A stretch of DNA of 64,000 nt from Dehalococcoidia bacterium. GTDB lineage: Bacteria > Chloroflexota > Dehalococcoidia > SZUA-161 > SpSt-899. Shown in pieces: positions 1 through 64,000 of the stretch. Location: NCBI GenBank assembly GCA_046545575.1, contig JBKGZM010000004.1, positions 2,521 through 66,520 on the forward strand. Reading direction: 5' to 3'. Both the position numbers and the translations under genes were made by a program. How positions within the stretch are numbered: the first letter of the stretch is position 1; each line of letters opens with the position of its first letter. The notes beneath the pieces were generated by a model. That model did no database searches and was not told the DNA's origin. It worked only from the letters and a program-made list of their open reading frames with translations.

Positions 1-2
1 TA

Positions 3-230
3 CCTGCAAAGCTTCAAGGTAAGCTCTCCAACAACAGTGCCTTAATAACCGGAATTGGGATGGTCCCCCGAGGAGAGGTAGGGCTTATCGTGGCCAGCGT
101 GGGGCTTTTGTCCGGAGCAATAGGTCAAACACTCTATGGCGCTGCTGTGTTCGTAAGTCTTATGACAACGCTCGTTGTACCGGCCATGCTCAAACCCCTC
201 CTCAAGAGAATGCCATCTGGAAAGACTTAA
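3..230 (+). CDS. cation:proton antiporter (CPA2/Kef-type), 3' part only
   Basis: Manual translation gives GIGMVPRGEVGLIVASVG...TTLVVPAMLK, ending TAA at 228-230. PRGE is the CPA2 C-terminal motif. The 5' end lies outside the window. Confidence 0.8.
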   Translation, partial: PAKLQGKLSNNSALITGIGMVPRGEVGLIVASVGLLSGAIGQTLYGAAVFVSLMTTLVVPAMLKPLLKRMPSGKT

Positions 231-250
231 TTTTGAACTTTTAGCCAGTC

Positions 251-1075
251 ATGATGAATACATCACCAAGACCTCTCAATATCGTTGGCATTCTTAACGT
301 CACTGCAGACTCCTTCTCCGACGGCAAGCGATACCTGGATACCCAGCACGCCATTGAGCAGGGACTTAAACTGGCCGCTGATGGTGCAGACATCATAGAC
401 ATCGGTGCTGAGGCAACCAGCGTGAACAGCGAGAAGATAACAGTTGAGGAAGAGATAAAGCGACTTACCCCTGTCATACAGGCATTAAAGGAACAAGACA
501 TTAGGATATCCGCCGACACGTATAAGCCCGAGGTGATGAAACAAGCCATCTCACTCGGGGTTGATATGATAAACGATGTGAACGGACTGACAGACGAGGA
601 AGCGATTAAAGTGGTAAAAGAAGCCGATATCCCTGTGGTTATCATGTTCAACCGCAACCCGGATGTTCGTGCGAGAGCAACATCCCGGGACCACACCACT
701 GTCATGGACGAGATGGAGAACTTCTTTTCCAACCGGCTTAAGGCCTTGCACGAGGCCGGCATACCGGATGATAATATAATTATCGATCCTGGCATGGGAC
801 TGTTCATTGGCGGGGCAAAGTCCAGCCTGATGGCCCTTCGCCATATCGAAAATCTCAAGAAGTTTGACAGGGATATCTACGTCTCGGTGTCACGAAAGTC
901 GGTGATCGGGGAGGTTCTCAACCAGCCCGTGGAGTCGAGAGGAATTGGCACACTTGCAGCGGAGATCTGGGCGTACCTGCACGGAGTGAGCTACATCCGA
1001 ACTCATGAACCGGGTCCGCTGAGACAATCCGTTACAATGATTCAGGCTATTGAGGGAATTGAGGAATATTCATAA
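251..1075 (+). CDS. folP: dihydropteroate synthase (Sul-like variant)
   Basis: GILNVTADSFSDG, GADIIDIG, IIIDPGMG, SRKS and YIRTHE motifs. Confidence 0.93.
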   Translation: MMNTSPRPLNIVGILNVTADSFSDGKRYLDTQHAIEQGLKLAADGADIIDIGAEATSVNSEKITVEEEIKRLTPVIQALKEQDIRISADTYKPEVMKQAISLGVDMINDVNGLTDEEAIKVVKEADIPVVIMFNRNPDVRARATSRDHTTVMDEMENFFSNRLKALHEAGIPDDNIIIDPGMGLFIGGAKSSLMALRHIENLKKFDRDIYVSVSRKSVIGEVLNQPVESRGIGTLAAEIWAYLHGVSYIRTHEPGPLRQSVTMIQAIEGIEEYS

Positions 1076-1105
1076 CCCCCTTTATCCCCCTTATCTTAAG
1101 GGGGA
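1076..1105. repeat. C-rich/G-rich REP-like palindrome
   Basis: tccccctta-tct-taaggggga hairpin right after the folP stop; same family as 7345-7392 and 61911-61950. Confidence 0.6.
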
Positions 1106-1238
1106 AAGTACTGAAAACTGGACTATTTTCAATTGGGTTGCTCTCATTCGGGGTTGATATCATCGCCGTAGCGAGGAGATAATACAACTCAGTGATGGGA
1201 AGTAGGAAAAAGTATATGGGGTCTATTGAGGAGATTAA

Positions 1239-3641
1239 ATGAAGGTTTCACTGAAGTGGCTTAAAGATTACGTCGACGTAAACATACCGGTGGATGATCT
1301 GGCGTATAAGCTCACCATGGCCGGACTGGAGGTCGATGAGGTCGAGACAATTGGCGCCGGGTGGGAGAACATTCTTGTCGGTGAGGTGCTCGGACTGGAC
1401 AAGCATCCAAACGCGGATAAACTTCAGCTTGCCACCGTTGATCTGGGCCAGGAGCAGTGGACAGTGATCTGCGGGGCTCCCAACATCGCGCCAGGGCAAA
1501 AGATAGCCTATGCCAAAGTAGGAGCTAGGCTCTATGACGGGCACACCGGCGAACTCATGAAACTCAAACCGGCCAAGATACGTGGCGTGCGCTCGGAGGG
1601 TATGGTCTGCTCCGAGAAGGAACTGGGCATCTCCGAGAACCATGAAGGGATACTGGTCCTGCCCGGCGATGCTCCGACCGGAAAGCCCCTTGCTGATTAT
1701 ATGGGAGACACAGTTCTCAATGTAAGTGTAACACCCAACAGGCCCGACTGCCTTAGCATGATCGGCATCGCACGTGAAGTGGCTGCCCTCACAGGGTCCG
1801 ATTTGCATCTGCCCGAGGCTCAATATCGGGAACAGGATGTCTCAACGGAGGACATGATCTCGATCGAGATCGTCGATCCGGACCTCTGTCCGCGGTATTC
1901 CGCTGGCATCATCCAGGACGTTAAAATTGCCCCGTCTCCGCAATGGATGCAGGAACGCCTTCTGGCGGCGGGGCAGCGTCCGATCAGCAACATCGTGGAT
2001 GTGACCAATTTCGTGATGCTGGAATACGGGCAGCCCCTGCATGCGTTTGATTACGAAGGGGTCAAGGAGAGAAAGATAATCGTCCGGCGCGCGCGAGATG
2101 ATGAGAAGCTCGTTACGCTGGATGGCCAGGACCGTCAACTCAACAGGGATACGCTGGTAATCGCCGACGAGGAATACCCCGTCGCGCTGGCGGGGGTGAT
2201 GGGAGGGACGGAAAGCGAGATCACGGAAAGGACTACTACGATTCTTCTGGAATCGGCCAATTTCAATAATGTGAACATACGCCGTACGTCATTCAGACTT
2301 GGACTTGCGAGCGAAGCTTCCTCTCGTTTTGACAAAGGTATCAGTCCCAACCTTACGATACCCGCCTTACAACGCGCCCTCGATCTCATGGCCCGATTCG
2401 GCGGGGGAAAAATAGCCAGGGGAATCGTCGATGCGTACCCGGGACGCCCTGCCCAAAAGGAGCCTGTTCTGCTCTCCGCACAGCGGGCAAAGCAGGTGTT
2501 GGGTGTCGACTTCGGGATCGAGAGGATCAAGGAAGCCCTCGAATCCCTGGGGTTCACCTGTGAGCACACCAGCGATTCAGAGCTATCCGTTTGGCCGCCT
2601 TACTGGCGTACGGATATCAGGCTCGCTGATGACCTGGTCGAAGAGGTGGCGCGCATCATAGGCTATGACCAGATTCCCACGACCATGCTCAGCGCAGAGG
2701 TGCCCCACCACGAGCCAACCCCGCTTCGTTTTCTGCGAGAACAGATACAGGACATCCTGTCAGGCTGTGGAATGCAGGAGGTTATCAATTACTCTTTGAC
2801 CAGCCGGGATATACTGGAAAAGACAAGATATCAGGGGGAGTCCGGTGAACCGCTGCGGGTTGCCAATCCGCTGAGTCGTGAGCAAGAATTACTGCGCATC
2901 GACCTGCGTGGAGGATTGTTAAAGGTCTTTGCCAATGCCGAAAGACATCAAGATCATGGCGTTATGCTCTTCGAAGTTGGGAAGGTCTATTTGCCTCGAG
3001 AGGGGGATTTGCCATATGAGAGAGAGACTCTCGGAGGGATACTGGGCGGCCCTCGATTTGGAAGGTCTTGGTTGGGAGAAGAAGGCGCTCTAGACTTCTA
3101 CTACGCCAAGGGCATACTGGACACGTTGTTCGAACGCCTGGGCGCGGAAGCCAGGTTCGAGCCATCCGATGACCCCATTCTACTGCCCGGTCGCACGGCC
3201 AGCATTTCCGTCAACGGGGAAAATGTAGGCGTTATCGGCGAACTCCACCCCGATATAGCCGCTGAGTTCGATATCTCATCTGAGCCGGTGTGTTTCTTCG
3301 AGCTCGATGTGGACAAGTTACTTCCATTTGCGGAGCGCACCAAAGGGTTCCAGGCACTGCCGAGGTTTCCCACCAACGACCGGGACCTGGCCCTGTTGGT
3401 GGCTACCGATGTACCTGCACAACGGATTCTGGACATCATTTACGGGTATTCTCAGGTAAAGAGCGCTACCGTGTTCGATGTCTACACGGGCGAACAGGTT
3501 CCGAAGGGGAAAAAGTCGCTGGCCTTCTCCATCCGGTACTATTCCCCTGAGCATACCCTGACTGACGAAGAGGTGGACAAGATGCAGGAGCGGATTCTGG
3601 CGGAGATTAAAAAGGAAGTTGGGGCAGAGATTCGTCAGTAA
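1239..3641 (+). CDS. pheT: phenylalanine--tRNA ligase beta subunit
   Basis: MKVSLKWL start, HPNADKL, TPNRPDCLS, B3/B4 region, C-terminal FDX-ACB (GKKSLAF); RBS gaggag. Confidence 0.97.
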   Translation: MKVSLKWLKDYVDVNIPVDDLAYKLTMAGLEVDEVETIGAGWENILVGEVLGLDKHPNADKLQLATVDLGQEQWTVICGAPNIAPGQKIAYAKVGARLYDGHTGELMKLKPAKIRGVRSEGMVCSEKELGISENHEGILVLPGDAPTGKPLADYMGDTVLNVSVTPNRPDCLSMIGIAREVAALTGSDLHLPEAQYREQDVSTEDMISIEIVDPDLCPRYSAGIIQDVKIAPSPQWMQERLLAAGQRPISNIVDVTNFVMLEYGQPLHAFDYEGVKERKIIVRRARDDEKLVTLDGQDRQLNRDTLVIADEEYPVALAGVMGGTESEITERTTTILLESANFNNVNIRRTSFRLGLASEASSRFDKGISPNLTIPALQRALDLMARFGGGKIARGIVDAYPGRPAQKEPVLLSAQRAKQVLGVDFGIERIKEALESLGFTCEHTSDSELSVWPPYWRTDIRLADDLVEEVARIIGYDQIPTTMLSAEVPHHEPTPLRFLREQIQDILSGCGMQEVINYSLTSRDILEKTRYQGESGEPLRVANPLSREQELLRIDLRGGLLKVFANAERHQDHGVMLFEVGKVYLPREGDLPYERETLGGILGGPRFGRSWLGEEGALDFYYAKGILDTLFERLGAEARFEPSDDPILLPGRTASISVNGENVGVIGELHPDIAAEFDISSEPVCFFELDVDKLLPFAERTKGFQALPRFPTNDRDLALLVATDVPAQRILDIIYGYSQVKSATVFDVYTGEQVPKGKKSLAFSIRYYSPEHTLTDEEVDKMQERILAEIKKEVGAEIRQ

Positions 3642-3656
3642 ATCTGATTTTGACTG

Positions 3657-4091
3657 TTAGTCCCGTGACTGCAGTTTCTCCAGCCGGCGAGCATGCCTTC
3701 CGCCTGTAAACTGAAAGCTGAAGTAGGTTGCGACGATATCTCGCGCAACCCCCTCCCCCACCACCCCACCCCCCAGACACAGCACGTTGGCGTCGTTGTG
3801 CTCACGCGCCCGACGCGCGCTGAACGTGTCGTGGCAAATCGCAGCCCTGACCCCTGAGATCCTGTTGGCCGCAATGCTCATCCCTATTCCGTTACTACAG
3901 ATCAGGATGCCCTGCTGGAACCGTCCGGCCACCACTGCGTCGGCCAGGGGAAAGGCGATATCCGGGTAGTCAACGGAGTCCGTGTTAAAACACCCGAAAT
4001 CCTCATATGTGTGCCCCAGCTCAGCCAGCACCCCCTTAACTACCTGCTTCATATTGAATCCCGCATGGTCGCTGCCGATAGCGATATGCAT
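3657..4091 (-). CDS. rpiB: ribose-5-phosphate isomerase B
   Basis: IAIGSDHAG, DYPD, CSNGIGMSIAAN, HNDANVL and GGRHARR motifs. Confidence 0.95.
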   Translation of the reverse strand: MHIAIGSDHAGFNMKQVVKGVLAELGHTYEDFGCFNTDSVDYPDIAFPLADAVVAGRFQQGILICSNGIGMSIAANRISGVRAAICHDTFSARRAREHNDANVLCLGGGVVGEGVARDIVATYFSFQFTGGRHARRLEKLQSRD

Positions 4092-4115
4092 CCAGTCACC
4101 TCCGCTTCTTTGCCT

Positions 4116-4703
4116 CTATGCCTTTTCGATCTGCTTCATGCTGATAGCCCCTTCCCTCAACACTACAGGGTAAAGGTCCGTCACGTCAACCACAGTCGAC
4201 TCCACCCCTCCCGAGCACCTCCCACCGTCCAGAATGAAATCAACCTCGTTGCCAACCTGCTGCCGCACATCTTCAGCGGTAACCGGACTGGGCATGCCTG
4301 ACAGGTTAGCGCTCGTTCCCACAATAGGCTTCCCAACTCCCTGAATAAGGGAAATCGTAAGCTGGTGATCGGGAATACGCACGGCTATTTTGTCATCCTC
4401 TCCGGCCAGCCACCGCGGCGCCCCTTCTGCCCTCTTCATGACCAGCGTGAGAGCTCCCGGGAGGAAACGCTCAATCAAGTGGTGAGCCAGTTCAGTTATC
4501 TCGCCTACCTGCTGAAGCTCTGTTGTCTCAGCCACCAGGAGCGGGAGGGGTTGATGGGAGGGGCGCTGCTTTATCCGGTAGATCCTCTCCACAGCAAGCT
4601 TGTTAAAGGCCTCTGCTCCGACACCGTAGACTGTATCCGTAGGGTAAGCTACCACGCCCCCGTCTCGTAAAATCTGAATGGCTCTCTGTAGTTCCAGTGT
4701 CAT
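4116..4703 (-). CDS. tsaC: L-threonylcarbamoyladenylate synthase (TsaC/YrdC)
   Basis: VVAYPTDTVYG, PGALT, TSANLSG and STVVD motifs; start moved to ATG 4703 (MTLELQRAI). Confidence 0.9.
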   Translation of the reverse strand: MTLELQRAIQILRDGGVVAYPTDTVYGVGAEAFNKLAVERIYRIKQRPSHQPLPLLVAETTELQQVGEITELAHHLIERFLPGALTLVMKRAEGAPRWLAGEDDKIAVRIPDHQLTISLIQGVGKPIVGTSANLSGMPSPVTAEDVRQQVGNEVDFILDGGRCSGGVESTVVDVTDLYPVVLREGAISMKQIEKA

Positions 4704-4809
4704 AGCTAAACATGAGAGAAGTGTTGTGGCAACTTGACTACAGTATATCACAATGATAAGCTGGAATCGACTCCCTCGCTTCGCTCGGGACAGACTTAGG
4801 GGACGCACA

Positions 4810-6378
4810 GTGTATTCCAAGCAAAGCAAAGGTAAACCTACCGAAAAATCAGCCGTGGTCATTGACTTTGGATCACAATACAGCTGGCTGATTGCCCGCC
4901 GCGTCCGCGAATGCGGAGTCTACTCCGAGGTTGTCTCGTACGATGCCCCCTGGGAAAAGGTACAAAAGCTAAACCCGGTGTGTTTTATCCTCTCTGGAGG
5001 CCCTGGCAGCGTCTATGATAAAGGGGCACCACTGGCTCCCAACTACGTTTTCGAGAGCGGACTCCCCGTTCTCGGCATATGTTACGGGCTGCAAGCAACC
5101 GCATATCAGCTTGGCGGGCAGGTCGCCCTGGCGGAAAAGCACGAATACGGCCTGGCTATGCTCTACAAAAACGACACGGATGTGCCCCTGTTTGATGGCC
5201 TATCCGATGCAATACCGGTATGGATGAGCCATGGGGATCAGCTTATTGAAATGCCACCCGGATTCCACAATATTGGATATACTGAAAATTCCCCGCTGGC
5301 CGCCATCGCAAACGATAATAAGATTATCGGTATACAGTTCCATCCCGAGGTCGTGCATACCCCGCAGGGCAAGGATATCCTGGCCAACTTCCTCTTCAGG
5401 ATCTGTCGGGCCGAAGGGACATGGACCCCCCAGGATTTCGTCAAACAGCAAATCACCCGCATAAGAAAGAAGGTTGGAAAAGGGAAAGTGGTCTGTGCGC
5501 TTTCAGGTGGGGTTGATTCCTCTGTTGTTGCCACTTTGGTACATAGAGCTATCGGCGACCAGTTAACGGCGATTTTCGTGAACAACGGCCTTCTTCGCCG
5601 GGAGGAGATTGAGCGCTCACTCAGGACATTCCGCAATAACCTCAAGATGAACGTCCACTACGTCGACGCCACCGACAGGTTTCTGGAAACGCTGAGCGGA
5701 GTTATCGACCCCGAGGAAAAGCGCCGCAAAATCGGCAATGAGTTCATAAAGGTTTTCGAGGAGGAAGCGAACACCATTGGAGAGGTTGATTTCCTGGCCC
5801 AGGGGACCCTCTACCCCGATGTCATAGAGAGCACAGCTACCGTAAGCAGGTCATCATCGACGATAAAAACGCATCACAATGTAGGTGGCTTGCCTGAAGC
5901 CATGAACCTCAAACTTATTGAGCCGCTTCGGTACCTGTTCAAGGACGAAGTCAGGCAGGTAGGGACTACTCTCGGCCTTCCCGAGGAAATGGTCTGGCGG
6001 CAGCCATTCCCGGGGCCCGGACTGGCCATTCGGGTAATCGGCGAGGTCACAAAGGAACGACTGGAGACCCTGCGCGCCGCCGACTGGATAGTGATGAACG
6101 AGATAAAGAAGGCGAAGCTCTACAGGCAGTTGTGGCAGAGCTTCGCCGTTCTGACACCGCTTAGAAGCGTGGGGGTAATGGGAGACTACCGGACATACAA
6201 GCACGCAATAGCCATCCGGGCAGTTACTTCCGAGGACGCAATGACCGCTGACTGGGCACGCTTGCCCTACGATTTGCTGGCCCACATCTCCAATCGTATC
6301 GTCAACGAAGTCGAGGGCGTGAATCGAGTTGTGTATGATATCTCCTCCAAGCCGCCAGCTACAATTGAGTGGGAATGA
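4810..6378 (+). CDS. guaA: GMP synthase (glutamine-hydrolysing)
   Basis: [33 protein letters not shown] and KPPATIEWE motifs; probable GTG start at 4810 (ORF open from 4753). Confidence 0.96.
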
Positions 6379-6390
6379 TAGGGGGTAAAT

Positions 6391-7272
6391 ATGAAATCGA
6401 TACTAAAGACTATAACATGTGTGCTACTGATAGCCGTTGTCGTGCTTGCCCTGGTTGGCTGCAACCAGGCAGGTGAGAGCGTGACCCAAGAAGGTGATGG
6501 CGAGATTACCCAGCAAGAACTGGTCGAGAAAGCCATCAGCGCGCAAGAAGGGGTGAAAACTTCCCAGTTCGACATGAAGATGTCGGTAGACATGAGCGGG
6601 GAGACCAGCGAGCAAAAACTCGACATGAGTATGGCATACGACATGTCAGGGAAAGTGGACAGAGTCAATAAAAGAATGCAAATGACGGTCATTATAAGCA
6701 TGGATATGCCCCAACAGGAAGAAGATTCCCAATCAGTCCAGGGGCGAATGACGATATATTCCCTGGCTGATGCGATGTATATGAAAATGAGTGTCCCTGG
6801 AACGCCGGAGCAATGGACCAAAAGCCCAATGCCCGAAGGCTCCTGGGAAAATCGCATTAACCAACAAATCGAACTCCTGGAAGAGTCACAAATCGCAATA
6901 TCGGGTGAGGAAACAGTTGAAAACGTAAGCTGCTATGCAGTCGAGTTTACACCGAGCAAGGAGAAGATGTGGGAGCTAATCCAACAGCAATGGCCGGGCC
7001 AAACAACCCAGGATAAGCCATCCAACCTGGACGAGATAATTCAGAGTATGGACCTCAAACAATGGATCGACAAAGATACCTTTTTGCCCGTAAAAGAGGA
7101 AACACAGATAACTATGGAAATAAGCCCGGAAGCAATGCAGATGCCGACTTCTGAAGGCGGGAAAATGGAAATGACGATGGATATAGTGGCAAACTATCAC
7201 AGCTATAATGAACCTGTCTCCATTGAGTTGCCCCCTGAGGCGGAAAACGCTGAAATGCAAACTACGGAGTAA
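6391..7272 (+). CDS. putative lipoprotein (LolA/LppX-like beta fold, DUF6612-like)
   Basis: Signal peptide with lipobox LVGC; Met-rich beta pattern; C-terminal YNEPVSIELPPEA. Confidence 0.7.
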   Translation: MKSILKTITCVLLIAVVVLALVGCNQAGESVTQEGDGEITQQELVEKAISAQEGVKTSQFDMKMSVDMSGETSEQKLDMSMAYDMSGKVDRVNKRMQMTVIISMDMPQQEEDSQSVQGRMTIYSLADAMYMKMSVPGTPEQWTKSPMPEGSWENRINQQIELLEESQIAISGEETVENVSCYAVEFTPSKEKMWELIQQQWPGQTTQDKPSNLDEIIQSMDLKQWIDKDTFLPVKEETQITMEISPEAMQMPTSEGGKMEMTMDIVANYHSYNEPVSIELPPEAENAEMQTTE

Positions 7273-7344
7273 ATTCCGCTAAGCTGGCGTTATGGTGACA
7301 AGAACAATCTCCAATTTCATTCCGGCTCGCCAGAGGCGAATGGC

Positions 7345-7392
7345 AATCCCCCTTAGTCCCCCTTTGGTAAAGGGGGATTTAGGGGGATTAAA
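7345..7392. repeat. REP-like palindromic repeat
   Basis: aatcccccttagtccccctttggtaaagggggatttagggggatt; 7353-7392 matches 61911-61950 at 37/40 nt. Confidence 0.75.
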
Positions 7393-7480
7393 GAGATTGC
7401 GGATCAAACACAGAATGACAAATTGGTTAGCTATTAGCCTGACATGACACCAAGGATAAGCGAGAAGTGAGCAACGCACC

Positions 7481-8746
7481 ATGAGAATCCTCGTCATCGG
7501 CAACGGAGCCAGGGAGCATACCCTCGCCTGGAAGATCGCCCAGAGCCCCAGGGTGGACAAGCTTTTCATAGCTCCCGGCAATGCCAGCACCGCAACAATC
7601 GGGGAGAACCTGGATGTAGCAGCCGACGATATCCCATCTCTGACCAAAGCAGCCCAGGACAATAGAATAGATTTGGTGATCGTAGGCCCCGAAGCCCCGC
7701 TGGTGTCGGGCATTGTTGATGCCCTTCAAGAGGTGGGCATTCCCGCTTTCGGACCCGACGCGCAAGCAGCGCAGATCGAGGGAAGCAAGGCATTCGCCAA
7801 GGACCTGATGCAAAAACACAATATACCCTGCGCCGAGAGCGCCACTTTTACCTCGATTGCCGATGCATCAGATTATGTCAAGAAGCAGTCTTTCCCGCTC
7901 GTGATAAAAGCCGATGGGCTCGCCGCAGGCAAGGGGTCTATTACCGTCGAATCTCAAGAGTCCGCACTGCAGGTCCTCTCCGATTTGATGGAAAGGCGCA
8001 TCTTCGGTGATGCAGGAGACAGAGTCGTAATCGAGGAATGCCTGGTAGGCAAAGAGGTAAGCCTTGTGTCTTTCACGGATGGGAAAACGACAGTTCCCAT
8101 GATCTCCGCCTGCGACTATAAGCGGGCTCTGGACAACGACCAGGGCCCCAACACCGGCGGCATGGGCAGCTACAGCCCCTCCGAGTTCTTCACTCCCGAG
8201 CTCTCAGAGCAGGTGATGAAGACCATTGTCAATCCCACGATAAAGGCCCTCGAACAGGCAGGTATTGCCTACAAGGGAGTGCTGTATGCGGGACTCATGA
8301 TAACCTCAGAGGGGCCAAAGGTCCTGGAATTCAACGCCCGTTTCGGCGACCCGGAGACCCAAGTCGTGCTCCCCTTGCTTGAAACCGATCTCGTGGACAT
8401 CATACAGGCGGTGACTAACGAAAAGCTGGACCAAATGAATATTCAGTGGAAAGATGAGGTGTGCGTGGGAGTAGTGATGGCCTCAGGCGGCTATCCGGGC
8501 AGTTACGAGAAAGGGTTCCCGATAGAAGGACTGAATAATGTCAATGACGATGTCCTCGTGTTCCATGCCGGCACAAAGAACAATGAATCAGGACAGATCA
8601 TAACATCCGGCGGCCGGGTGCTTACCGTCGTCGCTACAGGCAAGACATATTCTGATGCCCGTTCTAAAGTCTATGAAAACGCGGAGCGTATCCGCTTTGA
8701 AGGGTGTCAATACAGGAAGGATATCGGAATCGTCAATGCTAAATAG
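7481..8746 (+). CDS. purD: phosphoribosylamine--glycine ligase
   Basis: GNGAREH, KADGLAAGKG, GPNTGGMG and EFNARFGDPE motifs. Confidence 0.97.
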   Translation: MRILVIGNGAREHTLAWKIAQSPRVDKLFIAPGNASTATIGENLDVAADDIPSLTKAAQDNRIDLVIVGPEAPLVSGIVDALQEVGIPAFGPDAQAAQIEGSKAFAKDLMQKHNIPCAESATFTSIADASDYVKKQSFPLVIKADGLAAGKGSITVESQESALQVLSDLMERRIFGDAGDRVVIEECLVGKEVSLVSFTDGKTTVPMISACDYKRALDNDQGPNTGGMGSYSPSEFFTPELSEQVMKTIVNPTIKALEQAGIAYKGVLYAGLMITSEGPKVLEFNARFGDPETQVVLPLLETDLVDIIQAVTNEKLDQMNIQWKDEVCVGVVMASGGYPGSYEKGFPIEGLNNVNDDVLVFHAGTKNNESGQIITSGGRVLTVVATGKTYSDARSKVYENAERIRFEGCQYRKDIGIVNAK

Positions 8747-8764
8747 CAATGGAGGAGCTGTGCG

Positions 8765-9217
8765 ATGCCACTAGTCGGCGTAGTAATGGGTTCAAAGTCG
8801 GACTCCGAGGTGATGCAGCCGGCGCTTGATGCGCTTGCCCAACTTGGTGTTGAGTATGAGGTAAATGTAATATCCGCCCATCGTACTCCGGTAAAGGTCC
8901 AGGAGTATACTCAAAATGCCCATGAGCGAGGCATCGAGATCATCATCGCCGGGGCGGGGAAGGCAGCCCATCTGCCCGGCGTTATCGCCAGTTGGACCAC
9001 ACTCCCCGTCATAGGAATTCCCCTCGCTTCAGGGGAAATGGGAGGACTGGATTCCCTCCTCTCCATTGTCCAGATGCCCCCCGGAGTGCCCGTGGCCTGC
9101 GTTGCAGTGGGAGGTGCCAAAAATGCTGCCTTGCTCGCCGCCCAGATTCTAGGGTTGAAACACTACGAAATAAGAAAATCTTACGAAGAATACCGCCAGA
9201 GGCTCGCGGAGGGATAA
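8765..9217 (+). CDS. purE: N5-CAIR mutase
   Basis: [23 protein letters not shown] and [11 protein letters not shown] motifs. Confidence 0.96.
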
Positions 9218-9221
9218 CTTC

Positions 9222-10511
9222 ATGATCGAGAGATACTCACGACCTGAGATGGTTCAGGTCTGGTCGGAAAAGAACAAATTCGATAAATGGCTTCAGGTGG
9301 AATTGGCCGTCTGCGAGGCATGGGCCGAAGTCGGTGTCATCCCCAAAGAGGAAATCCCGAAAATAAAGAAGGCCACCCTGAACATCGAGCGGATGAAGGA
9401 AATCCTCGAGGTTACCCATCACGATGTGACAGCATTCCTTAAGGCCGTCTCGGAAAGCCTCGGCGAAGAGGCACGCTTCATACACCTGGGACTCACTTCG
9501 TCCGACATCATGGACACCGCGTTAAGCATCCAGATGCGTGAGGCTACCGACATTCTGGAGCGCGACCTTGAAGGGCTTGCCTCTGCTATTCGACGAAAAG
9601 CATTAGAACATAAACATACAATGATGATGGGACGAACTCATGGTATTCATGCTGAGCCTACCACGTTCGGACTCAGGATGGCACTCTGGCATGAGGAGTT
9701 GAAGCGCCATCAGAAGAGGATTGCTGAAGCCAAAAGCGAGATTTCGGTAGGCAAGATATCAGGGGCAGTAGGCACACATGCTACAGTACCATTGGAGGTT
9801 GAGGACATCGCCTGCGGCAAGTTAGGTCTCGAAGCTGCCAGGGTCTCGAGTCAGATCATCCAGCGCGACCGCCATGCCGAGTTTATCACCACGCTGGGGC
9901 TGATCGCCAGCTCACTGGAGAAATTCGCCACCGAGATAAGGAGTCTGCAACGCACCGAGACCCTGGAGGTTGAAGAACCCTTCGAGGAAGGCCAAACGGG
10001 TTCATCGGCCATGCCCCATAAGCGCAACCCCGAGCTGTGTGAGCGCATCTGCGGGTTGGCCAGACTCATTCGGGGCCACTCTACAGCTTCCATGGAAAAC
10101 ATCTCTCTATGGCATGAGAGAGATATAAGTCACTCTTCCACTGAACGTATAATCCTGCCCGACTCCTGCCTGGCACTGGACTACATGCTGAGCATCTTCA
10201 CCTATGTCATGAAAGGACTCCAGGTCTATCCCGAGAATATGCGTCGCAATGTAGAGCTCACTGGCGGTTTGATCTTTTCCCAAAGGGTGCTCACCGCACT
10301 GATCGAGCAGAAAGGGTTCAGCAGGCATGAGGCCTACGAACTCGTACAGCGGAATGCCATGAAAGCCTGGCAAGGAGAAGGCAACTTCCTCGACTTACTG
10401 CTCGCCGATCCCGAGGTCACCCTCTCCGACGATGAGCTGCGCTCGATATTCGATTATAATTTTTTCCTTAAAAACATTAATGCGATCTTCGGGCGGGTGG
10501 GGCTGGAGTAA
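9222..10511 (+). CDS. purB: adenylosuccinate lyase
   Basis: MIERYSRPEM start, GRTHGIHAEP, GSSAMPHKRNP signature. Confidence 0.97.
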   Translation: MIERYSRPEMVQVWSEKNKFDKWLQVELAVCEAWAEVGVIPKEEIPKIKKATLNIERMKEILEVTHHDVTAFLKAVSESLGEEARFIHLGLTSSDIMDTALSIQMREATDILERDLEGLASAIRRKALEHKHTMMMGRTHGIHAEPTTFGLRMALWHEELKRHQKRIAEAKSEISVGKISGAVGTHATVPLEVEDIACGKLGLEAARVSSQIIQRDRHAEFITTLGLIASSLEKFATEIRSLQRTETLEVEEPFEEGQTGSSAMPHKRNPELCERICGLARLIRGHSTASMENISLWHERDISHSSTERIILPDSCLALDYMLSIFTYVMKGLQVYPENMRRNVELTGGLIFSQRVLTALIEQKGFSRHEAYELVQRNAMKAWQGEGNFLDLLLADPEVTLSDDELRSIFDYNFFLKNINAIFGRVGLE

Positions 10512-10542
10512 TCAGGCCATCACAATATCATCCCGGCCAAAG

Positions 10543-10584
10543 CCGGAATCCAGATGTAGGGACAGGTCTTTAGACCTGTCCGAA
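10543..10584 (+). repeat. 42-bp direct repeat copy 1 containing a GTAG-type REP palindrome
   Basis: ccggaatccagatgtagggacaggtctttagacctgtccgaa, identical to 13387-13428. Confidence 0.9.
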
Positions 10585-10596
10585 AAAGGCTGCAGC

Positions 10597-11436
10597 ATGT
10601 CTCTTTCGACACGCGCATCACCACAACGACATCCAATCATAGCTTTCTTTATTTTGGCTTTTGGAATCTCGTGGCTGTTTTGGGTTCCCATCGCTCTATC
10701 TTCGCAAGGTATTCTCCCTTTCGATATCCCCTTTTTCCTGTTCATACTCGCGGGATATGGGCCAAGTTTGGCAGGAGTCATAATGGCAGGGATCAAGGGA
10801 GGGAAGTCGGGTATCAGGGAATTGTTCAAACGGCTTTTAACGTGGCGTGTCGGCGTCCAATGGTATGCTTTTGCGCTGTTTTCAACGGCTCTGGTAGCAG
10901 CCTGTGCAATGGGGCTGTATCCTCTCTTCAGTGGAGAAAGTATAGAGATAGATTTGCTCAAGCAGTTGGGTTCATTGGCAGGCATGCTCCCTATCATCAT
11001 TTTTCTCGGCGGCCCGGTATCAGAAGAATTAGGCTGGCGGGGATTTGCATTGCCAAAGCTGCTTTCCAGGCACAGCGCCCTGGCCGCTAGTCTGATAGTT
11101 GGTGTGATGTGGGGATTATGGCACCTGCCAGCGTTCTGGATTGCGGGAGCAGGCCAGCACGACCAGTCGGTCCTCTGGTTCATGATAGGGTCTCCCGCTG
11201 TGGCTATTCTATATACCTGGGTGTATAACCATACAAAGGGAAGTTTGTTAATTGCCATATTATACCATACTGCGTTCGACAGCACATTGTATGTAGCTTT
11301 GCCAGCATTTTCTACGGCAGAAGAATTGAGACTCGCATTCGCGCTGACGGTTGGTCTATTATGGGTGCTGGCGATTATCATCGTGGCGGTATACGGTCCG
11401 CAGCACTTATCGGGCAGAATGCAGAGCAGGACTTAA
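10597..11436 (+). CDS. CPBP/CAAX (Abi) family intramembrane glutamic endopeptidase
   Basis: EELGWRG, WGLWHLP and HTAFD motifs; multi-TM; start chosen at ATG 10597 (uncertain). Confidence 0.88.
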   Translation: MSLSTRASPQRHPIIAFFILAFGISWLFWVPIALSSQGILPFDIPFFLFILAGYGPSLAGVIMAGIKGGKSGIRELFKRLLTWRVGVQWYAFALFSTALVAACAMGLYPLFSGESIEIDLLKQLGSLAGMLPIIIFLGGPVSEELGWRGFALPKLLSRHSALAASLIVGVMWGLWHLPAFWIAGAGQHDQSVLWFMIGSPAVAILYTWVYNHTKGSLLIAILYHTAFDSTLYVALPAFSTAEELRLAFALTVGLLWVLAIIIVAVYGPQHLSGRMQSRT

Positions 11437-11467
11437 CAAGATGAGCTTTTTTCGATGAAAGCTTATT

Positions 11468-11656
11468 TCAAGGTGTCCGCCGTAGGCGGCCATCATAGCT
11501 TGACACGGAATCTCGTGACCAGAAATCCTGAATCGGTACCTTCCCGGGAATGTCGCTGATGCTCACCTTCTTGAACCCGTGGGCCCGGAAGAGGTCAAGC
11601 GCCACCTGCCGGATGTGGTCCTTGTTACGTTCCTTCCTGCGCTCAAAACCATCCAT
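11468..11656 (-). pseudogene. TetR-family regulator N-terminal fragment
   Basis: MDGFERRKERNKDHIRQVALDLFRAHGFKKVSISDI matches TetR helices 1-2; similarity is lost before the recognition helix. Confidence 0.7.
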
Positions 11657-11810
11657 ACCTTTCCCCAAACTCTCTGAACTTTTTGTATATTTTTGATCAT
11701 GTTTTATACAAAAAATCTTAATTTGTTAAGGGCTCGAAGTAACCTTAATCCATGGATTCTACTGGTCGAGTTTTGGAAGTGCCATTGCTACGAAAATATG
11801 GGCTGGTTGG

Positions 11811-11832
11811 GTAGGGGAGACTTTAGTCTCCC
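11811..11832 (+). repeat. GTAG-type REP palindrome
   Basis: GTAG-gggagac-TTTA-gtctccc, same GTAG foot and TTTA loop as the copies at 10556 and 13400. Confidence 0.65.
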
Positions 11833-11932
11833 TCCACCTATTGTTCTTCCTTTGAAGAAACGGGGATTTTTGGTTACATACTTGACGTGTGTGGTAAAAT
11901 GAAGATGGATAAGTAAAAGGAGGTAGGTCACT

Positions 11933-12544
11933 ATGCCCTCTACGTTCCCCTCTCTTTTTGACCCTCAAAAAGCCACTCAAGCCTTGAACTTCCTGGCCCG
12001 GAAGGCCGGCGGCCGGATTAATAGAATGAAGGCACTAAAGCTATTATATTTTGCTGATCGCTACCATCTGCGGAAGTATGGTCGCCTGATTACCAAGGAT
12101 GATTATTTTGCCATGTATCATGGGCCAGTTCCCTCTGGCACGAAGGATATCTCTGAATTTAGCAACGTCGTGAGCGAAAAGGATGAAAAATATGCCTCCC
12201 GATATATTGCCACCGTTGAGCGGTATGATATCAGATCAGTCGAATCCCCCGACCTGGAGGTCTTTTCCGATTCTGACATAGAGGCGCTGGACTTTACCTG
12301 GAATAACTTTGGGCACCTGGATCAATTTGCACTGGCAGATCTCACCCACAAATATCCTGAGTGGCAAAAGCACCAGCACTCCTTGCAGGATGAATCGACG
12401 AAGAGGGTCGACATGGTCATTGAGGATTTCCTTAATGATCCAGTTGATGATGTGAACCGATGTTACGATTTAGATGCCGAGGAAAGGGAAGCCCTGAGGG
12501 AGGAACTCAAAGAGACTGCCGAAATTGAGAGACTTTTGGGATAG
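11933..12544 (+). CDS. Panacea (SocA/DUF4065) domain antitoxin
   Basis: KALKLLYFADR, AMYHGPVPS (GPV motif), LADLTHKYPEW; RBS aaggagg; extended -10 TGgTAAAAT at 11892-11900. Confidence 0.85.
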   Translation: MPSTFPSLFDPQKATQALNFLARKAGGRINRMKALKLLYFADRYHLRKYGRLITKDDYFAMYHGPVPSGTKDISEFSNVVSEKDEKYASRYIATVERYDIRSVESPDLEVFSDSDIEALDFTWNNFGHLDQFALADLTHKYPEWQKHQHSLQDESTKRVDMVIEDFLNDPVDDVNRCYDLDAEEREALREELKETAEIERLLG

Positions 12545-12549
12545 GAATA

Positions 12550-12990
12550 GTGGATTTTCCCCCGGAGATTGCAGTTCGTGCTGTCCTCAAGCGAGGCGCT
12601 GTCTTTTATTTTGAAGAGGAGACGCTATCCTCCAGTGAACCACATTACTTTATAGTGATCAACACTGACCCCAAGACAGACGAAATTCTCCTGCTCGTGT
12701 GCTGTTCCTCAAGAACTAACAAGGTCAAACGCAGAAATTGCCCTGAGGAAACGCTGGTGGAAATCTCACCTGAAGAATATCCGGACTTCAGAACAGGGTC
12801 TATAGTGAATTGCAATAACGTCTGGGAGAAGAAAACCTCCGAGCTTGTAGGGAAATATTCTCAGGGGAAACTCAAGTTGAAAGACACAATGAGTGCAGAA
12901 CTTGTTGATAAACTGCAGGCAGCTGTGATAGCAAGTTCGGTGGTTGAGCGGAGGATACAAGCGATGCTTAATCCCCCCTCAAACCCTTAG
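12550..12990 (+). CDS. putative toxin, PemK/MazF-like fold
   Basis: 5 nt downstream of the Panacea gene; LKRGAVFYF...HYFIVIN...SIVNCNNV...MSAELVDKLQAAV follows the PemK/MazF pattern. Confidence 0.6.
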   Translation: MDFPPEIAVRAVLKRGAVFYFEEETLSSSEPHYFIVINTDPKTDEILLLVCCSSRTNKVKRRNCPEETLVEISPEEYPDFRTGSIVNCNNVWEKKTSELVGKYSQGKLKLKDTMSAELVDKLQAAVIASSVVERRIQAMLNPPSNP

Positions 12991-13074
12991 CAGATCCTCC
13001 ACCAACCTGCGTCTGGTCAAACGCTGATGGTATCTGGTCTTATTCGAGTTTGGCTTAACAGGCTGGCCAGCATA

Positions 13075-13176
13075 CATCGAAAGGCCGTGAAAGCCTGGAA
13101 CGGCGAAGGCAATTTCTCGGACTTGCTGCTGGCCGCCCGCGAGGTCACGCTTTCCGGCGGTGAATTGCATTCAATT
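13075..13176 (+). pseudogene. decayed copy of the purB 3' segment
   Basis: HRKAVKAWNGEGNFSDLLLAAREVTLSGGELHSI vs PurB QRNAMKAWQGEGNFLDLLLADPEVTLSDDELRSI (10347-10448), 24/34 aa identical. Confidence 0.88.
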
Positions 13177-13275
13177 GCCACTGGCACCCAAGAAACGGCA
13201 GTGCAATCTTCGAGCGGGTGGGACTGGAGTGAGCAGGCTACCACAATGTCATTCTGGACAGCGGTGAACTGTATG

Positions 13276-13309
13276 GGGTAGGGATGGCCGACGTCGGCCA
13301 TCCCTACCC
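13276..13309. repeat. perfect 34-bp palindrome (GTAG-type REP)
   Basis: gggtagggatggccgac|gtcggccatccctaccc. Confidence 0.85.
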
Positions 13310-13386
13310 GAACACTTTGCTATTTATACTTCAGTGCTTACTCCCTCACTCGTCATTCCGCCCCGCCTTTGGCGGATAAACTCCAA

Positions 13387-13428
13387 CCGGAATCCAGATG
13401 TAGGGACAGGTCTTTAGACCTGTCCGAA
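13387..13428 (+). repeat. 42-bp direct repeat copy 2
   Basis: Identical to 10543-10584. Confidence 0.9.
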
Positions 13429-13632
13429 GAAAGCGGTGTTTAATACCGGAATTTCTTTGCCCTGATAATCCTCAGGGACATCCTCCATGACTATTATTTT
13501 GTAGGCATCCCGCAAATTCTCCTCTAGTTCCTCCACTGTTTCGCCCTGGGTCATAATTTCGGGATACTCAATAAGTTTGCCCAGCCAGAAGGTGTCACCT
13601 CTCCAATATACCATCGTAAGGCTCTTATCCAT
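13414..13632 (-). CDS. HicB-family antitoxin (orphan; stop codon supplied by the REP)
   Basis: YPEIMTQGETVEELEENLRDAY HicB motif; RBS ggaggg; no HicA adjacent. Confidence 0.75.
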   Translation of the reverse strand: MDKSLTMVYWRGDTFWLGKLIEYPEIMTQGETVEELEENLRDAYKIIVMEDVPEDYQGKEIPVLNTAFFGQV

Positions 13633-13824
13633 GTTTCCCCTCCCTGAATACCGTAGCTAAGTGCATATCAATCTTCGTCACAGTATTCTATTATATATCG
13701 TTGTACTGAGTGCTTACAAAATACCCCACAAGGTTAACAGATGTCAATATCTCTCGGCGAATTTGCTGCGCCGATATTCGATTACAACTGCCCAAGTTAG
13801 ATTTCGGGACTTCCGATGATGGAT

Positions 13825-13853
13825 TTGACAAGCTGCCAAGATGGCGGTAGAAT
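13825..13853 (+). promoter_or_regulatory. sigma70 promoter of the DRT3 operon
   Basis: TTGACA (13825-13830), 17 nt, TAGAAT (13848-13853). Confidence 0.8.
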
Positions 13854-13905
13854 TTACAAAAATACAAACGTAATTCAATAACTCATGTTAGGCCTAGGAT
13901 CTGGG

Positions 13906-15237
13906 ATGTTAGATCAATCTTTTTCTGCTGCCAGTTTCAGGAGAATTCTGGATCAAGAGAATAGAAAGGGCGTTTATTTGGAAGGACGGTATTTCCCAAA
14001 TACTGTTGCGGTAACGGAGCAAATAAAGCAGTGTAACGCAGACATCAAAGAGAAGAAAAAGTCCAGCAGTGTCCCCCAAGATGAAATAGATACGCTGAAA
14101 GAAAAACTGGATAATCTGAAGCAAACCAAAGAAGATTTGCTTATGAAAGAACTCCAGAACTTAAGTGATAGGGTTGTAGACCGAAGTTTCGAAATTAAAC
14201 TAAAGAGAACAGATATTCCCAATAGCAAACCAATTTATACCCCTCAAGATACCCCCGAGCACTATTTTTCCATGAAACAGCTGCAACGCAATGTTGCTAA
14301 TTTATTCGGAGTAAAGCAGGCAAATAGGTCTTCCATTGTGGCTCAAGTTAAGGCACTACTTAATGACAGGTTCCCCAAATACGTTGTGAGAATGGACATT
14401 AAAGATTTCTACGAGAGTATTCCTCATCAATCTTTACTTGAGAGAATTAATGGCGACAACCTGCTGACTCCGTTTTCCAGAAAACTTTTACGACAAATCT
14501 TGAATGAGTATAAAGCAAAATCAGGGAGCGTTACAGGAATTCCTAGGGGGATTGGTGTTAGTGCATATTTGGCTGAGTTATATATGAGGGATGTCGACAA
14601 AGATATCAAAGCATTGCCTGGAGTTACGTATTATGCACGGTATGTCGACGATATAGTGATAATATTCACTCCGACGGCTACCCTCTATAATGTAGATTTA
14701 ATAGACGAACTAAAGTCGATTGTGGGGAAGAAGTATAAATTGGCACTAAATAGTGACAAAACACACGTCTTCGATCTGAGAAACGGGGACTCGTCTCACG
14801 AGTTTGACTATCTGGGATATAAGATTCATTTCGGGAATGGTGAGATCAAGACTAAACTCACAAAGAGAAAGACTGCTAAATACAAAAAACGCATTAGCTC
14901 TGCGTTTGATGAATATGTAAGACTTTCGAGATTCGATGAGAAAAAAGCTCGCAAGCTATTGGTAAAAAGGGTGAGATACTTGACCGGGAACACTAGTCTT
15001 TTAAATAACAAAAACAATATCCTCGTTGGTATTTATTACTCCAATAGTGAGCTGACCGACAATACAGACTTAATTGGAGTAGATAGATATTTAGATAATG
15101 AGATCAACAAAAAAGTTAGTCTTCAACAAGTAAAGCAGCGCTTAAGAAAATATAGTTTTAATGAAGGTTTTGAAACCAAAAAATTTTCCCCTTTCACAGC
15201 ACAAGATTTAAAGAGCATAGTAAAAGTATGGAAATAG
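13906..15237 (+). CDS. drt3a: antiviral reverse transcriptase Drt3a (UG3-type)
   Basis: RT motifs DIKDFYESI, GIPRGIGVSAYLAELYM, YARYVDDIVII; N-terminal MLDQSFS...ENRKG; AT-rich; directly upstream of a second RT. ORF open from 13885, ATG 13906 preferred. Confidence 0.88.
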   Translation: MLDQSFSAASFRRILDQENRKGVYLEGRYFPNTVAVTEQIKQCNADIKEKKKSSSVPQDEIDTLKEKLDNLKQTKEDLLMKELQNLSDRVVDRSFEIKLKRTDIPNSKPIYTPQDTPEHYFSMKQLQRNVANLFGVKQANRSSIVAQVKALLNDRFPKYVVRMDIKDFYESIPHQSLLERINGDNLLTPFSRKLLRQILNEYKAKSGSVTGIPRGIGVSAYLAELYMRDVDKDIKALPGVTYYARYVDDIVIIFTPTATLYNVDLIDELKSIVGKKYKLALNSDKTHVFDLRNGDSSHEFDYLGYKIHFGNGEIKTKLTKRKTAKYKKRISSAFDEYVRLSRFDEKKARKLLVKRVRYLTGNTSLLNNKNNILVGIYYSNSELTDNTDLIGVDRYLDNEINKKVSLQQVKQRLRKYSFNEGFETKKFSPFTAQDLKSIVKVWK

Positions 15238-15247
15238 GATTATCGAA

Positions 15248-17284
15248 GTGAAACGAAGAAAAACAACAATTACTAATAAAAAAGAGCGAGTGATTCTTTC
15301 TGATGTATTACCTTATGAAATCCCCGCCATCTTTTCGAATCGGCATCTCTATGATTTTCTTGTAGAGAACAAAATTAAAATAAACGGCGATGCAATCACA
15401 TGGGGGGAAAATACTCCTTTTCTTCCGGACATAGTGAAGCTAATCTTTGGACTTCAGGAAAGGGCCCCAGTTTCAGGCAGTCAAATCAAAATAGGGGCCA
15501 AAGATATGAAGGCTATACCTTTTACATACAAAGTATCTCACAAGGAAGATGATTTTAGAGAATTAACCATAATCCATCCTAAGAATCAACTCGCGATGAT
15601 AGAGTTCTATGAAAAATATGAGGCTTTGATCCTGTATTACTGTGATGTCAGTCCTTTCTCTATTAGGAAGCCACACAAAGTAGCAAAGTTCACATATCGC
15701 AAAGACAAGACGCATTTTGAGAATCTAGCTCATGACCACGAACATAAGGCGGTCGAAGAATTTGATAAGGAGTATGAAAACCTTAAGACATATTTCGTCT
15801 ACAAAAGTTTTAGTAACGTCTATAACTTCTATGAGTCCTATAAATACCACAGATGTGAAAAGAGATACAATCGACTCTTCAAGTTTGATATTTCAAAATG
15901 CTTCGACAGTATTTATACACATTCTGTTACTTGGTCGTTATTAAATAAAATCATCGTAAAAGATAACATCGAAGCCTCAAAAGGCACTTTTGGCGGCAAG
16001 TTCGACAATCTTATGCAGAATTTAAACTACGGAGAAACAAATGGGATAGTCATTGGCCCCGAGTTTTCGAGGATATTTGCTGAAATGATCCTTCAGCAAA
16101 TAGATTATTCAGTATTGTGCACTTTAGAAGAGAAGGGGATACTTCACAAGACAGATTACGAGATATTCCGCTATGTGGATGACTTCTTCGTTTTTTATAA
16201 TGAAGAAAAAACAAAAGAGGCTATTCTTGAAGCGTATCGATTACAACTAAAAGAGTACAAGATGTATATAAACGACTTGAAGTCTTTCTTGCTTGACAAA
16301 CCAATAATTACAGGGCTAACCAGAGCAAAACAGCAAATATCCGATCTCATCAATGATAAACTCTCGTTTAGGCCATTAAGTAAGAACAAAACCACGGATG
16401 AGGCGGAAGAAGAGCAATATTCCTTTTATGTTAGTTCTAATAAGCTAATTACTAAGTTCAAGGCAATCATCAAAGAGACAGAAGTGATCTATAAGGACAT
16501 TCTGAACTACACCTTGGCGTGTGTTGATCGAAAAGTTCTCAAACTCATTAACTCGTATAACAAACTCAGTGCTGAAGACAGAAAAGAGCAAGAACCCAAA
16601 ATCACAAAGGCAGTCATAGAAATACTTGATTTTACTTTCTTTCTGTACTCAGTCTCTCCAAGGGTCAATACTACTATCAAACTTTGTATGATTATAAGCA
16701 AGCTTACTAAGTTTTCAAGGATCAAGGGAAACTTCAATTACGACAATAAGCATCTGATACTCAAAAAGATATACGACGATATTTTCTTGGTCTTAAGAAA
16801 GAACAAAAGCTCTGAGCATATTCAGGTCGAGACACTCTACTTGCTTATAGCATTGAAGGACCTCGGAAGGGAGTATCGGCTCGATGAGGGTTCCCTAAGT
16901 AAATACTTCGATATAGATCTCGAAGAGAAAAGGTGCAAGAACCTTAACTACTTCTCAATTATCGTTCTGCTATTCTACATTGAGAACAAGACGAGGTATA
17001 CCAAAACTCGGAATATTTTAAAGTCCTATATAATGAGCAAGTTTAAAGAAGCCAGCGAATATAATAGGCACAAGGCCGGCGAACTGACACTTCTACTTTT
17101 TGATTTGTTGGCGTGTCCATTCATTGATGAGCTTTTTAAGAGATCTCTTTTGCTCCTTTATGGGATCAAGGATCCGTCAACACAAACTGGGATAATCCAG
17201 CATAGAAAATTCTGGTTCACGAAGTGGACAGATTTCGATTTTGGCAAAGAACTTGACGCCAAGAAGAGCCAGGAAGTATACTAA
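15248..17284 (+). CDS. drt3b: antiviral reverse transcriptase Drt3b (UG8-type)
   Basis: N-terminal SDVLPYEIP; RT motifs FDISKCFDSIYTH, GIVIGPEFSRIFAE, FRYVDDFFVF; long helical C-terminus; GTG start 10 nt after drt3a. Confidence 0.88.
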   Translation: MKRRKTTITNKKERVILSDVLPYEIPAIFSNRHLYDFLVENKIKINGDAITWGENTPFLPDIVKLIFGLQERAPVSGSQIKIGAKDMKAIPFTYKVSHKEDDFRELTIIHPKNQLAMIEFYEKYEALILYYCDVSPFSIRKPHKVAKFTYRKDKTHFENLAHDHEHKAVEEFDKEYENLKTYFVYKSFSNVYNFYESYKYHRCEKRYNRLFKFDISKCFDSIYTHSVTWSLLNKIIVKDNIEASKGTFGGKFDNLMQNLNYGETNGIVIGPEFSRIFAEMILQQIDYSVLCTLEEKGILHKTDYEIFRYVDDFFVFYNEEKTKEAILEAYRLQLKEYKMYINDLKSFLLDKPIITGLTRAKQQISDLINDKLSFRPLSKNKTTDEAEEEQYSFYVSSNKLITKFKAIIKETEVIYKDILNYTLACVDRKVLKLINSYNKLSAEDRKEQEPKITKAVIEILDFTFFLYSVSPRVNTTIKLCMIISKLTKFSRIKGNFNYDNKHLILKKIYDDIFLVLRKNKSSEHIQVETLYLLIALKDLGREYRLDEGSLSKYFDIDLEEKRCKNLNYFSIIVLLFYIENKTRYTKTRNILKSYIMSKFKEASEYNRHKAGELTLLLFDLLACPFIDELFKRSLLLLYGIKDPSTQTGIIQHRKFWFTKWTDFDFGKELDAKKSQEVY

Positions 17285-17289
17285 CACCA

Positions 17290-17405
17290 GAATGCTCCGT
17301 CCAAATTAATAGCCATAGCAATATGGCTCACACACAAGCATTCGCTTTGGTTTCAGATACAATGAGATCAAGGCAATTAAAGCGGCAGGGACGGGCCGCT
17401 TTTTT
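17290..17405 (+). ncRNA. DRT3-associated structured ncRNA with ACACAC tract
   Basis: Stems gaatgct/agcattc; agccata-GCAA-tatggct; 12-bp stem with 3 G-U pairs (17344-17374); terminator-like aagcggc/gccgctt plus T-run; unpaired CACACACA at 17329-17336. Confidence 0.8.
17379..17405 (+). terminator. intrinsic terminator / 3' stem of the ncRNA
   Basis: aaagcggc-agggacgg-gccgcttt followed by a T-run. Confidence 0.7.
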
Positions 17406-17539
17406 ATTAACTTACCCCCGAATAATTTTCCCAGTGACTGACCTTCACCCAAAATCCCCAAAAATATTGTATTGTATCCTAAAGTGTGCTAACATATCCT
17501 CGCTGAAATTTCGCGCGAAAGGGGGTGATGTCCTAACTT

Positions 17540-17731
17540 ATGGACCCTGATTATTTGCTATCAACAGAAGAAGTAGGCGAAATCCTGAAGGTCAGTAAAG
17601 TGACCATCCAGCGGTGGTGCCACGAAGGCAAGATACCGGCGGCGAAGATCGGAAAATCATATCGTATAAACAAGGACGACCTTGACAGATGGTTCAAGGG
17701 AAAGCTCCTGGAGAATGCGGGCTTTAGTTAG
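17540..17731 (+). CDS. excisionase-like helix-turn-helix (HTH_17) protein
   Basis: LLSTEEVGEILKVSKVTIQRWCHEGKIPAAKIGKSYRI; RBS gggggtga. Confidence 0.85.
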   Translation: MDPDYLLSTEEVGEILKVSKVTIQRWCHEGKIPAAKIGKSYRINKDDLDRWFKGKLLENAGFS

Positions 17732-17747
17732 CAATTAAGAAAAGGAG

Positions 17748-18116
17748 GTGGGACCAATGCACCTGATTATCGAAGGATATGGAGGTGATATCCAGAAAAT
17801 AAGGGACACAAACTTAATCTACGAATTTCTCGACAATTGTCCCGACGAAATTAACATGACAAAGGTTTCTACTCCCCAGGTCTCCACTTATGAAGGCTCC
17901 TCACCCGACGAGACCGGGGTCTCCGGATTTGTTCTCCTCGCTGAAAGCCACGTCAGTATTCACATTCTACCCGGTCAATCTTCCCTGAACATCGACCTGT
18001 TCTCCTGCAAGGAATTCAAACCTGAAGACGCTATCAAACTCCTGAAGGAAAGGTTTGGATTAAGCGAGATCAGAAGCTATCTCCTCAACCGTCCTGAATC
18101 AGGAATAGAGGTATAG
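17748..18116 (+). CDS. speD: S-adenosylmethionine decarboxylase proenzyme (pyruvoyl-dependent, SpeD family)
   Basis: HLIIEGYG, GVSGFVLLAESHVSIH self-cleavage motif, IDLFSC. Confidence 0.85.
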   Translation: MGPMHLIIEGYGGDIQKIRDTNLIYEFLDNCPDEINMTKVSTPQVSTYEGSSPDETGVSGFVLLAESHVSIHILPGQSSLNIDLFSCKEFKPEDAIKLLKERFGLSEIRSYLLNRPESGIEV

Positions 18117-18277
18117 AATCATTAGTTGTACGTGCTCTAGTAAGCGCACCAGTACACCAGTACACCAGCATTGTGGTGGTATGAGGCATGTGCTCTCATC
18201 CATCGCAGGCTGATGTCATTTAGAGTAATATCCGCCTGCGGCGGATGCCTCAGGAACGAAAAAGAGGTTGGGGATTT

Positions 18278-19429
18278 ATGAAGAACACCATAGTATCAAC
18301 CCTCAGTGAAAATATTGTTGAGCGTGTAGAGCATTTTTCTGCATCCAGAAAGACGCCGCACCTTGTGATGGATACGCATACGATCCGGGATAAATTCAAA
18401 CAGTGCCAGTCCGCCTTAGGCGGACTTGACAGCCACAAGCAGACACGCTTGTTCTACGCGGTCAAAACGAATTCCCACAAGCGCATCGTGGATATCATGG
18501 ACGAGCTGGGGGCTGATTTTGAGGTGTCCTCGGAAGGCGAATTGCGGCCGTTGCTCAAGCGCGGTATATCGCCGCAAAGGATTATATCCAGCAATCCTAT
18601 CAAGAGTATTCCGTTTATTCAAGAGGCTTACGAGGCAGGCGTGGAATACTTTGCCTTCGACTCCGACGACGAAATCGACAAGCTGGAAAAGTTCGCCCCC
18701 GGCAGCAATGTCTACGTCCGGCTGGTCGTCTCCAACAAGGGCAGCCAGTGGCCTCTGGAGAGGAAGTTCGGTGTGGAAACGGAGGAGGCTGTCAGACTGC
18801 TCGTGAAGGCTTCTGAACGCGACCTCAATCCCTGCGGTATAGCGTTTCATGTCGGCTCGCAGTGTATCGATGAGAGTTCGTGGGTTGAGGCGATACGGAA
18901 AAGCAGACAAGTGTGGGACATGGCAAGGGAAGAAGGGGTGGAACTGACCATGCTGAACCTGGGAGGTGGATTCCCCATTGAATATAGGACCGACTCCATC
19001 CCCACATGCAGTCGCATTGGAGAGGAGATAAACAGGACACTAAACGAGGAGTTCCCTGAAGGCGTCGAGGTCTTCGTCGAACCCGGCCGGGCCTTCGTCG
19101 GCGAAGCGGGTGTTCTCGTGGCCACCGTTATCGCCAAGGCCAAACGCGACGGACAGGACTGGGTTTACCTGGATATCGGCGTTTTCAATGGCCTGATGGA
19201 AAGCGTTGGCGGTATCGATTACCCGGTCATGCTCAACAGGGATGCTCCGCTGGGTAAATACGTGCTGGCAGGACCCGCCTGTGACAGCTTCGATGTTATC
19301 TCAAACGAGGTCGTTATGCCCGAGCCTGAAATCGGCGATAGGGTATACATTCCATCCGCAGGGGCCTATACCACCGCATACGCATCTCGCTTCAACGGTT
19401 TCCCTGTCCCAAAGACCTACTTTATCTGA
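18278..19429 (+). CDS. type III PLP-dependent ornithine/lysine decarboxylase
   Basis: FYAVKTN (PLP Lys), KFG, FHVGSQ, NLGGGFP, EPGR, GPACDSFD, GAYT; start at ATG 18278. Confidence 0.9.
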   Translation: MKNTIVSTLSENIVERVEHFSASRKTPHLVMDTHTIRDKFKQCQSALGGLDSHKQTRLFYAVKTNSHKRIVDIMDELGADFEVSSEGELRPLLKRGISPQRIISSNPIKSIPFIQEAYEAGVEYFAFDSDDEIDKLEKFAPGSNVYVRLVVSNKGSQWPLERKFGVETEEAVRLLVKASERDLNPCGIAFHVGSQCIDESSWVEAIRKSRQVWDMAREEGVELTMLNLGGGFPIEYRTDSIPTCSRIGEEINRTLNEEFPEGVEVFVEPGRAFVGEAGVLVATVIAKAKRDGQDWVYLDIGVFNGLMESVGGIDYPVMLNRDAPLGKYVLAGPACDSFDVISNEVVMPEPEIGDRVYIPSAGAYTTAYASRFNGFPVPKTYFI

Positions 19430-21237
19430 GATTCTTCCTGCAGCAACTGCAAATGCAGTTCCTCCCGCTGCTCCGGAGAGACGATGTCCGGGGAGTTGGT
19501 CATGAGATCAGCAGCGGTCTTCGTCTTGGGGAAAGCGATGACCTCACGGATATTTTCCTCGCCCGCTAGCAGCATCACAAAGCGGTCGATACCGGGTGCA
19601 ATCCCGCCATGAGGCGGTGCCCCGAAATCCAAAGCATCCAGTAAATGCCCGAACCGCTCAGTGATTTGTTCATCGGTGTATCCCAGCAGACTGAATATCT
19701 TCCGCTGTAGCTGTCCATCGTGAATCCTGATCGAGCCGCTGGAAAGCTCGAATCCATTGCATACGAAGTCGTAGTGCTTGGACCTGGCCTTGCCGGGGTC
19801 CGCATCTAGCAGAGGGATATCCTCATCCTGGGGAGCGGTAAAGGGATGATGCATTGACTCCCATTTATTGTTCTCTTCGTCCCACTCCATCATGGGGTAA
19901 TCCTGAATGAAACAGAAGACCATGCGATTCGGGTCCTGCAAGCCGAGTCTGCCGCCCATCTCAAGGCGAAGCTGGCTCAGGGCCGCATTCACAACCGATT
20001 CCTTATCCGCCACCAGGAGAATAAGGTCGCCGACGCCGGCGTTTAACCGCCTCGCGATCTCCCTTAACTCCTCGATGGAGAAGAACTTGGTAACCGCCGA
20101 GCGGACCTTTTCCGGAGTGAGGTCATCCAGCGTTTCCCCGCTTTCACCTTCCAGAGCCATGGTAACCAGCCCTTTGGCCCCACGCTCTCTGACGAAATCC
20201 ACCAGCTCAGCTTGCTGCTTCCTCGAATAATTCGCACAGCCGGGGGCTGCAAAGCCTTTAACTATCCCGCCGCTGGCGATCGTGCTCCGGAAGACCTCGA
20301 ACCCAGAGTCGGCAACGAGGTCGGACACATCCGCCATCTCCAGTCCGAAGCGCAGATCGGGCTTGTCCGTGCCGTACTTCGCCATTGTCTCGGCATAGGA
20401 GAGCCGGAGGAACGGTTTCGTCATCTCGACGTCCGGCCTGACCTCTTCCGTCACAGCGGTGAAGAGTTCCTCCATTAATCTCAGGATATCCTCTTCCTCA
20501 ACGAAGCTCATCTCCAGATCAAGCTGGGTAAACTCGGGCTGGCGGTCGGCACGCTGGTCCTCGTCGCGGAAGCACCGGGCGATCTGGAAGTACTTCTCGA
20601 ATCCCGAAACCATGAGGAGCTGTTTGAGCTGCTGGGGCGACTGTGGCAGGGCGTAGAATTTGCCGGGATAAAGGCGGCTGGGCACAAGGTAGTCCCGTGC
20701 TCCCTCAGGCGTGCTTTTGAGAAGTATCGGGGTTTCGATCTCGACGAATCCCCTGACATCCAGGAAGTCCCGCATGAACTTGATAACACGGTGACGGAGG
20801 AAGACGTTGCTCTTCATCCGGGGTCGACGCAGATCAAGGTAGCGGTATTTGAGCCGGATGCTCTCGTCGATCTCGGAGTCGTCGTCGAGGGGGAAGGGCA
20901 TGGGTTTGGAGACGTTAAGTATCCGGACTTCCCTTACACTCAGTTCTATCTCTCCGGTGGAGAGTTTGGGATTCTCCGTGCCTTCGGGGCGTCTAGAGAC
21001 CTCGCCGGTCACCGAGAGAACGTATTCGCCGCGTGCTTTGTCGGCTGTCCTGTGTCCTTCCCCGGTTACCTGCGGGTCAAAGACGACCTGTAGCAGTCCG
21101 GTCTGATCTCGAAGGTCGATAAATATCAGTCCACCGTGGTCCCTTCGTCGATTCACCCACCCCGCCACACTCACCCTCTCCCCGATGTGAGCGCTGTTCA
21201 GCTCACCACAATTGCGGTCTCTGTATTTATTAGCCAT
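19417..21237 (-). CDS. aspS: aspartate--tRNA ligase
   Basis: RRDHGG, STPEGARDY, FRDED, DRQPEFTQLD and GAPPHGG motifs. Confidence 0.97.
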   Translation of the reverse strand: MANKYRDRNCGELNSAHIGERVSVAGWVNRRRDHGGLIFIDLRDQTGLLQVVFDPQVTGEGHRTADKARGEYVLSVTGEVSRRPEGTENPKLSTGEIELSVREVRILNVSKPMPFPLDDDSEIDESIRLKYRYLDLRRPRMKSNVFLRHRVIKFMRDFLDVRGFVEIETPILLKSTPEGARDYLVPSRLYPGKFYALPQSPQQLKQLLMVSGFEKYFQIARCFRDEDQRADRQPEFTQLDLEMSFVEEEDILRLMEELFTAVTEEVRPDVEMTKPFLRLSYAETMAKYGTDKPDLRFGLEMADVSDLVADSGFEVFRSTIASGGIVKGFAAPGCANYSRKQQAELVDFVRERGAKGLVTMALEGESGETLDDLTPEKVRSAVTKFFSIEELREIARRLNAGVGDLILLVADKESVVNAALSQLRLEMGGRLGLQDPNRMVFCFIQDYPMMEWDEENNKWESMHHPFTAPQDEDIPLLDADPGKARSKHYDFVCNGFELSSGSIRIHDGQLQRKIFSLLGYTDEQITERFGHLLDALDFGAPPHGGIAPGIDRFVMLLAGEENIREVIAFPKTKTAADLMTNSPDIVSPEQREELHLQLLQEESQIK

Positions 21238-21313
21238 CGTGGTTGATTATAGCGGAAGCCGAACACGGTTTGCAATTTTGGGGGCATCATCGCTGATCCG
21301 CTGGCCCTAACTC

Positions 21314-21366
21314 GTCATTGCGAGGCTTGTCCCGAGCATCAGCGAGGGAACTCAACGAAGCAATCT
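21314..21366. repeat. gtcattgcgag...cgaagcaatc REP-like element
   Basis: Imperfect inverted ends gtcattgcg / cgaagcaatc in an intergenic region. Confidence 0.5.
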
Positions 21367-21456
21367 GTTTATCAAGAGGACAGATGAAGGCCTATCCCAG
21401 GATCATCATGTAAGATAAATTTGCCCCAGCGCCTGGTACATACAAAATGTCGATGC

Positions 21457-21996
21457 TTAATCAAGTATCCCGCGCTCGCGCAATTCCTCTTCCACCCTAT
21501 TATAGAAACGGAAGAATTCTTCCACCGAAAGGATCCGTTCACTTGTTTTATCCGTTTTACCCGTTATCCTATGTCTCCTAATATAGGCCCCACACCTCGG
21601 GCATTCCACATCCATGAAGGTGGTACCTGCTTGATTAGTTTCGGCAGTGTCTGCTTTGAGCTTATACAGGACTATTGATGAAGGCCTACATTTCGGGCAC
21701 GTATGCTTGTGAATGAACCAATCTCTGTCTTCCATGCTCCGCGTCTTTGATTCCACAAGCCATCTCCCTAAATTCGTCAACTCGAGCAAAGAGTCCACTT
21801 CTCTGATCAGGCCAACTCCCATCCCTTTCATGATCCACTTATTGTAGGTATTAGTGTGCCAACTGTAGTCTGCGAAAATCTTTTTCCCCACGAGCAGTTC
21901 ACGAAGTTTTTTCCGGGTGAGACGCCCAGCTTTAAACAACTCAAGCATGAACAACGTCTCATGCTTATATTCACCGATTCCTGCTATTTGCGCCAT
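21457..21996 (-). CDS. hypothetical protein, possible winged-helix plus Zn-ribbon
   Basis: 179-aa ORF, RBS aagggg; CPKC and CPRC pairs; ELTNLGR wing-like motif. Confidence 0.65.
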   Translation of the reverse strand: MAQIAGIGEYKHETLFMLELFKAGRLTRKKLRELLVGKKIFADYSWHTNTYNKWIMKGMGVGLIREVDSLLELTNLGRWLVESKTRSMEDRDWFIHKHTCPKCRPSSIVLYKLKADTAETNQAGTTFMDVECPRCGAYIRRHRITGKTDKTSERILSVEEFFRFYNRVEEELRERGILD

Positions 21997-22154
21997 AACA
22001 ATCCCCTTCTGTTTCCCGAGTGAACATGGCTATAACTTTTTGGCACAATACTACCTCATTTGCCTCCATAGGGCAATGATTTCCACTAAGCTGAGCCTAC
22101 CTCGAGAGGGAAAACCCTCCCTCGTGTTTTACACGAAATCTCCGTGCCGGAGCC

Positions 22155-22862
22155 CTACTTCCTCCCCACCGGGATTATGTAAAGAGGCTCCTCGCTCTCC
22201 GAGAGTTCCAGAAGCCACCTCACCTGAGAATCCTGGAACGCACCAACAGTTACCATTCCCAGATCGAGGGCTGTAGTTTGAAGGTACAGGTTCTGAGCGG
22301 CATGCCCCGCCTCCATACGCGCATATCTTACGCCTCTCTCGCCGTACTTCTGGGTTGTTCTCCGGTAAACGGCGCTGATCACGATGTCGATAGCGCCCTT
22401 CTTAACCCACTCCTGGTCCAGGGCAGCTTCGGCCAATTCATCCTGCAAATCATCCTTCACAAGCAGCGCCAGACCGTGTTCCTCCGGTGCATACCTGTAG
22501 AGTCCGTCATCCAGGCCCTCAACATTCCCCACGACCACATACACCTCAAGCGGATAGAGAGCTCCCGCTGACGGAGCCGTACGACCGCCCCATTCAGCCG
22601 TTATACCCTGAGCAGACCAGACCAGCTGGGCAACCTCCTCAAGCGTCAACGGCTCGCCAGTGTATTCCCTGACCGACCTCCTCCCAACTAGCGCCTCCTC
22701 CAACGAGACCTCACTGTCCTGTCTGGGGTCGGGGAGTTCCACCGTGGAGATCGGCGTCTTCGACGGCGGCTCAGGTGCGGAGTCCGAGACTGACAAAGGG
22801 CTAACACAGCCAGCGGATAGGGAAAGAAGAACTACGAGTACAATGAGATAATATCGCTTCAT
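22155..22862 (-). CDS. SagB/ThcOx-like nitroreductase-family protein with lipoprotein signal
   Basis: RRSVREY, RTAPSAGALYPLEVY, EAGHAAQN; start ATG 22862 with LSAGC lipobox. Confidence 0.88.
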   Translation of the reverse strand: MKRYYLIVLVVLLSLSAGCVSPLSVSDSAPEPPSKTPISTVELPDPRQDSEVSLEEALVGRRSVREYTGEPLTLEEVAQLVWSAQGITAEWGGRTAPSAGALYPLEVYVVVGNVEGLDDGLYRYAPEEHGLALLVKDDLQDELAEAALDQEWVKKGAIDIVISAVYRRTTQKYGERGVRYARMEAGHAAQNLYLQTTALDLGMVTVGAFQDSQVRWLLELSESEEPLYIIPVGRK

Positions 22863-22971
22863 AACAACCCCCTTCTTAATTCGCCTGCGGCGGATTCCTC
22901 GTATAAATATTGTATCAAATCCCCTGCGGGTTGGAATCTGCTTCGAAGGTTGTCTATAATAGGGAAATGTA

Positions 22972-23205
22972 ATGGCAGCTTTCGATTCACTTGGTAAGCT
23001 TCTGGTTATGGCCGGGACCTTCATACTGCTTCTGGGACTTCTCCTTATATTCTGGAACAAGATCCCGTTTCTCGGCAACCTCCCGGGTGATATCTTTATT
23101 CAAAAAGGTAATTTCCGTTTCTTCTTCCCGGTGGTAACATGCCTGGTCATAAGCGCTTTGCTTACCTTCCTGATTAATGTTCTTCCAAGGTTACTTGGCA
23201 AATAG
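22972..23205 (+). CDS. DUF2905-like small membrane protein
   Basis: LGNLPGDI...FFFPVVTCLVISALLT pattern. Confidence 0.8.
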   Translation: MAAFDSLGKLLVMAGTFILLLGLLLIFWNKIPFLGNLPGDIFIQKGNFRFFFPVVTCLVISALLTFLINVLPRLLGK

Positions 23206-23210
23206 AGGGG

Positions 23211-23675
23211 GTGAACACATTGAGAATAGGCGTCATTTCCGACACGCATGCACGGTCTTTGGAGAACATTCCGTCGCAAGTGAAAGCCAGGATGGAAGAA
23301 GTCGACCTAATAGTTCACGCCGGGGATTTCACAGAGGCAAAAGTGGTAGAAGGACTCCGGGGCTTTGGGGACATGAGAGCTGTCGCAGGGAACATGGACT
23401 CCCCCGAGGTAAAGGAAATGCTGCCTTCATGGGATATATTTGAAGCCAACGGGAAAAGGATCGGTGTAACGCACGGTTCCGGAGGCCCCTATGACCTGCA
23501 CGAAAGGGTCCGGCAAATGTTCGATGATGTGGATATAATCATATTCGGCCACTCCCACATGCCATTCAACGAGGTGCTGGATGGATGCCTCCTCTTCAAT
23601 CCGGGACGCGCCATGAAATCATACGGCATCCTGACCATCGAAGAGGAAGTGAAGTCCGAGATCATTAAGATATAG
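23211..23675 (+). CDS. YfcE-family metallophosphoesterase
   Basis: ISDTH, HAGD, GNMD, THG, GHSH and NPG motifs. Confidence 0.9.
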
Positions 23676-23689
23676 AGGAGGAAGCAACA

Positions 23690-25060
23690 ATGCCCAAAGC
23701 AACCCCGCAGGAACTGACGATGGACAAGCTCGTTTCGCTGTGCAAGCGGCGGGGATTTATATTTCAGTCGAGTGAGATCTACGGCGGTCTCTCCTCATGC
23801 TGGGACTACGGTCCGCTGGGAGTGGAACTCAAGAACAACGTCAAAGCCGCCTGGTGGCAATCAGTGGTCAAAGAGCGAGACGACATGGTCGGGCTTGACT
23901 CAGCGATCCTGATGCACCCCCAGGTATGGGTAGCCAGCGGCCACGTTAACACATTTGCCGACCCACTCGTGGAGTGCAAGAACTGCAAAAAGCGATGGAA
24001 GGCCGATGATCTGGACAGCAATGTGTGCCCCGAATGCGGCGGCGAACTCAGCGACCCGCGCATGTTCAATCTTTTGTTCAAGACCCACATGGGCCCGGTC
24101 GAGGATGACGCCGCGGAAATCTATCTGCGCCCGGAGACCGCACAGGGCATCTTCGTTAATTTCCAGAATGTACTCAACTCCACCAGAAAAAAGCTCCCAT
24201 TCGGAATCGCGCAGATCGGGAAGTCCTTCCGCAATGAAATCACCCCCGGCAATTTTGTCTTCCGTACGAGGGAGTTCGAGCAAATGGAGATCGAGTACTT
24301 CGTCAAGCCAGGCACCGACGACGAATGGTTCGAGCACTGGGTCCAGGAGCGCCTCAACTGGTACCTCAATCTGGGCATAAGAAGGGAAAATCTGCGGCTA
24401 CGACCGCATGAGTCAGATGAGCTTGCGCATTACGCCCGCAGTTGCACCGATGTAGAATATCAGTTCCCCATTGGGTGGTCGGAGTTGGAGGGAATCGCCA
24501 ATCGCACCGACTTCGATCTCACTCAACATGCAAATTTGAGCGGGGAGAAGCTTTCCTATTTCGACGAACAAACGCAGGAACACTACATACCATACGTGAT
24601 CGAACCGTCAGCCGGCGTGGACCGGTCAGCCCTCGCATTCCTCACCGACGCCTATGAGGAGCAGTTGGACGACAAGGGCGACATCCGTGTCGTGTTACAT
24701 TTCCATCCTTCACTGGCCCCCGTCAAGGTAGCAATCCTCCCACTGAGCAAGCACGAAAAGCTGGTACCACTGGCAGAGGAAGTATATTCCAACCTTCGCC
24801 GCGAGTCGATGGTGCAATACGATACCGCACAGAGCATAGGAAGGCGGTACCGCAGACAAGACGAGATCGGGACTCCTTTCTGCGTGACCATTGATTTCCA
24901 GTCGCTGGAGGACAATCAGGTCACCGTCCGCGACCGCGACTCCATGCGGCAAATCAGGGTCCCGATCCCCGAACTCAAGGGATGCCTGAGCAATAAGCTG
25001 GCCGGCGAAGCATTTGAGGTCCTGCCACCCGGCGGCAGTTACCAGCTGGGGTTCGATTGA
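23690..25060 (+). CDS. glyQS: glycine--tRNA ligase (homodimeric GlyQS type)
   Basis: [37 protein letters not shown] and [14 protein letters not shown] motifs. Confidence 0.96.
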
Positions 25061-25111
25061 TGAATCAGTTCACTAATAAATAAGATGAGGTCTTGCGTGA
25101 AATAGTAAATT

Positions 25112-25192
25112 CCCCCCTCACTCTAACTCTCTCCCACCAGGAGAGAGAGAAATTCCCTCTTCCTTGACGGAAGAGGATTAAGGTGAGGGTGA
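25112..25192. repeat. REP-like composite palindrome
   Basis: ccctcactctaactctctccc...cctcttccttgacggaagaggattaaggtgaggg nested inverted repeats. Confidence 0.6.
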
Positions 25193-25246
25193 CAGACATC
25201 CGCCTTTGGCGGATTGGTTTCCGGCTCGCCGGGAGAGGAGAAGGTC

Positions 25247-25570
25247 ATGGCAATCGCGGAGATAAGCGTTGTCCCGATAGGAACAAAGACCCCTTCACTG
25301 AGCAAGTACGTAGCACGGGTCTTGCAGGTCCTGCAGGATCAGAAAGAGGTAACCTACGAGCTAACCGCGATGGGAACCATCCTGGAAGGTGACCTGGACA
25401 AAGTCATGAAGCTCATACAAAAGATGCATGAAAGCGCTTTTAGCGATGAGATTGCACGAGTTGTAACCACGATAAAAATCGACGACCGCCGGGATAAGGT
25501 CTCGACAAGAGACAGCAAGATTAAATCGGTGGAAAAGGAATTAGGGCAAACAGAGAGGAGAAGTCAATGA
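25247..25570 (+). CDS. MTH1187/YkoF-family thiamine-binding protein
   Basis: AEISVVPIG, LTAMGTILEG, IKIDDRRDK; start ATG 25247 after RBS gaggag. Confidence 0.88.
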   Translation: MAIAEISVVPIGTKTPSLSKYVARVLQVLQDQKEVTYELTAMGTILEGDLDKVMKLIQKMHESAFSDEIARVVTTIKIDDRRDKVSTRDSKIKSVEKELGQTERRSQ

Positions 25571-27477
25571 CGGAACATTCAGTAGTATTTCAACCCTCCG
25601 GGAATCGAGGAAATATCCAGGAGGGGAAAACGATCATGGAGGCGGCAAGAGAACTGGGAGTGGGCTTGCAGAGCATCTGCGGGGGCCACCAAACCTGCGG
25701 TAAGTGCAAAGTAAAGATTCAGGATCATCATACATACTATGAAACCGGCAAGAAGGACCAGCAGCGGGTCTCACCGCCGACCGATAAGGAGACGGAGCTT
25801 CTCGGCGAAGATGCAATCTCAGAAGGATATCGACTCGCCTGCGCGACTCACGTCCTCGGAGACCTGACCATCGATGTTCCTCCCGAGACTCGCGTCAGCC
25901 AGGAAACGATCAGCAAGACCGCTACACAGAAAGCCGTTACACTCAAGACCGCGGTAAGGAAACTATATCTTGAGGTACCCGAGCCCAAGCTCGGTGACTC
26001 CCAAGGAGACTGGGAAAGAGTCGCTGGAGAACTGGAAGGGCGTTTCGGTCTCACGGACTTAACCGCCGACTATGAGGCACTATCCACACTCCCGAAGGCC
26101 CTCCGCGACGGCAATTGGAAAGTTACTGTCACTTTGTTTATAGAGAAGAGAGTCATAAAAGTAGAGCCCGGACTTGTGGAAACCGCCTTTGGAGTGGCTT
26201 TGGATGTGGGCACTACCACACTGGCAGGCTACCTATGCGACCTGGCCACAGGGGAAATCGTGGCCACCGAAGCCCGTAGCAATCCCCAGATAAGCTATGG
26301 TGAGGACGTCATATCCCGTATCACCCACACTGTGCATTCCAAAAAGGGGCTAAAGGAACTCAGAAGCTGCCTCTTCGATTCACTAAACGATCTTGTAAAG
26401 GAACTATGTAACCAGGCGAACATCACTCGCAAAGACATCATCGACGCCACGATAGTGGGCAACACCGCCATGCACCATATCTTTCTCAATCTCGATCCTC
26501 AACACTTAGCATCCTCCCCTTTTACTCCGGTTCTCCAGGGGCCCATGGATATGAATGCCCGGGATTTTGGACTAGCGATATGCCCTGGGGCCAATGTGCA
26601 TACATTGCCTGTTGAGGCGGGCTTTGTAGGGGCGGACAACGTGGCAGTGGTCATCGCTGAGGAGCCCTACAACCAGGATGAAATGATGCTCGTTATCGAT
26701 GTCGGGACAAACGGCGAGCTGGTTCTGGGCAACAGGGAAAGACTCCTTTCCGCTTCCTGCGCTACCGGTCCGGCCTTCGAGGGCGCTCACATCAAGTTCG
26801 GAATGAGAGCCGCCAGAGGAGCAATCGAGAGCATAAAAATCGACCCGGAGACCTACGAGGTCAGGTTCAAGGTAGTTGGAGACGACCGATGGAATGACCA
26901 GGACCCTCAAGTCAAAGCCACAGGCATATGCGGTTCCGCCATAATCGACGCCACCGCCGAGATGCTGCGCGCGGGGATCATAAATCCCAGGGGAGCATTC
27001 CACAAGAATATTTCCAATTCCAGGATGTTATATAATAAGAAGGAGGCTGAGTTCGTTATCGCCTGGGCAGATGAGACAGACCTGGGCCACGATATCACAG
27101 TTTGCCAGAACGATATCCGCTCGATGCAACTGGGAAAGGGGGCACTGCTCTCAGGGGCCAATCTGCTGATGAGACAGATGGGTATAGAGAGTGTGGACAA
27201 GGTAATCCTGGCCGGCTCATTCGGACTCCACATCGACAGGCAGAATGCTCTGGATATGGGGCTATTTCCCGAGGTCGATGCTGAAGCAGTATACTCCACA
27301 GGCAATGCCGCCGGAGAAGGGGCAAGACTGGCGCTCTTGAACACCGACAAGCGGAAAGAGGCAGCCGACATCGCCCGGCGGATAGAATACATGGAGCTGA
27401 GCCTCGAATCCGACTTCCAGAAGGAATTCGTCCAGGCGATGATTTTCCCCACACCACAGGAGGCAAAACCCGGGTAG
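25567..27477 (+). CDS. RACo/AcsV-type corrinoid reductive activator (2Fe-2S plus ASKHA ATPase)
   Basis: CGGHQTCGKC...RLAC N-terminal 2Fe-2S; DVGTTT, DVGTNGE, ATGPAFEG and GICGS motifs. Confidence 0.9.
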   Translation: MTEHSVVFQPSGNRGNIQEGKTIMEAARELGVGLQSICGGHQTCGKCKVKIQDHHTYYETGKKDQQRVSPPTDKETELLGEDAISEGYRLACATHVLGDLTIDVPPETRVSQETISKTATQKAVTLKTAVRKLYLEVPEPKLGDSQGDWERVAGELEGRFGLTDLTADYEALSTLPKALRDGNWKVTVTLFIEKRVIKVEPGLVETAFGVALDVGTTTLAGYLCDLATGEIVATEARSNPQISYGEDVISRITHTVHSKKGLKELRSCLFDSLNDLVKELCNQANITRKDIIDATIVGNTAMHHIFLNLDPQHLASSPFTPVLQGPMDMNARDFGLAICPGANVHTLPVEAGFVGADNVAVVIAEEPYNQDEMMLVIDVGTNGELVLGNRERLLSASCATGPAFEGAHIKFGMRAARGAIESIKIDPETYEVRFKVVGDDRWNDQDPQVKATGICGSAIIDATAEMLRAGIINPRGAFHKNISNSRMLYNKKEAEFVIAWADETDLGHDITVCQNDIRSMQLGKGALLSGANLLMRQMGIESVDKVILAGSFGLHIDRQNALDMGLFPEVDAEAVYSTGNAAGEGARLALLNTDKRKEAADIARRIEYMELSLESDFQKEFVQAMIFPTPQEAKPG

Positions 27478-27507
27478 AAGCGTGATGCCCAAAATACTTT
27501 CGAGGAA

Positions 27508-28113
27508 GTGTTTATGCAGGATGAAACAGAAGGTAAAAACAGACTCATAGAGGTACTAAGCAACCGATTCCCTGAAGAAGCTACTGAGCTGGGTACTCTC
27601 CTCCACCACGCATACCAAGCAGGCACCATAACCTATGACGACATAAACCTCGACCCCACAACAAAAGAGGATATAATCCTTATCGCTTCCCAGGCTAGGA
27701 TGGTCGTGCCCCTGGGCACAGCCCCTGCATGGGAAGACAGGGTATTGATGTTCGACAGCCACGAGACCTATCACATGCCAAAGGTCGTACGGATTCTCGT
27801 GCAGATGGCCGAGGAAGAAGGAAAATGGCAACCTGAAACTGCGGAGGACCAATGCCTCCGAGAAGCTGGAGAACCCAACATTTCCAAGGTATTGAACTAT
27901 CTCAGTATGATCAAGACTATATCTCCTGACTGCCGGATATCGCTTGAGGTAATGGACTCGTTAAGGGGAGAACTCGGCATAAGTCTCCAGTTTCATAAGC
28001 TCCTCGACGAACTTGTCCAATGTGGCATAATGAGCACATACAGCAGAAAGTCTCTGTTCCGAGGTACCCCCCAATACGAGGTAAACGCTTCACTCTATTG
28101 GGCTGCACCATAA
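27508..28113 (+). CDS. hypothetical protein
   Basis: 201-aa ORF with RBS gagga, in operon context. Confidence 0.6.
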   Translation: MFMQDETEGKNRLIEVLSNRFPEEATELGTLLHHAYQAGTITYDDINLDPTTKEDIILIASQARMVVPLGTAPAWEDRVLMFDSHETYHMPKVVRILVQMAEEEGKWQPETAEDQCLREAGEPNISKVLNYLSMIKTISPDCRISLEVMDSLRGELGISLQFHKLLDELVQCGIMSTYSRKSLFRGTPQYEVNASLYWAAP

Positions 28114-28220
28114 AGAAGGCGGGGATTTAATCCCCACCCTACTGTAACAGACTTGTCATCTGGGAAGAAAGCTATTAGAATATGTAATGCCAAATAAACT
28201 CTTAAAGGAGGTTTTACTGA

Positions 28221-28487
28221 ATGGCCTACAAGATCACAGACGAGTGTATCAGCTGCGGAGCCTGTGAAGACGAATGCAAGAATGGTGCGATATCCGAAGG
28301 GGAAGATATTTATGTAATCGACCCTAATAAGTGCACCGAATGTGTGGGCTGGTTTGAGTCTCCCAAATGTGCTGAGGTATGCCCTGTAGATGCCACAGTA
28401 CCTGACCCGGACCATCAAGAGAGCCGAGAAGAGCTTCTTGAGAAATGGAAGAAGCTACATCCGGGTGAGACCCCGGAAGTAACCTAG
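28221..28487 (+). CDS. YfhL-like 2x[4Fe-4S] ferredoxin
   Basis: [11 protein letters not shown] and CTECVG...CAEVCP; RBS aaggagg. Confidence 0.93.
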
Positions 28488-28652
28488 AAGATATTTCAGA
28501 GAAGCAAATGCACCGCGGGAGCGGTCTCCTTCAGGGAAATCGCTCCCGCAAATATGCTTATCCGATAAGCTCAGCTTAACTGGAACATATCGATAGTTAG
28601 AAGTCAAACCAGCAAGCCGATAGAGAAAGAAGGATCTAAGAAAGAGTGACCA

Positions 28653-29573
28653 ATGGCTGAATATCAGGTAATTATTGTCGGCGGCGGTCCTGCGGGAATC
28701 ACCGCAGGGCTCTACACCTCGCGGGCAGGATTTAAAAGTCTCCTGCTTGAGAGAGGTGCTTTTGGCGGACAAATGATCAACACTAGCCATGTGGAGAATT
28801 ACCCCGGCTTCGTTGAGGGAATTTCGGGGGCCGAACTGGGGATGATAATGCACCAGCAGGCCACCAAGTACGGCCTGGAGTCGAATACAAGTGAGGTAAC
28901 TACCATCAATCCCGGACCACCTCACACAGTATCAACATCTGACGGAAACATTGAAGCTGATGTTGTAGTACTTGCTCCTGGATCGGAATACCGCAGGCTC
29001 GGTGTCCCCGGCGAGGAAGAATTCAGTGGCCGAGGGGTTTCCTACTGCGCAACGTGTGATGGATTCTTTTTCCGCAACAAGGTGGTAGCAGTGGTGGGAG
29101 GGGGTGATACTGCCATAACCGATGCCCTGGAGTTAACTCAACACGCCAGCATGGTATACGTCATTCACCGCCGCGATCAGCTACGAGCAAGCCAGGTTCT
29201 TCAACACCGTGCTTTCAATGAACCCAAACTTGAGTGCGTATGGGACTCGGTCGTGGAGGAAATCGTAGGCGATAACCTGGTGCAAGAACTCAAACTAAGG
29301 AACATTAAAACAAATGAGGTCTCCAGTTTGCAGGTGAACGGGGTATTTGTGGCAATAGGAATCATACCCAATACCCAGTCCTTTGCCGGAGCTGTGGAAC
29401 TCGACAGTACAGGGGCCATAAAAACAGATGAAGCTATGGCGACCTCTGTCCCGGGGATCTTCGCCGCTGGCGATGCACGGAGCGACTCACCACGCCAGAT
29501 CGCAACCGCGGTCGGCGATGGGGCAACCGCAGCCAACTCCGTCATGAAGTATCTCCAGGAAAAAGGCCGATAA
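28653..29573 (+). CDS. trxB: thioredoxin-disulfide reductase
   Basis: GGGPAG, SYCATCDG, GGGDTA, HRRD and AAGD motifs. Confidence 0.95.
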   Translation: MAEYQVIIVGGGPAGITAGLYTSRAGFKSLLLERGAFGGQMINTSHVENYPGFVEGISGAELGMIMHQQATKYGLESNTSEVTTINPGPPHTVSTSDGNIEADVVVLAPGSEYRRLGVPGEEEFSGRGVSYCATCDGFFFRNKVVAVVGGGDTAITDALELTQHASMVYVIHRRDQLRASQVLQHRAFNEPKLECVWDSVVEEIVGDNLVQELKLRNIKTNEVSSLQVNGVFVAIGIIPNTQSFAGAVELDSTGAIKTDEAMATSVPGIFAAGDARSDSPRQIATAVGDGATAANSVMKYLQEKGR

Positions 29574-29634
29574 AGCAAAAGCGCCCTCGGGCTTATACAT
29601 CTGGTAAGGAGGCAGGACTGAAGCAGGTGCAGGA

Positions 29635-30393
29635 TTGGACAGCATTTATGTAGCTCCACTCCTCTTTTTCTTCATCCCTTTCCTATTTTCTATGTTGGGT
29701 ATGGGTGGTGCTCAGGTATATGTCCCAATACTATTCTGGCTGGGAATGGATCTCAAAACAGAGGCAATTCCCTTAGCTCTTCTTCTTAATGTGGTTAGTA
29801 CCGCATCAGCTTCTGTCACATATCTCAGCAGGCATCTTGTGGAATGGAAGATCGCGCTGGTACTTGGCGGATCCATGGCAATATTCGCTCCTGTAGGAGC
29901 CCGAATAAATGTAGGACTATCCACAACGCAAATTCTCCTGTTCTTCGCATTATTTACCATAGCCGCAGCAGCGCTTATGATTTCCGGATGGCAACCAAAG
30001 GGAGAAAAACTGACTAAAGGCAAGCTCATGACCCTTTCGATTCCAGCGGGCGGGATATTGGGATTCATAGTTGGACTTCTTGGTCGCGGTGGAGGGGCCT
30101 TCGTCGTGCCCACACTCCACATTGGAGGCATCGAGGCTAAAAGAGCTGCCGCTACCTCAGTCCTGGCGATTACGGTAGCGGCACTCAGCGGCTTCCTGGC
30201 CCATCTTGCTATGGCAGCCAGGCCGGAGTGGATCGTCTGGGCATTGTGCGTAGTTGCCGTCATCGCAGGCAGCCAGGCAGGATCACGTACAATGGCGGGG
30301 AGGTTACAGTCCAGGTCGATACGGCTGATGTTTGGCATAGTATTGGTTTGCATTGCGTTAGCTCTGATAGTTCACGATGTTATACTCGCATAA
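29635..30393 (+). CDS. TauE/SafE-family (TSUP) exporter
   Basis: Two repeats of GxGG...VP (MLGMGGAQVYVP; LLGRGGGAFVVP); multi-TM. Confidence 0.85.
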   Translation: MDSIYVAPLLFFFIPFLFSMLGMGGAQVYVPILFWLGMDLKTEAIPLALLLNVVSTASASVTYLSRHLVEWKIALVLGGSMAIFAPVGARINVGLSTTQILLFFALFTIAAAALMISGWQPKGEKLTKGKLMTLSIPAGGILGFIVGLLGRGGGAFVVPTLHIGGIEAKRAAATSVLAITVAALSGFLAHLAMAARPEWIVWALCVVAVIAGSQAGSRTMAGRLQSRSIRLMFGIVLVCIALALIVHDVILA

Positions 30394-30419
30394 GGTTTGA
30401 GCATGAAAGGGAGGAATCG

Positions 30420-31202
30420 ATGAAAATAGCTACTTCGGGGAAGGGAGGGGTGGGTAAAACCACTCTGGCCAGCCTGATGGCAATGGCATACGCCGATGCA
30501 GGCTACAACGTAATAGCGATAGATGCCAACCCGGACGCCAATCTGGCTCTGGCTCTGGGTATATCTCCAGAGGAAGCTGACAGCATAACTCCTATAATCG
30601 AGCTGCAGGACCTCATTTACGAAAGGACCGGAGCCCAGCCCGGGACCATCGGGGGTAGCTTCAAGCTTAATCCCGAGGTAAGCGACATCCCGGACCGCTT
30701 TTCAATCCAACGCAACGGTATAAAGCTACTGGTAATGGGTACTGTCAAAGGACCACTTGCCGGCTGCGTCTGCCCTGAAAGCGCAGTGCTCAAGGCATTG
30801 CTAATGCATCTTGTTCTGCGTCGTGATGAGGTAGTGATTCTGGACATGGATGCAGGGGTAGAACACCTGGGCAGAGGCACAGCCCAGGGTGTGGATGCAT
30901 TTTTGATCGTGGTGGAGCCAGGACAAAGAAGTCTGCAAACCGCCAGGTCGGTCAAGAAACTGGCAGAAGGGCTCAACATCCATCACTGCTACGCTGTCGG
31001 CTGCAAGACACGGAACGAATCCGAGCGTCAGTTTATCAAGGATAATCTTCCCGGATTCCCTATATTGGGGTTCCTGGACTACAATGAGGATATCATTAAA
31101 GCCGACGCTGAAGGACTCAACGTGTATGAAAGAGTTCCACAGGCAGTAACCAGCATACAGGAAATAAAGCAGGAAATGGAAAGGTTATTATCCCAAAAAT
31201 GA
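30420..31202 (+). CDS. cooC: CooC/AcsF nickel-insertion ATPase
   Basis: SGKGGVGKT, GCVCPE, DMDAGVEHLGRG; start ATG 30420. Confidence 0.88.
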   Translation: MKIATSGKGGVGKTTLASLMAMAYADAGYNVIAIDANPDANLALALGISPEEADSITPIIELQDLIYERTGAQPGTIGGSFKLNPEVSDIPDRFSIQRNGIKLLVMGTVKGPLAGCVCPESAVLKALLMHLVLRRDEVVILDMDAGVEHLGRGTAQGVDAFLIVVEPGQRSLQTARSVKKLAEGLNIHHCYAVGCKTRNESERQFIKDNLPGFPILGFLDYNEDIIKADAEGLNVYERVPQAVTSIQEIKQEMERLLSQK

Positions 31203-31714
31203 TGGAGGCCGTATGCTTTGACCTGGGAGATACTTTGATCGCCGAAGAAAGCGTTGTCCACAACATGCAGGGGAAAGCAGTCGCCGCTGACATTGTGGAA
31301 GGCGTGCCCGAGGTTTTACAAGCTGTAAGAGACCGGGGATTCAAAACTGCTATAATTGCAAATGCGGACAGCACGAGTGGCAGAAACGTTATTGACCATT
31401 GCGAATTGGGCGGCTATTTCGACATCATCGTAATCTCCGGGGAAATAGGATCGGAAAAGCCGGCCAGGGAGATATTTCAGTTCGCATTGGATGAGCTGGC
31501 GGTAAAAGCAAACGACGCAATTATGGTAGGAAACAGAATTGATGTGGACATCGTCGGGGCAAACAGGATAGGAATGAAAACCGTGTGGTTCAAATGGAAC
31601 GACCGCTACGAGTATTCAATTGACCCCGAAGAGGCAAAACCCAACTTTACGATAAGCAATATGCCCGAATTGTTGGGCATATTAGATTTAATAATGAAAA
31701 AGGAGGAAGTATGA
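31199..31714 (+). CDS. HAD-family hydrolase
   Basis: FDLGDTL, EKP and VGNRIDVDI motifs. Confidence 0.85.
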   Translation: MMEAVCFDLGDTLIAEESVVHNMQGKAVAADIVEGVPEVLQAVRDRGFKTAIIANADSTSGRNVIDHCELGGYFDIIVISGEIGSEKPAREIFQFALDELAVKANDAIMVGNRIDVDIVGANRIGMKTVWFKWNDRYEYSIDPEEAKPNFTISNMPELLGILDLIMKKEEV

Positions 31715-32238
31715 GCGAAGTAGTGGAAGTCACCGATCAGACCTTTGAAGAAGAGGTCTTGAAATCTGACGTCCCAACTGAGGTGGATTTCTGGGCACCC
31801 TGGTGTGGACCATGCAGAATGGTATCACCAATCTACGACAAACTCGCAGGTGAATATCAGAATTTCAAGTTCTGCAAGATTAACGTCGACGAGAACCCCC
31901 AGACAGCGATGAAGTATCAGATCATGAGTATCCCCATGCAGATGTTCTTTGCGGGCGGAGAAAAGGTTGACGAAATCCTCGGCGCTGTCCCCGAACAAAC
32001 GATTCGTTCAAAGGTCGACGAGATTCTCCAGAGATACCCGACAGATGAAACGGGTAAGCTCAAATCCATCCTCTCATCATGGGTTGATCATAACACCCAG
32101 GACAGCGAGAAATTTAAAAAATGGACTCAAGAAGCACAAGAGATGAAAGATGGAGAGATCTATAACAAGATTGTGCAGGCTGCCCAAGAGATAGAAGAGG
32201 CAAACGGTAAGCTTTCTCAGGTTCTGAAGGAACTATAA
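31711..32238 (+). CDS. trxA: thioredoxin with C-terminal helical extension
   Basis: DFWAPWCGPC plus an extra ~65-aa helical domain. Confidence 0.88.
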   Translation: MSEVVEVTDQTFEEEVLKSDVPTEVDFWAPWCGPCRMVSPIYDKLAGEYQNFKFCKINVDENPQTAMKYQIMSIPMQMFFAGGEKVDEILGAVPEQTIRSKVDEILQRYPTDETGKLKSILSSWVDHNTQDSEKFKKWTQEAQEMKDGEIYNKIVQAAQEIEEANGKLSQVLKEL

Positions 32239-32308
32239 CTTAACACCTGCGGTTCGACGAAAATATGAATCGATAAAATAAAGCCCAGCATCGCAAGGCA
32301 GGAAAACG

Positions 32309-33130
32309 ATGGCTGATTTTGAAGATAGGGAGATCAGGGTCAACAACCTGAGACTTTGCTATCTGGACTGGGAGAACTATAGCGCAAGACCGGTAGTGCT
32401 GCTCCACGGATTGTGGGGTTATGCCCACTACTGGGATTTCTTCGCCAAAAGTATGAGTTCTGAATACCATATCATAGCCCTCGATCAGAGAGGCCACGGA
32501 GACAGTGACCGGGCGGAAAGCTATAGCATCAAAGACTACCTCCATGACCTTGAGGCCTTCAGCAACGAATTAGGGCTGGATAAAATTCTCCTCATCGGCC
32601 ACTCGATGGCAGGAATTACTGGGGTGCTCTACGCCGCACGCAATCCCGAGAAGGTGGCAAAACTCATAATAGTGGACATCGGCCCTGAACTCTCTCCTAC
32701 CGGGACGGAAAGGATGCAGAAGGAAATCGAAAGCAAGCCCGAGAGCTTCAGGGACGAGAATGAAGTTGCTCAATTCCTTAGATATCGCGACCCTCTGCAA
32801 TCACAGGAAGTCATTGAACACCATCTAAGGCATTCCCTCACGCGGAATGAAACCGGGAACTTGATATTCAAACATGATAAAGCGCTGGACAAGCCCAACC
32901 TGCAATCGCCGGAGTTCCTGTGGGACCAACTCCACAAACTAACCTGTTCCACCCTCCTGGTCCACGGAGTGGAGAGCGATTTCCTGACCGATGAAACAGC
33001 TCAGGCGATGATCGAGGCGATGCCCAATGGAGCGCTCGTTAATATAGATGGTGCCGGGCATGATGCCCCTCTGGATAATCCCGGGGGATTTGAGTCCGCA
33101 GTCCGTGATTTTCTACAAAGGACAGACTGA
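32309..33130 (+). CDS. alpha/beta hydrolase
   Basis: LLHG, DQRGHG, GHSMAG nucleophile elbow, GAGH. Confidence 0.9.
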   Translation: MADFEDREIRVNNLRLCYLDWENYSARPVVLLHGLWGYAHYWDFFAKSMSSEYHIIALDQRGHGDSDRAESYSIKDYLHDLEAFSNELGLDKILLIGHSMAGITGVLYAARNPEKVAKLIIVDIGPELSPTGTERMQKEIESKPESFRDENEVAQFLRYRDPLQSQEVIEHHLRHSLTRNETGNLIFKHDKALDKPNLQSPEFLWDQLHKLTCSTLLVHGVESDFLTDETAQAMIEAMPNGALVNIDGAGHDAPLDNPGGFESAVRDFLQRTD

Positions 33131-33576
33131 TGGGTGTGACTTCGCAAGAACAAATCAATATTCACGACATCGAAGAAGCTCAAACCGAGCAAGTCCGGGA
33201 GTATCTGGACAGTCCCAAAAACGTGGAGATAATGCTGGACTATGATGGTGAAGGAGAGATAAGCGCCTCATCCAAGGCATGGAGGGCCACGCTCTGGATA
33301 TACGTCAAGGTCAGAAACGGGAAAATCTGGAAAGCGTCCTGGTTCGCCACAACTATGGGAGGTCTCATCTCCGCCTATGGCAGCGCCCTTACCGAGATGG
33401 TCAAGGGGAAGACCATCCAACAGGCCCTGGCAATTCAGCCCAAAGATATCTCCGGGGCTCTTGGTTTGCCCGAAACGGGGTTTGGCGCATGGTTTAAAAG
33501 AGGACTCGTTGAGGCAATCAATAACTACAACGCATACAAGCTATCCCCCTGGAAAAGGACATATGAACCACGGTAA
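33130..33576 (+). CDS. IscU/NifU-N-like protein lacking cysteines
   Basis: EYLDSPKN, IYVKVRNGKI, SALTEMVKGKTIQQALAI, LGLP and EAINNY follow the NifU_N pattern; the protein has no Cys. Confidence 0.7.
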   Translation: MGVTSQEQINIHDIEEAQTEQVREYLDSPKNVEIMLDYDGEGEISASSKAWRATLWIYVKVRNGKIWKASWFATTMGGLISAYGSALTEMVKGKTIQQALAIQPKDISGALGLPETGFGAWFKRGLVEAINNYNAYKLSPWKRTYEPR

Positions 33577-33589
33577 TAGAGGTGAGAAA

Positions 33590-34267
33590 ATGGAATACAT
33601 TACTCCAGCACAGATGAAGGAGATAGACCGACGAACACAGGAGGAATTCGGCATCCCCGATACAATCCTCATGGAAAACGCTGGAAGAGCCGTTTTCCAG
33701 AAGGCGATAGAAATGCTCTCCAAACAGAGCGACAAAAGAGCAATAGTGGTCTGCGGTAGCGGCAACAATGGAGGCGATGCTTTCGTTGTCGCCAGGCATC
33801 TGATGAATCATGGAATCGATGTTGACACCCTCCTTCTGGTGCCGGTCGAGAAGCTCCGGGGAGAAGCGAAAGCCAATTATGACCGCGCCCGAAAGATCGC
33901 TCAGACAATCGGAAAGGATATCGAGGTGATGAACGAGGCGAATCTGGATTCGTTCAAGGAGAAGCTGGAGTCCACAAAAGGGGGGCTGATTGTCGACGGG
34001 ATATTCGGCACAGGCCTGGGGCGGGACGTAACAGAACCACAACGAACCATTATTCAACTGATAAACGACTCCCGGAAACCGGTCCTGGCAGTGGATGTCC
34101 CTTCAGGTCTGGATGCCACCGAAGGGAAGGTCCTGGGAATTTGCGTTCAAGCCAATGCAACGGTAACGTTTGCGAAGCCAAAAACAGGCTTCCCCGGAAA
34201 TGAAAATTACACCGGAGAAGTCATTGTCGCTGATATATCAACACCTAAGGTGCTTTTGGAGGAATAA
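33590..34267 (+). CDS. nnrE: NAD(P)H-hydrate epimerase
   Basis: LMENAG, GSGNNGGD, DGIFGTG, VDVPSG; start ATG 33590. Confidence 0.92.
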   Translation: MEYITPAQMKEIDRRTQEEFGIPDTILMENAGRAVFQKAIEMLSKQSDKRAIVVCGSGNNGGDAFVVARHLMNHGIDVDTLLLVPVEKLRGEAKANYDRARKIAQTIGKDIEVMNEANLDSFKEKLESTKGGLIVDGIFGTGLGRDVTEPQRTIIQLINDSRKPVLAVDVPSGLDATEGKVLGICVQANATVTFAKPKTGFPGNENYTGEVIVADISTPKVLLEE

Positions 34268-34268
34268 A

Positions 34269-35048
34269 ATGAGCTGGAAAATCGTTTCTACAGGAAGAGG
34301 AGGAACGGGAAAGACTACCTTTACGGCCTTGATTACGAGATATCTGTCTCCGCCGCTTCTCCTGATCGACATCGACCCTGACCAGAACCTGGCGGATATG
34401 CTGGGAATCGAGTTGGAAAAACAGAAGGTAAGGACCGTCTCAGATGCTCTTTACGATATCCAGATGAACACTGGATACGAGGAGCTAAGCTCAATGCCCT
34501 TGCCAGATAAGGTTAGCTACCTCCTGCAGAGGGAGTGCTTATACGAAGGTGATAACTTCGATCTTGTCACCCTGGGAGCCAAATGGACAGAAGGGTGTTA
34601 CTGCGCTCCAGATGACCTGCTCAGAGCTACCATCCCCAGCCTGGCCAAAAACTATACAACCGTACTCATGGATTCCCCGGCCGGGTTGGAACACCTGAAC
34701 CGCAAAGTGATCTCGGACATCGACGACCTCTTCGTCCTGTCTGACCCTTCCGCCAAGTCTGTAAAACATGTAAAAAGAATCAAGAACATTACCCGGGAGA
34801 TAAAGATCATATACCGCCATTTCTATGTCGTTGGGAACTATGAGTTCGACTCGGAGACGGAACAATACCTGCGCGACTCAGGCGAAACCTACCTCGGTAA
34901 ACTGGATTATGATGCCCAGGTAAAAGAATACAACCTGAAAGGGAAGTCGCTGCTGGACTTGGCCGAGGATTCTCCTGCATGCGTATCGGTTAGAAACATA
35001 CTGGAGAAAGCAGGCTATAAGATAGAAGGTGTTAAGGTAGGAGGATAA
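34269..35048 (+). CDS. CooC-like ATPase (second paralogue)
   Basis: TGRGGTGKT, DIDPD, EGCYC, DSPAGLEHLNR; start ATG 34269. Confidence 0.85.
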   Translation: MSWKIVSTGRGGTGKTTFTALITRYLSPPLLLIDIDPDQNLADMLGIELEKQKVRTVSDALYDIQMNTGYEELSSMPLPDKVSYLLQRECLYEGDNFDLVTLGAKWTEGCYCAPDDLLRATIPSLAKNYTTVLMDSPAGLEHLNRKVISDIDDLFVLSDPSAKSVKHVKRIKNITREIKIIYRHFYVVGNYEFDSETEQYLRDSGETYLGKLDYDAQVKEYNLKGKSLLDLAEDSPACVSVRNILEKAGYKIEGVKVGG

Positions 35049-35054
35049 GCAGAT

Positions 35055-35552
35055 ATGGCACTGTTATCTATACGGCACCTTCCCGACCCTGTCCTGAGAG
35101 AGAAGGCTAAGAAGATATCAAACATCGATGGTAAGATCCAGAAACTCATCGATGATATGATAGAGACCATGCAGCAGGCAAACGGGGTAGGATTGGCAGC
35201 GCCCCAGGTTGGCGTCTCTTTGCGCCTCGCAGTTCTGCAAATGCCCGGGGAAGAGCCCTTCGCCATCATTAACCCCGAGATAGTTAAACGCTCCGGAGAG
35301 CAGGAAGTTGTGGAAGGATGCCTTAGCGTTCCCGGATATGCCGGGGAGATAAAGCGTCCGGCCTCGGTGACAGTGAAAGGACTCGACCGGCATGGTAAAT
35401 CTATCAGAATCAAAGCCTCCGATCTGCTCGCCGAGGCCCTGGAGCATGAGATCGACCATCTCAACGGCAACCTGTACATCGACCACGTAGAGAGCAACGA
35501 CAAGCTGTACAAAACTGAGCAGAGCAGTGAGGGTGAGCATCACTCCATATGA
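35055..35552 (+). CDS. def: peptide deformylase
   Basis: GVGLAAPQ, EGCLS and HEIDHL motifs. Confidence 0.96.
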   Translation: MALLSIRHLPDPVLREKAKKISNIDGKIQKLIDDMIETMQQANGVGLAAPQVGVSLRLAVLQMPGEEPFAIINPEIVKRSGEQEVVEGCLSVPGYAGEIKRPASVTVKGLDRHGKSIRIKASDLLAEALEHEIDHLNGNLYIDHVESNDKLYKTEQSSEGEHHSI

Positions 35553-36073
35553 AGGTCGCTCTACACATATGTTGTGGGGTTTGCGCAGCCAGCGTGGTAG
35601 AAAGGCTGGTTGAGGAAGGCCATCAGGTTGTTGGGTTCTTCTATAATCCCAACATCCATCCGGCGGAGGAGTATGAAAGAAGGCTGGATGCCACCCGTAA
35701 GGTGTCACAGGAACTGGATTTCCCTCTGGAAACAGGCCACTATACTCCGAGGGAGTGGTTCGCACAGACCAAAGGCCTGGAGCACGAACCCGAAGGAGGA
35801 AAAAGATGTGAGGTCTGCTTTCGGATGAGATTGGCAGAGACTTACCAGTTCATGAACGATATCGGAGCGGATGCATTCTCCACCACTTTAACAGTCAGTC
35901 CCCATAAATCCGCGGAAACCGTCAATGCTATCGGATATGAGATTGGAGGAGATACGTTCCTGGCCAGAGACTTCAAAAAGAAAGATGGCTTCAAGCGCGC
36001 CAAGGAGCTGGCAAGGGAGTGGAACCTTTACAGGCAAAACTACTGTGGCTGCATCTACAGCATGAGGGAATAA
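35549..36073 (+). CDS. queH: epoxyqueuosine reductase QueH
   Basis: LHICCGVC, FYNPNIHP, CEVC and YRQNYCGC motifs. Confidence 0.92.
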   Translation: MKVALHICCGVCAASVVERLVEEGHQVVGFFYNPNIHPAEEYERRLDATRKVSQELDFPLETGHYTPREWFAQTKGLEHEPEGGKRCEVCFRMRLAETYQFMNDIGADAFSTTLTVSPHKSAETVNAIGYEIGGDTFLARDFKKKDGFKRAKELAREWNLYRQNYCGCIYSMRE

Positions 36074-36130
36074 GCATTCGGCAATAGTCATTCCTGGCCT
36101 TATCCGGCGCCAAGCTGAAAAGGAGGAAAT

Positions 36131-36967
36131 ATGGAGATCAAAATAACGACCCTAAGCGAGAACACCGCAAATACCGATAGGATGATCGCAGAGTGGGGAT
36201 TGAGTATCTTAATAGACGTAGATGGATTCCGCATCCTCTTCGATACTGGTGCCAGCTTCTCAACGGTTTACAATGCCCAACTATTAGGTGTCGATTTCTC
36301 CTCAATTGATAAAATAGTACTGAGTCACGGACATTTCGACCACGCAGGGGGGCTTCTCAATGTGATAAGGAGAAGAGGTGCCCCAATTGAAGTCATCGCC
36401 CACCCCGATATGTGGGCAGCCAAGTATGCCCTGAGACCCAACGTGCCGCAACGTTACATCGGCGTGCCATTTCAGAGAGAACAATTAGAGGCCGACGGAG
36501 CCATCTTCAACTTATCAAAGGAACCAGTGTGGATAAGAGACAATATTGTAACGACCGGGGAGGTCCCCATGGTGACCGGCTACGAGCAGATCGACCCTTT
36601 CCTTTTTGTCAAGGAAAACAATGAATTCAAGCCTGACCCACTGGCGGATGACCTGGCCATGGCAATCAACACCGAGCTTGGCCTGGTCATCATCCTGGGC
36701 TGCAGTCACCGAGGGATGATCAATATCATATATCGCCTTCAAGAGATAACCGGGCAAAAGCAGATATATTGTGTCATCGGGGGAACACATCTCATGGCTG
36801 CCACACCTGAAAGAATGGTACAGACCGTAGCAGCCCTTAAGGAAATTGACATCCAGCGATTGGGGGTTTCCCATTGCACCGGTTTTCAAGCATCGTCCTG
36901 GCTGGCTCAGGAATTCCCTGACACTTTCTTTCTCAACAACGCTGGAACCCAGCTAAGCTTGCCCTAA
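36131..36967 (+). CDS. MBL-fold metallo-hydrolase
   Basis: LFDTG, SHGHFDHAGG, GCSH, GGTH and SHCTG motifs. Confidence 0.9.
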   Translation: MEIKITTLSENTANTDRMIAEWGLSILIDVDGFRILFDTGASFSTVYNAQLLGVDFSSIDKIVLSHGHFDHAGGLLNVIRRRGAPIEVIAHPDMWAAKYALRPNVPQRYIGVPFQREQLEADGAIFNLSKEPVWIRDNIVTTGEVPMVTGYEQIDPFLFVKENNEFKPDPLADDLAMAINTELGLVIILGCSHRGMINIIYRLQEITGQKQIYCVIGGTHLMAATPERMVQTVAALKEIDIQRLGVSHCTGFQASSWLAQEFPDTFFLNNAGTQLSLP

Positions 36968-36976
36968 CAAATAAAT

Positions 36977-37001
36977 GTAGGGTGGCATTTTACATGCCGC
37001 C
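36977..37001 (+). repeat. GTAG-type REP palindrome
   Basis: GTAG-ggtggcat-tttac-atgccgcc. Confidence 0.55.
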
Positions 37002-37025
37002 AATTATGGGACGCCAAAGGAAACA

Positions 37026-37298
37026 ATGACGGAAATAGAGCTTTTCCCCAATCTCTCTAGCTGCATACATACCGTAGCCAAAAAGGAATACGAAGATGCT
37101 ATGAAGAGGCTCTTTGAATCCGATGCAGAAGAGGAAGAGCTTCAAGAAAAAGTGGAAATGCTGCGGATGTTTCTGGAATCGACTGATTCCATCAAGCTAC
37201 GTAGTGAGTACGAACCATACCTCGCTGAAGGGAAAACCGTCAAATTCACTTTGCGGTGGGCAGGAGATGGAACCGACTACTGGTGGGAGGTGGTGTAA
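37026..37298 (+). CDS. hypothetical protein
   Basis: 90-aa ORF with RBS aagga, co-oriented in the operon. Confidence 0.65.
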   Translation: MTEIELFPNLSSCIHTVAKKEYEDAMKRLFESDAEEEELQEKVEMLRMFLESTDSIKLRSEYEPYLAEGKTVKFTLRWAGDGTDYWWEVV

Positions 37299-37305
37299 TT
37301 CACAG

Positions 37306-37899
37306 ATGATACGTGTAGGTTTGACCGGAGGCATTGGCTCAGGGAAAAGCACCGTGGCCAGGATGTTCAAAGAACTAGGGGCCTACTTGATTGACTTCGA
37401 CGTGCTTTCCAGGGAAGTCGTCTATCCATATACCAAAGGATGGAATGCGATAGTTGACCGCTTCGGCCATGAAGTGCTTAATGAAGACGCAACTCTCAAC
37501 CGACAAAGACTAGGGGCAATAGTGTTCAATGATCCCGAAAAGCGTGAAATATTAAACGGTATTATCCACCCACTGGTCTTTGAAGAGGCTGACAGAAGAT
37601 TGGAAAGCATCAAGGAATCCGACCCGGATGCAATTGTGATGGAAGAGATCCCTCTCCTCATTGAAATCGGAGATCAAGACTCCTTTGACAAGGTAGTGGT
37701 TGTGTCTGTCAGCGAGGAGAAACAGCTTGAGAGATTGATATCCGCCGGATATAAAGCGGAAGAGGCTCAGGAAAGGGTCAAGGCACAACTGCCCATAAAG
37801 GAGAAGATCAAGTTTGCCGATTTCGTTATCGATAATAACGGGTCGATCGAGGAGACGAGAAATCAGGTAGAGAATGTGTTCTGGCAATTACAGATTTGA
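37306..37899 (+). CDS. coaE: dephospho-CoA kinase
   Basis: VGLTGGIGSGKSTV, IIHPLV, EIPLLIE, ADFVIDNNG; start ATG 37306. Confidence 0.95.
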   Translation: MIRVGLTGGIGSGKSTVARMFKELGAYLIDFDVLSREVVYPYTKGWNAIVDRFGHEVLNEDATLNRQRLGAIVFNDPEKREILNGIIHPLVFEEADRRLESIKESDPDAIVMEEIPLLIEIGDQDSFDKVVVVSVSEEKQLERLISAGYKAEEAQERVKAQLPIKEKIKFADFVIDNNGSIEETRNQVENVFWQLQI

Positions 37900-37959
37900 C
37901 ACCCCCTCAGGCCTTTGCTAGTATCGATTCTGGGAATCGGCAGGATTATCAGCGAATAT

Positions 37960-38035
37960 GGGGATATAGCTCAACTGGGAGAGCGCGGCGTTCGCAACGC
38001 CGAGGTTGGGGGTTCGAGCCCCCCTATCTCCACCA
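37960..38035 (+). tRNA. tRNA-Ala (CGC)
   Basis: Acceptor GGGGATA/TATCTCC with G3-U70, anticodon arm cggcg-tt-CGC-aa-cgccg, TTCGAG T-loop, encoded CCA. Confidence 0.96.
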
Positions 38036-38095
38036 ACATAGATTAGTTGTTGTTACTCACCTGCTTGAGGTAGCGGTTCTTAGAAAAACTTCACC

Positions 38096-38368
38096 TCATG
38101 GAGTCCATTCAAGCAAAGCTTTGTTGTCAAACTCTATCTCAACTGGTTGATCGAGGATCTCATCATAGAACAGATTACTGACCCTTTGAACTCTGACAAA
38201 ACCCGCAAGGGACTCCTCATGATAGGCGCCGAACGAGAGAATGCCAAGCGCCTCCAAAATATTGGACTTACCCGTGTTCGGTCCACCGATGAAAAGATTA
38301 ATTCGTCGACACGTAAAGCTGATACCCTTTATCGATTTGAAATTGCGGATACTCAGGTTGTTGATCAT
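38096..38368 (-). pseudogene. truncated AAA_15/AAA_21-type ATPase (N-terminal fragment)
   Basis: MINNLSIRNFKSI...IGGPNTGKSNILEAL Walker A; ends after 90 aa with no Walker B. Confidence 0.75.
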
Positions 38369-38501
38369 CTGCAGCCACCTCCCTTATCACAGCTCTACAC
38401 TGCTCAGCCTGTTAGTTGCCCCCATTATACCAAGCATCATATACTTAGTCTACTGATAATAGTTATACTTACAAAAGAAACACGGACCAACGCTCTACTA
38501 T

Positions 38502-39524
38502 TCACACAACAAACATTCCGTCCCCAAAGCTGTAAAAACGGTAACCATTGCGGGTAGCCTCCTCATAAGCCTGCAGCACCTTCTCTCTTCCAGCGAAAGC
38601 GCAGACCAGCATGAGGAGTGTTGAACGCGGCAGGTGGAAGTTGGTGACCATTGCATCGATGACACGGAATCGATAGCCGGGCAGGATGTACAGGTTGTTC
38701 CAGCCCCGAACAGGCTGAATATCCCCACCACCCCCAGCAGCCCATTCCAGAGCACGCACAGCAGTGGTGCCCACGGCAATAATCCTTTTGGCCTCCCGTC
38801 TGGCTTCGTTGAGCCTTTGCACAGCATCAGCACCTATCTCACAGTACTCCTGATGCAATGAGTGTTCTCGTGGATCGTCAGCATCGACCGGGCGAAAGGA
38901 ACCCAATCCCACGTGAAGCGTAACAGAAACAAATTCCACCCCCTTCTCCTCGAGGGTTTCCATTAACTCCGGAGTGAAATGCAAGCCGGCCGTCGGCGCG
39001 GCAACACTCCCTTTGCTTCTTGAGTAAACTGTTTGATAGCGTTCGGGGTCTTGCAGGGGGACATGGACGTATGGCGGAAGTGGTACAACCCCCATCTTCT
39101 CCAGCAATTCCTCGTTCGTAAACCTCAACTGGAATGTGCCATTGTCATCCTTCGATAGGACCTCCGCTTCAATCCTGCCCTGCGCGCTTCTGGAGTCAAA
39201 CTCAATTGCCGTGCCCTCTTTGAGCCGTTTCCCGGGCTTTGCCAGCGTCTCCCAAATCCCTTCATCTACCCGGTTTAAGAGAAGTACCTCAACCTTAGCC
39301 CCACTGGACTTATGCCCCATCAGCCGGGCCGGTATCACGCGGCTGTCGTTCAGCACCAGCACATCTCCCGCACCAAGGTATTCCGCAATCTCGAAGAAAC
39401 GGCGGTGTTCAATTCGGCCGCTTTCAAGGTGAAGAACCATCAATCGTGAGTGGTCCCTCGGCTCAATAGGGGTTTGAGCGATCTGCTCAGTGGGAAGTGT
39501 ATAGTCGAAATCAGAGGTTCTCAT
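38502..39524 (-). CDS. queA: S-adenosylmethionine:tRNA ribosyltransferase-isomerase
   Basis: DFDYTLP, PLPPY, AAPTAGLHF, TNFHLPRSTL and YSFGD motifs. Confidence 0.97.
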   Translation of the reverse strand: MRTSDFDYTLPTEQIAQTPIEPRDHSRLMVLHLESGRIEHRRFFEIAEYLGAGDVLVLNDSRVIPARLMGHKSSGAKVEVLLLNRVDEGIWETLAKPGKRLKEGTAIEFDSRSAQGRIEAEVLSKDDNGTFQLRFTNEELLEKMGVVPLPPYVHVPLQDPERYQTVYSRSKGSVAAPTAGLHFTPELMETLEEKGVEFVSVTLHVGLGSFRPVDADDPREHSLHQEYCEIGADAVQRLNEARREAKRIIAVGTTAVRALEWAAGGGGDIQPVRGWNNLYILPGYRFRVIDAMVTNFHLPRSTLLMLVCAFAGREKVLQAYEEATRNGYRFYSFGDGMFVV

Positions 39525-39534
39525 TCAGCAAGAC

Positions 39535-40869
39535 TTAAAGACCGGGGATGGGCATTTTCGGCATCTTCTTACCGGAGCCCATCTGCTTCATCAGCTTTTG
39601 CATCTGTCGAAACTGATTGAGCAGCTGGTTCACGTCCTGGGGAGTCATTCCACTGCCCCGGGCGATGCGCTTTCGGCGGCTCCCGTCGATTATTTCAGGA
39701 GAGTGACGTTCTTCAGGGGTCATCGATTGAACGATAGCTTCAACACGTTTCAATTTGCTCTCATCCAGGCTCGCATTGGCTGGCATGTTTTTCATCATTT
39801 TGGACCCACCAGGGATCATGTCCAGAAGCTGGCTTACAGGGCCCATTTTCTTTACCTGCTGAAGCTGATCCAGGAAATCCTCGAGGTCGAACTTTGCATG
39901 TCGTACCTTCTTTTCCAGCTCCTGTGCTTTCTTTTGATCGAGAGAGGCCTCCGCCTTTTCAATGAAACTGAGCATGTCACCCATGCCCAGAATACGCGAG
40001 GCCATGCGATCGGGGTAGAAAGGCTCGAGGGCATCGAGCTTCTCGCCGGTGCCGACGAATTTTATGGGGACACCTGTCACAGACGTAAGGGACAGCGCTG
40101 CTCCGCCGCGGGCGTCGCCGTCCATCTTGGTAAGTATAGCGCCGGTTAGCCCTACCCTGTTATAGAAATCCTCTGCTATTCTCACCGCTTCCTGACCGGT
40201 CATGGCATCCGCGACGAGCAAAATCTCAGTAGGACTAAGCATCTTCTTAATGCGCTCCAGCTCGTCCATCAGCTCTTCGTCGATGTGGAGTCGGCCGGCG
40301 GTATCGAGGATTATCGTAGTAGCGGCTACGTCCTTAGCCCGCTTGGAAGCCTCCTTACAAATAGCCTCCACGGACTTTGTCTCTTCGTTTATGTAAACTG
40401 GCATATCGAGCTGTTTCCCAAGCGAGGCTAGCTGGGCAGTGGCGGCAGGCCGGTAGGGATCAGCACCAACCAAAAGTGGCTTCTGCCCGCCTTTTCTAAG
40501 GTTAAGGGCAAGCTTGGAAGCAGTGGTAGTTTTCCCTGTTCCCTGCAATCCTACCAGCATGATGACAGTAGGAGGACTATCCGCATTGACAAGCTTATTC
40601 TGCCCACCACCTAACATGTTGGTGAGCTCTTCGTTGACGATCTTTACCACCTGCTGAGCAGGGCTCAGGCTCTCCAGGACCTCCGTACCCACAGCACGCT
40701 CACGCACCCTGGCAACAAAGTCCTTGGCCACCTTGAAATTTACATCGGCCTCAAGAAGCGCTCGCCGGACCTCGCGCAGCGCCTCATCGACATCCTTCTC
40801 AGTAAGCTTACCTTTGCCACTGAGTCTACTAAAAACCGAGTTCAGTTTTTCCGATAACGAGTCAAACAT
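39535..40869 (-). CDS. ffh: signal recognition particle protein
   Basis: ALLEADV, GLQGTGKTT, DTAGR, DGDARGG motifs; Met-rich M domain. Confidence 0.97.
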   Translation of the reverse strand: MFDSLSEKLNSVFSRLSGKGKLTEKDVDEALREVRRALLEADVNFKVAKDFVARVRERAVGTEVLESLSPAQQVVKIVNEELTNMLGGGQNKLVNADSPPTVIMLVGLQGTGKTTTASKLALNLRKGGQKPLLVGADPYRPAATAQLASLGKQLDMPVYINEETKSVEAICKEASKRAKDVAATTIILDTAGRLHIDEELMDELERIKKMLSPTEILLVADAMTGQEAVRIAEDFYNRVGLTGAILTKMDGDARGGAALSLTSVTGVPIKFVGTGEKLDALEPFYPDRMASRILGMGDMLSFIEKAEASLDQKKAQELEKKVRHAKFDLEDFLDQLQQVKKMGPVSQLLDMIPGGSKMMKNMPANASLDESKLKRVEAIVQSMTPEERHSPEIIDGSRRKRIARGSGMTPQDVNQLLNQFRQMQKLMKQMGSGKKMPKMPIPGL

Positions 40870-40976
40870 TTTTAGTCACTGATTTATTCTAACTGAGGGC
40901 AGAGAGACTATCAAGGCTTAAACATCTCCGCATTCAGATTGAAGGGAACGCGCAACCTGTGATATAGTATTTTTGT

Positions 40977-41050
40977 GTCCCTGTAGCTCAACAGGACAGA
41001 GCGACTGCCTTCTAAGCAGTAGGTTCTGGGTTCGAGTCCCAGCAGGGACG
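40977..41050 (+). tRNA. tRNA-Arg (TCT)
   Basis: Acceptor GTCCCTG/CAGGGAC, anticodon arm actgc-ct-TCT-aa-gcagt, TTCGAGT T-loop; CCA not encoded. Confidence 0.95.
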
Positions 41051-41193
41051 CTCTGAAGCTGAGCGACCGACTGCCTATACGCAACAAACATCTATCAAAC
41101 AAAACTACCTCAAACCTTCATGGAAGACAATACCCTCGGTTTATGTTAAACTAATAATGGCCACGTAAGCCAAGGATATGCGCTGCAGAGATG

Positions 41194-41229
41194 CCGCCTG
41201 ACCTTTCTACGAGGTGTAGGCGGTTTTTT
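41194..41229 (+). terminator. intrinsic terminator
   Basis: ccgcct..acct/aggt..aggcgg stem followed by T6. Confidence 0.65.
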
Positions 41230-41309
41230 CGACCAGGCAAGACAAGGCACCGGTAAAACCACGGCCTTTATGCTACCTGCTCTGTAAACGCTATAATTGG
41301 GGAGATTAT

Positions 41310-43175
41310 ATGAACACCGAACTCCAAATGGTGTCTAATAAATCTGTTAGCAGTGAGAACATCCGCAATGTAGCTCTCATAGCACATGTCGACCACGGCA
41401 AGACAACGCTGGTCGATCAACTCTTACGCCAGAGTGGACAGTTTCGTAAAGGGGAACTGTCCGGTGACCTGATCCTCGACTCCAACCCGCTCGAACGTGA
41501 GCGCGGGATCACTATCCTGGCCAAAAACTGCGCTATCGACTATACGGATCGCCTGGGACGAGACCTGCACATAAATATCATTGACACACCGGGCCATGCG
41601 GATTTCAGCGGTGAGGTTGAACGGGTGCTCAGGATGGCCGATGGCGTCCTTCTGCTGGTTGACGCCTTTGAAGGCGTCATGCCACAAACACGTTATGTCC
41701 TTTCCAAAGCGCTCGCGATAGGACTGAAATTGTTAGTGGTTATCAACAAGATGGACCGTCCTAACGCCCGGCCAAACGAAGTGCTCAACAATGTTTTTGA
41801 TTTACTTGTGGACCTGGGAGCTGATGACCAGGCCCTTGATTTCCCCACCATCTATACATCCGCAAAGGAGGGATGGGCCACAACGAATCCGAATGATAGA
41901 CCTTCCCAGGACATTCATGATTTATTTGACGCCATAACAGAATACATCCCTGCCCCCCAGTTTAATGCAGATGTACCTCTGCAGGCACTGATAACCACAA
42001 TGGACTACAATGACTACGTCGGGCGGATCGGCATCGGTCGAGTTTTCTCGGGAACATTGTATTCCGGGAAAGAGATCCTCGTTATCGACCGCAACGGCAA
42101 TAATTCAAAACAGAAAATCAGCCAGCTTTTCCGGTTTGACGGTCTGGGCCGTAGGGAAGTGGACCGCATTGATGCCGGGAACTTATTCGCAGTAGTAGGC
42201 CTTGATAAGTTCGACATAGGAGATACCCTTACCGATATCGATCACCCGGCTCCGATGTCCACTGTGGCAATCGACGAGCCAACCATCCACATGGCATTCC
42301 GCGTCAACGACGGTCCATTCAGCGGGCGAGAAGGCAAATACGTGACCAGTCGGCAGATACTGGAGCGACTGCGGAAGGAACTGAAATCCAACGTCGCCCT
42401 CCGTTTGGAGGAGCGAGGCGACGAATTCATCGTCTCAGGCCGGGGGATTCTCCACCTGGGTATTCTCCTGGAGAACATGCGCAGGGAAGGTTACGAGTTG
42501 ACTGTAGGGAAGCCGGAAGTTATTTATCACAAAAAGGATGGCAAACTGCAGGAACCGCTAGAACTGCTGATAATCGATGTGCCCAACAAGAGCACCGGAG
42601 CGGTCATGCAACTTTTGGGAACCAGGCGAGCTGAGATGACAACCATGAAAGCATCGGATACCCATACGCATATCGAATTCAAAATCACTGCTCGCGGACT
42701 CATTGGGCTGCGGTCAAAGTTGCTTACCGCCACTCAGGGAGAAGCTATCATGCACCACCGTTTCATGGAATATGGAGACCTGCGTGGAGAGATTCCTGGC
42801 AGAACCAGCGGTGTGATGATCGCCGCTAGTGCCGGCCAGGTTACAGCATATGCCCTTGACCAGCTCGCCGACCGGGGCACCCCGTTTGTCGAGCCGGGAG
42901 ATTCGGTATACGAGGGCCAGATCGTCGGGGAGCACTGCAAGGACAACGATCTGGAAGTGAATGTAATCAGGCAGAAAAAGCTCACCAACGTGCGCGCCGC
43001 AGCCAAAGATTCGACAATTATACTGAAGCCTGCCTGGAAAATGGATCTGGAAACAGCATTGGAGTATATTGAGAATGATGAATTGGTGGAAGTCACACCT
43101 CAGTCGATACGCCTGCGCAAACGATTCCTCAAAGGAACTGACCGCCGTAGGGTGACGAAGAAAGGTTTTCTTTGA
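41310..43175 (+). CDS. typA: translational GTPase TypA/BipA
   Basis: [24 protein letters not shown] and KKLTNVRA motifs. Confidence 0.96.
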
Positions 43176-43179
43176 GACC

Positions 43180-43749
43180 TTGACATCCGCTAGCATGGTG
43201 CATTATCTTTTAAGCACCCAGGGCTATTCACGTCCCATGGTGAGTCTACAGCATGGTATGTCTAAGCTGCTAGTTACCAGAAGAGGTATTCTTATCGCCG
43301 ATGTCATCTGCTTTCTCGGCTTTTTAGCCTTTTCTATCCCATCAGAGTCCGGCATCTGGCGCTACCCGCAAATCGCTTTCTTCTTTATCTGGGTCCTGAT
43401 ACTCATCGTCCATATCGCCTGGTTTAACCGTAAGTCAGTGTTGACATACTTCAGCAGCCAGCCCAAAGTATCAAAAAGAGGGCTACGACAGATGGTCATC
43501 TACGCCTTAGCTGCGTGTTTCACAAGCATAGTAGCCATCACAATCATGGTAATGGCATCCAGTTCTACTTTCACTGAGCCCATAGTAGTATGGCTTCCTC
43601 TAGCTATTGCAGCAGTGATTCTTGCCCATGTCTGGTTGAACAGAAAGCCCTTCTTCTATTACATCGGGGGAAAGACTGCGCTAGCTACCTGGCTTTGTGG
43701 ATGCTGTTTGCTTTCCCTCGGCATAGTCGTGAGGGTCTGCCCGACCTAA
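43180..43749 (+). CDS. membrane protein with two His-containing repeats (DUF4405-like)
   Basis: ILIVHIAWFNRK and VILAHVWLNRK repeats; true start uncertain. Confidence 0.55.
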   Translation: MTSASMVHYLLSTQGYSRPMVSLQHGMSKLLVTRRGILIADVICFLGFLAFSIPSESGIWRYPQIAFFFIWVLILIVHIAWFNRKSVLTYFSSQPKVSKRGLRQMVIYALAACFTSIVAITIMVMASSSTFTEPIVVWLPLAIAAVILAHVWLNRKPFFYYIGGKTALATWLCGCCLLSLGIVVRVCPT

Positions 43750-43900
43750 CCTGCCCCCCCCCAAATTTCTCGTGAGCCGTGCACTCAGCCTGGTTAAGCG
43801 GCATTCGGCAGAATGGTCAGGTATAAAGCAATTTCCATTTAGTATCAATTTATTATAAAGTGGAATTGGAAAGTTTTTTCTGGAAAGGATCAAGATATAG

Positions 43901-45130
43901 ATGTACGGAACTGAGTCAACCTACAAACTAGACACCACAAAATTTAAGAAGCCCTTCTTCGAGATGGGGCCAATCAGGCCACCAAGTGAAGGGGAAGACA
44001 ACTCTTTGCTGGTCAGGATCGTCAGGAACTGCCCCTGGAACAAGTGCGTTTTCTGTCCCACGTATAAAAACGAGAAATTTGGCTACAGGCCTCTGGAAGA
44101 GGTGAAGGAAGATATTGACGTCGCAAAAGCCCTATACGATGAAATAGAAACAGCTTCCTGGAAACTTGGTTTAGAGGGAGAAATCACGAATGAATTGCTA
44201 ATGGCAATAGTTACTGGGAACCCGGATATTTACAGAAGCGGCGATGAACTGCCCCTGCATAACCTCGCTAATGTGGCGAACTGGATCGTCTCAGGTGCCA
44301 GGACAGTATTCCTGCAAGACGGCGATGCTCCGATTATGAGAACCCCGGAACTGGTGGAGGTCATCGAATACCTCAAACAGAACTTCCCGACTATAGAAAG
44401 GGTCACTTCCTATGGCCGGGCCAAGACCTGCTCTAAGAAGAGTCTCTCGGAACTACAGAGCTTACACCATGCTGGCCTTTCAAGGCTCCATGTGGGGCTG
44501 GAGTCAGGCAATGATGAGGTTCTAAGCTTCATGCGGAAAGGGGTTACCCGAGAGGAGCAAATCGCCGGTGGCAAAAAGGTGGTTGAATCCGGTATCTCTT
44601 TGTCAGAGTATGTTATGCCTGGATTGGGTGGCAAGGAATGGTCGAGAGCACACGCCATAGATTCAGCCACAGCCCTGTCTGAGATAGACCCCGATTTCAT
44701 CAGGGTTAGAAGCCTCATCGTGAGAAGAGGATCGCCACTTACCAGCAAGGTCGAAAACGGCGAATTCGAGCTGCCCACCGAGGACGAGGTCGTGGAGGAG
44801 ATTCGCCTTTTTGTCGAGAACCTGAACTGCCATTCCTATATAATATCCGACCAGATGTCAAATCTTCTGTTTGAGGTTGAGGGGCAATTGCCACAAGACA
44901 AGGAAAAGATTCTGGAAAGGATCTCCAGATACCAGCAAAAGCCCTTGATGGAAAAACTGGAATTCAGATTAAAACGCCGCATGCAGTCCTACCTCGCAGT
45001 CTACGGTGATATGGATCAGGATCTACAACAGAGAATCAATGAGGCTATGAATGCCATTCAATCGGAATCCCCTGATGCGGAGGAAAAAACAAACCAGGCG
45101 ATCGCTGCTCTGAAGCTGGGGTTTGTTTAG
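43901..45130 (+). CDS. radical SAM protein
   Basis: GPIRPPSE, CPWNKCVFC, LHVGLESG and YVMPGLGG motifs. Confidence 0.9.
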   Translation: MYGTESTYKLDTTKFKKPFFEMGPIRPPSEGEDNSLLVRIVRNCPWNKCVFCPTYKNEKFGYRPLEEVKEDIDVAKALYDEIETASWKLGLEGEITNELLMAIVTGNPDIYRSGDELPLHNLANVANWIVSGARTVFLQDGDAPIMRTPELVEVIEYLKQNFPTIERVTSYGRAKTCSKKSLSELQSLHHAGLSRLHVGLESGNDEVLSFMRKGVTREEQIAGGKKVVESGISLSEYVMPGLGGKEWSRAHAIDSATALSEIDPDFIRVRSLIVRRGSPLTSKVENGEFELPTEDEVVEEIRLFVENLNCHSYIISDQMSNLLFEVEGQLPQDKEKILERISRYQQKPLMEKLEFRLKRRMQSYLAVYGDMDQDLQQRINEAMNAIQSESPDAEEKTNQAIAALKLGFV

Positions 45131-45281
45131 GGATAGTAAATCACCTGTGGATACACAAAGAATAGTACGAATTTGCTAAGGACTACAGCCCCTCGGGTCT
45201 TGCAAAAGTCTCTGGCAAAGCACTTAATAAAACTGTGTACTCCAATTTAGCATGCTTCTCGATACTGCAGAAAGTTCACGC

Positions 45282-46755
45282 ATGAAGCAAATGAGGATAT
45301 TAGTAGTTAGCCACGATGAACAAGCCTCCCGGTTCTTAAAACACGAACTGGAGAAGGCAGATCATGTGGTTGATTGTACTTTTCCCTCGTTTGACCTCCC
45401 AGACAGGTTAGTGAATGCCGGGAAAGAAGGCAAAGATTATAGCTTGCTTTTCATCGACCTTGATATGTTGGAGATAAACGCACTCGAACTCTTTGGAGAA
45501 ATCAGGGGGGCAAGACCTGACTTAGGCGTTGTAGCTGTGATCTCAACGAGCAATGAGCATAAGGCAACAGAAGCAATCCATCTCGGAATAACTGACTGCT
45601 TGCACAAACCTATCTCCCAACATGAGATCCACATCGCTGTTTCACGAGCGGAACAAAAGAGGATCCATGAAGATAAAAAGACTCTTGAGATTGGCATGGC
45701 GTTCAAGCAAGAATATGCCAAGTATGATCGAGGAACGTGTAGGCAAGATCAGGCAGTCGGAGGTCAGGTATCGCGCTACCTTCGAGAACACCGGAACCGC
45801 TATGGCGATACTCAAGCCCGATATGACTCTTTCATTGGTAAACAGGGAATTTGAAGCCCTCTGCGGATATCCTAAAGAGGAAATCGAGGGAAAGAAAAAG
45901 TGCACTGAATTTATAGAGCCTGAAGTACTGGATCAGTTCAATCCCGCCACAAGGCAGGAAGTCGAAAGCCTGACAATACCTGAGTGCCAGATGGTAGACC
46001 GCCGTGGGGAGATAAAACATATCCACTTGAGCGTTGAGATGATCCCGGACACCAGTGAGAGCATTGTCTCGATACTGGACATCACAGATCGCAAACAGGC
46101 CGAGGAACAGATTCGAAAAGACCTCCAAGAAAAAGAGGCACTCCTGAAGGAAATTCACCACCGGGTAAAGAACAACATGCAGGTCCTTGCAAGCCTACTC
46201 AAGCACCAACGGAGACGAGTAAAAGAGGAATCATACAAGCAAATGCTGAGAGAAAACGAGCAGCGCATATACTCAATGTCTCTGGCACACGAGAAAGTTT
46301 ACAGATCAGACAACATGGCCGCTGTCGACTTTGGCCGATTTGTAAAAAGCGTGGCAAGGAGCTTGTTCAGCTCTTACATGACGGATATTCAAACGGTGAA
46401 GCTGGTAACAGATGCCGAAGACGTTAAGCTCCCCGTCGACCAGGCTGTCCCATGTGGCCTAATAGTAAACGAGCTGGTATCAAATTCCCTGAAATACGCG
46501 TTCCCTGAGGGGAGACAGGGAGAAGTCAAGGTCAGCCTCCACGAAATCGGCGGCAACGAAGTCGATCTTGTGATAAGCGACAATGGGGCAGGGCTGCCGG
46601 AAGAAATAGACTTCAGGAAGACAGACTCGCTGGGTTTGCACCTGGTAACAATCCTGGCAGAGGGCCAACTCGATGGCGAGGTAGAGCTAGACAGAAGCCG
46701 GGGAACGGAGTTCAGGATCAAGTTCAAGATAGCTGGAACAAACAGCCGGTTTTAG
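45282..46755 (+). pseudogene. frameshifted hybrid sensor kinase (REC-PAS-HisKA_2-HATPase)
   Basis: REC domain (FIDLDM, LHKP) in one frame to ...QEYAK, continuing MIEERV...PAS, EIHHRVKNN, NSLKYAF, DNGAG in another frame; shift near 45723. Confidence 0.7.
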
Positions 46756-46844
46756 AAAGTATACACTCGCTAGAATTGACTCAGTAATGATCTTCAATTA
46801 TACTTGTTCTACTCCTATGAAACTGCGGCAGAAAGGAGATAACC

Positions 46845-47693
46845 ATGTATGATTGGTTTATGGATACAGGTATCCGAATTGTGGCTATCATAGTGGTTGC
46901 CCTCATCCTGTACCTTGTCCTCAAACTTCTAATACCCAAACTTATGAGGCGGCATATATCCAAAAGGATGGCAGACGAATCAGAGACAGCAATCAACCAA
47001 AGGATCGATACACTATCCTCAATCATGGACACGATTGTGGGAATAGTCATCCTGATCCTCGCCTTGCTTACCATACTTCCTGAGTTCGGGGTAAACATCG
47101 CGACACTTCTAGCTGGGGTTGGTGTCATCGGCCTGGCTCTCGCCTTTGCCGCCCAGGGACTGGTAAAGGACTTCATTGGCGGCTTCTTCGTACTATTCGA
47201 AGATCAGTACAGGATAGGTGATGTAGTTGGCATCGCAGGAATCGTTGGAGTCATTGAAGAGATTACTTTGCGACGCAGCATCATGAGGGATATCGATGCG
47301 AAGGTACACTCAATACCAAACGGGCATGTAGATATTTCAACAAACTACACCAGGAACTACTCACGGGTAAACCTCGACATATCCGTAGGTTATGGAGAGG
47401 ATCTAGGGAAAGTTATCGAGACCATCGATCGAGTCTGCCAGGAAATGGCCGAGGACCCAAAGTGGAAAGACGACTTTGTATCCACTCCTGCAGTGCTGAG
47501 AGTAAATAATCTAGGGGACTCCGGCGTCGAGATCAAGATCCTCGGAGACACCAAACCGGCATCCCAATGGGCCATAATGGGGGAACTGCGTTTACGAATT
47601 AAAAATACCTTTGACAGCGAAGGTATCGAGATTCCCTGGCCGCACACCAAAGTATATTTCGGCAACAGCCCGAATACTTCGAATCAGAACTAA
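46845..47693 (+). CDS. mscS: small-conductance mechanosensitive channel
   Basis: LAGVGVIGLALAFAAQGLVKDFIGG, IPNG and GIEIPWP motifs. Confidence 0.9.
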   Translation: MYDWFMDTGIRIVAIIVVALILYLVLKLLIPKLMRRHISKRMADESETAINQRIDTLSSIMDTIVGIVILILALLTILPEFGVNIATLLAGVGVIGLALAFAAQGLVKDFIGGFFVLFEDQYRIGDVVGIAGIVGVIEEITLRRSIMRDIDAKVHSIPNGHVDISTNYTRNYSRVNLDISVGYGEDLGKVIETIDRVCQEMAEDPKWKDDFVSTPAVLRVNNLGDSGVEIKILGDTKPASQWAIMGELRLRIKNTFDSEGIEIPWPHTKVYFGNSPNTSNQN

Positions 47694-47729
47694 TCATCAA
47701 AACGGCACTCTAAAGGTAGTTCGGTGTAA

Positions 47730-47773
47730 AAGCGGCTGGGAGCCCTGCTATCGCGAAGGGCTCCCAGCCGCTT
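47730..47773. terminator. hairpin between convergent genes (terminator for the fdh operon)
   Basis: aagcggctgggagccct / agggctcccagccgctt 17-bp stem. Confidence 0.75.
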
Positions 47774-47786
47774 GAGGGCCTCAACT

Positions 47787-50750
47787 CTACCACTTCTCCT
47801 GCTGCAACCTGGCAATAAGCCATTTCTTGAGACGTTCATCAAGCTTACCTGCCCATGACTCTATCTTGCGAATGTCCCCGCTCATAATGGCTGCCTTCTC
47901 CTCATCACTCAAGTTGTACTCATCCAATACTTCCGCGGGGTTCTCAGCCAGCCGGGCGACAAGCGTATTGTCCCTGGCTGCCTTATCCAGCACCGTCAGT
48001 ACCGCCTTCACCGCAGAGACCTTGAACTCAGGAATCTTCGCCGTTGGGTCCAGTGCAGGATTGGTGAGCACATTCGCCGGTGATTCCTTCCAGTGGAAGG
48101 CCATAAAGGCTACTCCCGGAGCCATCTTGTCGGTGACATTTACGGGAACCTCGACGCTCCCTCGCGCAGAGGCGAGTGTTACCAAGTCGCCGCTGACGAG
48201 ACCCAGCTTCAGTGCATCACTGGGGTGAATATCTACCGCACCGTTCGGATTCAGCTTGCCCAGAACTTCAGACCGCCTGCTCATGCTCCCTGTATGCCAG
48301 TGTTCCAGCACTCTCCCCGTGGTGAGAATCAGTGGATATTCCTCGGAAACTGCTTCCGCCGGCGGCCTGTACTCCACGCCGTGGAACTTGCCCAGTCCAC
48401 GGGTGAAACTGTCCTCATGGAGTATCTTCGTGCCCGGATGGTCCCTATCAGGACATGGCCACTGCAGCCCGTGTCCCTCAAGACGATCATGATGTATTCC
48501 TCCATAGATCGGTGTAACCGAGGCAATTTCGTCCATGATTTGGGCAGAGTTATTGTAGTTAAATGAATATCCTAATCTCTCCGCTACTGAAGAGATAATC
48601 TGCCAGTCAGGTTTGGCCTCACCAGGTGGTTCGATGGCCTTGTTAAGCTTCTGTACGCGCCTCTCGGTACTGGTAAAAGTACCGTCCTTTTCCGCGAAAG
48701 CGGCTGCGGGGAGGATGACATCGGCAACCACTGCCGTCTCAGTGGGAAAGATATCCTGCACAACCAAAAAATCAAGTTGCTGTATGACCTTCCGTGCATG
48801 GCTCAAGAAAGGCTCGCTCATCAGCGGATTCTCACCCGCTACGTATAGTGCTCTTATCTTCCCCTGGGAAGCGGCCTCCATCATTTCGGTCACCGGGAGG
48901 CCGGGTTTATCGTCCAAACTGCAACCCCATGCCGACTCGAACTTGAGCCGGACATCGGGATTATCTACCTTTTGATATCCCGTAAATACGTTGGGCAGGG
49001 CTCCCACATCACATGCTCCCTGAACATTGTTCTGACCTCTCAACGGACTGAAGCCCGTTCCTTCCTTGCCCATATTGCCGGTCAACATCAGAAGGTTCGC
49101 CACGCTCTTCACATTATCCGTGCCAGTAGTATGCTGGGTTATGCCCATGCCATAAAGGATCGCTGCCCTGCCGGCATTGGCGAAAAGGCGAGCCGCCTCG
49201 ATTATCTTATCTTTAGGAACACCGGTTATCTCCTCACCCACTTCAGGCGTGTAGTGTTTGACCGTTTCCGCAAGTTCCTCATATCCCTCAGTACGCTCAT
49301 CAATGAACTCCTGGTCTTGCAGGTTCTCCTCGATGATGACATGCATCATCGAGTTGAGGAGAGCCACATCAGTCCCGGGCCTGTGCTGCATGTGAACCGA
49401 CGCTAACGAGGAGAGATCGATGCCACGCGGGTCGCCTACGATAAGATTTGTGCGTCCTGACTTCACACCCTGGCGTATAATCCTGCCGATAATTGGGTGG
49501 CATTCAGTGGTATTGGAGCCAATTACAAACAGCAAATCAGCCGAGGCGATATCGGAGAGAGAGTTACTCATGGCTCCGCGTCCGAAGGCCGCCGAGGCCC
49601 CGGTCACTGTGGAGGAATGGCACAGGCGTGCACAGTGATCGACATTATTGGTACCCAGAACAGCGCGGGCAAACTTCTGCACCACATAGTTTTCCTCATT
49701 GGTAAACTTGGCAGAACTCAAAACCCCAATGCTGTCCGCCCCATATTCCTCTTTGATACCGGAAAGTTTCCTCGCCACCAGGTCCAGTGCCTCCTCCCAG
49801 CTTGCCTCGCGGAAGACCTCCCGGAAATTGCCGTTCACCTCGATGTCTTTGCCTTTGCCTTCATTCCTAATTAAAGGTTTGGTCAACCTGTCGGGGTGAT
49901 TGACGAAGTCAAAACCGAACCTCCCTTTCACACACAATCCGCCTTTGTTAACCGGACTCTCGTCATCCCCTCTGACACTTACTATCTCGTTGCCGCGGGT
50001 GCCAAGATAGATGGAACAACCAACGCCACAATACGGACAGACCGTCCTAACCTCACTGGCAGCCTGCTTTTTATACTTGGGGACAAGAGCCCCCGTGGGG
50101 CATCTGGCAACACACTCACCACAGGATTCACAAATCGATTCCAGAATAGATTTATCGCCGAAGGTACTCACTCTGGCATTATCACCCCGGAATGCGAGGT
50201 CAATGGCCCCAACTCCTGCGATTTCATGGCAGGCGCGCACGCACTTCGCGCACAGGATGCACTTGTTGGGATCACGAGTGAACGCAGGATGGCTATCATC
50301 AATGGGCTGGACCTCCGTTCTCTTTCGAAGCCTGTTGAAATGCTCCTCATCCATACCCAGGTATCTCGCTATTTTCAGCAGTTCACAATCCTGGTTCTTC
50401 GGACATGTCAGACAGTTGCCATTATGGTTGGCCATGATAAGTTCCATGGTAGATCGTCGCGATTGATTGACCTTGTCGGTATCGGTATGGACCACCATGC
50501 CCTCTTTGGCCTCCGTGGTGCACGACGTGGGAAGCCCCTTCATCCCCTCGACTTCGACCACGCACAACCGGCAAGCCCCATAAGGTTTGAGGTCAGGGTC
50601 GTAACAGAGGGTAGGGATATAGATATCGTTTGCCAGGGAAGCCTCAAGGACAGTAGACCCCCTGGGCGTCTCAACGCTCTTCCCATCTATAGTGAGGTTT
50701 ATGATTTCCGTCTTCTTTTGTTCAGCAACTGGAGAGACTCCTGTTGTCAT
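47787..50750 (-). CDS. fdhF: formate dehydrogenase alpha subunit (NuoG-like FeS N-terminus, Cys-ligated Mo/W-bisPGD) with extra C-terminal domain
   Basis: 2Fe-2S and 4Fe-4S motifs, CPYCGVGC, CVKGRFG, HCARLCHSS and RGQNNVQG. Confidence 0.92.
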   Translation of the reverse strand: MTTGVSPVAEQKKTEIINLTIDGKSVETPRGSTVLEASLANDIYIPTLCYDPDLKPYGACRLCVVEVEGMKGLPTSCTTEAKEGMVVHTDTDKVNQSRRSTMELIMANHNGNCLTCPKNQDCELLKIARYLGMDEEHFNRLRKRTEVQPIDDSHPAFTRDPNKCILCAKCVRACHEIAGVGAIDLAFRGDNARVSTFGDKSILESICESCGECVARCPTGALVPKYKKQAASEVRTVCPYCGVGCSIYLGTRGNEIVSVRGDDESPVNKGGLCVKGRFGFDFVNHPDRLTKPLIRNEGKGKDIEVNGNFREVFREASWEEALDLVARKLSGIKEEYGADSIGVLSSAKFTNEENYVVQKFARAVLGTNNVDHCARLCHSSTVTGASAAFGRGAMSNSLSDIASADLLFVIGSNTTECHPIIGRIIRQGVKSGRTNLIVGDPRGIDLSSLASVHMQHRPGTDVALLNSMMHVIIEENLQDQEFIDERTEGYEELAETVKHYTPEVGEEITGVPKDKIIEAARLFANAGRAAILYGMGITQHTTGTDNVKSVANLLMLTGNMGKEGTGFSPLRGQNNVQGACDVGALPNVFTGYQKVDNPDVRLKFESAWGCSLDDKPGLPVTEMMEAASQGKIRALYVAGENPLMSEPFLSHARKVIQQLDFLVVQDIFPTETAVVADVILPAAAFAEKDGTFTSTERRVQKLNKAIEPPGEAKPDWQIISSVAERLGYSFNYNNSAQIMDEIASVTPIYGGIHHDRLEGHGLQWPCPDRDHPGTKILHEDSFTRGLGKFHGVEYRPPAEAVSEEYPLILTTGRVLEHWHTGSMSRRSEVLGKLNPNGAVDIHPSDALKLGLVSGDLVTLASARGSVEVPVNVTDKMAPGVAFMAFHWKESPANVLTNPALDPTAKIPEFKVSAVKAVLTVLDKAARDNTLVARLAENPAEVLDEYNLSDEEKAAIMSGDIRKIESWAGKLDERLKKWLIARLQQEKW

Positions 50751-50805
50751 TGTCGTCCTCCTATGTCATGTGTTCTTATCCCCTTGCCGGGGAAATGACT
50801 CGGCG

Positions 50806-52716
50806 TTAAGCCTTTGCCCCCACGGGAACCGGTTCAGAGGGAACCTCCAGTGATTCCCCGGAGACCTTGACCACCGCGCCGAATTTGGAAGGGCAAACAT
50901 CGAGGCACGTCCCGCATTTAATGCATTTGCTCTGATCGATTACGTGCACCATCCTTTTGTCGCCCTGGATCGCGTTGACAGGACAATTCCTGGCACATAT
51001 CATGCACCCCGCACATTTGTCAGGGAGAATGTAGAAGGAAACCAGGTCCTTACAATGGAGTGCAACACAGCGCTTTTCAAATATGTGCTGTTCATACTCC
51101 TCACGGAAGTACTGTATGCTGGTGAGCACAGGGTTCGGTGCGGTCTGCCCCAATCCACAGAGGGCTCCATTCTTCACCGACTGAGCCAGCTCCTCCAGGA
51201 GCTCAATATCACCAGATTGGCCTTCGCCGCTGGTGATATCCTCAAGGATATCCAGCATCTGTTTGGTCCCCCAGCGGCACGGTATACACTTGCCACACGA
51301 CTCGGCTTGAGTAAACGAGAGGAAGAACTTGGCCGTATCCACCATGCAAGTGTCCTCATCCATTACTACCATGCCTCCTGAGCCCATAATCGAGCCCGCC
51401 TGAGCCAGGGAGTCATAATCGACTGGCAAATCCAGAAGCCGTGCAGGTATGAAACCACCCGAGGGACCGCCCGTCTGGATTGCTTTCAGTTCCTTGCCAC
51501 CAGGAATGCCGCCACCGATCTCGTAGACTATTTCTCTCAGTGTGATCCCCATCGGGACCTCGATAAGCCCGGTCCGGTTCACCTTACCTGCAAGCGAGAA
51601 ATTCTTCGTCCCCTTGCTCTTCTCCGTGCCATAACCAGCATACCAGTCAGCGCCTTTCTGAAGAATGATGGGCACATTACTCAACGTCTCCACGTTGTTG
51701 ATATTTGTTGGCTTCCCCCAGAGTCCTGACTGGGCGGGGAAGGGTGGGCGGGGACGCGGCATACCACGCTCACCCTCGATCGAGGCCATGAGCGCCGTCT
51801 CCTCTCCGCATACGAAGGCACCAGCCCCCTCTTTTATCTTAATGTGAACCTTAACTCCGGTGCCCATTATATTGTCGCCGAGCAGGCCGTAGTTCTCCAT
51901 TTGTTGTATAGCATTAATCAACCTTTGAATTGCCAATGGGTACTCAGCGCGGCTATAGATATAGGCATTTTCAGCGCCAATGGCATACGCCCCTATGATG
52001 AGTCCCTCAAGTACAGAGAACGGATCGCCCTCAAGCAGTGAACGGTCCATAAATGCTCCGGGGTCGCCCTCGTCCGCATTGCATATTATATATTTGGTAT
52101 CGCCAGGGGCATCATGACAGAATTGCCATTTCACCCCGGTAGGGAACCCCGCCCCACCACGACCCCGCAAACCCGAGTTCTTGATCTCGTCGACCACCTC
52201 TTGAGGACTCATTCCCAGTGCTCTCTCCAGGCCCTGGAAACCGCTGTTGGCGATATAGTGATCGATGTTCTCAGGGTCGATATTCCCGCAATTGCGCAGG
52301 GATATTCGTACCTGCGAGCGCAGAACAGGGAGATCAAAGAGTCGAGGAATACCGTCTATCATACCTTCTCCCCGCGTACCAAGGGCAAGGTCCGGGCGAG
52401 GGTCGTCGCCGACCAGGTAGTCCCTCACGATCTCGGTCGCAAGCTCGGGGGTAAGATTGTTGTAGAATACGCTCGGTTTGCCCGGCTTTATCACCTCGAT
52501 CAGCGGTTCAGCATAGCAAAGGCCGATACAGCCAACCTGTACAAGCTCAGCATGAACGTTCTGTTCCTGAACTTCTTTACTAAGAGTGTTGAAAACATCC
52601 TCGGCCCCTGCAGCTCTGCCACAAGTCCCCATCCCTACGAGAATACGGGCGGTTGAGCTGTTCTGCGTTGCCTCCCACTTTGAAATTGCTCGTTCCTTAA
52701 TATCATGGAAATCCAT
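50806..52716 (-). CDS. NuoF/HydB/HylB-like FMN/NADH-binding subunit
   Basis: GRGGAGFP, ADEGDPGAFMD, GAFVCGEET, GGPSGG; N-terminal Trx-like 2Fe-2S; C-terminal 2x4Fe-4S. Confidence 0.92.
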   Translation of the reverse strand: MDFHDIKERAISKWEATQNSSTARILVGMGTCGRAAGAEDVFNTLSKEVQEQNVHAELVQVGCIGLCYAEPLIEVIKPGKPSVFYNNLTPELATEIVRDYLVGDDPRPDLALGTRGEGMIDGIPRLFDLPVLRSQVRISLRNCGNIDPENIDHYIANSGFQGLERALGMSPQEVVDEIKNSGLRGRGGAGFPTGVKWQFCHDAPGDTKYIICNADEGDPGAFMDRSLLEGDPFSVLEGLIIGAYAIGAENAYIYSRAEYPLAIQRLINAIQQMENYGLLGDNIMGTGVKVHIKIKEGAGAFVCGEETALMASIEGERGMPRPRPPFPAQSGLWGKPTNINNVETLSNVPIILQKGADWYAGYGTEKSKGTKNFSLAGKVNRTGLIEVPMGITLREIVYEIGGGIPGGKELKAIQTGGPSGGFIPARLLDLPVDYDSLAQAGSIMGSGGMVVMDEDTCMVDTAKFFLSFTQAESCGKCIPCRWGTKQMLDILEDITSGEGQSGDIELLEELAQSVKNGALCGLGQTAPNPVLTSIQYFREEYEQHIFEKRCVALHCKDLVSFYILPDKCAGCMICARNCPVNAIQGDKRMVHVIDQSKCIKCGTCLDVCPSKFGAVVKVSGESLEVPSEPVPVGAKA

Positions 52717-52729
52717 AGTACCTCCTCAT

Positions 52730-53242
52730 CTATGAGGTTTTCTTACAATCCTCCAATATCTCGTCTACGCGAGTCACGTTCATCTTGCCATACACCTTGT
52801 CATTGACTACCACGACGGGTGCCAGAGCACACGAGCCGAAGCAAGCGATGGTTTCGAGCGAATATTCAAGATCAGAGGTTGTTTCACCAGGCTTTATGCC
52901 CAGCCGTTCCTCCATTCTCTCAAGAATCTGAGCTCCGCCGCGCACGTAGCAGGCCGTGCCACGGCACACTTTTATAACGTTTCTTCCCAAGGGTTGAAGC
53001 TTAAACTGGGCATAGAAAGTGGCTACACCAAACACGGTGCTCTCCGGAACTTGAGTAAATTTCGCTATTTGTCGCATAGCCGGTTCCGGCAGATAGCCGA
53101 ATCTCTGCTGCGTCCTTTGTAGAATCGGGATCAGCTCATCTTTGCCACCGTTAAACGAGGAAAGAACATCGGCTGTTTGGCTCTCAATATACTCTTCTTG
53201 AAGACTTGATTGTGATTCCTGAACGGTTTCAGTTGTCGCCAT
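52730..53242 (-). CDS. NuoE/HydC/HylC-like 2Fe-2S subunit
   Basis: VATFY, CRGTAC and CFGSCALAP motifs. Confidence 0.92.
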   Translation of the reverse strand: MATTETVQESQSSLQEEYIESQTADVLSSFNGGKDELIPILQRTQQRFGYLPEPAMRQIAKFTQVPESTVFGVATFYAQFKLQPLGRNVIKVCRGTACYVRGGAQILERMEERLGIKPGETTSDLEYSLETIACFGSCALAPVVVVNDKVYGKMNVTRVDEILEDCKKTS

Positions 53243-53276
53243 TTTTCCCTCCTAACGATCAACTAAGCAACTTTTC

Positions 53277-53678
53277 CTACCATCTCTCCTGCTGCAATCT
53301 CTGCCACAGCCATTTGCTCTGCTCCCGGCTGAGTTTGCCAACCCAATTTTCAATTCTCCGGATATCGCCACTGGCTATGGCAGCCTTCTCCTCATCCGTA
53401 AGGCCATAATCCTGGAGGACCTCCTCAGGATTCTCCGTGAGTTTGGCTACGAAGTCGGTATCAGCAGCCGCCTTCTCCAGCACGTTCAGGATAGCCTCTC
53501 TGCCACTGAGTATATGTTCACCGAGCTTCTGATTAACTGTTTGCATGATTTCCTCCTTAGCCTTCGCCAGGTTCTCGTCCACCGCCTTTTCGATTTCCTC
53601 TTCTATCTTCTCCTTTGCACCCATGATCTGGTCATCCGCCAGTCTGTTGAGTAGCATAGTCGCAATCTCTCTGTTCAT
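53277..53678 (-). CDS. small protein carrying a paralogue of the FDH C-terminal domain (NHLP-leader/LigA-like)
   Basis: Start ATG 53678 after RBS ggaggtga; last 68 aa are 44/68 identical to the FDH C-terminus. Confidence 0.8.
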   Translation of the reverse strand: MNREIATMLLNRLADDQIMGAKEKIEEEIEKAVDENLAKAKEEIMQTVNQKLGEHILSGREAILNVLEKAAADTDFVAKLTENPEEVLQDYGLTDEEKAAIASGDIRRIENWVGKLSREQSKWLWQRLQQERW

Positions 53679-53712
53679 CCCGATCACCTCCTTTTCCTGT
53701 CTTCCCAATTTC

Positions 53713-53767
53713 AGTCTAACAGGCAATGGTCTAAGCAAGGTCTAAGGCATGTCCAAATATAGTCTGA
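53713..53767 (-). promoter_or_regulatory. fdh operon promoter with four 11-bp-spaced direct repeats
   Basis: + strand gtctaa/gtctaa/gtccaa/gtctga at 53729, 53740, 53751, 53762; -10-like TAGACT on - strand at 53713-53718. Confidence 0.65.
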
Positions 53768-53781
53768 ATCTTCGTACATAT

Positions 53782-53816
53782 AACGAGGACTCCCGGAGAA
53801 ACCGGGAGCCCTCGTT
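53782..53816 (-). terminator. hairpin after the response regulator gene
   Basis: aacgaggactcccgg-agaaa-ccgggagccctcgtt. Confidence 0.65.
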
Positions 53817-53842
53817 CACGAATCAGCTGTTCGCTTTGTTTA

Positions 53843-54538
53843 TCAATCTTCAAGGTCTAACCGATAACCAACTCCTCTCTCAGTAAGAATCAATTTCGGT
53901 TTTGCCGGGTTCCTCTCAATCTTGTGTCTGAGAAGCCAGATATATCGCTTGACATGTTCTGTCTCACCCCTGTACTCAGGTCCCCACACTCTGGAAAGCA
54001 GCGACTCAGTAGAGACCGGGGATCCATTTGACTCAGCAAGAGCAGCCAACAGGCGAAACTCCTTGGGAGTGAGGTCTATTTGTGTGTCATCCACCTTGAC
54101 CCTATGCGCACCTATGTCCAGAGTCAGCCCTTTCCCTGAGTAGACATACGGCTTCTTTGCGGAGGAGTCGCCATCAGCCCTCTGAAGTATAGCCCCTATC
54201 CTTGCAGTGAACTCAGCAAAGCTGAAAGGCTTGGTCACATAATCATCTACGCCGAGCTTAAATCCCCTGACCTTATCCTTCTCATCACTCTTGGCAGTCA
54301 ACATGATTACGGGCACATCCGACAACTGGCGAATACGTCTGCAAACCTCCCAGCCATCCATTACCGGCATCATTACATCAAGTACGATAATATCCGGCTG
54401 TTGCTCGTACATCATCTTCAAACCCTCGGCACCGCTGGAGGCAACATCCACCTCGTACCCTGCCTTTTCCAGCGACTTCTTCAGCAAGCGCAGAAGGCTC
54501 ACATCATCATCGATTACCATCACTTTTCGATGTCCCAT
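53843..54538 (-). CDS. OmpR-family response regulator
   Basis: VIDDD, LDVMMP, DDYVTKPF, LTPKEF and RGVGY motifs. Confidence 0.95.
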   Translation of the reverse strand: MGHRKVMVIDDDVSLLRLLKKSLEKAGYEVDVASSGAEGLKMMYEQQPDIIVLDVMMPVMDGWEVCRRIRQLSDVPVIMLTAKSDEKDKVRGFKLGVDDYVTKPFSFAEFTARIGAILQRADGDSSAKKPYVYSGKGLTLDIGAHRVKVDDTQIDLTPKEFRLLAALAESNGSPVSTESLLSRVWGPEYRGETEHVKRYIWLLRHKIERNPAKPKLILTERGVGYRLDLED

Positions 54539-54547
54539 TGCTTTTGC

Positions 54548-56044
54548 CTAATTTTCCTCCCTTCTCACTACAGGTAACGTAAACGAGAACGTGGAGCCCC
54601 TACTTAAAGAACTCCTGACCTCTATTTTGCCCCCCTGGGTTTCGATCAAACGTTTAGAGGTATAAAGTCCCAATCCGTAACCCCCGGTGGGGCCACTATC
54701 GCTGCCATCGACCCTTTGAAACTTATCAAATATCCTTTCAATCTCCTTCTCGTCCATCCCAACCCCTTCATCGGTAACTGATACAACTACCATCCCATCG
54801 TCTTCCTCCGCTTTTACCTCCACATTTCCCCCAGCAGGGGAATATTTTACTGCATTGTCAAGGAGATTAACGAGTACCTCGTAAGTATACGTGACATCAG
54901 CCCAGACGAGAGGCAGGTTATCCGAGCACGAGACGGTGAACGAGTGCGTCCCCACAACCGAACTAAAACTGTGTACAACCCTCTGGGCCAGCGCCAGAAT
55001 ATCCACTGGCTCCCGCTTTAGCTCCAGCTTTCCACCTTCCAGACGAGATACTGTAAGCGTATCCTGCACCAACCTGGTAAGGCGCTGACTCTCAGATTCT
55101 ATAGTCTCAAAGAGCTCTCTTTGCTCCTCGTTGTCAGTGAATGCATCATCCTGTGAGAGAAGCTCAATAGCACCATTTATGTTTGTCACAGGAGCCCTCA
55201 GGGCATGTGAAACCATGGATACAAATTCAGTTTTCATCTTATCAAGCTCCTGCAGCCGCTCATTCGTTTTCTGGAGTTCCTGATAGGCCTGTTCCAAACT
55301 GTGGGTCCGCGCAGCTACCTTTTCCTCCAACTGCAGGTTCATCCGGCGGATCTCGCGCTCAGCCTCCACAACTCTCTCAAAGGACACCCTTTGCTTTTCC
55401 TCAGCCTGTTTCCTCCGTGTGATATCTCTGACGATCGCCGAACAGCCATACCATACACCATTCTCATCCCTTAAAGGATTCCGGGTTACCTCTACAAATA
55501 TTCTTCGCCCATCCTTGGTAATCCTTTGCGTTTCAAAACCTTTCACATACCCTTTCTGCTGGCACTCGTTGTTCAAAAGCTCCACTTCCCCGGTGTTCAG
55601 TATATCTTCAGGGACGAGCTTGGCGAAATGCTGGCCAACCATTTCCTCTTTCGTATAACCGAAGATGCTTTCCGCACCTTTATTCCACGATGTTATAACA
55701 CCATCAGGAGTCAAACTCAAAATAGCGTCATCAGACGAGGCCACAATACTTGCTATATATTCCTGTTCCTCTGCGAACTTTCTTTCTGACTCCTCACCTT
55801 CCGCAATCCGGTCACTTACCCAGGTAAGAATCACCCATGTCACCAGCGAGCCAAAACAAGCGTACACGGCTATCCCGACTACCAGCCGCTCTGTCGCGTC
55901 GAACCCGAACACAAATTCCTTCAAATACTGATAGAGGATTATAACAACGAAAATCCCCGCGACGATGACCCATCGCAGAGAGCGCACGAATCTGGAAAAT
56001 GGTTTGTGCCTGAGTTCCTTCACTATAAAACCCTGCAAGTCCAA
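54548..56044 (-). CDS. membrane PAS sensor histidine kinase (HisKA)
   Basis: 2 TM, PAS (WNKGAESIFGY), VSHALRAP, NLLDNAVKY, GLGL; TTG start. Confidence 0.92.
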   Translation of the reverse strand: MDLQGFIVKELRHKPFSRFVRSLRWVIVAGIFVVIILYQYLKEFVFGFDATERLVVGIAVYACFGSLVTWVILTWVSDRIAEGEESERKFAEEQEYIASIVASSDDAILSLTPDGVITSWNKGAESIFGYTKEEMVGQHFAKLVPEDILNTGEVELLNNECQQKGYVKGFETQRITKDGRRIFVEVTRNPLRDENGVWYGCSAIVRDITRRKQAEEKQRVSFERVVEAEREIRRMNLQLEEKVAARTHSLEQAYQELQKTNERLQELDKMKTEFVSMVSHALRAPVTNINGAIELLSQDDAFTDNEEQRELFETIESESQRLTRLVQDTLTVSRLEGGKLELKREPVDILALAQRVVHSFSSVVGTHSFTVSCSDNLPLVWADVTYTYEVLVNLLDNAVKYSPAGGNVEVKAEEDDGMVVVSVTDEGVGMDEKEIERIFDKFQRVDGSDSGPTGGYGLGLYTSKRLIETQGGKIEVRSSLSRGSTFSFTLPVVRREEN

Positions 56045-56212
56045 ATCCTGTTACCAACCGATAACCTACCTCAATTATATGGGACATATCACCAACTTGT
56101 CGAGCATTCGATTTGCATAAACCTGGTGTAGGCAATTGACTACGAGCCTCAACAGTGTTACTATATTGACACCAGACAGTAGACCAATGTAGTTGTCCGA
56201 AGAAAGGAAAAG

Positions 56213-56443
56213 ATGGGAAGCGTTTACAAGTTCATCGAGCTAGTGGGAACCAGTACGGAGTCATGGGAAAAGGCAGCCAGCGCAGCGATCGAGGAAGCTG
56301 CAGGGACTTTGAGGGACACCCGCATTGTTGAGGTAACCGAGATGGATATGCAGCTTAAGGACGGGAAGATCGCAACCTATCGCACGAAAGTGAGGATGTC
56401 CTACAAAGTTGAGTCATGCGTTGACTTGTGTCTCGAGCCCTGA
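56213..56443 (+). CDS. dodecin family protein
   Basis: SVYKFIELVGTSTESWEKA; RBS aagga. Confidence 0.9.
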   Translation: MGSVYKFIELVGTSTESWEKAASAAIEEAAGTLRDTRIVEVTEMDMQLKDGKIATYRTKVRMSYKVESCVDLCLEP

Positions 56444-56747
56444 ACGTAGTGAGGGGTTCAGTAGCGTTTCTTTTCAGTCCATCTATCTTACATTTTTACG
56501 CTGGTAGGAATTAAATCCATGCCCTCGCGCGGAGGGCGTACATGGTTCTGCCCAAAGGATGCTACCACCTTGCCCTGTCGCTCCCCAGCTATCAAGTTTA
56601 CCAAGACATATGGTACGCAGTTGTTCCTGCATCTGCACATCAACTATCTCGGCCTCGTCTCCTACAAGGTCCGGTATCGAGTCACAAAACCTGTTTTCAG
56701 ATTCGCCTGAGCGCACACCATTCGTAACTACTAATCATTTGTGCTAA

Positions 56748-58991
56748 ATGTTCTACACACCTCAAGCTACGGTAGAAAAGACTCTTGTTGCGTATGAGGG
56801 AGTTTCAGACGAATTCGCCCAGGCTTTAGAGAGGATAAAGATAGGAGAAGGCGTCTACGGCAAGGTGGCCCAAACAGGTCAATCTACGGTAGCAAAGGAT
56901 ATATCGAATGATCCTATAATGGCTCATCCTGAAGTCAAGAAAATGCTGATCAAAACCCAGCTTGTGGTACCATTGCTCCTGAAAGATCATGTACAAGGTG
57001 TTATATGCGTAGCTATGCGCCGACCAAGAGAGTTTACACAGGAAGATATAGACCTGCTGAGTAGTGTTGGTTCCCAAATAGCCACTTCCATGGCAAACGC
57101 CAGCCTCTATGAAAAAGAGCGCATGACTGCACGGAAGCTGACCGTATCGGAGAGGAGATGTCGACAGTTATTCGAGAACGCAAACGATGCTATCCTGGTT
57201 AATGACCTTAATGGCAATATTACATCTGCCAACGGTGCAGCCGCGAGGCTAAGTGGGTATAGTTTACAAGAGCTAACCAAAATGAATATAAGGGAGTTTA
57301 TCACCGAGGAAAGCCTCAGTGCCGCAGGAGATGTCCGTCGCAGGCTAATGGAAAAACAGCCCGTCGATCAACCCTATGAACAACGGTTGATGAAAAGGGA
57401 TGGTTCAGAGGCGATCGTGGAGGTGACGACAGCCCTTGTTATGGAGGATGGGAAAACAGTTGGTTTCCAGAATATAGCAAGAGATGTGACGGAGGAACGC
57501 CAATCAGAGGAATTACTAAGGGAAAGCGAAAGAAAGCTCTCACAAATAGTCAATGGCAGTTCGGTTCCGACTTTTGTAATCAATAATGAGCACATCACAA
57601 CTCACTGGAACAAGGCCTGTAAGAGCCTTACCGGGATCTCCGCGACAGAGGTGATAGGCACCAAACGCCAGTGGCAGCCCTTCTACCCCGAGGAAAGGCC
57701 ATCTATGGCTGACTTAATCGTCGACAAAGCATCCGAGGAGGAGATCAGCAGGTATTATGGACATAAATACACGGAATCAAGCCTTTTAGAAGGGGCTTAC
57801 GAAGTAGAGGATTTCTTCCCCGCCGTAGGGCCGAACGGGAAATGGATTTTCTTTACTGCTGCACCACTCATCGACCATGAGGGTAGGCTTTTGGGGGCCA
57901 TCGAGACTCTGCAAGATGTCACCGAACGCGTAAGAGCAGATGAGGCACTCAAGGATTCAGAAAGCCGGTACCGAGACCTTTTCAACAACGCTAGCGACGC
58001 GATCATTATCAGTGACATGGAAGGCAATATTATCGAGGTCAATAAAGCGGCCTCGGACCTGACCGGGTACACTTCCGACGAACTGGTGAAGATGAGCCTG
58101 AAAGAATTTATGACTGCCGAGAGTTTCGAGACCGCTATAGGCGGACAACAAAAAGTGCTCCTGAGAGGTGATACGGCAAGCGAGCGCTATGAGTTAGAAA
58201 TAGTAAAAAAGGACGGCGCACATGCCACTATCGAGGCCGCTGTCAGGCCTGTTAAGGAAATGGGACAAGCAGTAGCCTTCCATAATATCGCCAGAGATGT
58301 TACTGAGGAGAGAAGAATACGAGATAACCTGAGATACTATCTGCAGCAGATTACTCGGGTTCAGGAAGAGGAACGCGAACGCATTGCACGGGAGCTCCAT
58401 GATGATACAGTACAGGCTCTTTATGCACTTAACAGGCAGATTGATAATTTCCTGCGAGACAACACTGGGCTAAGTGAAGATGATAAGAATTTCCTGCAGG
58501 GAATAGGTGAGCAATCCAGGGAAATACTTCAAAGTGTGCGGCGTTTCAGCCAGGACTTAAGGCCGCCTATTCTGGACGACCTTGGCCTTTTGCCCGCATT
58601 ACGCTGGCTGACCAGTGACGTACAAGGACGCAGCGGGGTGGAAATCGATTTGAATCTACCCCCGGATGAGCAACGCCTGCCAAGCGAGGAGGAGTTACCG
58701 CTCTTCCGAATAGTACAGGAGGCACTCAGGAATATCGAGAGACATTCTCAGGCCTCAAAAGCCAATATTGAAGTGGAGTTTGGAGAGAATACAACACGGA
58801 TATCCATTTCAGACAACGGCAAAGGCTTTGAGTTCAGTGGTGACACAGCGGAATTGCCCCGCAGTGGGAAGCTGGGCCTCGCCGGAATGGCGGAAAGAGC
58901 CCGCCTGTTAGGGGGCGAGTTAACTATTCAGTCAGCAGTGGGCAAGGGAACAAAGGTAATTGTCGAAGTCCCTAACATTCGTCGTGAATAG
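56748..58991 (+). CDS. GAF-PAS-PAS-PAS HisKA_3 sensor kinase (probably 5'-truncated)
   Basis: Starts inside a GAF domain; three PAS domains; ERERIARELHD, QEALRNIERHS, GLAGMAERA. Confidence 0.85.
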   Translation: MFYTPQATVEKTLVAYEGVSDEFAQALERIKIGEGVYGKVAQTGQSTVAKDISNDPIMAHPEVKKMLIKTQLVVPLLLKDHVQGVICVAMRRPREFTQEDIDLLSSVGSQIATSMANASLYEKERMTARKLTVSERRCRQLFENANDAILVNDLNGNITSANGAAARLSGYSLQELTKMNIREFITEESLSAAGDVRRRLMEKQPVDQPYEQRLMKRDGSEAIVEVTTALVMEDGKTVGFQNIARDVTEERQSEELLRESERKLSQIVNGSSVPTFVINNEHITTHWNKACKSLTGISATEVIGTKRQWQPFYPEERPSMADLIVDKASEEEISRYYGHKYTESSLLEGAYEVEDFFPAVGPNGKWIFFTAAPLIDHEGRLLGAIETLQDVTERVRADEALKDSESRYRDLFNNASDAIIISDMEGNIIEVNKAASDLTGYTSDELVKMSLKEFMTAESFETAIGGQQKVLLRGDTASERYELEIVKKDGAHATIEAAVRPVKEMGQAVAFHNIARDVTEERRIRDNLRYYLQQITRVQEEERERIARELHDDTVQALYALNRQIDNFLRDNTGLSEDDKNFLQGIGEQSREILQSVRRFSQDLRPPILDDLGLLPALRWLTSDVQGRSGVEIDLNLPPDEQRLPSEEELPLFRIVQEALRNIERHSQASKANIEVEFGENTTRISISDNGKGFEFSGDTAELPRSGKLGLAGMAERARLLGGELTIQSAVGKGTKVIVEVPNIRRE

Positions 58992-59050
58992 CGAACTTAT
59001 CAATCCTCACCCGGCATGGATTGATATCCATGCTTCGGCCAAGTACAAAG

Positions 59051-59084
59051 CGACCCGCCTTCGGCTAAAGCCGAAGGCGGGTCG
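59051..59084. terminator. perfect 16-bp stem hairpin between convergent genes
   Basis: cgacccgccttcggct-aa-agccgaaggcgggtcg. Confidence 0.65.
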
Positions 59085-59146
59085 ACTCCCAAACGCTATC
59101 ATCAAAGTTGAAAGAGCTCTACAAATATCTGGTATCTGGCCTGGTT

Positions 59147-59467
59147 CTATCGAGTCGGGGCTTGCATCCTTTCCTTCGCCTCGCCTATAACCCTCTCCAT
59201 TTCCCAAAGCTCTTCCACACTCGTGGCCTGTCTCACTATCTTCTCTACCTCATCGGATACACGTGACACGCGCGTCGGCTGTGTTCGTCTCGCGACAACA
59301 TCCTCTGCAGCCCGCCTGGATACTTTCAAGGCCTCCTGATATGCACATTTCCCGGTCTCCAGGAACTCACAAATCTTGGCATACCCTGTGTATTCGCACA
59401 ATCGGCAATCATAAACACAAGGTGTAGCTACCTGATTCCTCACTTTGGTCACTGTTTTATCCGTCAT
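59147..59467 (-). CDS. small Cys-rich hypothetical protein
   Basis: RBS aaggaggag; CVYDCRLC...C...C. Confidence 0.65.
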   Translation of the reverse strand: MTDKTVTKVRNQVATPCVYDCRLCEYTGYAKICEFLETGKCAYQEALKVSRRAAEDVVARRTQPTRVSRVSDEVEKIVRQATSVEELWEMERVIGEAKERMQAPTR

Positions 59468-59745
59468 TCTTCCTCCTTTTCTTGTACCCGTCCATAACTT
59501 ATACTACTCGTATATGGCCTTTCCATACATCGTCTTAGTAGCCTAATCCAGGTTTGCCTAAGCGCAAATACTTAAGCCACTCCATACGCACCATTGCCTA
59601 CGCATTTATGCGTAGGCCTCTAGCGATGCAAAGGCATCATATAGCGGGGTCCTAAACCCAGTATCCAAGCCATAGAACCAAGATGAGGATACAGGCTGAG
59701 AGAAAAAGCGGAGATACGTAGCAGAGCAGATACAAAAAGACACAA

Positions 59746-61893
59746 TCAGGAAAAGGAGGAATTATCCTTCATGGAAAGGGAAATACGGTTGCGTTCTCTA
59801 TCAACTGCCAGCACGGTCACGGTGACCTTTTGATTGACTCTAACTATATCTGCGGGGTTTTTCACAAAACCGTCGGACAGTTCACTGATATGGACCAGTC
59901 CATCCTGGTGGACACCAATATCCACAAAGGCCCCGAAATTCGTTACATTCGTCACGATTCCGGGGAGCCTCATGTTCGGCGCAAGATGGTCGATCAAGGT
60001 AATGCCAGCAGCAAAGGAGAAGGGCTCAAACCGCTCACGAGGATCGCGTCCGGGCTTGCCGAGCTCCACCATGATGTCATTCAGCGTCGGCAACCCGACA
60101 TCATCACCAGCGTAAAGCTCCGGATTAACTTGCCGGCGCAGACCCTCAGAGCTCATAAGCTCCGTCACGGTGCAATTCAGATCCTTTGTCATACGCTCTA
60201 CAATATAGTAGCTCTCCGGATGTACAGCGCTGGCATCAAGCGGATTATCGGCGTTATGTATCCGAAGAAATCCTGCTGCCTGTTCGAATGCCCTTGCCCC
60301 CAAGCGCGGGACCTTTTTGATTTCATCCCTGCTGCGAAAGGGACCATTCTGGTTACGATGGGTAACAATATTTTTGGCCAGAGCAGGACCGAGTCCGGAG
60401 ACATAGGCAAGGAGCTGCTTGCTGGCTGTGTTTACCTCAACGCCTACCTCGTTGACACATCTCATCACTACATCATCGAGAGTGGTCTTAAGCTTGCCCT
60501 GGTCCACATCATGCTGGTACTGACCGACACCAATGGACTTGGGGGCAATCTTCACAAGTTCAGCAAGAGGGTCCATCAACCGTCGCCCGATCGACACAGC
60601 TCCCCTCACTGTCAAGTCATAATCGGGAAACTCCTCACGGGCTGCTTCTGATGCAGAGTAGACCGATGCCCCACTCTCATTTACCATTACCACCGCCACT
60701 TTCTCCGGCAAGCCGAGTCCTCGTACGAAGGTTTCGGTCTCACGGCTGGCGGTTCCATTGCCAATTGCAATAGCCTCTATATCGAAACGCTTAACAAGGT
60801 CGAGGATGGTTTCTTTCGCTTGCTCCGTCTTGCTATCCGATTGCTCCAGATAGATAGTGGTATTATGCAAGAGCACGCCCTGACGGTCCAGGCAAACAAC
60901 CTTACATCCCGTACGATATCCGGGGTCGATTGCGAGCGTTGCTTTTTGCCCCATGGGAGAGGCCATGAGAGTCTCCCGCAAGTTGTTGGCAAAGACACGG
61001 AGCGCCTCCGCATCAGCGCGTTCCTTGATTGTCTGACGCGTATCAGTCTCCATGGAAGGGACCAGAAGCCGGGCATAGCTATCCTCAACTGCAACGGAAA
61101 CCTGCATTGAGGAGGCATTATTGTCCTTTACAAAGCGCCTTTGCAGTAACGCCAGAGCCTTTTCTTCGGAAGGCCGTATGGAGAGCTTGAGATATCCCTC
61201 CTTTTCACCGCGGAACATGGCCAGCACCCGATGACCGGGCACTTTAGCAACAGACTCTTGCCAGTCGAAATAATCGCGGTACTTGGCTCCTTCCTCATCC
61301 TTTCCCTTCACCACTTTTGAATACAGCACGCCTTCCCGACCGAAGAGCTGGCGCATGGTTTGTCTCGTTTTTGCGTCTTCATTTACCCATTCAGCAATGA
61401 TGTCACGCGCACCGGCAAGGGCATCATCGACAGATGCAACACCGTTCTCCTCGTTGATGAATTCGCTGGCAGCCTCCTGCAGGTCAGTGGCACTATCCTG
61501 GGCAAAGAGCGTTTGAGCCAGCGGTTCAAGTCCCTTTTCCCTCGCTATCGTAGCACGTGTGCGGCGTTTGGGACGGTAAGGGAGGTAGATATCCTCCAGC
61601 TCGGCCATTGTCCCCGCCGACTCAACAGCACTCCGCAGCTCATCAGTCAGCTGACCTTGTTCATCAAGCGATTTCAGGATGCTCTCACGACGGCTATCCA
61701 ATGCCCTGAGCTGCTCCAGCCGGTCGCGGATCTCGGTAATTATCACCTCATCAAGCGAGCCGGTACGCTCCTTACGATACCGCGCCACGAACGGGACGCT
61801 TGCCCCTTCACCGAGCAAATCCTCAACAGCCCTTACCTGCTGGGCGACAATTCCCATCTCATCCGCAATTTGAACGCAGTGTACTTCACTCAT
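59746..61893 (-). CDS. tex: Tex-family RNA-binding transcriptional accessory protein
   Basis: PFVARYRKE, IDPGYRTGCK, ESGASVYS, GQYQHDV; C-terminal S1 domain. Confidence 0.95.
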   Translation of the reverse strand: MSEVHCVQIADEMGIVAQQVRAVEDLLGEGASVPFVARYRKERTGSLDEVIITEIRDRLEQLRALDSRRESILKSLDEQGQLTDELRSAVESAGTMAELEDIYLPYRPKRRTRATIAREKGLEPLAQTLFAQDSATDLQEAASEFINEENGVASVDDALAGARDIIAEWVNEDAKTRQTMRQLFGREGVLYSKVVKGKDEEGAKYRDYFDWQESVAKVPGHRVLAMFRGEKEGYLKLSIRPSEEKALALLQRRFVKDNNASSMQVSVAVEDSYARLLVPSMETDTRQTIKERADAEALRVFANNLRETLMASPMGQKATLAIDPGYRTGCKVVCLDRQGVLLHNTTIYLEQSDSKTEQAKETILDLVKRFDIEAIAIGNGTASRETETFVRGLGLPEKVAVVMVNESGASVYSASEAAREEFPDYDLTVRGAVSIGRRLMDPLAELVKIAPKSIGVGQYQHDVDQGKLKTTLDDVVMRCVNEVGVEVNTASKQLLAYVSGLGPALAKNIVTHRNQNGPFRSRDEIKKVPRLGARAFEQAAGFLRIHNADNPLDASAVHPESYYIVERMTKDLNCTVTELMSSEGLRRQVNPELYAGDDVGLPTLNDIMVELGKPGRDPRERFEPFSFAAGITLIDHLAPNMRLPGIVTNVTNFGAFVDIGVHQDGLVHISELSDGFVKNPADIVRVNQKVTVTVLAVDRERNRISLSMKDNSSFS

Positions 61894-61899
61894 AGTGGA

Positions 61900-63144
61900 T
61901 CATTCCTTCATTAGTCCCCCTTTAGTAAGGGGGGATTTAGGGGAATTAAAACTTCGCAAATAAGCCCAAACGCCGGCGGGAATATATGTTTTGATCACAT
62001 CGTGCCAGAAGCCTGCTCTTCTCAATCCTTCGAGCAAAAGCTCGCCGTGCCAGTCAAACGATAAGTACGGCGAATCGAGCAAGCTCCTGTGAATGCGCTT
62101 CTTCTTAGCGACACTGAATATACTTTCGATTTGTTTATCTGAAAGTTTGTTGTACAGCTTTCGAAGTACATACTCGATTTTAAGCTCTCGACCCAGCTTC
62201 TCCTTCCACAACTTCTCGTATCTGGAGAGCCTGCTGGCAGATAAATCTCCCGCAGCGAGTGCCTCTCCCAGAACCTCCGACGCGATATCAGCACAAAGAA
62301 GGCCAAAATACACCCCACCACCGGTTGTGGGCTTGACCTGCCCCGCTGCATCCCCCACCACCAGCACTCTATCTGCATAGGTTCTGGCAAGCGGCTTGAG
62401 CGGAATTCCACCATATGCCACCGTCCCCCCACTATCCTGTATCCTACCCTGCGAAGCAAGCTCCGCCAGAAACGCCTTCATGTGGGGTCCAGATTTTCGA
62501 TGGGCAAAAAGTCCCACTCGCGCTCTGTTTGGGGCAACAGGAGCCAGCCAGGCAAAGAAGCCAGGTGCTATACTGTGGCTGAAGTAAACCTCAACCTCGT
62601 CTACGCCTGCTGTCTGCACCTCAGTTTGAGCCCCGACCATGAACTCCTGTATACTTCCCAGCTCCAACTTGCCGGGCAATGTGGAGCCAAAGCCGTTGGC
62701 GATAACCGCCGCTCTACCCTCAAGAGTTCTTTCGCCATTTTCCCCTTCGATATGAAGCATTACCCCATCGCCCGAAAGCGAAATGTCACGAACACGGCTG
62801 TTCAGCACATACTCCGCCCCTTTGCTCAGGGCCCTCTCAGCAAAGCTGAAATCGAACGCAGCACGGTCGACAATATACGCCTGGACATCGTCCTTGCTGA
62901 TTCTTAGAGAGGCTCCTGACGGAGCAAAAACCTTCGCCGACGGTGCTTCCCACAGGATACAGTTTGCATCTATATCAAAAAGCTCCGCACACTCCCTGCT
63001 GATAATTCCAGTGCAGCAGACCTGCTCACCGACCCTCTTACCTTTCTCCACCACTCCCACTTTGTAACCGGACTCGGCCAAAGTGCAAGCCACGCGGCTT
63101 CCTACAGGCCCAGCGCCAACTATCAGGACGTCAAAGTCTGCCAT
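61900..63144 (-). CDS. geranylgeranyl reductase-family FAD-dependent oxidoreductase
   Basis: VGAGPVG, CCTG, DRAAFD and GDAAGQVKPTTGGG motifs. Confidence 0.88.
   Translation of the reverse strand: MADFDVLIVGAGPVGSRVACTLAESGYKVGVVEKGKRVGEQVCCTGIISRECAELFDIDANCILWEAPSAKVFAPSGASLRISKDDVQAYIVDRAAFDFSFAERALSKGAEYVLNSRVRDISLSGDGVMLHIEGENGERTLEGRAAVIANGFGSTLPGKLELGSIQEFMVGAQTEVQTAGVDEVEVYFSHSIAPGFFAWLAPVAPNRARVGLFAHRKSGPHMKAFLAELASQGRIQDSGGTVAYGGIPLKPLARTYADRVLVVGDAAGQVKPTTGGGVYFGLLCADIASEVLGEALAAGDLSASRLSRYEKLWKEKLGRELKIEYVLRKLYNKLSDKQIESIFSVAKKKRIHRSLLDSPYLSFDWHGELLLEGLRRAGFWHDVIKTYIPAGVWAYLRSFNSPKSPLTKGGLMKE
61911..61950. repeat. REP-like palindrome inside the 3' end of the reductase CDS
   Basis: 37/40 identical to 7353-7392. 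Confidence 0.75.
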
Positions 63145-63728
63145 CTAGTAATTCCTCTCCTGAGAAATACAAACACGCTCCTGCTACGGAGCAATGCAAC
63201 GCCAAACGCAGCGAGGATTAAAAATCCCGCCAACTCCGGAACATATACCAGAGGCTCCGCTACCATTGCATGAAGTATGTGCCCAAGCCAGTTCTCCATA
63301 TCTCCCCTGGGAAAACTTAGGCCAAACAAAGGCCATAACAATGTCCGCGGATCAAGCCACATCTGGTCCAGGACAAGGTGAAAGCCGGAACACATGGCCA
63401 GAACCAGGAAGCCTATCCCCCCGGAGCGAATGTAGCGGAACAACCCAATAAGGAGGAGGACTAGGAAGAAAAGCAGCGTGTGAGCATAAATGCGGCCATT
63501 ACTGAATGTTTCGGTGAAGATATATATTCCGAGGGGCTTATCGATTATGTCCGGTAGCATGGACCCTATCAAAGCAATCCGATAATCAATTACTCTAGCA
63601 ATAGCTCCAACTCGAGGCCCAGCAAACCGACTTCGGCTTTCTTCCAGAGACGTTCTTCCCCTGGCACGCAGATTATCCAGTCCTAATGCCAACCCCAAAG
63701 TTATCCCGGTATGAGCAAATAAGAGCAC
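63123..63728 (-). CDS. membrane metal-dependent hydrolase (YdjM-like)
   Basis: LFAH, LPDIIDKP, AHTL, HLVLD, LLWP; GTG start at 63728. Confidence 0.82.
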   Translation of the reverse strand: MLLFAHTGITLGLALGLDNLRARGRTSLEESRSRFAGPRVGAIARVIDYRIALIGSMLPDIIDKPLGIYIFTETFSNGRIYAHTLLFFLVLLLIGLFRYIRSGGIGFLVLAMCSGFHLVLDQMWLDPRTLLWPLFGLSFPRGDMENWLGHILHAMVAEPLVYVPELAGFLILAAFGVALLRSRSVFVFLRRGITRWQTLTS

Positions 63729-63784
63729 TTGATTATTATAAATCCCAGAGACTCCTAAATGGAAGCCCCTTTGTGCCAGTCCAT

Positions 63785-64000
63785 TCACGCTGGCTTCCAG
63801 AATCTCAATCCGAGCACCTTTGCCAGGATTGCCAAACATACGAGTGAGACGATGAAAAAGAGCGGACTGAAAGCAGTATGCATAAAACCAGTGGCAGCTT
63901 CAGCTCCCCAGTGATTACCTATAAGGAGCAATCCCACAAGTCGCAGCAGGTTGGCAAACATCGCAACCGGGACAGAAAAGATAAAAAGCATGAGTTTTTT
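63785..64000 (-). CDS. exosortase/archaeosortase-family protein, 3' part
   Basis: PVAMFANLLR (catalytic Arg) and FMH (catalytic His) in TM context; 5' part outside the window. Confidence 0.75.
   Translation of the reverse strand, partial: KKLMLFIFSVPVAMFANLLRLVGLLLIGNHWGAEAATGFMHTAFSPLFFIVSLVCLAILAKVLGLRFWKPA

Follow-up and report, generated by a model that had tools for sequence, protein, structure and literature searches.

A DRT3 cassette of two reverse transcriptases and a structured template RNA in a Dehalococcoidia genome

Do two adjacent reverse transcriptase (RT) genes followed by a structured RNA in this genome make up a DRT3 anti-phage system, and would that system work as it does in E. 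coli? The window (the whole 64,000-nucleotide stretch that was analyzed) carries such a cassette on the + strand at 13825–17406, comprising a putative promoter, Drt3a, Drt3b and a structured RNA of 122 nt with a terminator at its 3′ end. E. coli DRT3 is described in a preprint (Wang et al. 2026, PMC13174585) and in PDB entries 26cz, 9z6y and 9z6z, as well as by Gao et al. 2020 and Deng et al. 2026 (Science), both as cited in the review PMC13314766. We conclude that the cassette is very probably an intact, self-contained DRT3 anti-phage operon that would work as in E. coli. Both DRT3 and the way it acts have been described before, and the locus adds another copy. With the complete cassette recognized and its functional residues and RNA elements located, the annotation of this part of the window is settled.

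Genes and conserved residues of the cassette

The promoter and protein-coding features are as follows.
13825..13853, + strand: putative sigma-70-like promoter TTGACA-17-TAGAAT, with 11/12 consensus matches
13906..15237, + strand: drt3a, UG3 class 2 RT, 443 aa if translated from ATG 13906, the likely start
14641..14652, + strand: Drt3a catalytic YVDD, aa 253–256 of the 450-aa ORF, aligned with the YVDD of 9z6y_A
15248..17284, + strand: drt3b, UG8 class 1 RT plus alpha-repeat domain, 678 aa
15317..15319, + strand: Drt3b E24 codon, equivalent to E. coli DRT3b E22 in the 26cz_A alignment
15557–15559, + strand: Drt3b R104 codon, equivalent to R71
16070..16072, + strand: Drt3b R275 codon, equivalent to R241
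16172..16183, + strand: Drt3b catalytic YVDD, aa 309–312
17279..17281, + strand: codon of Drt3b Y678, the last residue, in the C-terminal SQEVY, equivalent to the priming tyrosine Y666

Both RTs were assigned by profile searches and by sequence matches to solved structures. Drt3a matched the PADLOC model PDLC03768 (Drt3a) with E 7.2e-120 and 399 bits (runner-up RT_UG17, 118 bits), the NCBIfam equivalog NF041747 (Drt3a) with 398 bits against a cut-off of 200, and, with many gaps, the solved Drt3a chain 9z6y_A (E 4.5e-24). Drt3b matched PDLC03784 (Drt3b) over residues 1–678 with E 1.6e-207 and 689 bits (runner-up Drt6, 143 bits) and NF041748 (Drt3b) with 769.8 bits against a cut-off of 350. In a phmmer search of the PDB, it aligned with 26cz_A (E 2.1e-86) and 9z6y_H (E 6.2e-68), the former alignment covering the RT and the repeat region, residues 396–638. 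A sequence-only reading of this DNA had proposed two adjacent, very different RT genes with a YVDD in each, forming with the downstream RNA the UG3 plus UG8 architecture of DRT3; PADLOC, the NCBIfam equivalogs and the solved chains all agree with that assignment.

The longest drt3a ORF runs from ATG 13885 to 15237 and encodes 450 aa. Translation probably starts at ATG 13906 (M8), which is favored by an AGGA 6 nt upstream, by the NF041747 profile alignment, which begins at residue 8, and by homologues whose alignments begin at the first residue of the 443-aa form; the 450-aa form was absent from the protein collection searched. The drt3b start codon is a GTG 10 nt past the drt3a stop, on the same strand, and a GGA-containing stretch overlaps that stop.

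The residues that carry the published functions of DRT3b are retained. In E. coli, E22 is the dATP gate, R241 the dCTP gate and alternation switch, and Y666 the priming residue (PMC13174585). Through the alignment to 26cz_A, a SUMO fusion with a numbering offset of 108, Drt3b D214, F219 and Y309–D312 map to the published D182, F187 and Y276–D279. These residues and E24, R104 and R275 were identical in 48/48 Drt3b sequences, at 27–67% identity between the window protein and its relatives. E24 had been singled out earlier as a candidate specificity residue, a suggestion borne out by this invariance and by its equivalence to the dATP gate. The final tyrosine was present in 47/48; its equivalence to Y666 was drawn through the conserved C-terminal SQEVY motif, as the phmmer alignment to the solved chain stops before the tail.

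The promoter-like sequence predicted upstream of drt3a is present as read, on the + strand, and is the top-scoring site of that strand (11/12). A match of at least 11/12 arose in 28/5000 mononucleotide shuffles of the 273-nt intergenic stretch. Over the whole 4.5-kb region, 13 promoter-like sites were found versus 11.3 expected from shuffles, which is no excess, and comparative support was absent: 3/36 related loci have a site matching 10/12 or better ahead of Drt3a.

In 44/50 related loci, Drt3b is preceded on its own strand by a Drt3a homologue; in the remaining six, the contig extends no more than 348 nt upstream. What related loci conserve as a unit is limited to Drt3a, Drt3b and the RNA, in agreement with the earlier remark that no nuclease or other effector is encoded. 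The neighbors of the cassette in the window (a 72-aa ORF, a Panacea gene and a 146-aa ORF) were found beside no DRT3 locus among L001–L009 and L013–L058; matches to these neighbor genes occurred only in the host loci of relatives (L059–L061).

Genomic setting and origin

The cassette differs in composition from its host, with a G+C content of 37.6% compared to 51.2% for the genome and 50.5% for the window, as the AT-richness noted at first sight had indicated. No Drt3b match was found in any of 60 relatives, and synteny with a same-genus genome breaks at 17466. These three observations support horizontal acquisition of the cassette and, with both ORFs intact, uphold the initial description of an intact, acquired copy. 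To the right of the cassette lies one further feature.
17411..17465, no strand: host-side flank, with same-genus synteny resuming at 17466

Within this flank, 17411–17429 is repeated exactly on another contig of the same genome (C2), just upstream of a gene start. The left island boundary was not found; family relatives share the right-hand genes only, and a search for remains of a displaced gene gave none. A circular or excised form was considered and rejected. Contigs from four runs seemed to join 17429 to 11806, and 10553 to 11807, with joint sides only 26 nt long; the 17429–11806 joint is explained by C2:9747–9806, where a 19-nt copy of 17411–17429 and a dispersed hairpin repeat lie 11 nt apart. 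The runs with this stretch are labeled microbial mat and hypersaline lake metagenomes; no RNA run was listed for 13800–17470, an outcome that is neutral as to expression. For the anaerobic, Chloroflexota-like host proposed at first, the only hints were sub-threshold matches to Chloroflexi-1 RNA, in the window (21.8 bits) and in the genome (32 and 29 bits, where the cut-off is 80).

Descent from DRT3 could be genuine and the copy nevertheless silent or decaying in this host, its defence function lost. RecB, RecC, AddA and AddB were searched for, and none was found in the 94%-complete assembly; in E. coli, DRT3 kills cells that lack RecBCD (PMC13174585), and an active copy could be costly here. 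The low G+C content, moreover, suggests a recent arrival. Against such decay, both ORFs are intact, the catalytic, gating and priming residues are all kept, and the RNA retains its template and all helices. The cassette is also carried on contigs from four runs, whose sole listed internal difference is the conservative V399L in Drt3a. We consider a silent copy improbable, and a working DRT3 operon remains the preferred reading.

Template, helices and pseudoknot of the RNA

The region directly after the drt3b stop contains the following elements.
17285..17406, + strand: DRT3 ncRNA, with a putative 5′ end and its 3′ end placed at the terminator, defined by fold, covariance model R1 and covariation
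17290–17296 with 17337–17343, + strand: P1 closing helix, 5/7 pairs with compensatory change
17297..17302 with 17389–17394, + strand: predicted pseudoknot of CCGUCC with GGACGG in the P3 loop, identified by covariation
17311–17317 with 17322–17328, + strand: P1a hairpin with a GCAA loop, present in some lineages only
17329..17336, + strand: template CACACACA, with ACACAC at 17330–17335 single-stranded between P1a and the P1 3′ strand
17344..17374, + strand: P2 hairpin of 12 bp, 10/12 pairs compensatory, 95% of cells paired
17379..17405, + strand: P3 hairpin (8 bp, loop AGGGACGG) and U run, 5/8 pairs compensatory, 100% of cells paired

The segment 17285–17405 folds at −41.9 kcal/mol compared to −24.0 ± 3.1 for shuffled sequences (z = −5.8), and 0/200 shuffles were as good. 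The structured RNA that had been pointed out behind the second stop codon is thus confirmed by its folding energy and by a hairpin at 17379–17402 followed by a T run. Covariance model R1 gave a single match in the window, at 17286–17406, with 101.8 bits; the model is weak on distant clades, such as flavobacterial RNAs (17.7–19.5 bits).

Might the segment be a mere 3′ untranslated region with a terminator, containing no functional template RNA? P3 and its U run do form a standard intrinsic terminator, in addition to being the 3′ domain of the ncRNA, and Rfam scans returned no family match for the RNA. A terminator, however, needs neither P1 nor P2, and both helices covary, as does the pseudoknot. 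ACACACA is invariant in 23/23 aligned RNAs, ACACAC occurs 26–69 nt past the Drt3b stop in 47/50 related loci, and in the fold the window copy is unpaired. The published E. coli ncRNA occupies the same position and has the same motif (PMC13174585). A plain untranslated region is accordingly very unlikely, and we treat the segment as the DRT3 template RNA.

Comparative analysis supports four helices around the template and a long-range pseudoknot. Over all helices, 92.8% of cells were paired and 24/34 pairs were compensatory, a level that 0/500 shuffles reached, while slid registers gave 40–50%. P1 encloses the pseudoknot strand, P1a and the template, and a P1-type helix was present in 43/45 distinct loci. 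In this model P1 would close the template, a hairpin on the 5′ side would often border it, and the pseudoknot would tie a strand immediately 3′ of P1 to the loop of P3, the terminator hairpin. In alignment A5, the template is misaligned in rows L037 and L051.

The pseudoknot itself had 92.2% of cells paired and 5/6 pairs compensatory; 0/500 shuffles reached its score, and slid registers gave 36–62%. A partner strand 41–54 nt past the template was found in 39/43 loci versus 4–13/43 for shuffled strands and 19/43 for reversed strands. The shuffle test is weak locus by locus, falling individually below 5% in 7/43 loci, and support for the pseudoknot comes instead from position and covariation across loci. 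No DRT3 pseudoknot was found in the literature searched, where the papers listed concern DRT2 and DRT10 by their titles and abstracts, and the word "pseudoknot" is absent from the text of PMC13174585, whose supplementary figures may already cover the pseudoknot or the clade. The RNA model (P1, P2, P3 and the pseudoknot) leads to compensatory mutations that can be tested.

Proposed mechanism and comparison with known systems

The sequence analysis itself establishes the gene identities, the conserved residues, the template, the RNA fold and the foreign origin of the cassette in this lineage; the DNA products, priming, phage defence and trigger we infer through homology to E. coli DRT3. Drt3a would bind the ncRNA and repeatedly copy the single-stranded CACACACA (17329–17336), positioned between hairpin P1a and closing helix P1, into poly(dTdG), as DRT3a in E. 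coli copies a 5′-ACACAC-3′ RNA template into the same product (PMC13174585). Drt3b would need no nucleic-acid template. It would prime on the C-terminal Y678 and alternate dC and dA, with E24 letting in dATP while barring dTTP and dGTP, and R275 sensing the previous base and letting in dCTP. The poly(dTdG) and poly(dCdA) strands would then anneal to GT/AC-repeat double-stranded DNA, and build-up of this duplex would arrest infected cells (abortive infection); a separate effector is absent from the cassette. The same division of labor, poly(GT) from an ACAC template by Drt3a and untemplated poly(AC) by Drt3b, had been put forward in the sequence-only reading and agrees with PMC13174585. The E. 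coli proteins that have been studied share little identity with those of the window, and quantitative behavior may therefore differ.

The restraint and trigger step may not transfer from E. coli, given the lethality reported there and the RecBCD/AddAB search result here. If these enzymes are truly lacking, another factor would have to restrain the GT/AC duplex and free it upon infection, and such an absence, should a closed genome bear it out, would make this copy a natural test of how general the RecBCD guard is.

Compared to E. coli DRT3, the locus shares the order drt3a-drt3b-ncRNA, YVDD in both RTs, the lack of any other effector gene, the equivalents of E22, R71, R241 and Y666, and an ACACAC template in a loop beside a stem-loop. 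It differs in that the sequences are distant, the tyrosine is the last residue here and the penultimate one in E. coli, and the host is an uncultured bacterium in which no RecBCD/AddAB was found. An earlier covariance model, published with EcoDRT3 and systems close to it as the seed, yielded 32 unique RNAs. Megablast matched a related locus at 38% identity (L041) to none of the E. coli genomes. The nearest sequenced relatives are metagenome contigs (L013–L023) and Candidatus Termititenax persephonae (L001), with 60–67% identity in Drt3b, 51–58% in Drt3a and ncRNAs scoring 90–110 bits with R1. Unlike the window, the majority have no P1a hairpin on the 5′ side of the template, and none has the window's flanking genes.

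That the RTs belong to another system (a retron, a group II intron, AbiK/Abi-P2 or DRT10/UG17) and were misread as DRT3 is scarcely credible, as the weaker matches that all RTs give are far under curated cut-offs (group II maturase TIGR04416, 84 and 41 bits versus 300; retron St85 RT, 47.6 bits versus 235) or 3 to 5 times weaker than the PADLOC Drt3a and Drt3b models (RT_UG17, 118 bits versus 399 for Drt3a; AbiP2, 103 bits; AbiK, 82 bits), Rfam scans found no msr/msd-like or intron RNA, and the partner gene encodes a UG8 RT rather than SLATT. AbiK, DRT4 (UG15) and DRT6 do share with Drt3b an RT with an alpha-repeat domain, template-independent, protein-primed synthesis and hexamers, and Drt3b matches models and structures of these types with at most 143 bits versus 689. 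The product of DRT4 is random-sequence single-stranded DNA and no strict dinucleotide repeat, according to Table 1 of PMC13314766. Whether DRT3 subtypes write other repeats is posed as an open question in that review; the conservation of ACACAC and of the E/R/Y residues bears on it, and no subtype writing another repeat appeared among 50 related loci from very different bacteria.

A distinct comparison concerns the RNA. The helix-bounded template and pseudoknot of DRT3 RNA may resemble the core of telomerase RNA. Taken jointly, the two extensions that such a telomerase-RNA-like core is universal across DRT3 lineages whose Drt3b proteins are 27–67% identical, and that restraint in this host is independent of RecBCD, are doubtful. 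In both DRT10 (UG17) and telomerase, as in DRT3, an RT repeatedly copies a short RNA template into tandem-repeat DNA, and Wang et al. drew this telomerase- and DRT10-type analogy for DRT3a (PMC13174585). DRT10, in contrast, combines its RT with a SLATT effector and protein priming, where DRT3 has a second RT in place.

The cassette and its two reverse transcriptases

The predicted operon comprises two reverse transcriptase (RT) genes bounded by a promoter-like site and a hairpin.

13825-13853 (+), promoter-like site TTGACA-17-TAGAAT, 11 of 12 matches, the best match on this strand
13885-15237 (+), drt3a, longest open reading frame (ORF), 450 aa
15248-17284 (+), drt3b, 678 aa, GTG start, 10-nt gap after the first ORF
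17379-17402 (+), terminator-like hairpin, followed by a T run

The best PADLOC model was Drt3a for the first protein (E 7.2e-120, 399 bits; runner-up RT_UG17, 118 bits) and Drt3b for the second (E 1.6e-207, 689 bits; runner-up Drt6, 143 bits). The NCBIfam equivalog models for Drt3a and Drt3b scored 398 bits (cut-off 200) and 769.8 bits (cut-off 350), while the NCBIfam models for group II maturase, retron and Drt2/Drt4 fell far under their cut-offs. Pfam recognized the generic RVT_1 alone in each. Among solved structures, Drt3b matched 26cz_A (E 2.1e-86) and 9z6y_H, 'Drt3b reverse transcriptase protein' (E 6.2e-68), and Drt3a matched 9z6y_A, 'Drt3a' (E 4.5e-24). The sequence-only reading had proposed a DRT3-type pair, to be checked with PADLOC, and PADLOC, NCBIfam and the structure matches agree with this. 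The DRT3 finding is real and correctly interpreted, and the identity of the cassette is assigned with high confidence. The other features of that reading were likewise found where it had placed them, including the ORFs, the promoter-like site, an intact YVDD in each of the adjacent RTs (aa 253-256 and aa 309-312, respectively) and an AT-rich block (37.6% G+C versus 51.2% for the whole genome).

The promoter is plausible yet unsupported by comparison, as 28 of 5,000 shuffles of the 273-nt intergenic region gave an equal or better match, such sites are about as common across the whole region as in shuffles (13 found versus 11.3 expected) and a site of at least 10/12 lies upstream of Drt3a in just 3 of 36 related loci. 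The likelier Drt3a start is ATG 13906 (M8) instead of 13885, giving a 443-aa form, because the NCBIfam profile alignment begins at residue 8 of the 450-aa form, the first residue of the 443-aa form is where the alignment to homologues in other loci begins, AGGA lies 6 nt ahead of this ATG and the 450-aa sequence is absent from the protein collection in which Drt3b is present. At 15079, where the window has G, contigs of three of four sequencing runs carry T, a conservative polymorphism (V399L in Drt3a); in the fourth run the contig is broken at this site.

The preprint by Wang et al. 2026 (PMC13174585) shows that Escherichia coli DRT3a acts with a noncoding RNA (ncRNA), copying its conserved 5'-ACACAC-3' loop into poly(dTdG). 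DRT3b produces poly(dCdA) independently of RNA, and the strands anneal into double-stranded DNA (dsDNA). The mechanism given in the earlier reading, poly(GT) from an ACAC template and untemplated poly(AC), agrees with this account. In E. coli DRT3b, E22 is the dATP gate, R241 is the dCTP switch, R71 contributes and Y666, near the C terminus, is the priming residue (PMC13174585). Residues were mapped through 26cz_A, a SUMO fusion whose residue numbers run 108 ahead of the published ones, as derived from the alignment (chain 130 is E22, 349 is R241 and 384-387 are Y276-D279).

Residues of E. coli DRT3b and their window Drt3b counterparts (26cz_A alignment)
E22: E24
R71: R104
D182: D214
F187: F219
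R241: R275
Y276-VDD: Y309-VDD

All of these window positions were identical in 48 of 48 aligned Drt3b ORFs with a length of 600 aa or more, one from the window and 47 from other loci (27-67% identical to the window ORF). E24, correctly singled out from sequence as a candidate specificity residue, already has an experimental counterpart in the E22 gate (PMC13174585). Y678 is the expected priming residue, given a conserved C-terminal SQEVY whose Tyr is the last or penultimate residue and is shared by 47 of 48 proteins.

The downstream RNA and its pseudoknot

The structured RNA noted after the second stop was borne out by folding: 17285-17405 has a folding energy of -41.9 kcal/mol (z = -5.8), a stability reached by 0 of 200 shuffles.

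17290-17296 with 17337-17343 (+), P1, closing helix
17311-17317 with 17322-17328 (+), P1a, GCAA loop
17329-17336 (+), template CACACACA, unpaired, flanked directly by P1a and the P1 3' strand
17344-17355 with 17363-17374 (+), P2, 12 bp
17379-17386 with 17395-17402 (+), P3, loop AGGGACGG, then a U run

The comparison set comprised 55 related loci (9 from genomes and 46 from metagenomes); in 50 of them the contig includes the Drt3b stop. In 47 of the 50, ACACAC follows that stop by 26-69 nt; the exceptions are L028 (15 nt of contig after the stop), L006 (motif at +109) and L029 (aberrant C terminus, motif absent from 111 nt).

Covariation was assessed on 15 of 45 distinct downstream sequences, namely the window and its 14 nearest, picked because MAFFT aligns them well. 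On this alignment, 92.8% of cells were paired under the window fold and 24 of 34 pairs were compensatory; 0 of 500 shuffles matched any measure, and slid registers were 40-50% paired. P1a is confined to some lineages; in the rows that have it, 68% of cells are paired. A covariance model built from the 15 rows found a single window site (17286-17406, 101.8 bits) and also RNAs outside the training set, in L023 (108.5 bits), L025 (42.7), L033 (30.0), L037 (24.4), L051 (23.0) and flavobacterial types (17.7-19.5). Rfam 15 holds no family matching the window RNA.

A predicted pseudoknot joins CCGUCC (17297-17302), which directly adjoins the 3' end of the P1 5' strand, to the complementary GGACGG (17389-17394) in the P3 loop. 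It was scored on a model-fitted alignment of 20 hits with E ≤ 0.01, from 24 sources, which is not fitted to the pseudoknot because these pairs were left out of the covariance model. Its six pairs were 92.2% paired with compensatory change in five; 0 of 500 shuffles reached the covariation score, and slid registers were 36-62% paired. In an anchored scan of the 45 distinct sequences, 43 had a P1-type helix. In 39 of these 43, the 12 nt following P1 have their best partner 41-54 nt past the template, compared to 4-13 of 43 when the strands were shuffled (10 trials) and 19 of 43 when they were reversed. The paired sequences vary by clade, with 26 distinct pairs inside this interval (for example, CUGAC/GUCAG, CAGUCC/GGACUG, CCACCUA/UGGGUGG and CAAACUUCAA/UUGAAGUUUG). 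Single-locus shuffle tests were weak (7 of 43 loci below 5%). The word 'pseudoknot' is absent from PMC13174585, and the matches listed by a literature search combining it with DRT3 concern DRT2 and DRT10, judged by title and abstract; the feature may already be visible in a cryo-EM paper outside that search.

A self-contained module of probable horizontal origin

In 44 of 50 loci, Drt3b is preceded on its own strand by a Drt3a homologue; the contigs of the other six extend no more than 348 nt upstream. None of the window's neighbour genes recurs beside other DRT3 loci (L001-L009, L013-L058). Drt3a, Drt3b and the RNA therefore make up the whole module, in keeping with the earlier view that no nuclease or other effector is encoded.

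Horizontal acquisition, also proposed from sequence, is supported by the low G+C, the detection of Drt3b in 0 of 60 relatives (24 of them high-quality genomes) and a break in synteny. The nearest homologues are 60-67% identical and span unrelated sources, among them Candidatus Termititenax, Chitinophaga and Flavobacteriaceae. From 17466 rightward, the window aligns at 88-91% identity with a same-genus genome (G001, 64% complete), which immediately to the left has the end of a transposase-like gene instead. The genes to the right (HTH_17, AdoMet-decarboxylase and PLP-decarboxylase) are common to family relatives and hence host genes, which together with the synteny places the right cassette end between 17407 and 17465, just past the terminator. 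On the left, G+C falls near 13.4-13.6 kb. Contigs from four DNA runs of a single study join the cassette to host genes (for example, one spanning 13399-22000); two of these runs may be the source of the assembly and so are not independent of it.

Several further features adjoin the cassette.

17540-17731, 17748-18116, 18245-19429 (+), what looks like a host polyamine-type operon outside the island, HTH_17 being kept with both decarboxylases in family relatives; the HTH_17 gene weakly matches the MAD1 defence model
17411-17429, exact 19-nt repeat of C2:9788-9806 in the same genome
13414-13632 (-), 72-aa ORF between a repeat element and the DRT3 promoter
11933-12544 (+), SocA/Panacea-domain protein (Pfam E 2e-24), just left of the cassette
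12550-12990 (+), 146-aa ORF without a family match, 5 nt after the Panacea gene
10345-10590 and 13073-13434, two copies of a ~250-nt noncoding repeat, 76-96% identity
10559-10581, 13403-13425 and 11811-11829, short GC-rich hairpin (REP-like) repeats
13276-13309, palindrome, weak Chloroflexi-1 Rfam match (21.8 bits, cut-off 80)

On C2 the 19-nt repeat forms the ribosome-binding region just ahead of a 187-aa gene. The window copy directly follows the DRT3 terminator without such a gene, an arrangement that would arise if the cassette had replaced or displaced a divergent gene, of which no remnant was found. The 72-aa ORF has no match in Pfam, NCBIfam or PADLOC; its sole similarity is weak, to a single family relative (30% identity, E 0.001). 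The Panacea gene and the 146-aa ORF are a candidate Panacea-type toxin-antitoxin pair, not kept beside other DRT3 loci. The hairpin repeats are scattered over many genome contigs and interrupt assembly unitigs, producing false joints in contigs. The same genome also encodes a second defence-type RT (contig C7, L011:739-2343 (-), 534 aa; best PADLOC model RT_UG21, E 4.5e-77), adjoined by a 357-aa ORF with no PADLOC match.

Proposed activity and relation to the E. coli system

Because every defining sequence feature is present, a working DRT3 is the best reading of the cassette, held somewhat less firmly than its identity. By homology, it would make GT/AC-repeat dsDNA, which in turn would lead to abortive infection, with the defence and its trigger likewise modelled on E. 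coli.

E. coli DRT3 is reported to be lethal without RecBCD and to be triggered by lambda Gam (PMC13174585), and this RecBCD dependence is one point that may not transfer to this host. In the window's own 94%-complete genome, recB and addA models matched a single 722-aa UvrD/PcrA-like frame, recC and addB models had no match and the sole PD-(D/E)XK match was a 321-aa stand-alone frame. Several relatives, including the same-genus one, have a UvrD-like helicase of ~1000-1100 aa (G001:C199, G007:C145), which in G007 directly follows a 926-aa gene; tblastn of both against the window's genome gave no match. The apparent absence of RecBCD/AddAB from this incomplete assembly matters in view of the reported lethality.

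The cassette belongs to an already published system. To that system this analysis adds the precise locus anatomy, the invariance of the template and gating residues over 48-50 diverse loci, the RecBCD question and a covariation-supported model of the RNA that includes the proposed pseudoknot.

Follow-up and report, generated by a model that had tools for sequence, protein, structure and literature searches.

A probable DRT3 non-coding RNA with an exposed ACACAC tract and a covarying pseudoknot downstream of drt3b in a Dehalococcoidia bacterium

The interval 17290-17405 (+) of a 64,000-nt stretch of Dehalococcoidia DNA (from here: the window, meaning the whole stretch analysed) very probably encodes the non-coding RNA (ncRNA) of a DRT3 (UG3 + UG8) system, with the fold, the pseudoknot and the copying mechanism described below. 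All five helices of this RNA, the pseudoknot included, covary in 63 homologues. Our additions are comparative, namely the conservation of the ACACAC tract, the covariation of the five helices and the pseudoknot; the template idea itself was published in 2026.

Background

Structured RNAs downstream of UG8 reverse transcriptases (RTs) were reported by Mestre et al. 2022 in 20 groups, of which groups 1-17 have an exposed 'CACACA'-like motif at variable distance (PMC9226505). For the DRT3 system of E. coli, it was reported that DRT3a copies the conserved 5'-ACACAC-3' loop of the ncRNA into poly(dTdG) (Wang et al. 2026 preprint, PMC13174585; also PMC13434031) and that DRT3b needs no nucleic-acid template to make poly(dCdA) (PMC13174585). 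Mutation of the ACACAC motif abolished both the product and defence in this system, and read-through into the adjoining stem-loop 4 truncated the products (PMC13174585). As relayed by citing papers (PMC13434031, PMC13314766, PMC13213688), Deng et al. 2026 (Science) described a 6:6:6 complex, an RNA of ~130 nt and the placement of A108CACAC113 in the Drt3a active site, and proposed a 'zipper head'.

An earlier note on the window, made from the letters of the DNA, had proposed that 17290-17405 folds into an ncRNA with an unpaired AC template, a GNRA-capped hairpin as its boundary and a long-range pseudoknot. Here, we followed up this proposal by homology searches, RNA folding and a comparison of related loci from many phyla.

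Methods

A profile of 24 Drt3b proteins was searched against one-genome-per-species contigs and yielded 511 related loci. The comparison set consisted of the best 80 of these 511 Drt3b loci plus L009 from the first scan, giving 81 loci. Alignment of 25 diverse downstream regions by MAFFT (A2) misaligned divergent groups and was replaced by model-based alignments. The covariance model R1 was built from 21 sequences and contained four nested helices only, with the pseudoknot left out. A second model, R2, led to an alignment of 67 sequences that was used for the fixed-window and geometry counts.

Results

The window encodes two RTs in the same orientation, drt3a (13885-15237, +; UG3, class 2 RT, 450 aa) and drt3b (15248-17284, +; UG8, class 1 RT, 678 aa; stop codon TAA at 17282-84). 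PADLOC identified the 450-aa ORF as Drt3a (E 7.2e-120) and the 678-aa ORF as Drt3b (E 1.6e-207), and the Pfam domain RVT_1 was found in both products (E 6e-19 for Drt3a). For both proteins, the nearest solved structures are those of the E. coli DRT3 complex (9Z6Y/9Z6Z). Drt3a matched 9z6y_A, annotated as 'Drt3a', with an E value of 4.5e-24, with YVDD aligned and the catalytic motif kept, and Drt3b matched 9z6y_H with an E value of 6e-68. Moreover, E24 and R275 of the window Drt3b align with E26 and R253 of the solved Drt3b, which were named as base-selecting residues (PMC13213688).

The last residue of Drt3b is an invariant tyrosine, Y678 in the window; by its position it fits the published tyrosine near the Drt3b C-terminus to which a role in protein priming was assigned (PMC13174585). 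The Drt3b of E. coli E24377A likewise ends in tyrosine (locus L101, 4300-4404). The window thus holds the parts of a DRT3 system, i.e. a UG3 RT with its catalytic motif, a UG8 RT downstream of it and, on the same strand, a structured RNA with an exposed ACACAC. By homology, Drt3a would be the enzyme that copies the ncRNA template. For the window locus, functional readings of this kind are drawn from homology to the E. coli proteins that were studied, with which its own proteins share 20-35% identity.

Upstream of the operon, the region 11933-12990 (+) encodes a protein of 203 aa with a SocA/Panacea antitoxin domain (Pfam E 2e-24), next to which lies a 146-aa ORF without a family; the two may form a toxin-antitoxin pair that belongs to this defence neighbourhood. 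Directly downstream of the operon (17540-19429, +) lies the gene for a 63-aa HTH_17 protein, which was also recognized by PADLOC as mad1 (E 4e-10), followed by genes for an S-adenosylmethionine decarboxylase and an Orn/DAP/Arg decarboxylase. These polyamine synthesis genes delimit the inserted defence genes. In the ~900-nt gap upstream of drt3a, a G+C-rich hairpin (13247-13326, -) matched the Rfam family Chloroflexi-1 below threshold (21.8 bits vs. a gathering score of 80, E 0.51), probably by chance.

The RNA interval begins 5 nt past the drt3b stop codon on the same (+) strand. RNAfold on 17285-17410 returned the same four nested helices as the minimum free energy (MFE) structure and as the centroid. 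The MFE of -41.9 kcal/mol compares with -23.6 +/- 3.2 kcal/mol for 200 dinucleotide shuffles (z -5.71), and none of the shuffles (0/200) was as stable. All pairings that had been claimed for 17290-17405 were found in the sequence where the earlier note had placed them.

In this fold, helix P1 closes the template domain by pairing GAATGCT (17290-17296, +) with AGCATTC (17337-17343, +), the latter strand forming the helix on the 3' side of the template. CCGTCC (17297-17302, +), the 5' strand of the pseudoknot, comes directly after the first P1 strand and is followed by an A-rich single-stranded linker, AAATTAAT (17303-17310, +), which is unpaired in the fold and whose A's are nearly invariant in alignment A3. 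The 7-bp hairpin AGCCATA-GCAA-TATGGCT (17311-17328, +) adjoins the template on its 5' side and is the candidate template-boundary anchor. The segment between this hairpin and the second P1 strand, CACACACA (17329-17336, +), is unpaired and contains ACACAC at 17330-17335.

Two hairpins follow on the same strand. P3 (17344-17374, +) is a 12-bp stem (17344-55/17363-74) that includes three G-U pairs (17346-17372, 17350-17368 and 17352-17366) and is capped by the loop GATACAA (17356-17362). Positions in this apical loop are near-invariant in alignment A3 and the stem covaries freely; the conservation of the loop hints that protein or RNA contacts it in a sequence-specific way within the complex. 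P4 (17379-17402, +), found by a scan for terminator-like hairpins, consists of 8 bp (17379-86/17395-402) and an 8-nt loop, AGGGACGG. The last six bases of this loop, GGACGG (17389-17394, +), form the 3' strand of the pseudoknot and adjoin the 3' strand of P4. With its G+C-rich stem and the T run behind it, P4 has the make-up of an intrinsic terminator, and the remaining T run (17403-17405, +), seen in the sequence and in the terminator scan, is the likely 3' end of the RNA.

A consensus scan detected a promoter-like element, TTGACG-18 nt-TATACT (17253-17282, +; 10/12 matches), inside the end of drt3b. It would start transcription at ~17289-90, corresponding to the first base of P1. The element overlaps the conserved Drt3b C-terminal codons and may be a by-product of protein conservation. 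No Rfam match was obtained over 17285-17410 even at E <= 10; the search covered 13000-18500 and returned chance-level matches only in the rest of this range.

At E <= 1e-5, the covariance model R1 had a + strand match directly behind drt3b in 63 sources, and at E <= 0.1 in 80/82 DRT3 sources. It detected a single copy in the genome from which the window comes. The 13 other R1 matches at E <= 1 overlapped terminators on the minus strand or fell elsewhere, and no match to R1 was obtained in L077, L086 or L006. A compact fold of ~115 nt that includes a pseudoknot was found after drt3b in Bacteroidota, Omnitrophota, Acidobacteriota, Nitrospirota, Alpha- and Gammaproteobacteria and others, as judged from record titles. 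The proposal of a structured ncRNA is thus upheld both by the fold (z -5.7) and by the model matches after drt3b in homologues.

In the alignment of 63 sequences, 89.4% of the cells were standard pairs, compared with 66.5% after shuffling (a value of 89.4% was reached by 0/500 shuffles) and 37-47% with slid partners, where such measures count sequences and not independent events, and kinship alone can beat shuffles without structure. Over the five helices, 38 of the 40 pairs changed on both sides. By helix, these were 6/7 pairs in P1, 7/7 in the 5' hairpin, 12/12 in P3 (89% of cells paired), 8/8 in P4 (97.6% of cells paired) and 5/6 in the pseudoknot. Register shifts in the alignments A5 and A6 score true pairings as unpaired (CAGTCC/GGACTG, CCAGA/TCTGG), and the counts are therefore conservative. 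The earlier note had named a covariance comparison of the regions downstream of drt3b homologues as one way to check its model; in this comparison the AC tract and the pairings proved to be conserved and CCGTCC/GGACGG covaried.

GGACGG in the P4 loop is the exact complement of CCGTCC at 17297-17302. An exact 6-nt complement to the P4 loop arose in 2.4% of 20,000 shuffles of 17290-17378. The single sequence supports the pseudoknot weakly, and its support comes from the comparison of homologues. For the pseudoknot alone (63 sequences), 90.3% of the cells were paired vs. 79.4% after shuffling (0/500 shuffles reached the observed value) and 35-55% with slid partners, and the covariation score was 0.407 vs. 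0.217. The counts of pairs changed on both sides and of further pair types were no better than in shuffles, being reached by 69/500 and 171/500 of them, respectively.

We also compared fixed windows taken from the 67-sequence alignment, one comprising the nine bases that follow P1 and the other the P4 loop. At least 5 contiguous pairs were formed by cognate windows in 62/67 sequences and at least 6 in 51/67, compared with 32% and 13%, respectively, of 4,036 non-cognate combinations; the other 5/67 sequences had fewer than 5 pseudoknot pairs. The 67 sequences comprised 42 distinct strand/loop combinations. Complementarity was kept by pairs as unlike as CCGCTC/GAGCGG, CAGTCC/GGACTG, TTCGCTT/AAGCGAA and TCTGCC/GGCAGA, and further complementary strands and loops were TTCGTCAA/TTGGCGAG, CTGAC/GTCAG, CCGAT/ATCGG and CCAGAAA/TTTCTGG. 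A freer search for complementarity over all hairpins gave a score of at least 14 in 53/80 cognates vs. 25% of shuffles, a background too high to discriminate between them.

The geometry of the pseudoknot was recurrent as well. The P4 loop measured 8 nt in 56/67 sequences, the loop strand of the pseudoknot adjoined the 3' strand of P4 in 46/62 and was preceded by 1-2 unpaired bases in 48/62, and the 5' strand began directly after P1 in 47/62. A short loop segment crossing the deep groove, together with a new helix stacked on the hairpin stem, is the arrangement of an H-type pseudoknot. The constant 2 + 6 + 0 layout of the P4 loop fits such a stacked H-type pseudoknot, in which the new helix could stack on P4.

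Covariation, the drop with slid partners and the excess of cognate over non-cognate pairing all favour CCGTCC/GGACGG, as the earlier note had read it from one sequence. Its suggestion that the terminator-like hairpin might also be a structural element holds too: the P4 loop covaries with 17297-17302, and in four Bacteroidales loci (L049, L053, L064 and L068) a separate, distinct terminator follows the hairpin that carries the pseudoknot strand, which argues that the P4-type hairpin is more than a terminator.

The word 'pseudoknot' has 0 occurrences in PMC13174585, PMC13314766, PMC13213688, PMC9226505 (main text) and 10.64898/2026.06.29.735271, the texts that this count covers. Full texts containing both DRT3 and pseudoknot include PMC12596737, a DRT2 study, and PMC12632851, on DRT10, where the word refers to telomerase. 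Within this scope, we found no paper naming the pseudoknot of this DRT3 ncRNA, which is apparently undescribed, but Mestre 2022 S9-S12 and Wang 2026 S3 may already draw the secondary structure.

The hairpin on the 5' side of the template was present in 49/67 relatives and absent in 18/67. Where it is present, no more than 0-1 nt separate its base from ACACAC in 39/49, and its loop is GNRA in just 6/49. Hence, the GNRA cap that the earlier note had stressed is not conserved and is incidental. In the 18 relatives without the hairpin, a single-stranded linker of 9-17 nt leads from the pseudoknot strand to the template, with a length of 11 nt in 11/18. This set includes close relatives, with 57-64% Drt3b identity. 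The linker of hairpin-less loci (among them L010, L011, L013-L017, L019, L023, L025 and L026) is A/U-rich.

Two stem-loops anchored at their bases were reported to frame the template in DRT3a, DRT9, DRT2 and DRT10 (10.64898/2026.06.29.735271). The proposal of a template-boundary hairpin therefore stands in part: a stem-loop next to the template agrees with the 5' anchor described there, but the hairpin, being absent in 18/67 relatives, cannot be a universal boundary. In the hairpin-less relatives, the junction of P1 and pseudoknot together with the fixed linker would be the obvious boundary candidate.

ACACAC occurs within 200 nt past the drt3b stop codon in 80/81 loci (best 80 of 511 plus L009), which come from many phyla. 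Its distance from the stop codon is 24-54 nt in 74 loci and 75-131 nt in 5; the distance for L080 is unreliable. The motif was missing only at L077, whose match ends at residue 665 with just 150 nt left. As the template of the RNA, the unpaired AC tract was well chosen: it is single-stranded in the fold, it is found in 80/81 loci, and the template function was shown for the same motif in E. coli DRT3 (PMC13174585, PMC13434031). By analogy, the ACACAC of the window would be the template for poly(dTdG). The combination of an AC template with telomerase-like repeat addition was right, but had been reported before for the DRT3 system of E. coli.

In the E. coli locus L101, ACACAC lies 147 nt past the drt3b stop codon. 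Here, 130 nt ending 17 nt beyond the template fold as SL1-SL4, followed by the template near the 3' end, and neither R1 nor R2 has a match in this locus. The window RNA does not follow this E. coli-type layout, having one 5' hairpin and ~70 nt of structure after the template. A published covariance model, built from E. coli-like RNAs, recovered 32-41 RNAs of this type (PMC13174585). The compact fold therefore forms a separate structural class of this RNA and, going by record titles, is widespread.

We also sought the same pseudoknot in Enterobacterales. Three loci (L090, L093 and L095) have instead a nested helix of 12-13 bp that joins the 5' end with the region just after the template and competes with the local terminator hairpin, and E. 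coli L101 is without a clear equivalent. A fourth Enterobacterales locus, L091, has the compact fold with the pseudoknot TCGTGC/GCATGA. L095 carries two ACACAC motifs. In four Flavobacterium loci (L067, L073, L082 and L085), an insertion of ~100 nt separates the pseudoknot strand from the template, and ACACAC lies 124-131 nt past the stop codon; these insertions identify the region upstream of the template as an expansion site.

Discussion

We propose that the RNA would be a + strand transcript, made together with the operon or started at the promoter-like site inside the end of drt3b, and would end at the P4 hairpin and its T run. P1 would close a small domain that holds the hairpin and the single-stranded ACACAC, with P3 and P4 downstream, and six of the eight P4 loop bases would pair with the strand after P1. 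P1 and the pseudoknot would together lock the template domain and the 3' hairpin to each other. Drt3a would grip the helices flanking ACACAC and use the AC repeats to make poly(dTdG), with a telomerase-like slip back once each short copy is finished. Drt3b would make poly(dCdA), and the resulting poly(dTdG)/poly(dCdA) duplex may drive abortive infection. For the window locus, the template role, the DNA products and defence are carried over from the experiments in E. coli. Judging from the anatomy of the RNA, the pseudoknot may hold the template domain in place within the ribonucleoprotein, and the 5' template boundary may be set by the hairpin or, where this is missing, by the pseudoknot together with a linker of fixed length.

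This boundary could be read differently. The hairpin at 17311-17328 might be an optional insertion, and the 5' limit of the template might be set by the distance to the P1/pseudoknot junction, which would serve as a ruler. Such a boundary by distance was reported for DRT10 (10.64898/2026.06.29.735271), and the lack of the hairpin in 18/67 sequences, close relatives included, and the linker of 11 nt in 11/18 of these point in the same direction. Nevertheless, we regard a ruler of this kind as doubtful, though quite possible, since the hairpin, where present, is placed with its base 0-1 nt from ACACAC in 39/49 and has a covarying stem, and since in the solved E. coli complex Drt3a was reported to contact the base of the stem-loop on the 5' side of the template (10.64898/2026.06.29.735271). 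We thus prefer the hairpin as the boundary where it exists.

Another alternative accepts the DRT3 ncRNA and ACACAC as its template but holds that CCGTCC/GGACGG is not formed in the working complex, the two strands being kept otherwise, e.g. by protein contacts, and their covariation reflecting shared ancestry. The 2.4% chance of a 6-nt complement in the window is not negligible, the two pair-count measures for the pseudoknot fall within the shuffles (69/500 and 171/500), and the portions of the DRT3 literature examined make no mention of a pseudoknot. Still, unrelated sequence pairs stay complementary at the same two places, cognate pairing clearly exceeds non-cognate pairing and slid partners fall to 35-55% paired. 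In addition, the model behind the alignment did not contain the pseudoknot, and the 2 + 6 + 0 layout is constant. We therefore consider it unlikely that the pseudoknot does not form. Even less can be said for the view that the interval is merely the 3' untranslated end of drt3b with an intrinsic terminator and without an RNA function, which we judge highly improbable. In favour of this view, a T run follows a terminator-like hairpin and Rfam has no match, but an invariant ACACAC (80/81 loci) and four covarying helices besides the terminator are unexpected for an untranslated tail, and the E. coli ncRNA downstream of drt3b was reported to be required for defence (PMC9226505, PMC13174585). A DRT3 ncRNA with a template and a pseudoknot is the reading that we retain.

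Beyond the window, one may speculate that a compact ncRNA serves most DRT3 systems apart from the E. coli clade, that its covarying H-type pseudoknot stacks the terminator hairpin by the template-closing helix and is needed for activity, and that in RNAs without the 5' hairpin the pseudoknot is the sole upstream structure, setting the boundary via the ~11-nt linker. We put this forward tentatively and expect that it may well not hold in this general form. If true, a telomerase-RNA-like core of template and pseudoknot would be present in most of these DRT3 systems. The solved E. coli RNA is not representative of the sampled loci. The pseudoknot and the optional 5' hairpin offer cheap mutants for studying how a dinucleotide template is held and bounded, with a bearing on the proposed mechanistic kinship between class 2 defence RTs and telomerase.

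Among the known systems, the window locus fits the description of the UG8-associated ncRNA groups of Mestre et al. 2022; these authors, however, guessed the 'CACACA' motif to be a binding site (PMC9226505). The ncRNA of E. coli DRT3 is alike in lying downstream of drt3b on the same strand, in exposing a single-stranded ACACAC between helices with a stem-loop directly 5' of it, and in having Drt3a and Drt3b as partners. It differs in measuring ~130 nt and in carrying the template at 108-113, after four stem-loops (PMC13434031), whereas in the window RNA the template lies 40 nt from the start of P1 with one 5' hairpin before it, and two hairpins and the pseudoknot come after it. The ncRNAs of DRT10 and DRT9 share with it a short internal template between two anchored stem-loops and the production of repeat or homopolymer cDNA by copying and resetting (PMC12632851, 10.64898/2026.06.29.735271). 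Unlike DRT3, they belong to the RT groups UG17 and UG28, have other template sequences and oligomers and act without a second RT.

The RNA is not a telomerase RNA, as its RTs are UG3/UG8 and not TERT and its repeat unit has two nucleotides. It does have a template with a flanking helix and a pseudoknot, and the resemblance is one of working principle only. In the window RNA, the pseudoknot joins the loop of the terminator hairpin to the strand that follows the closing helix.
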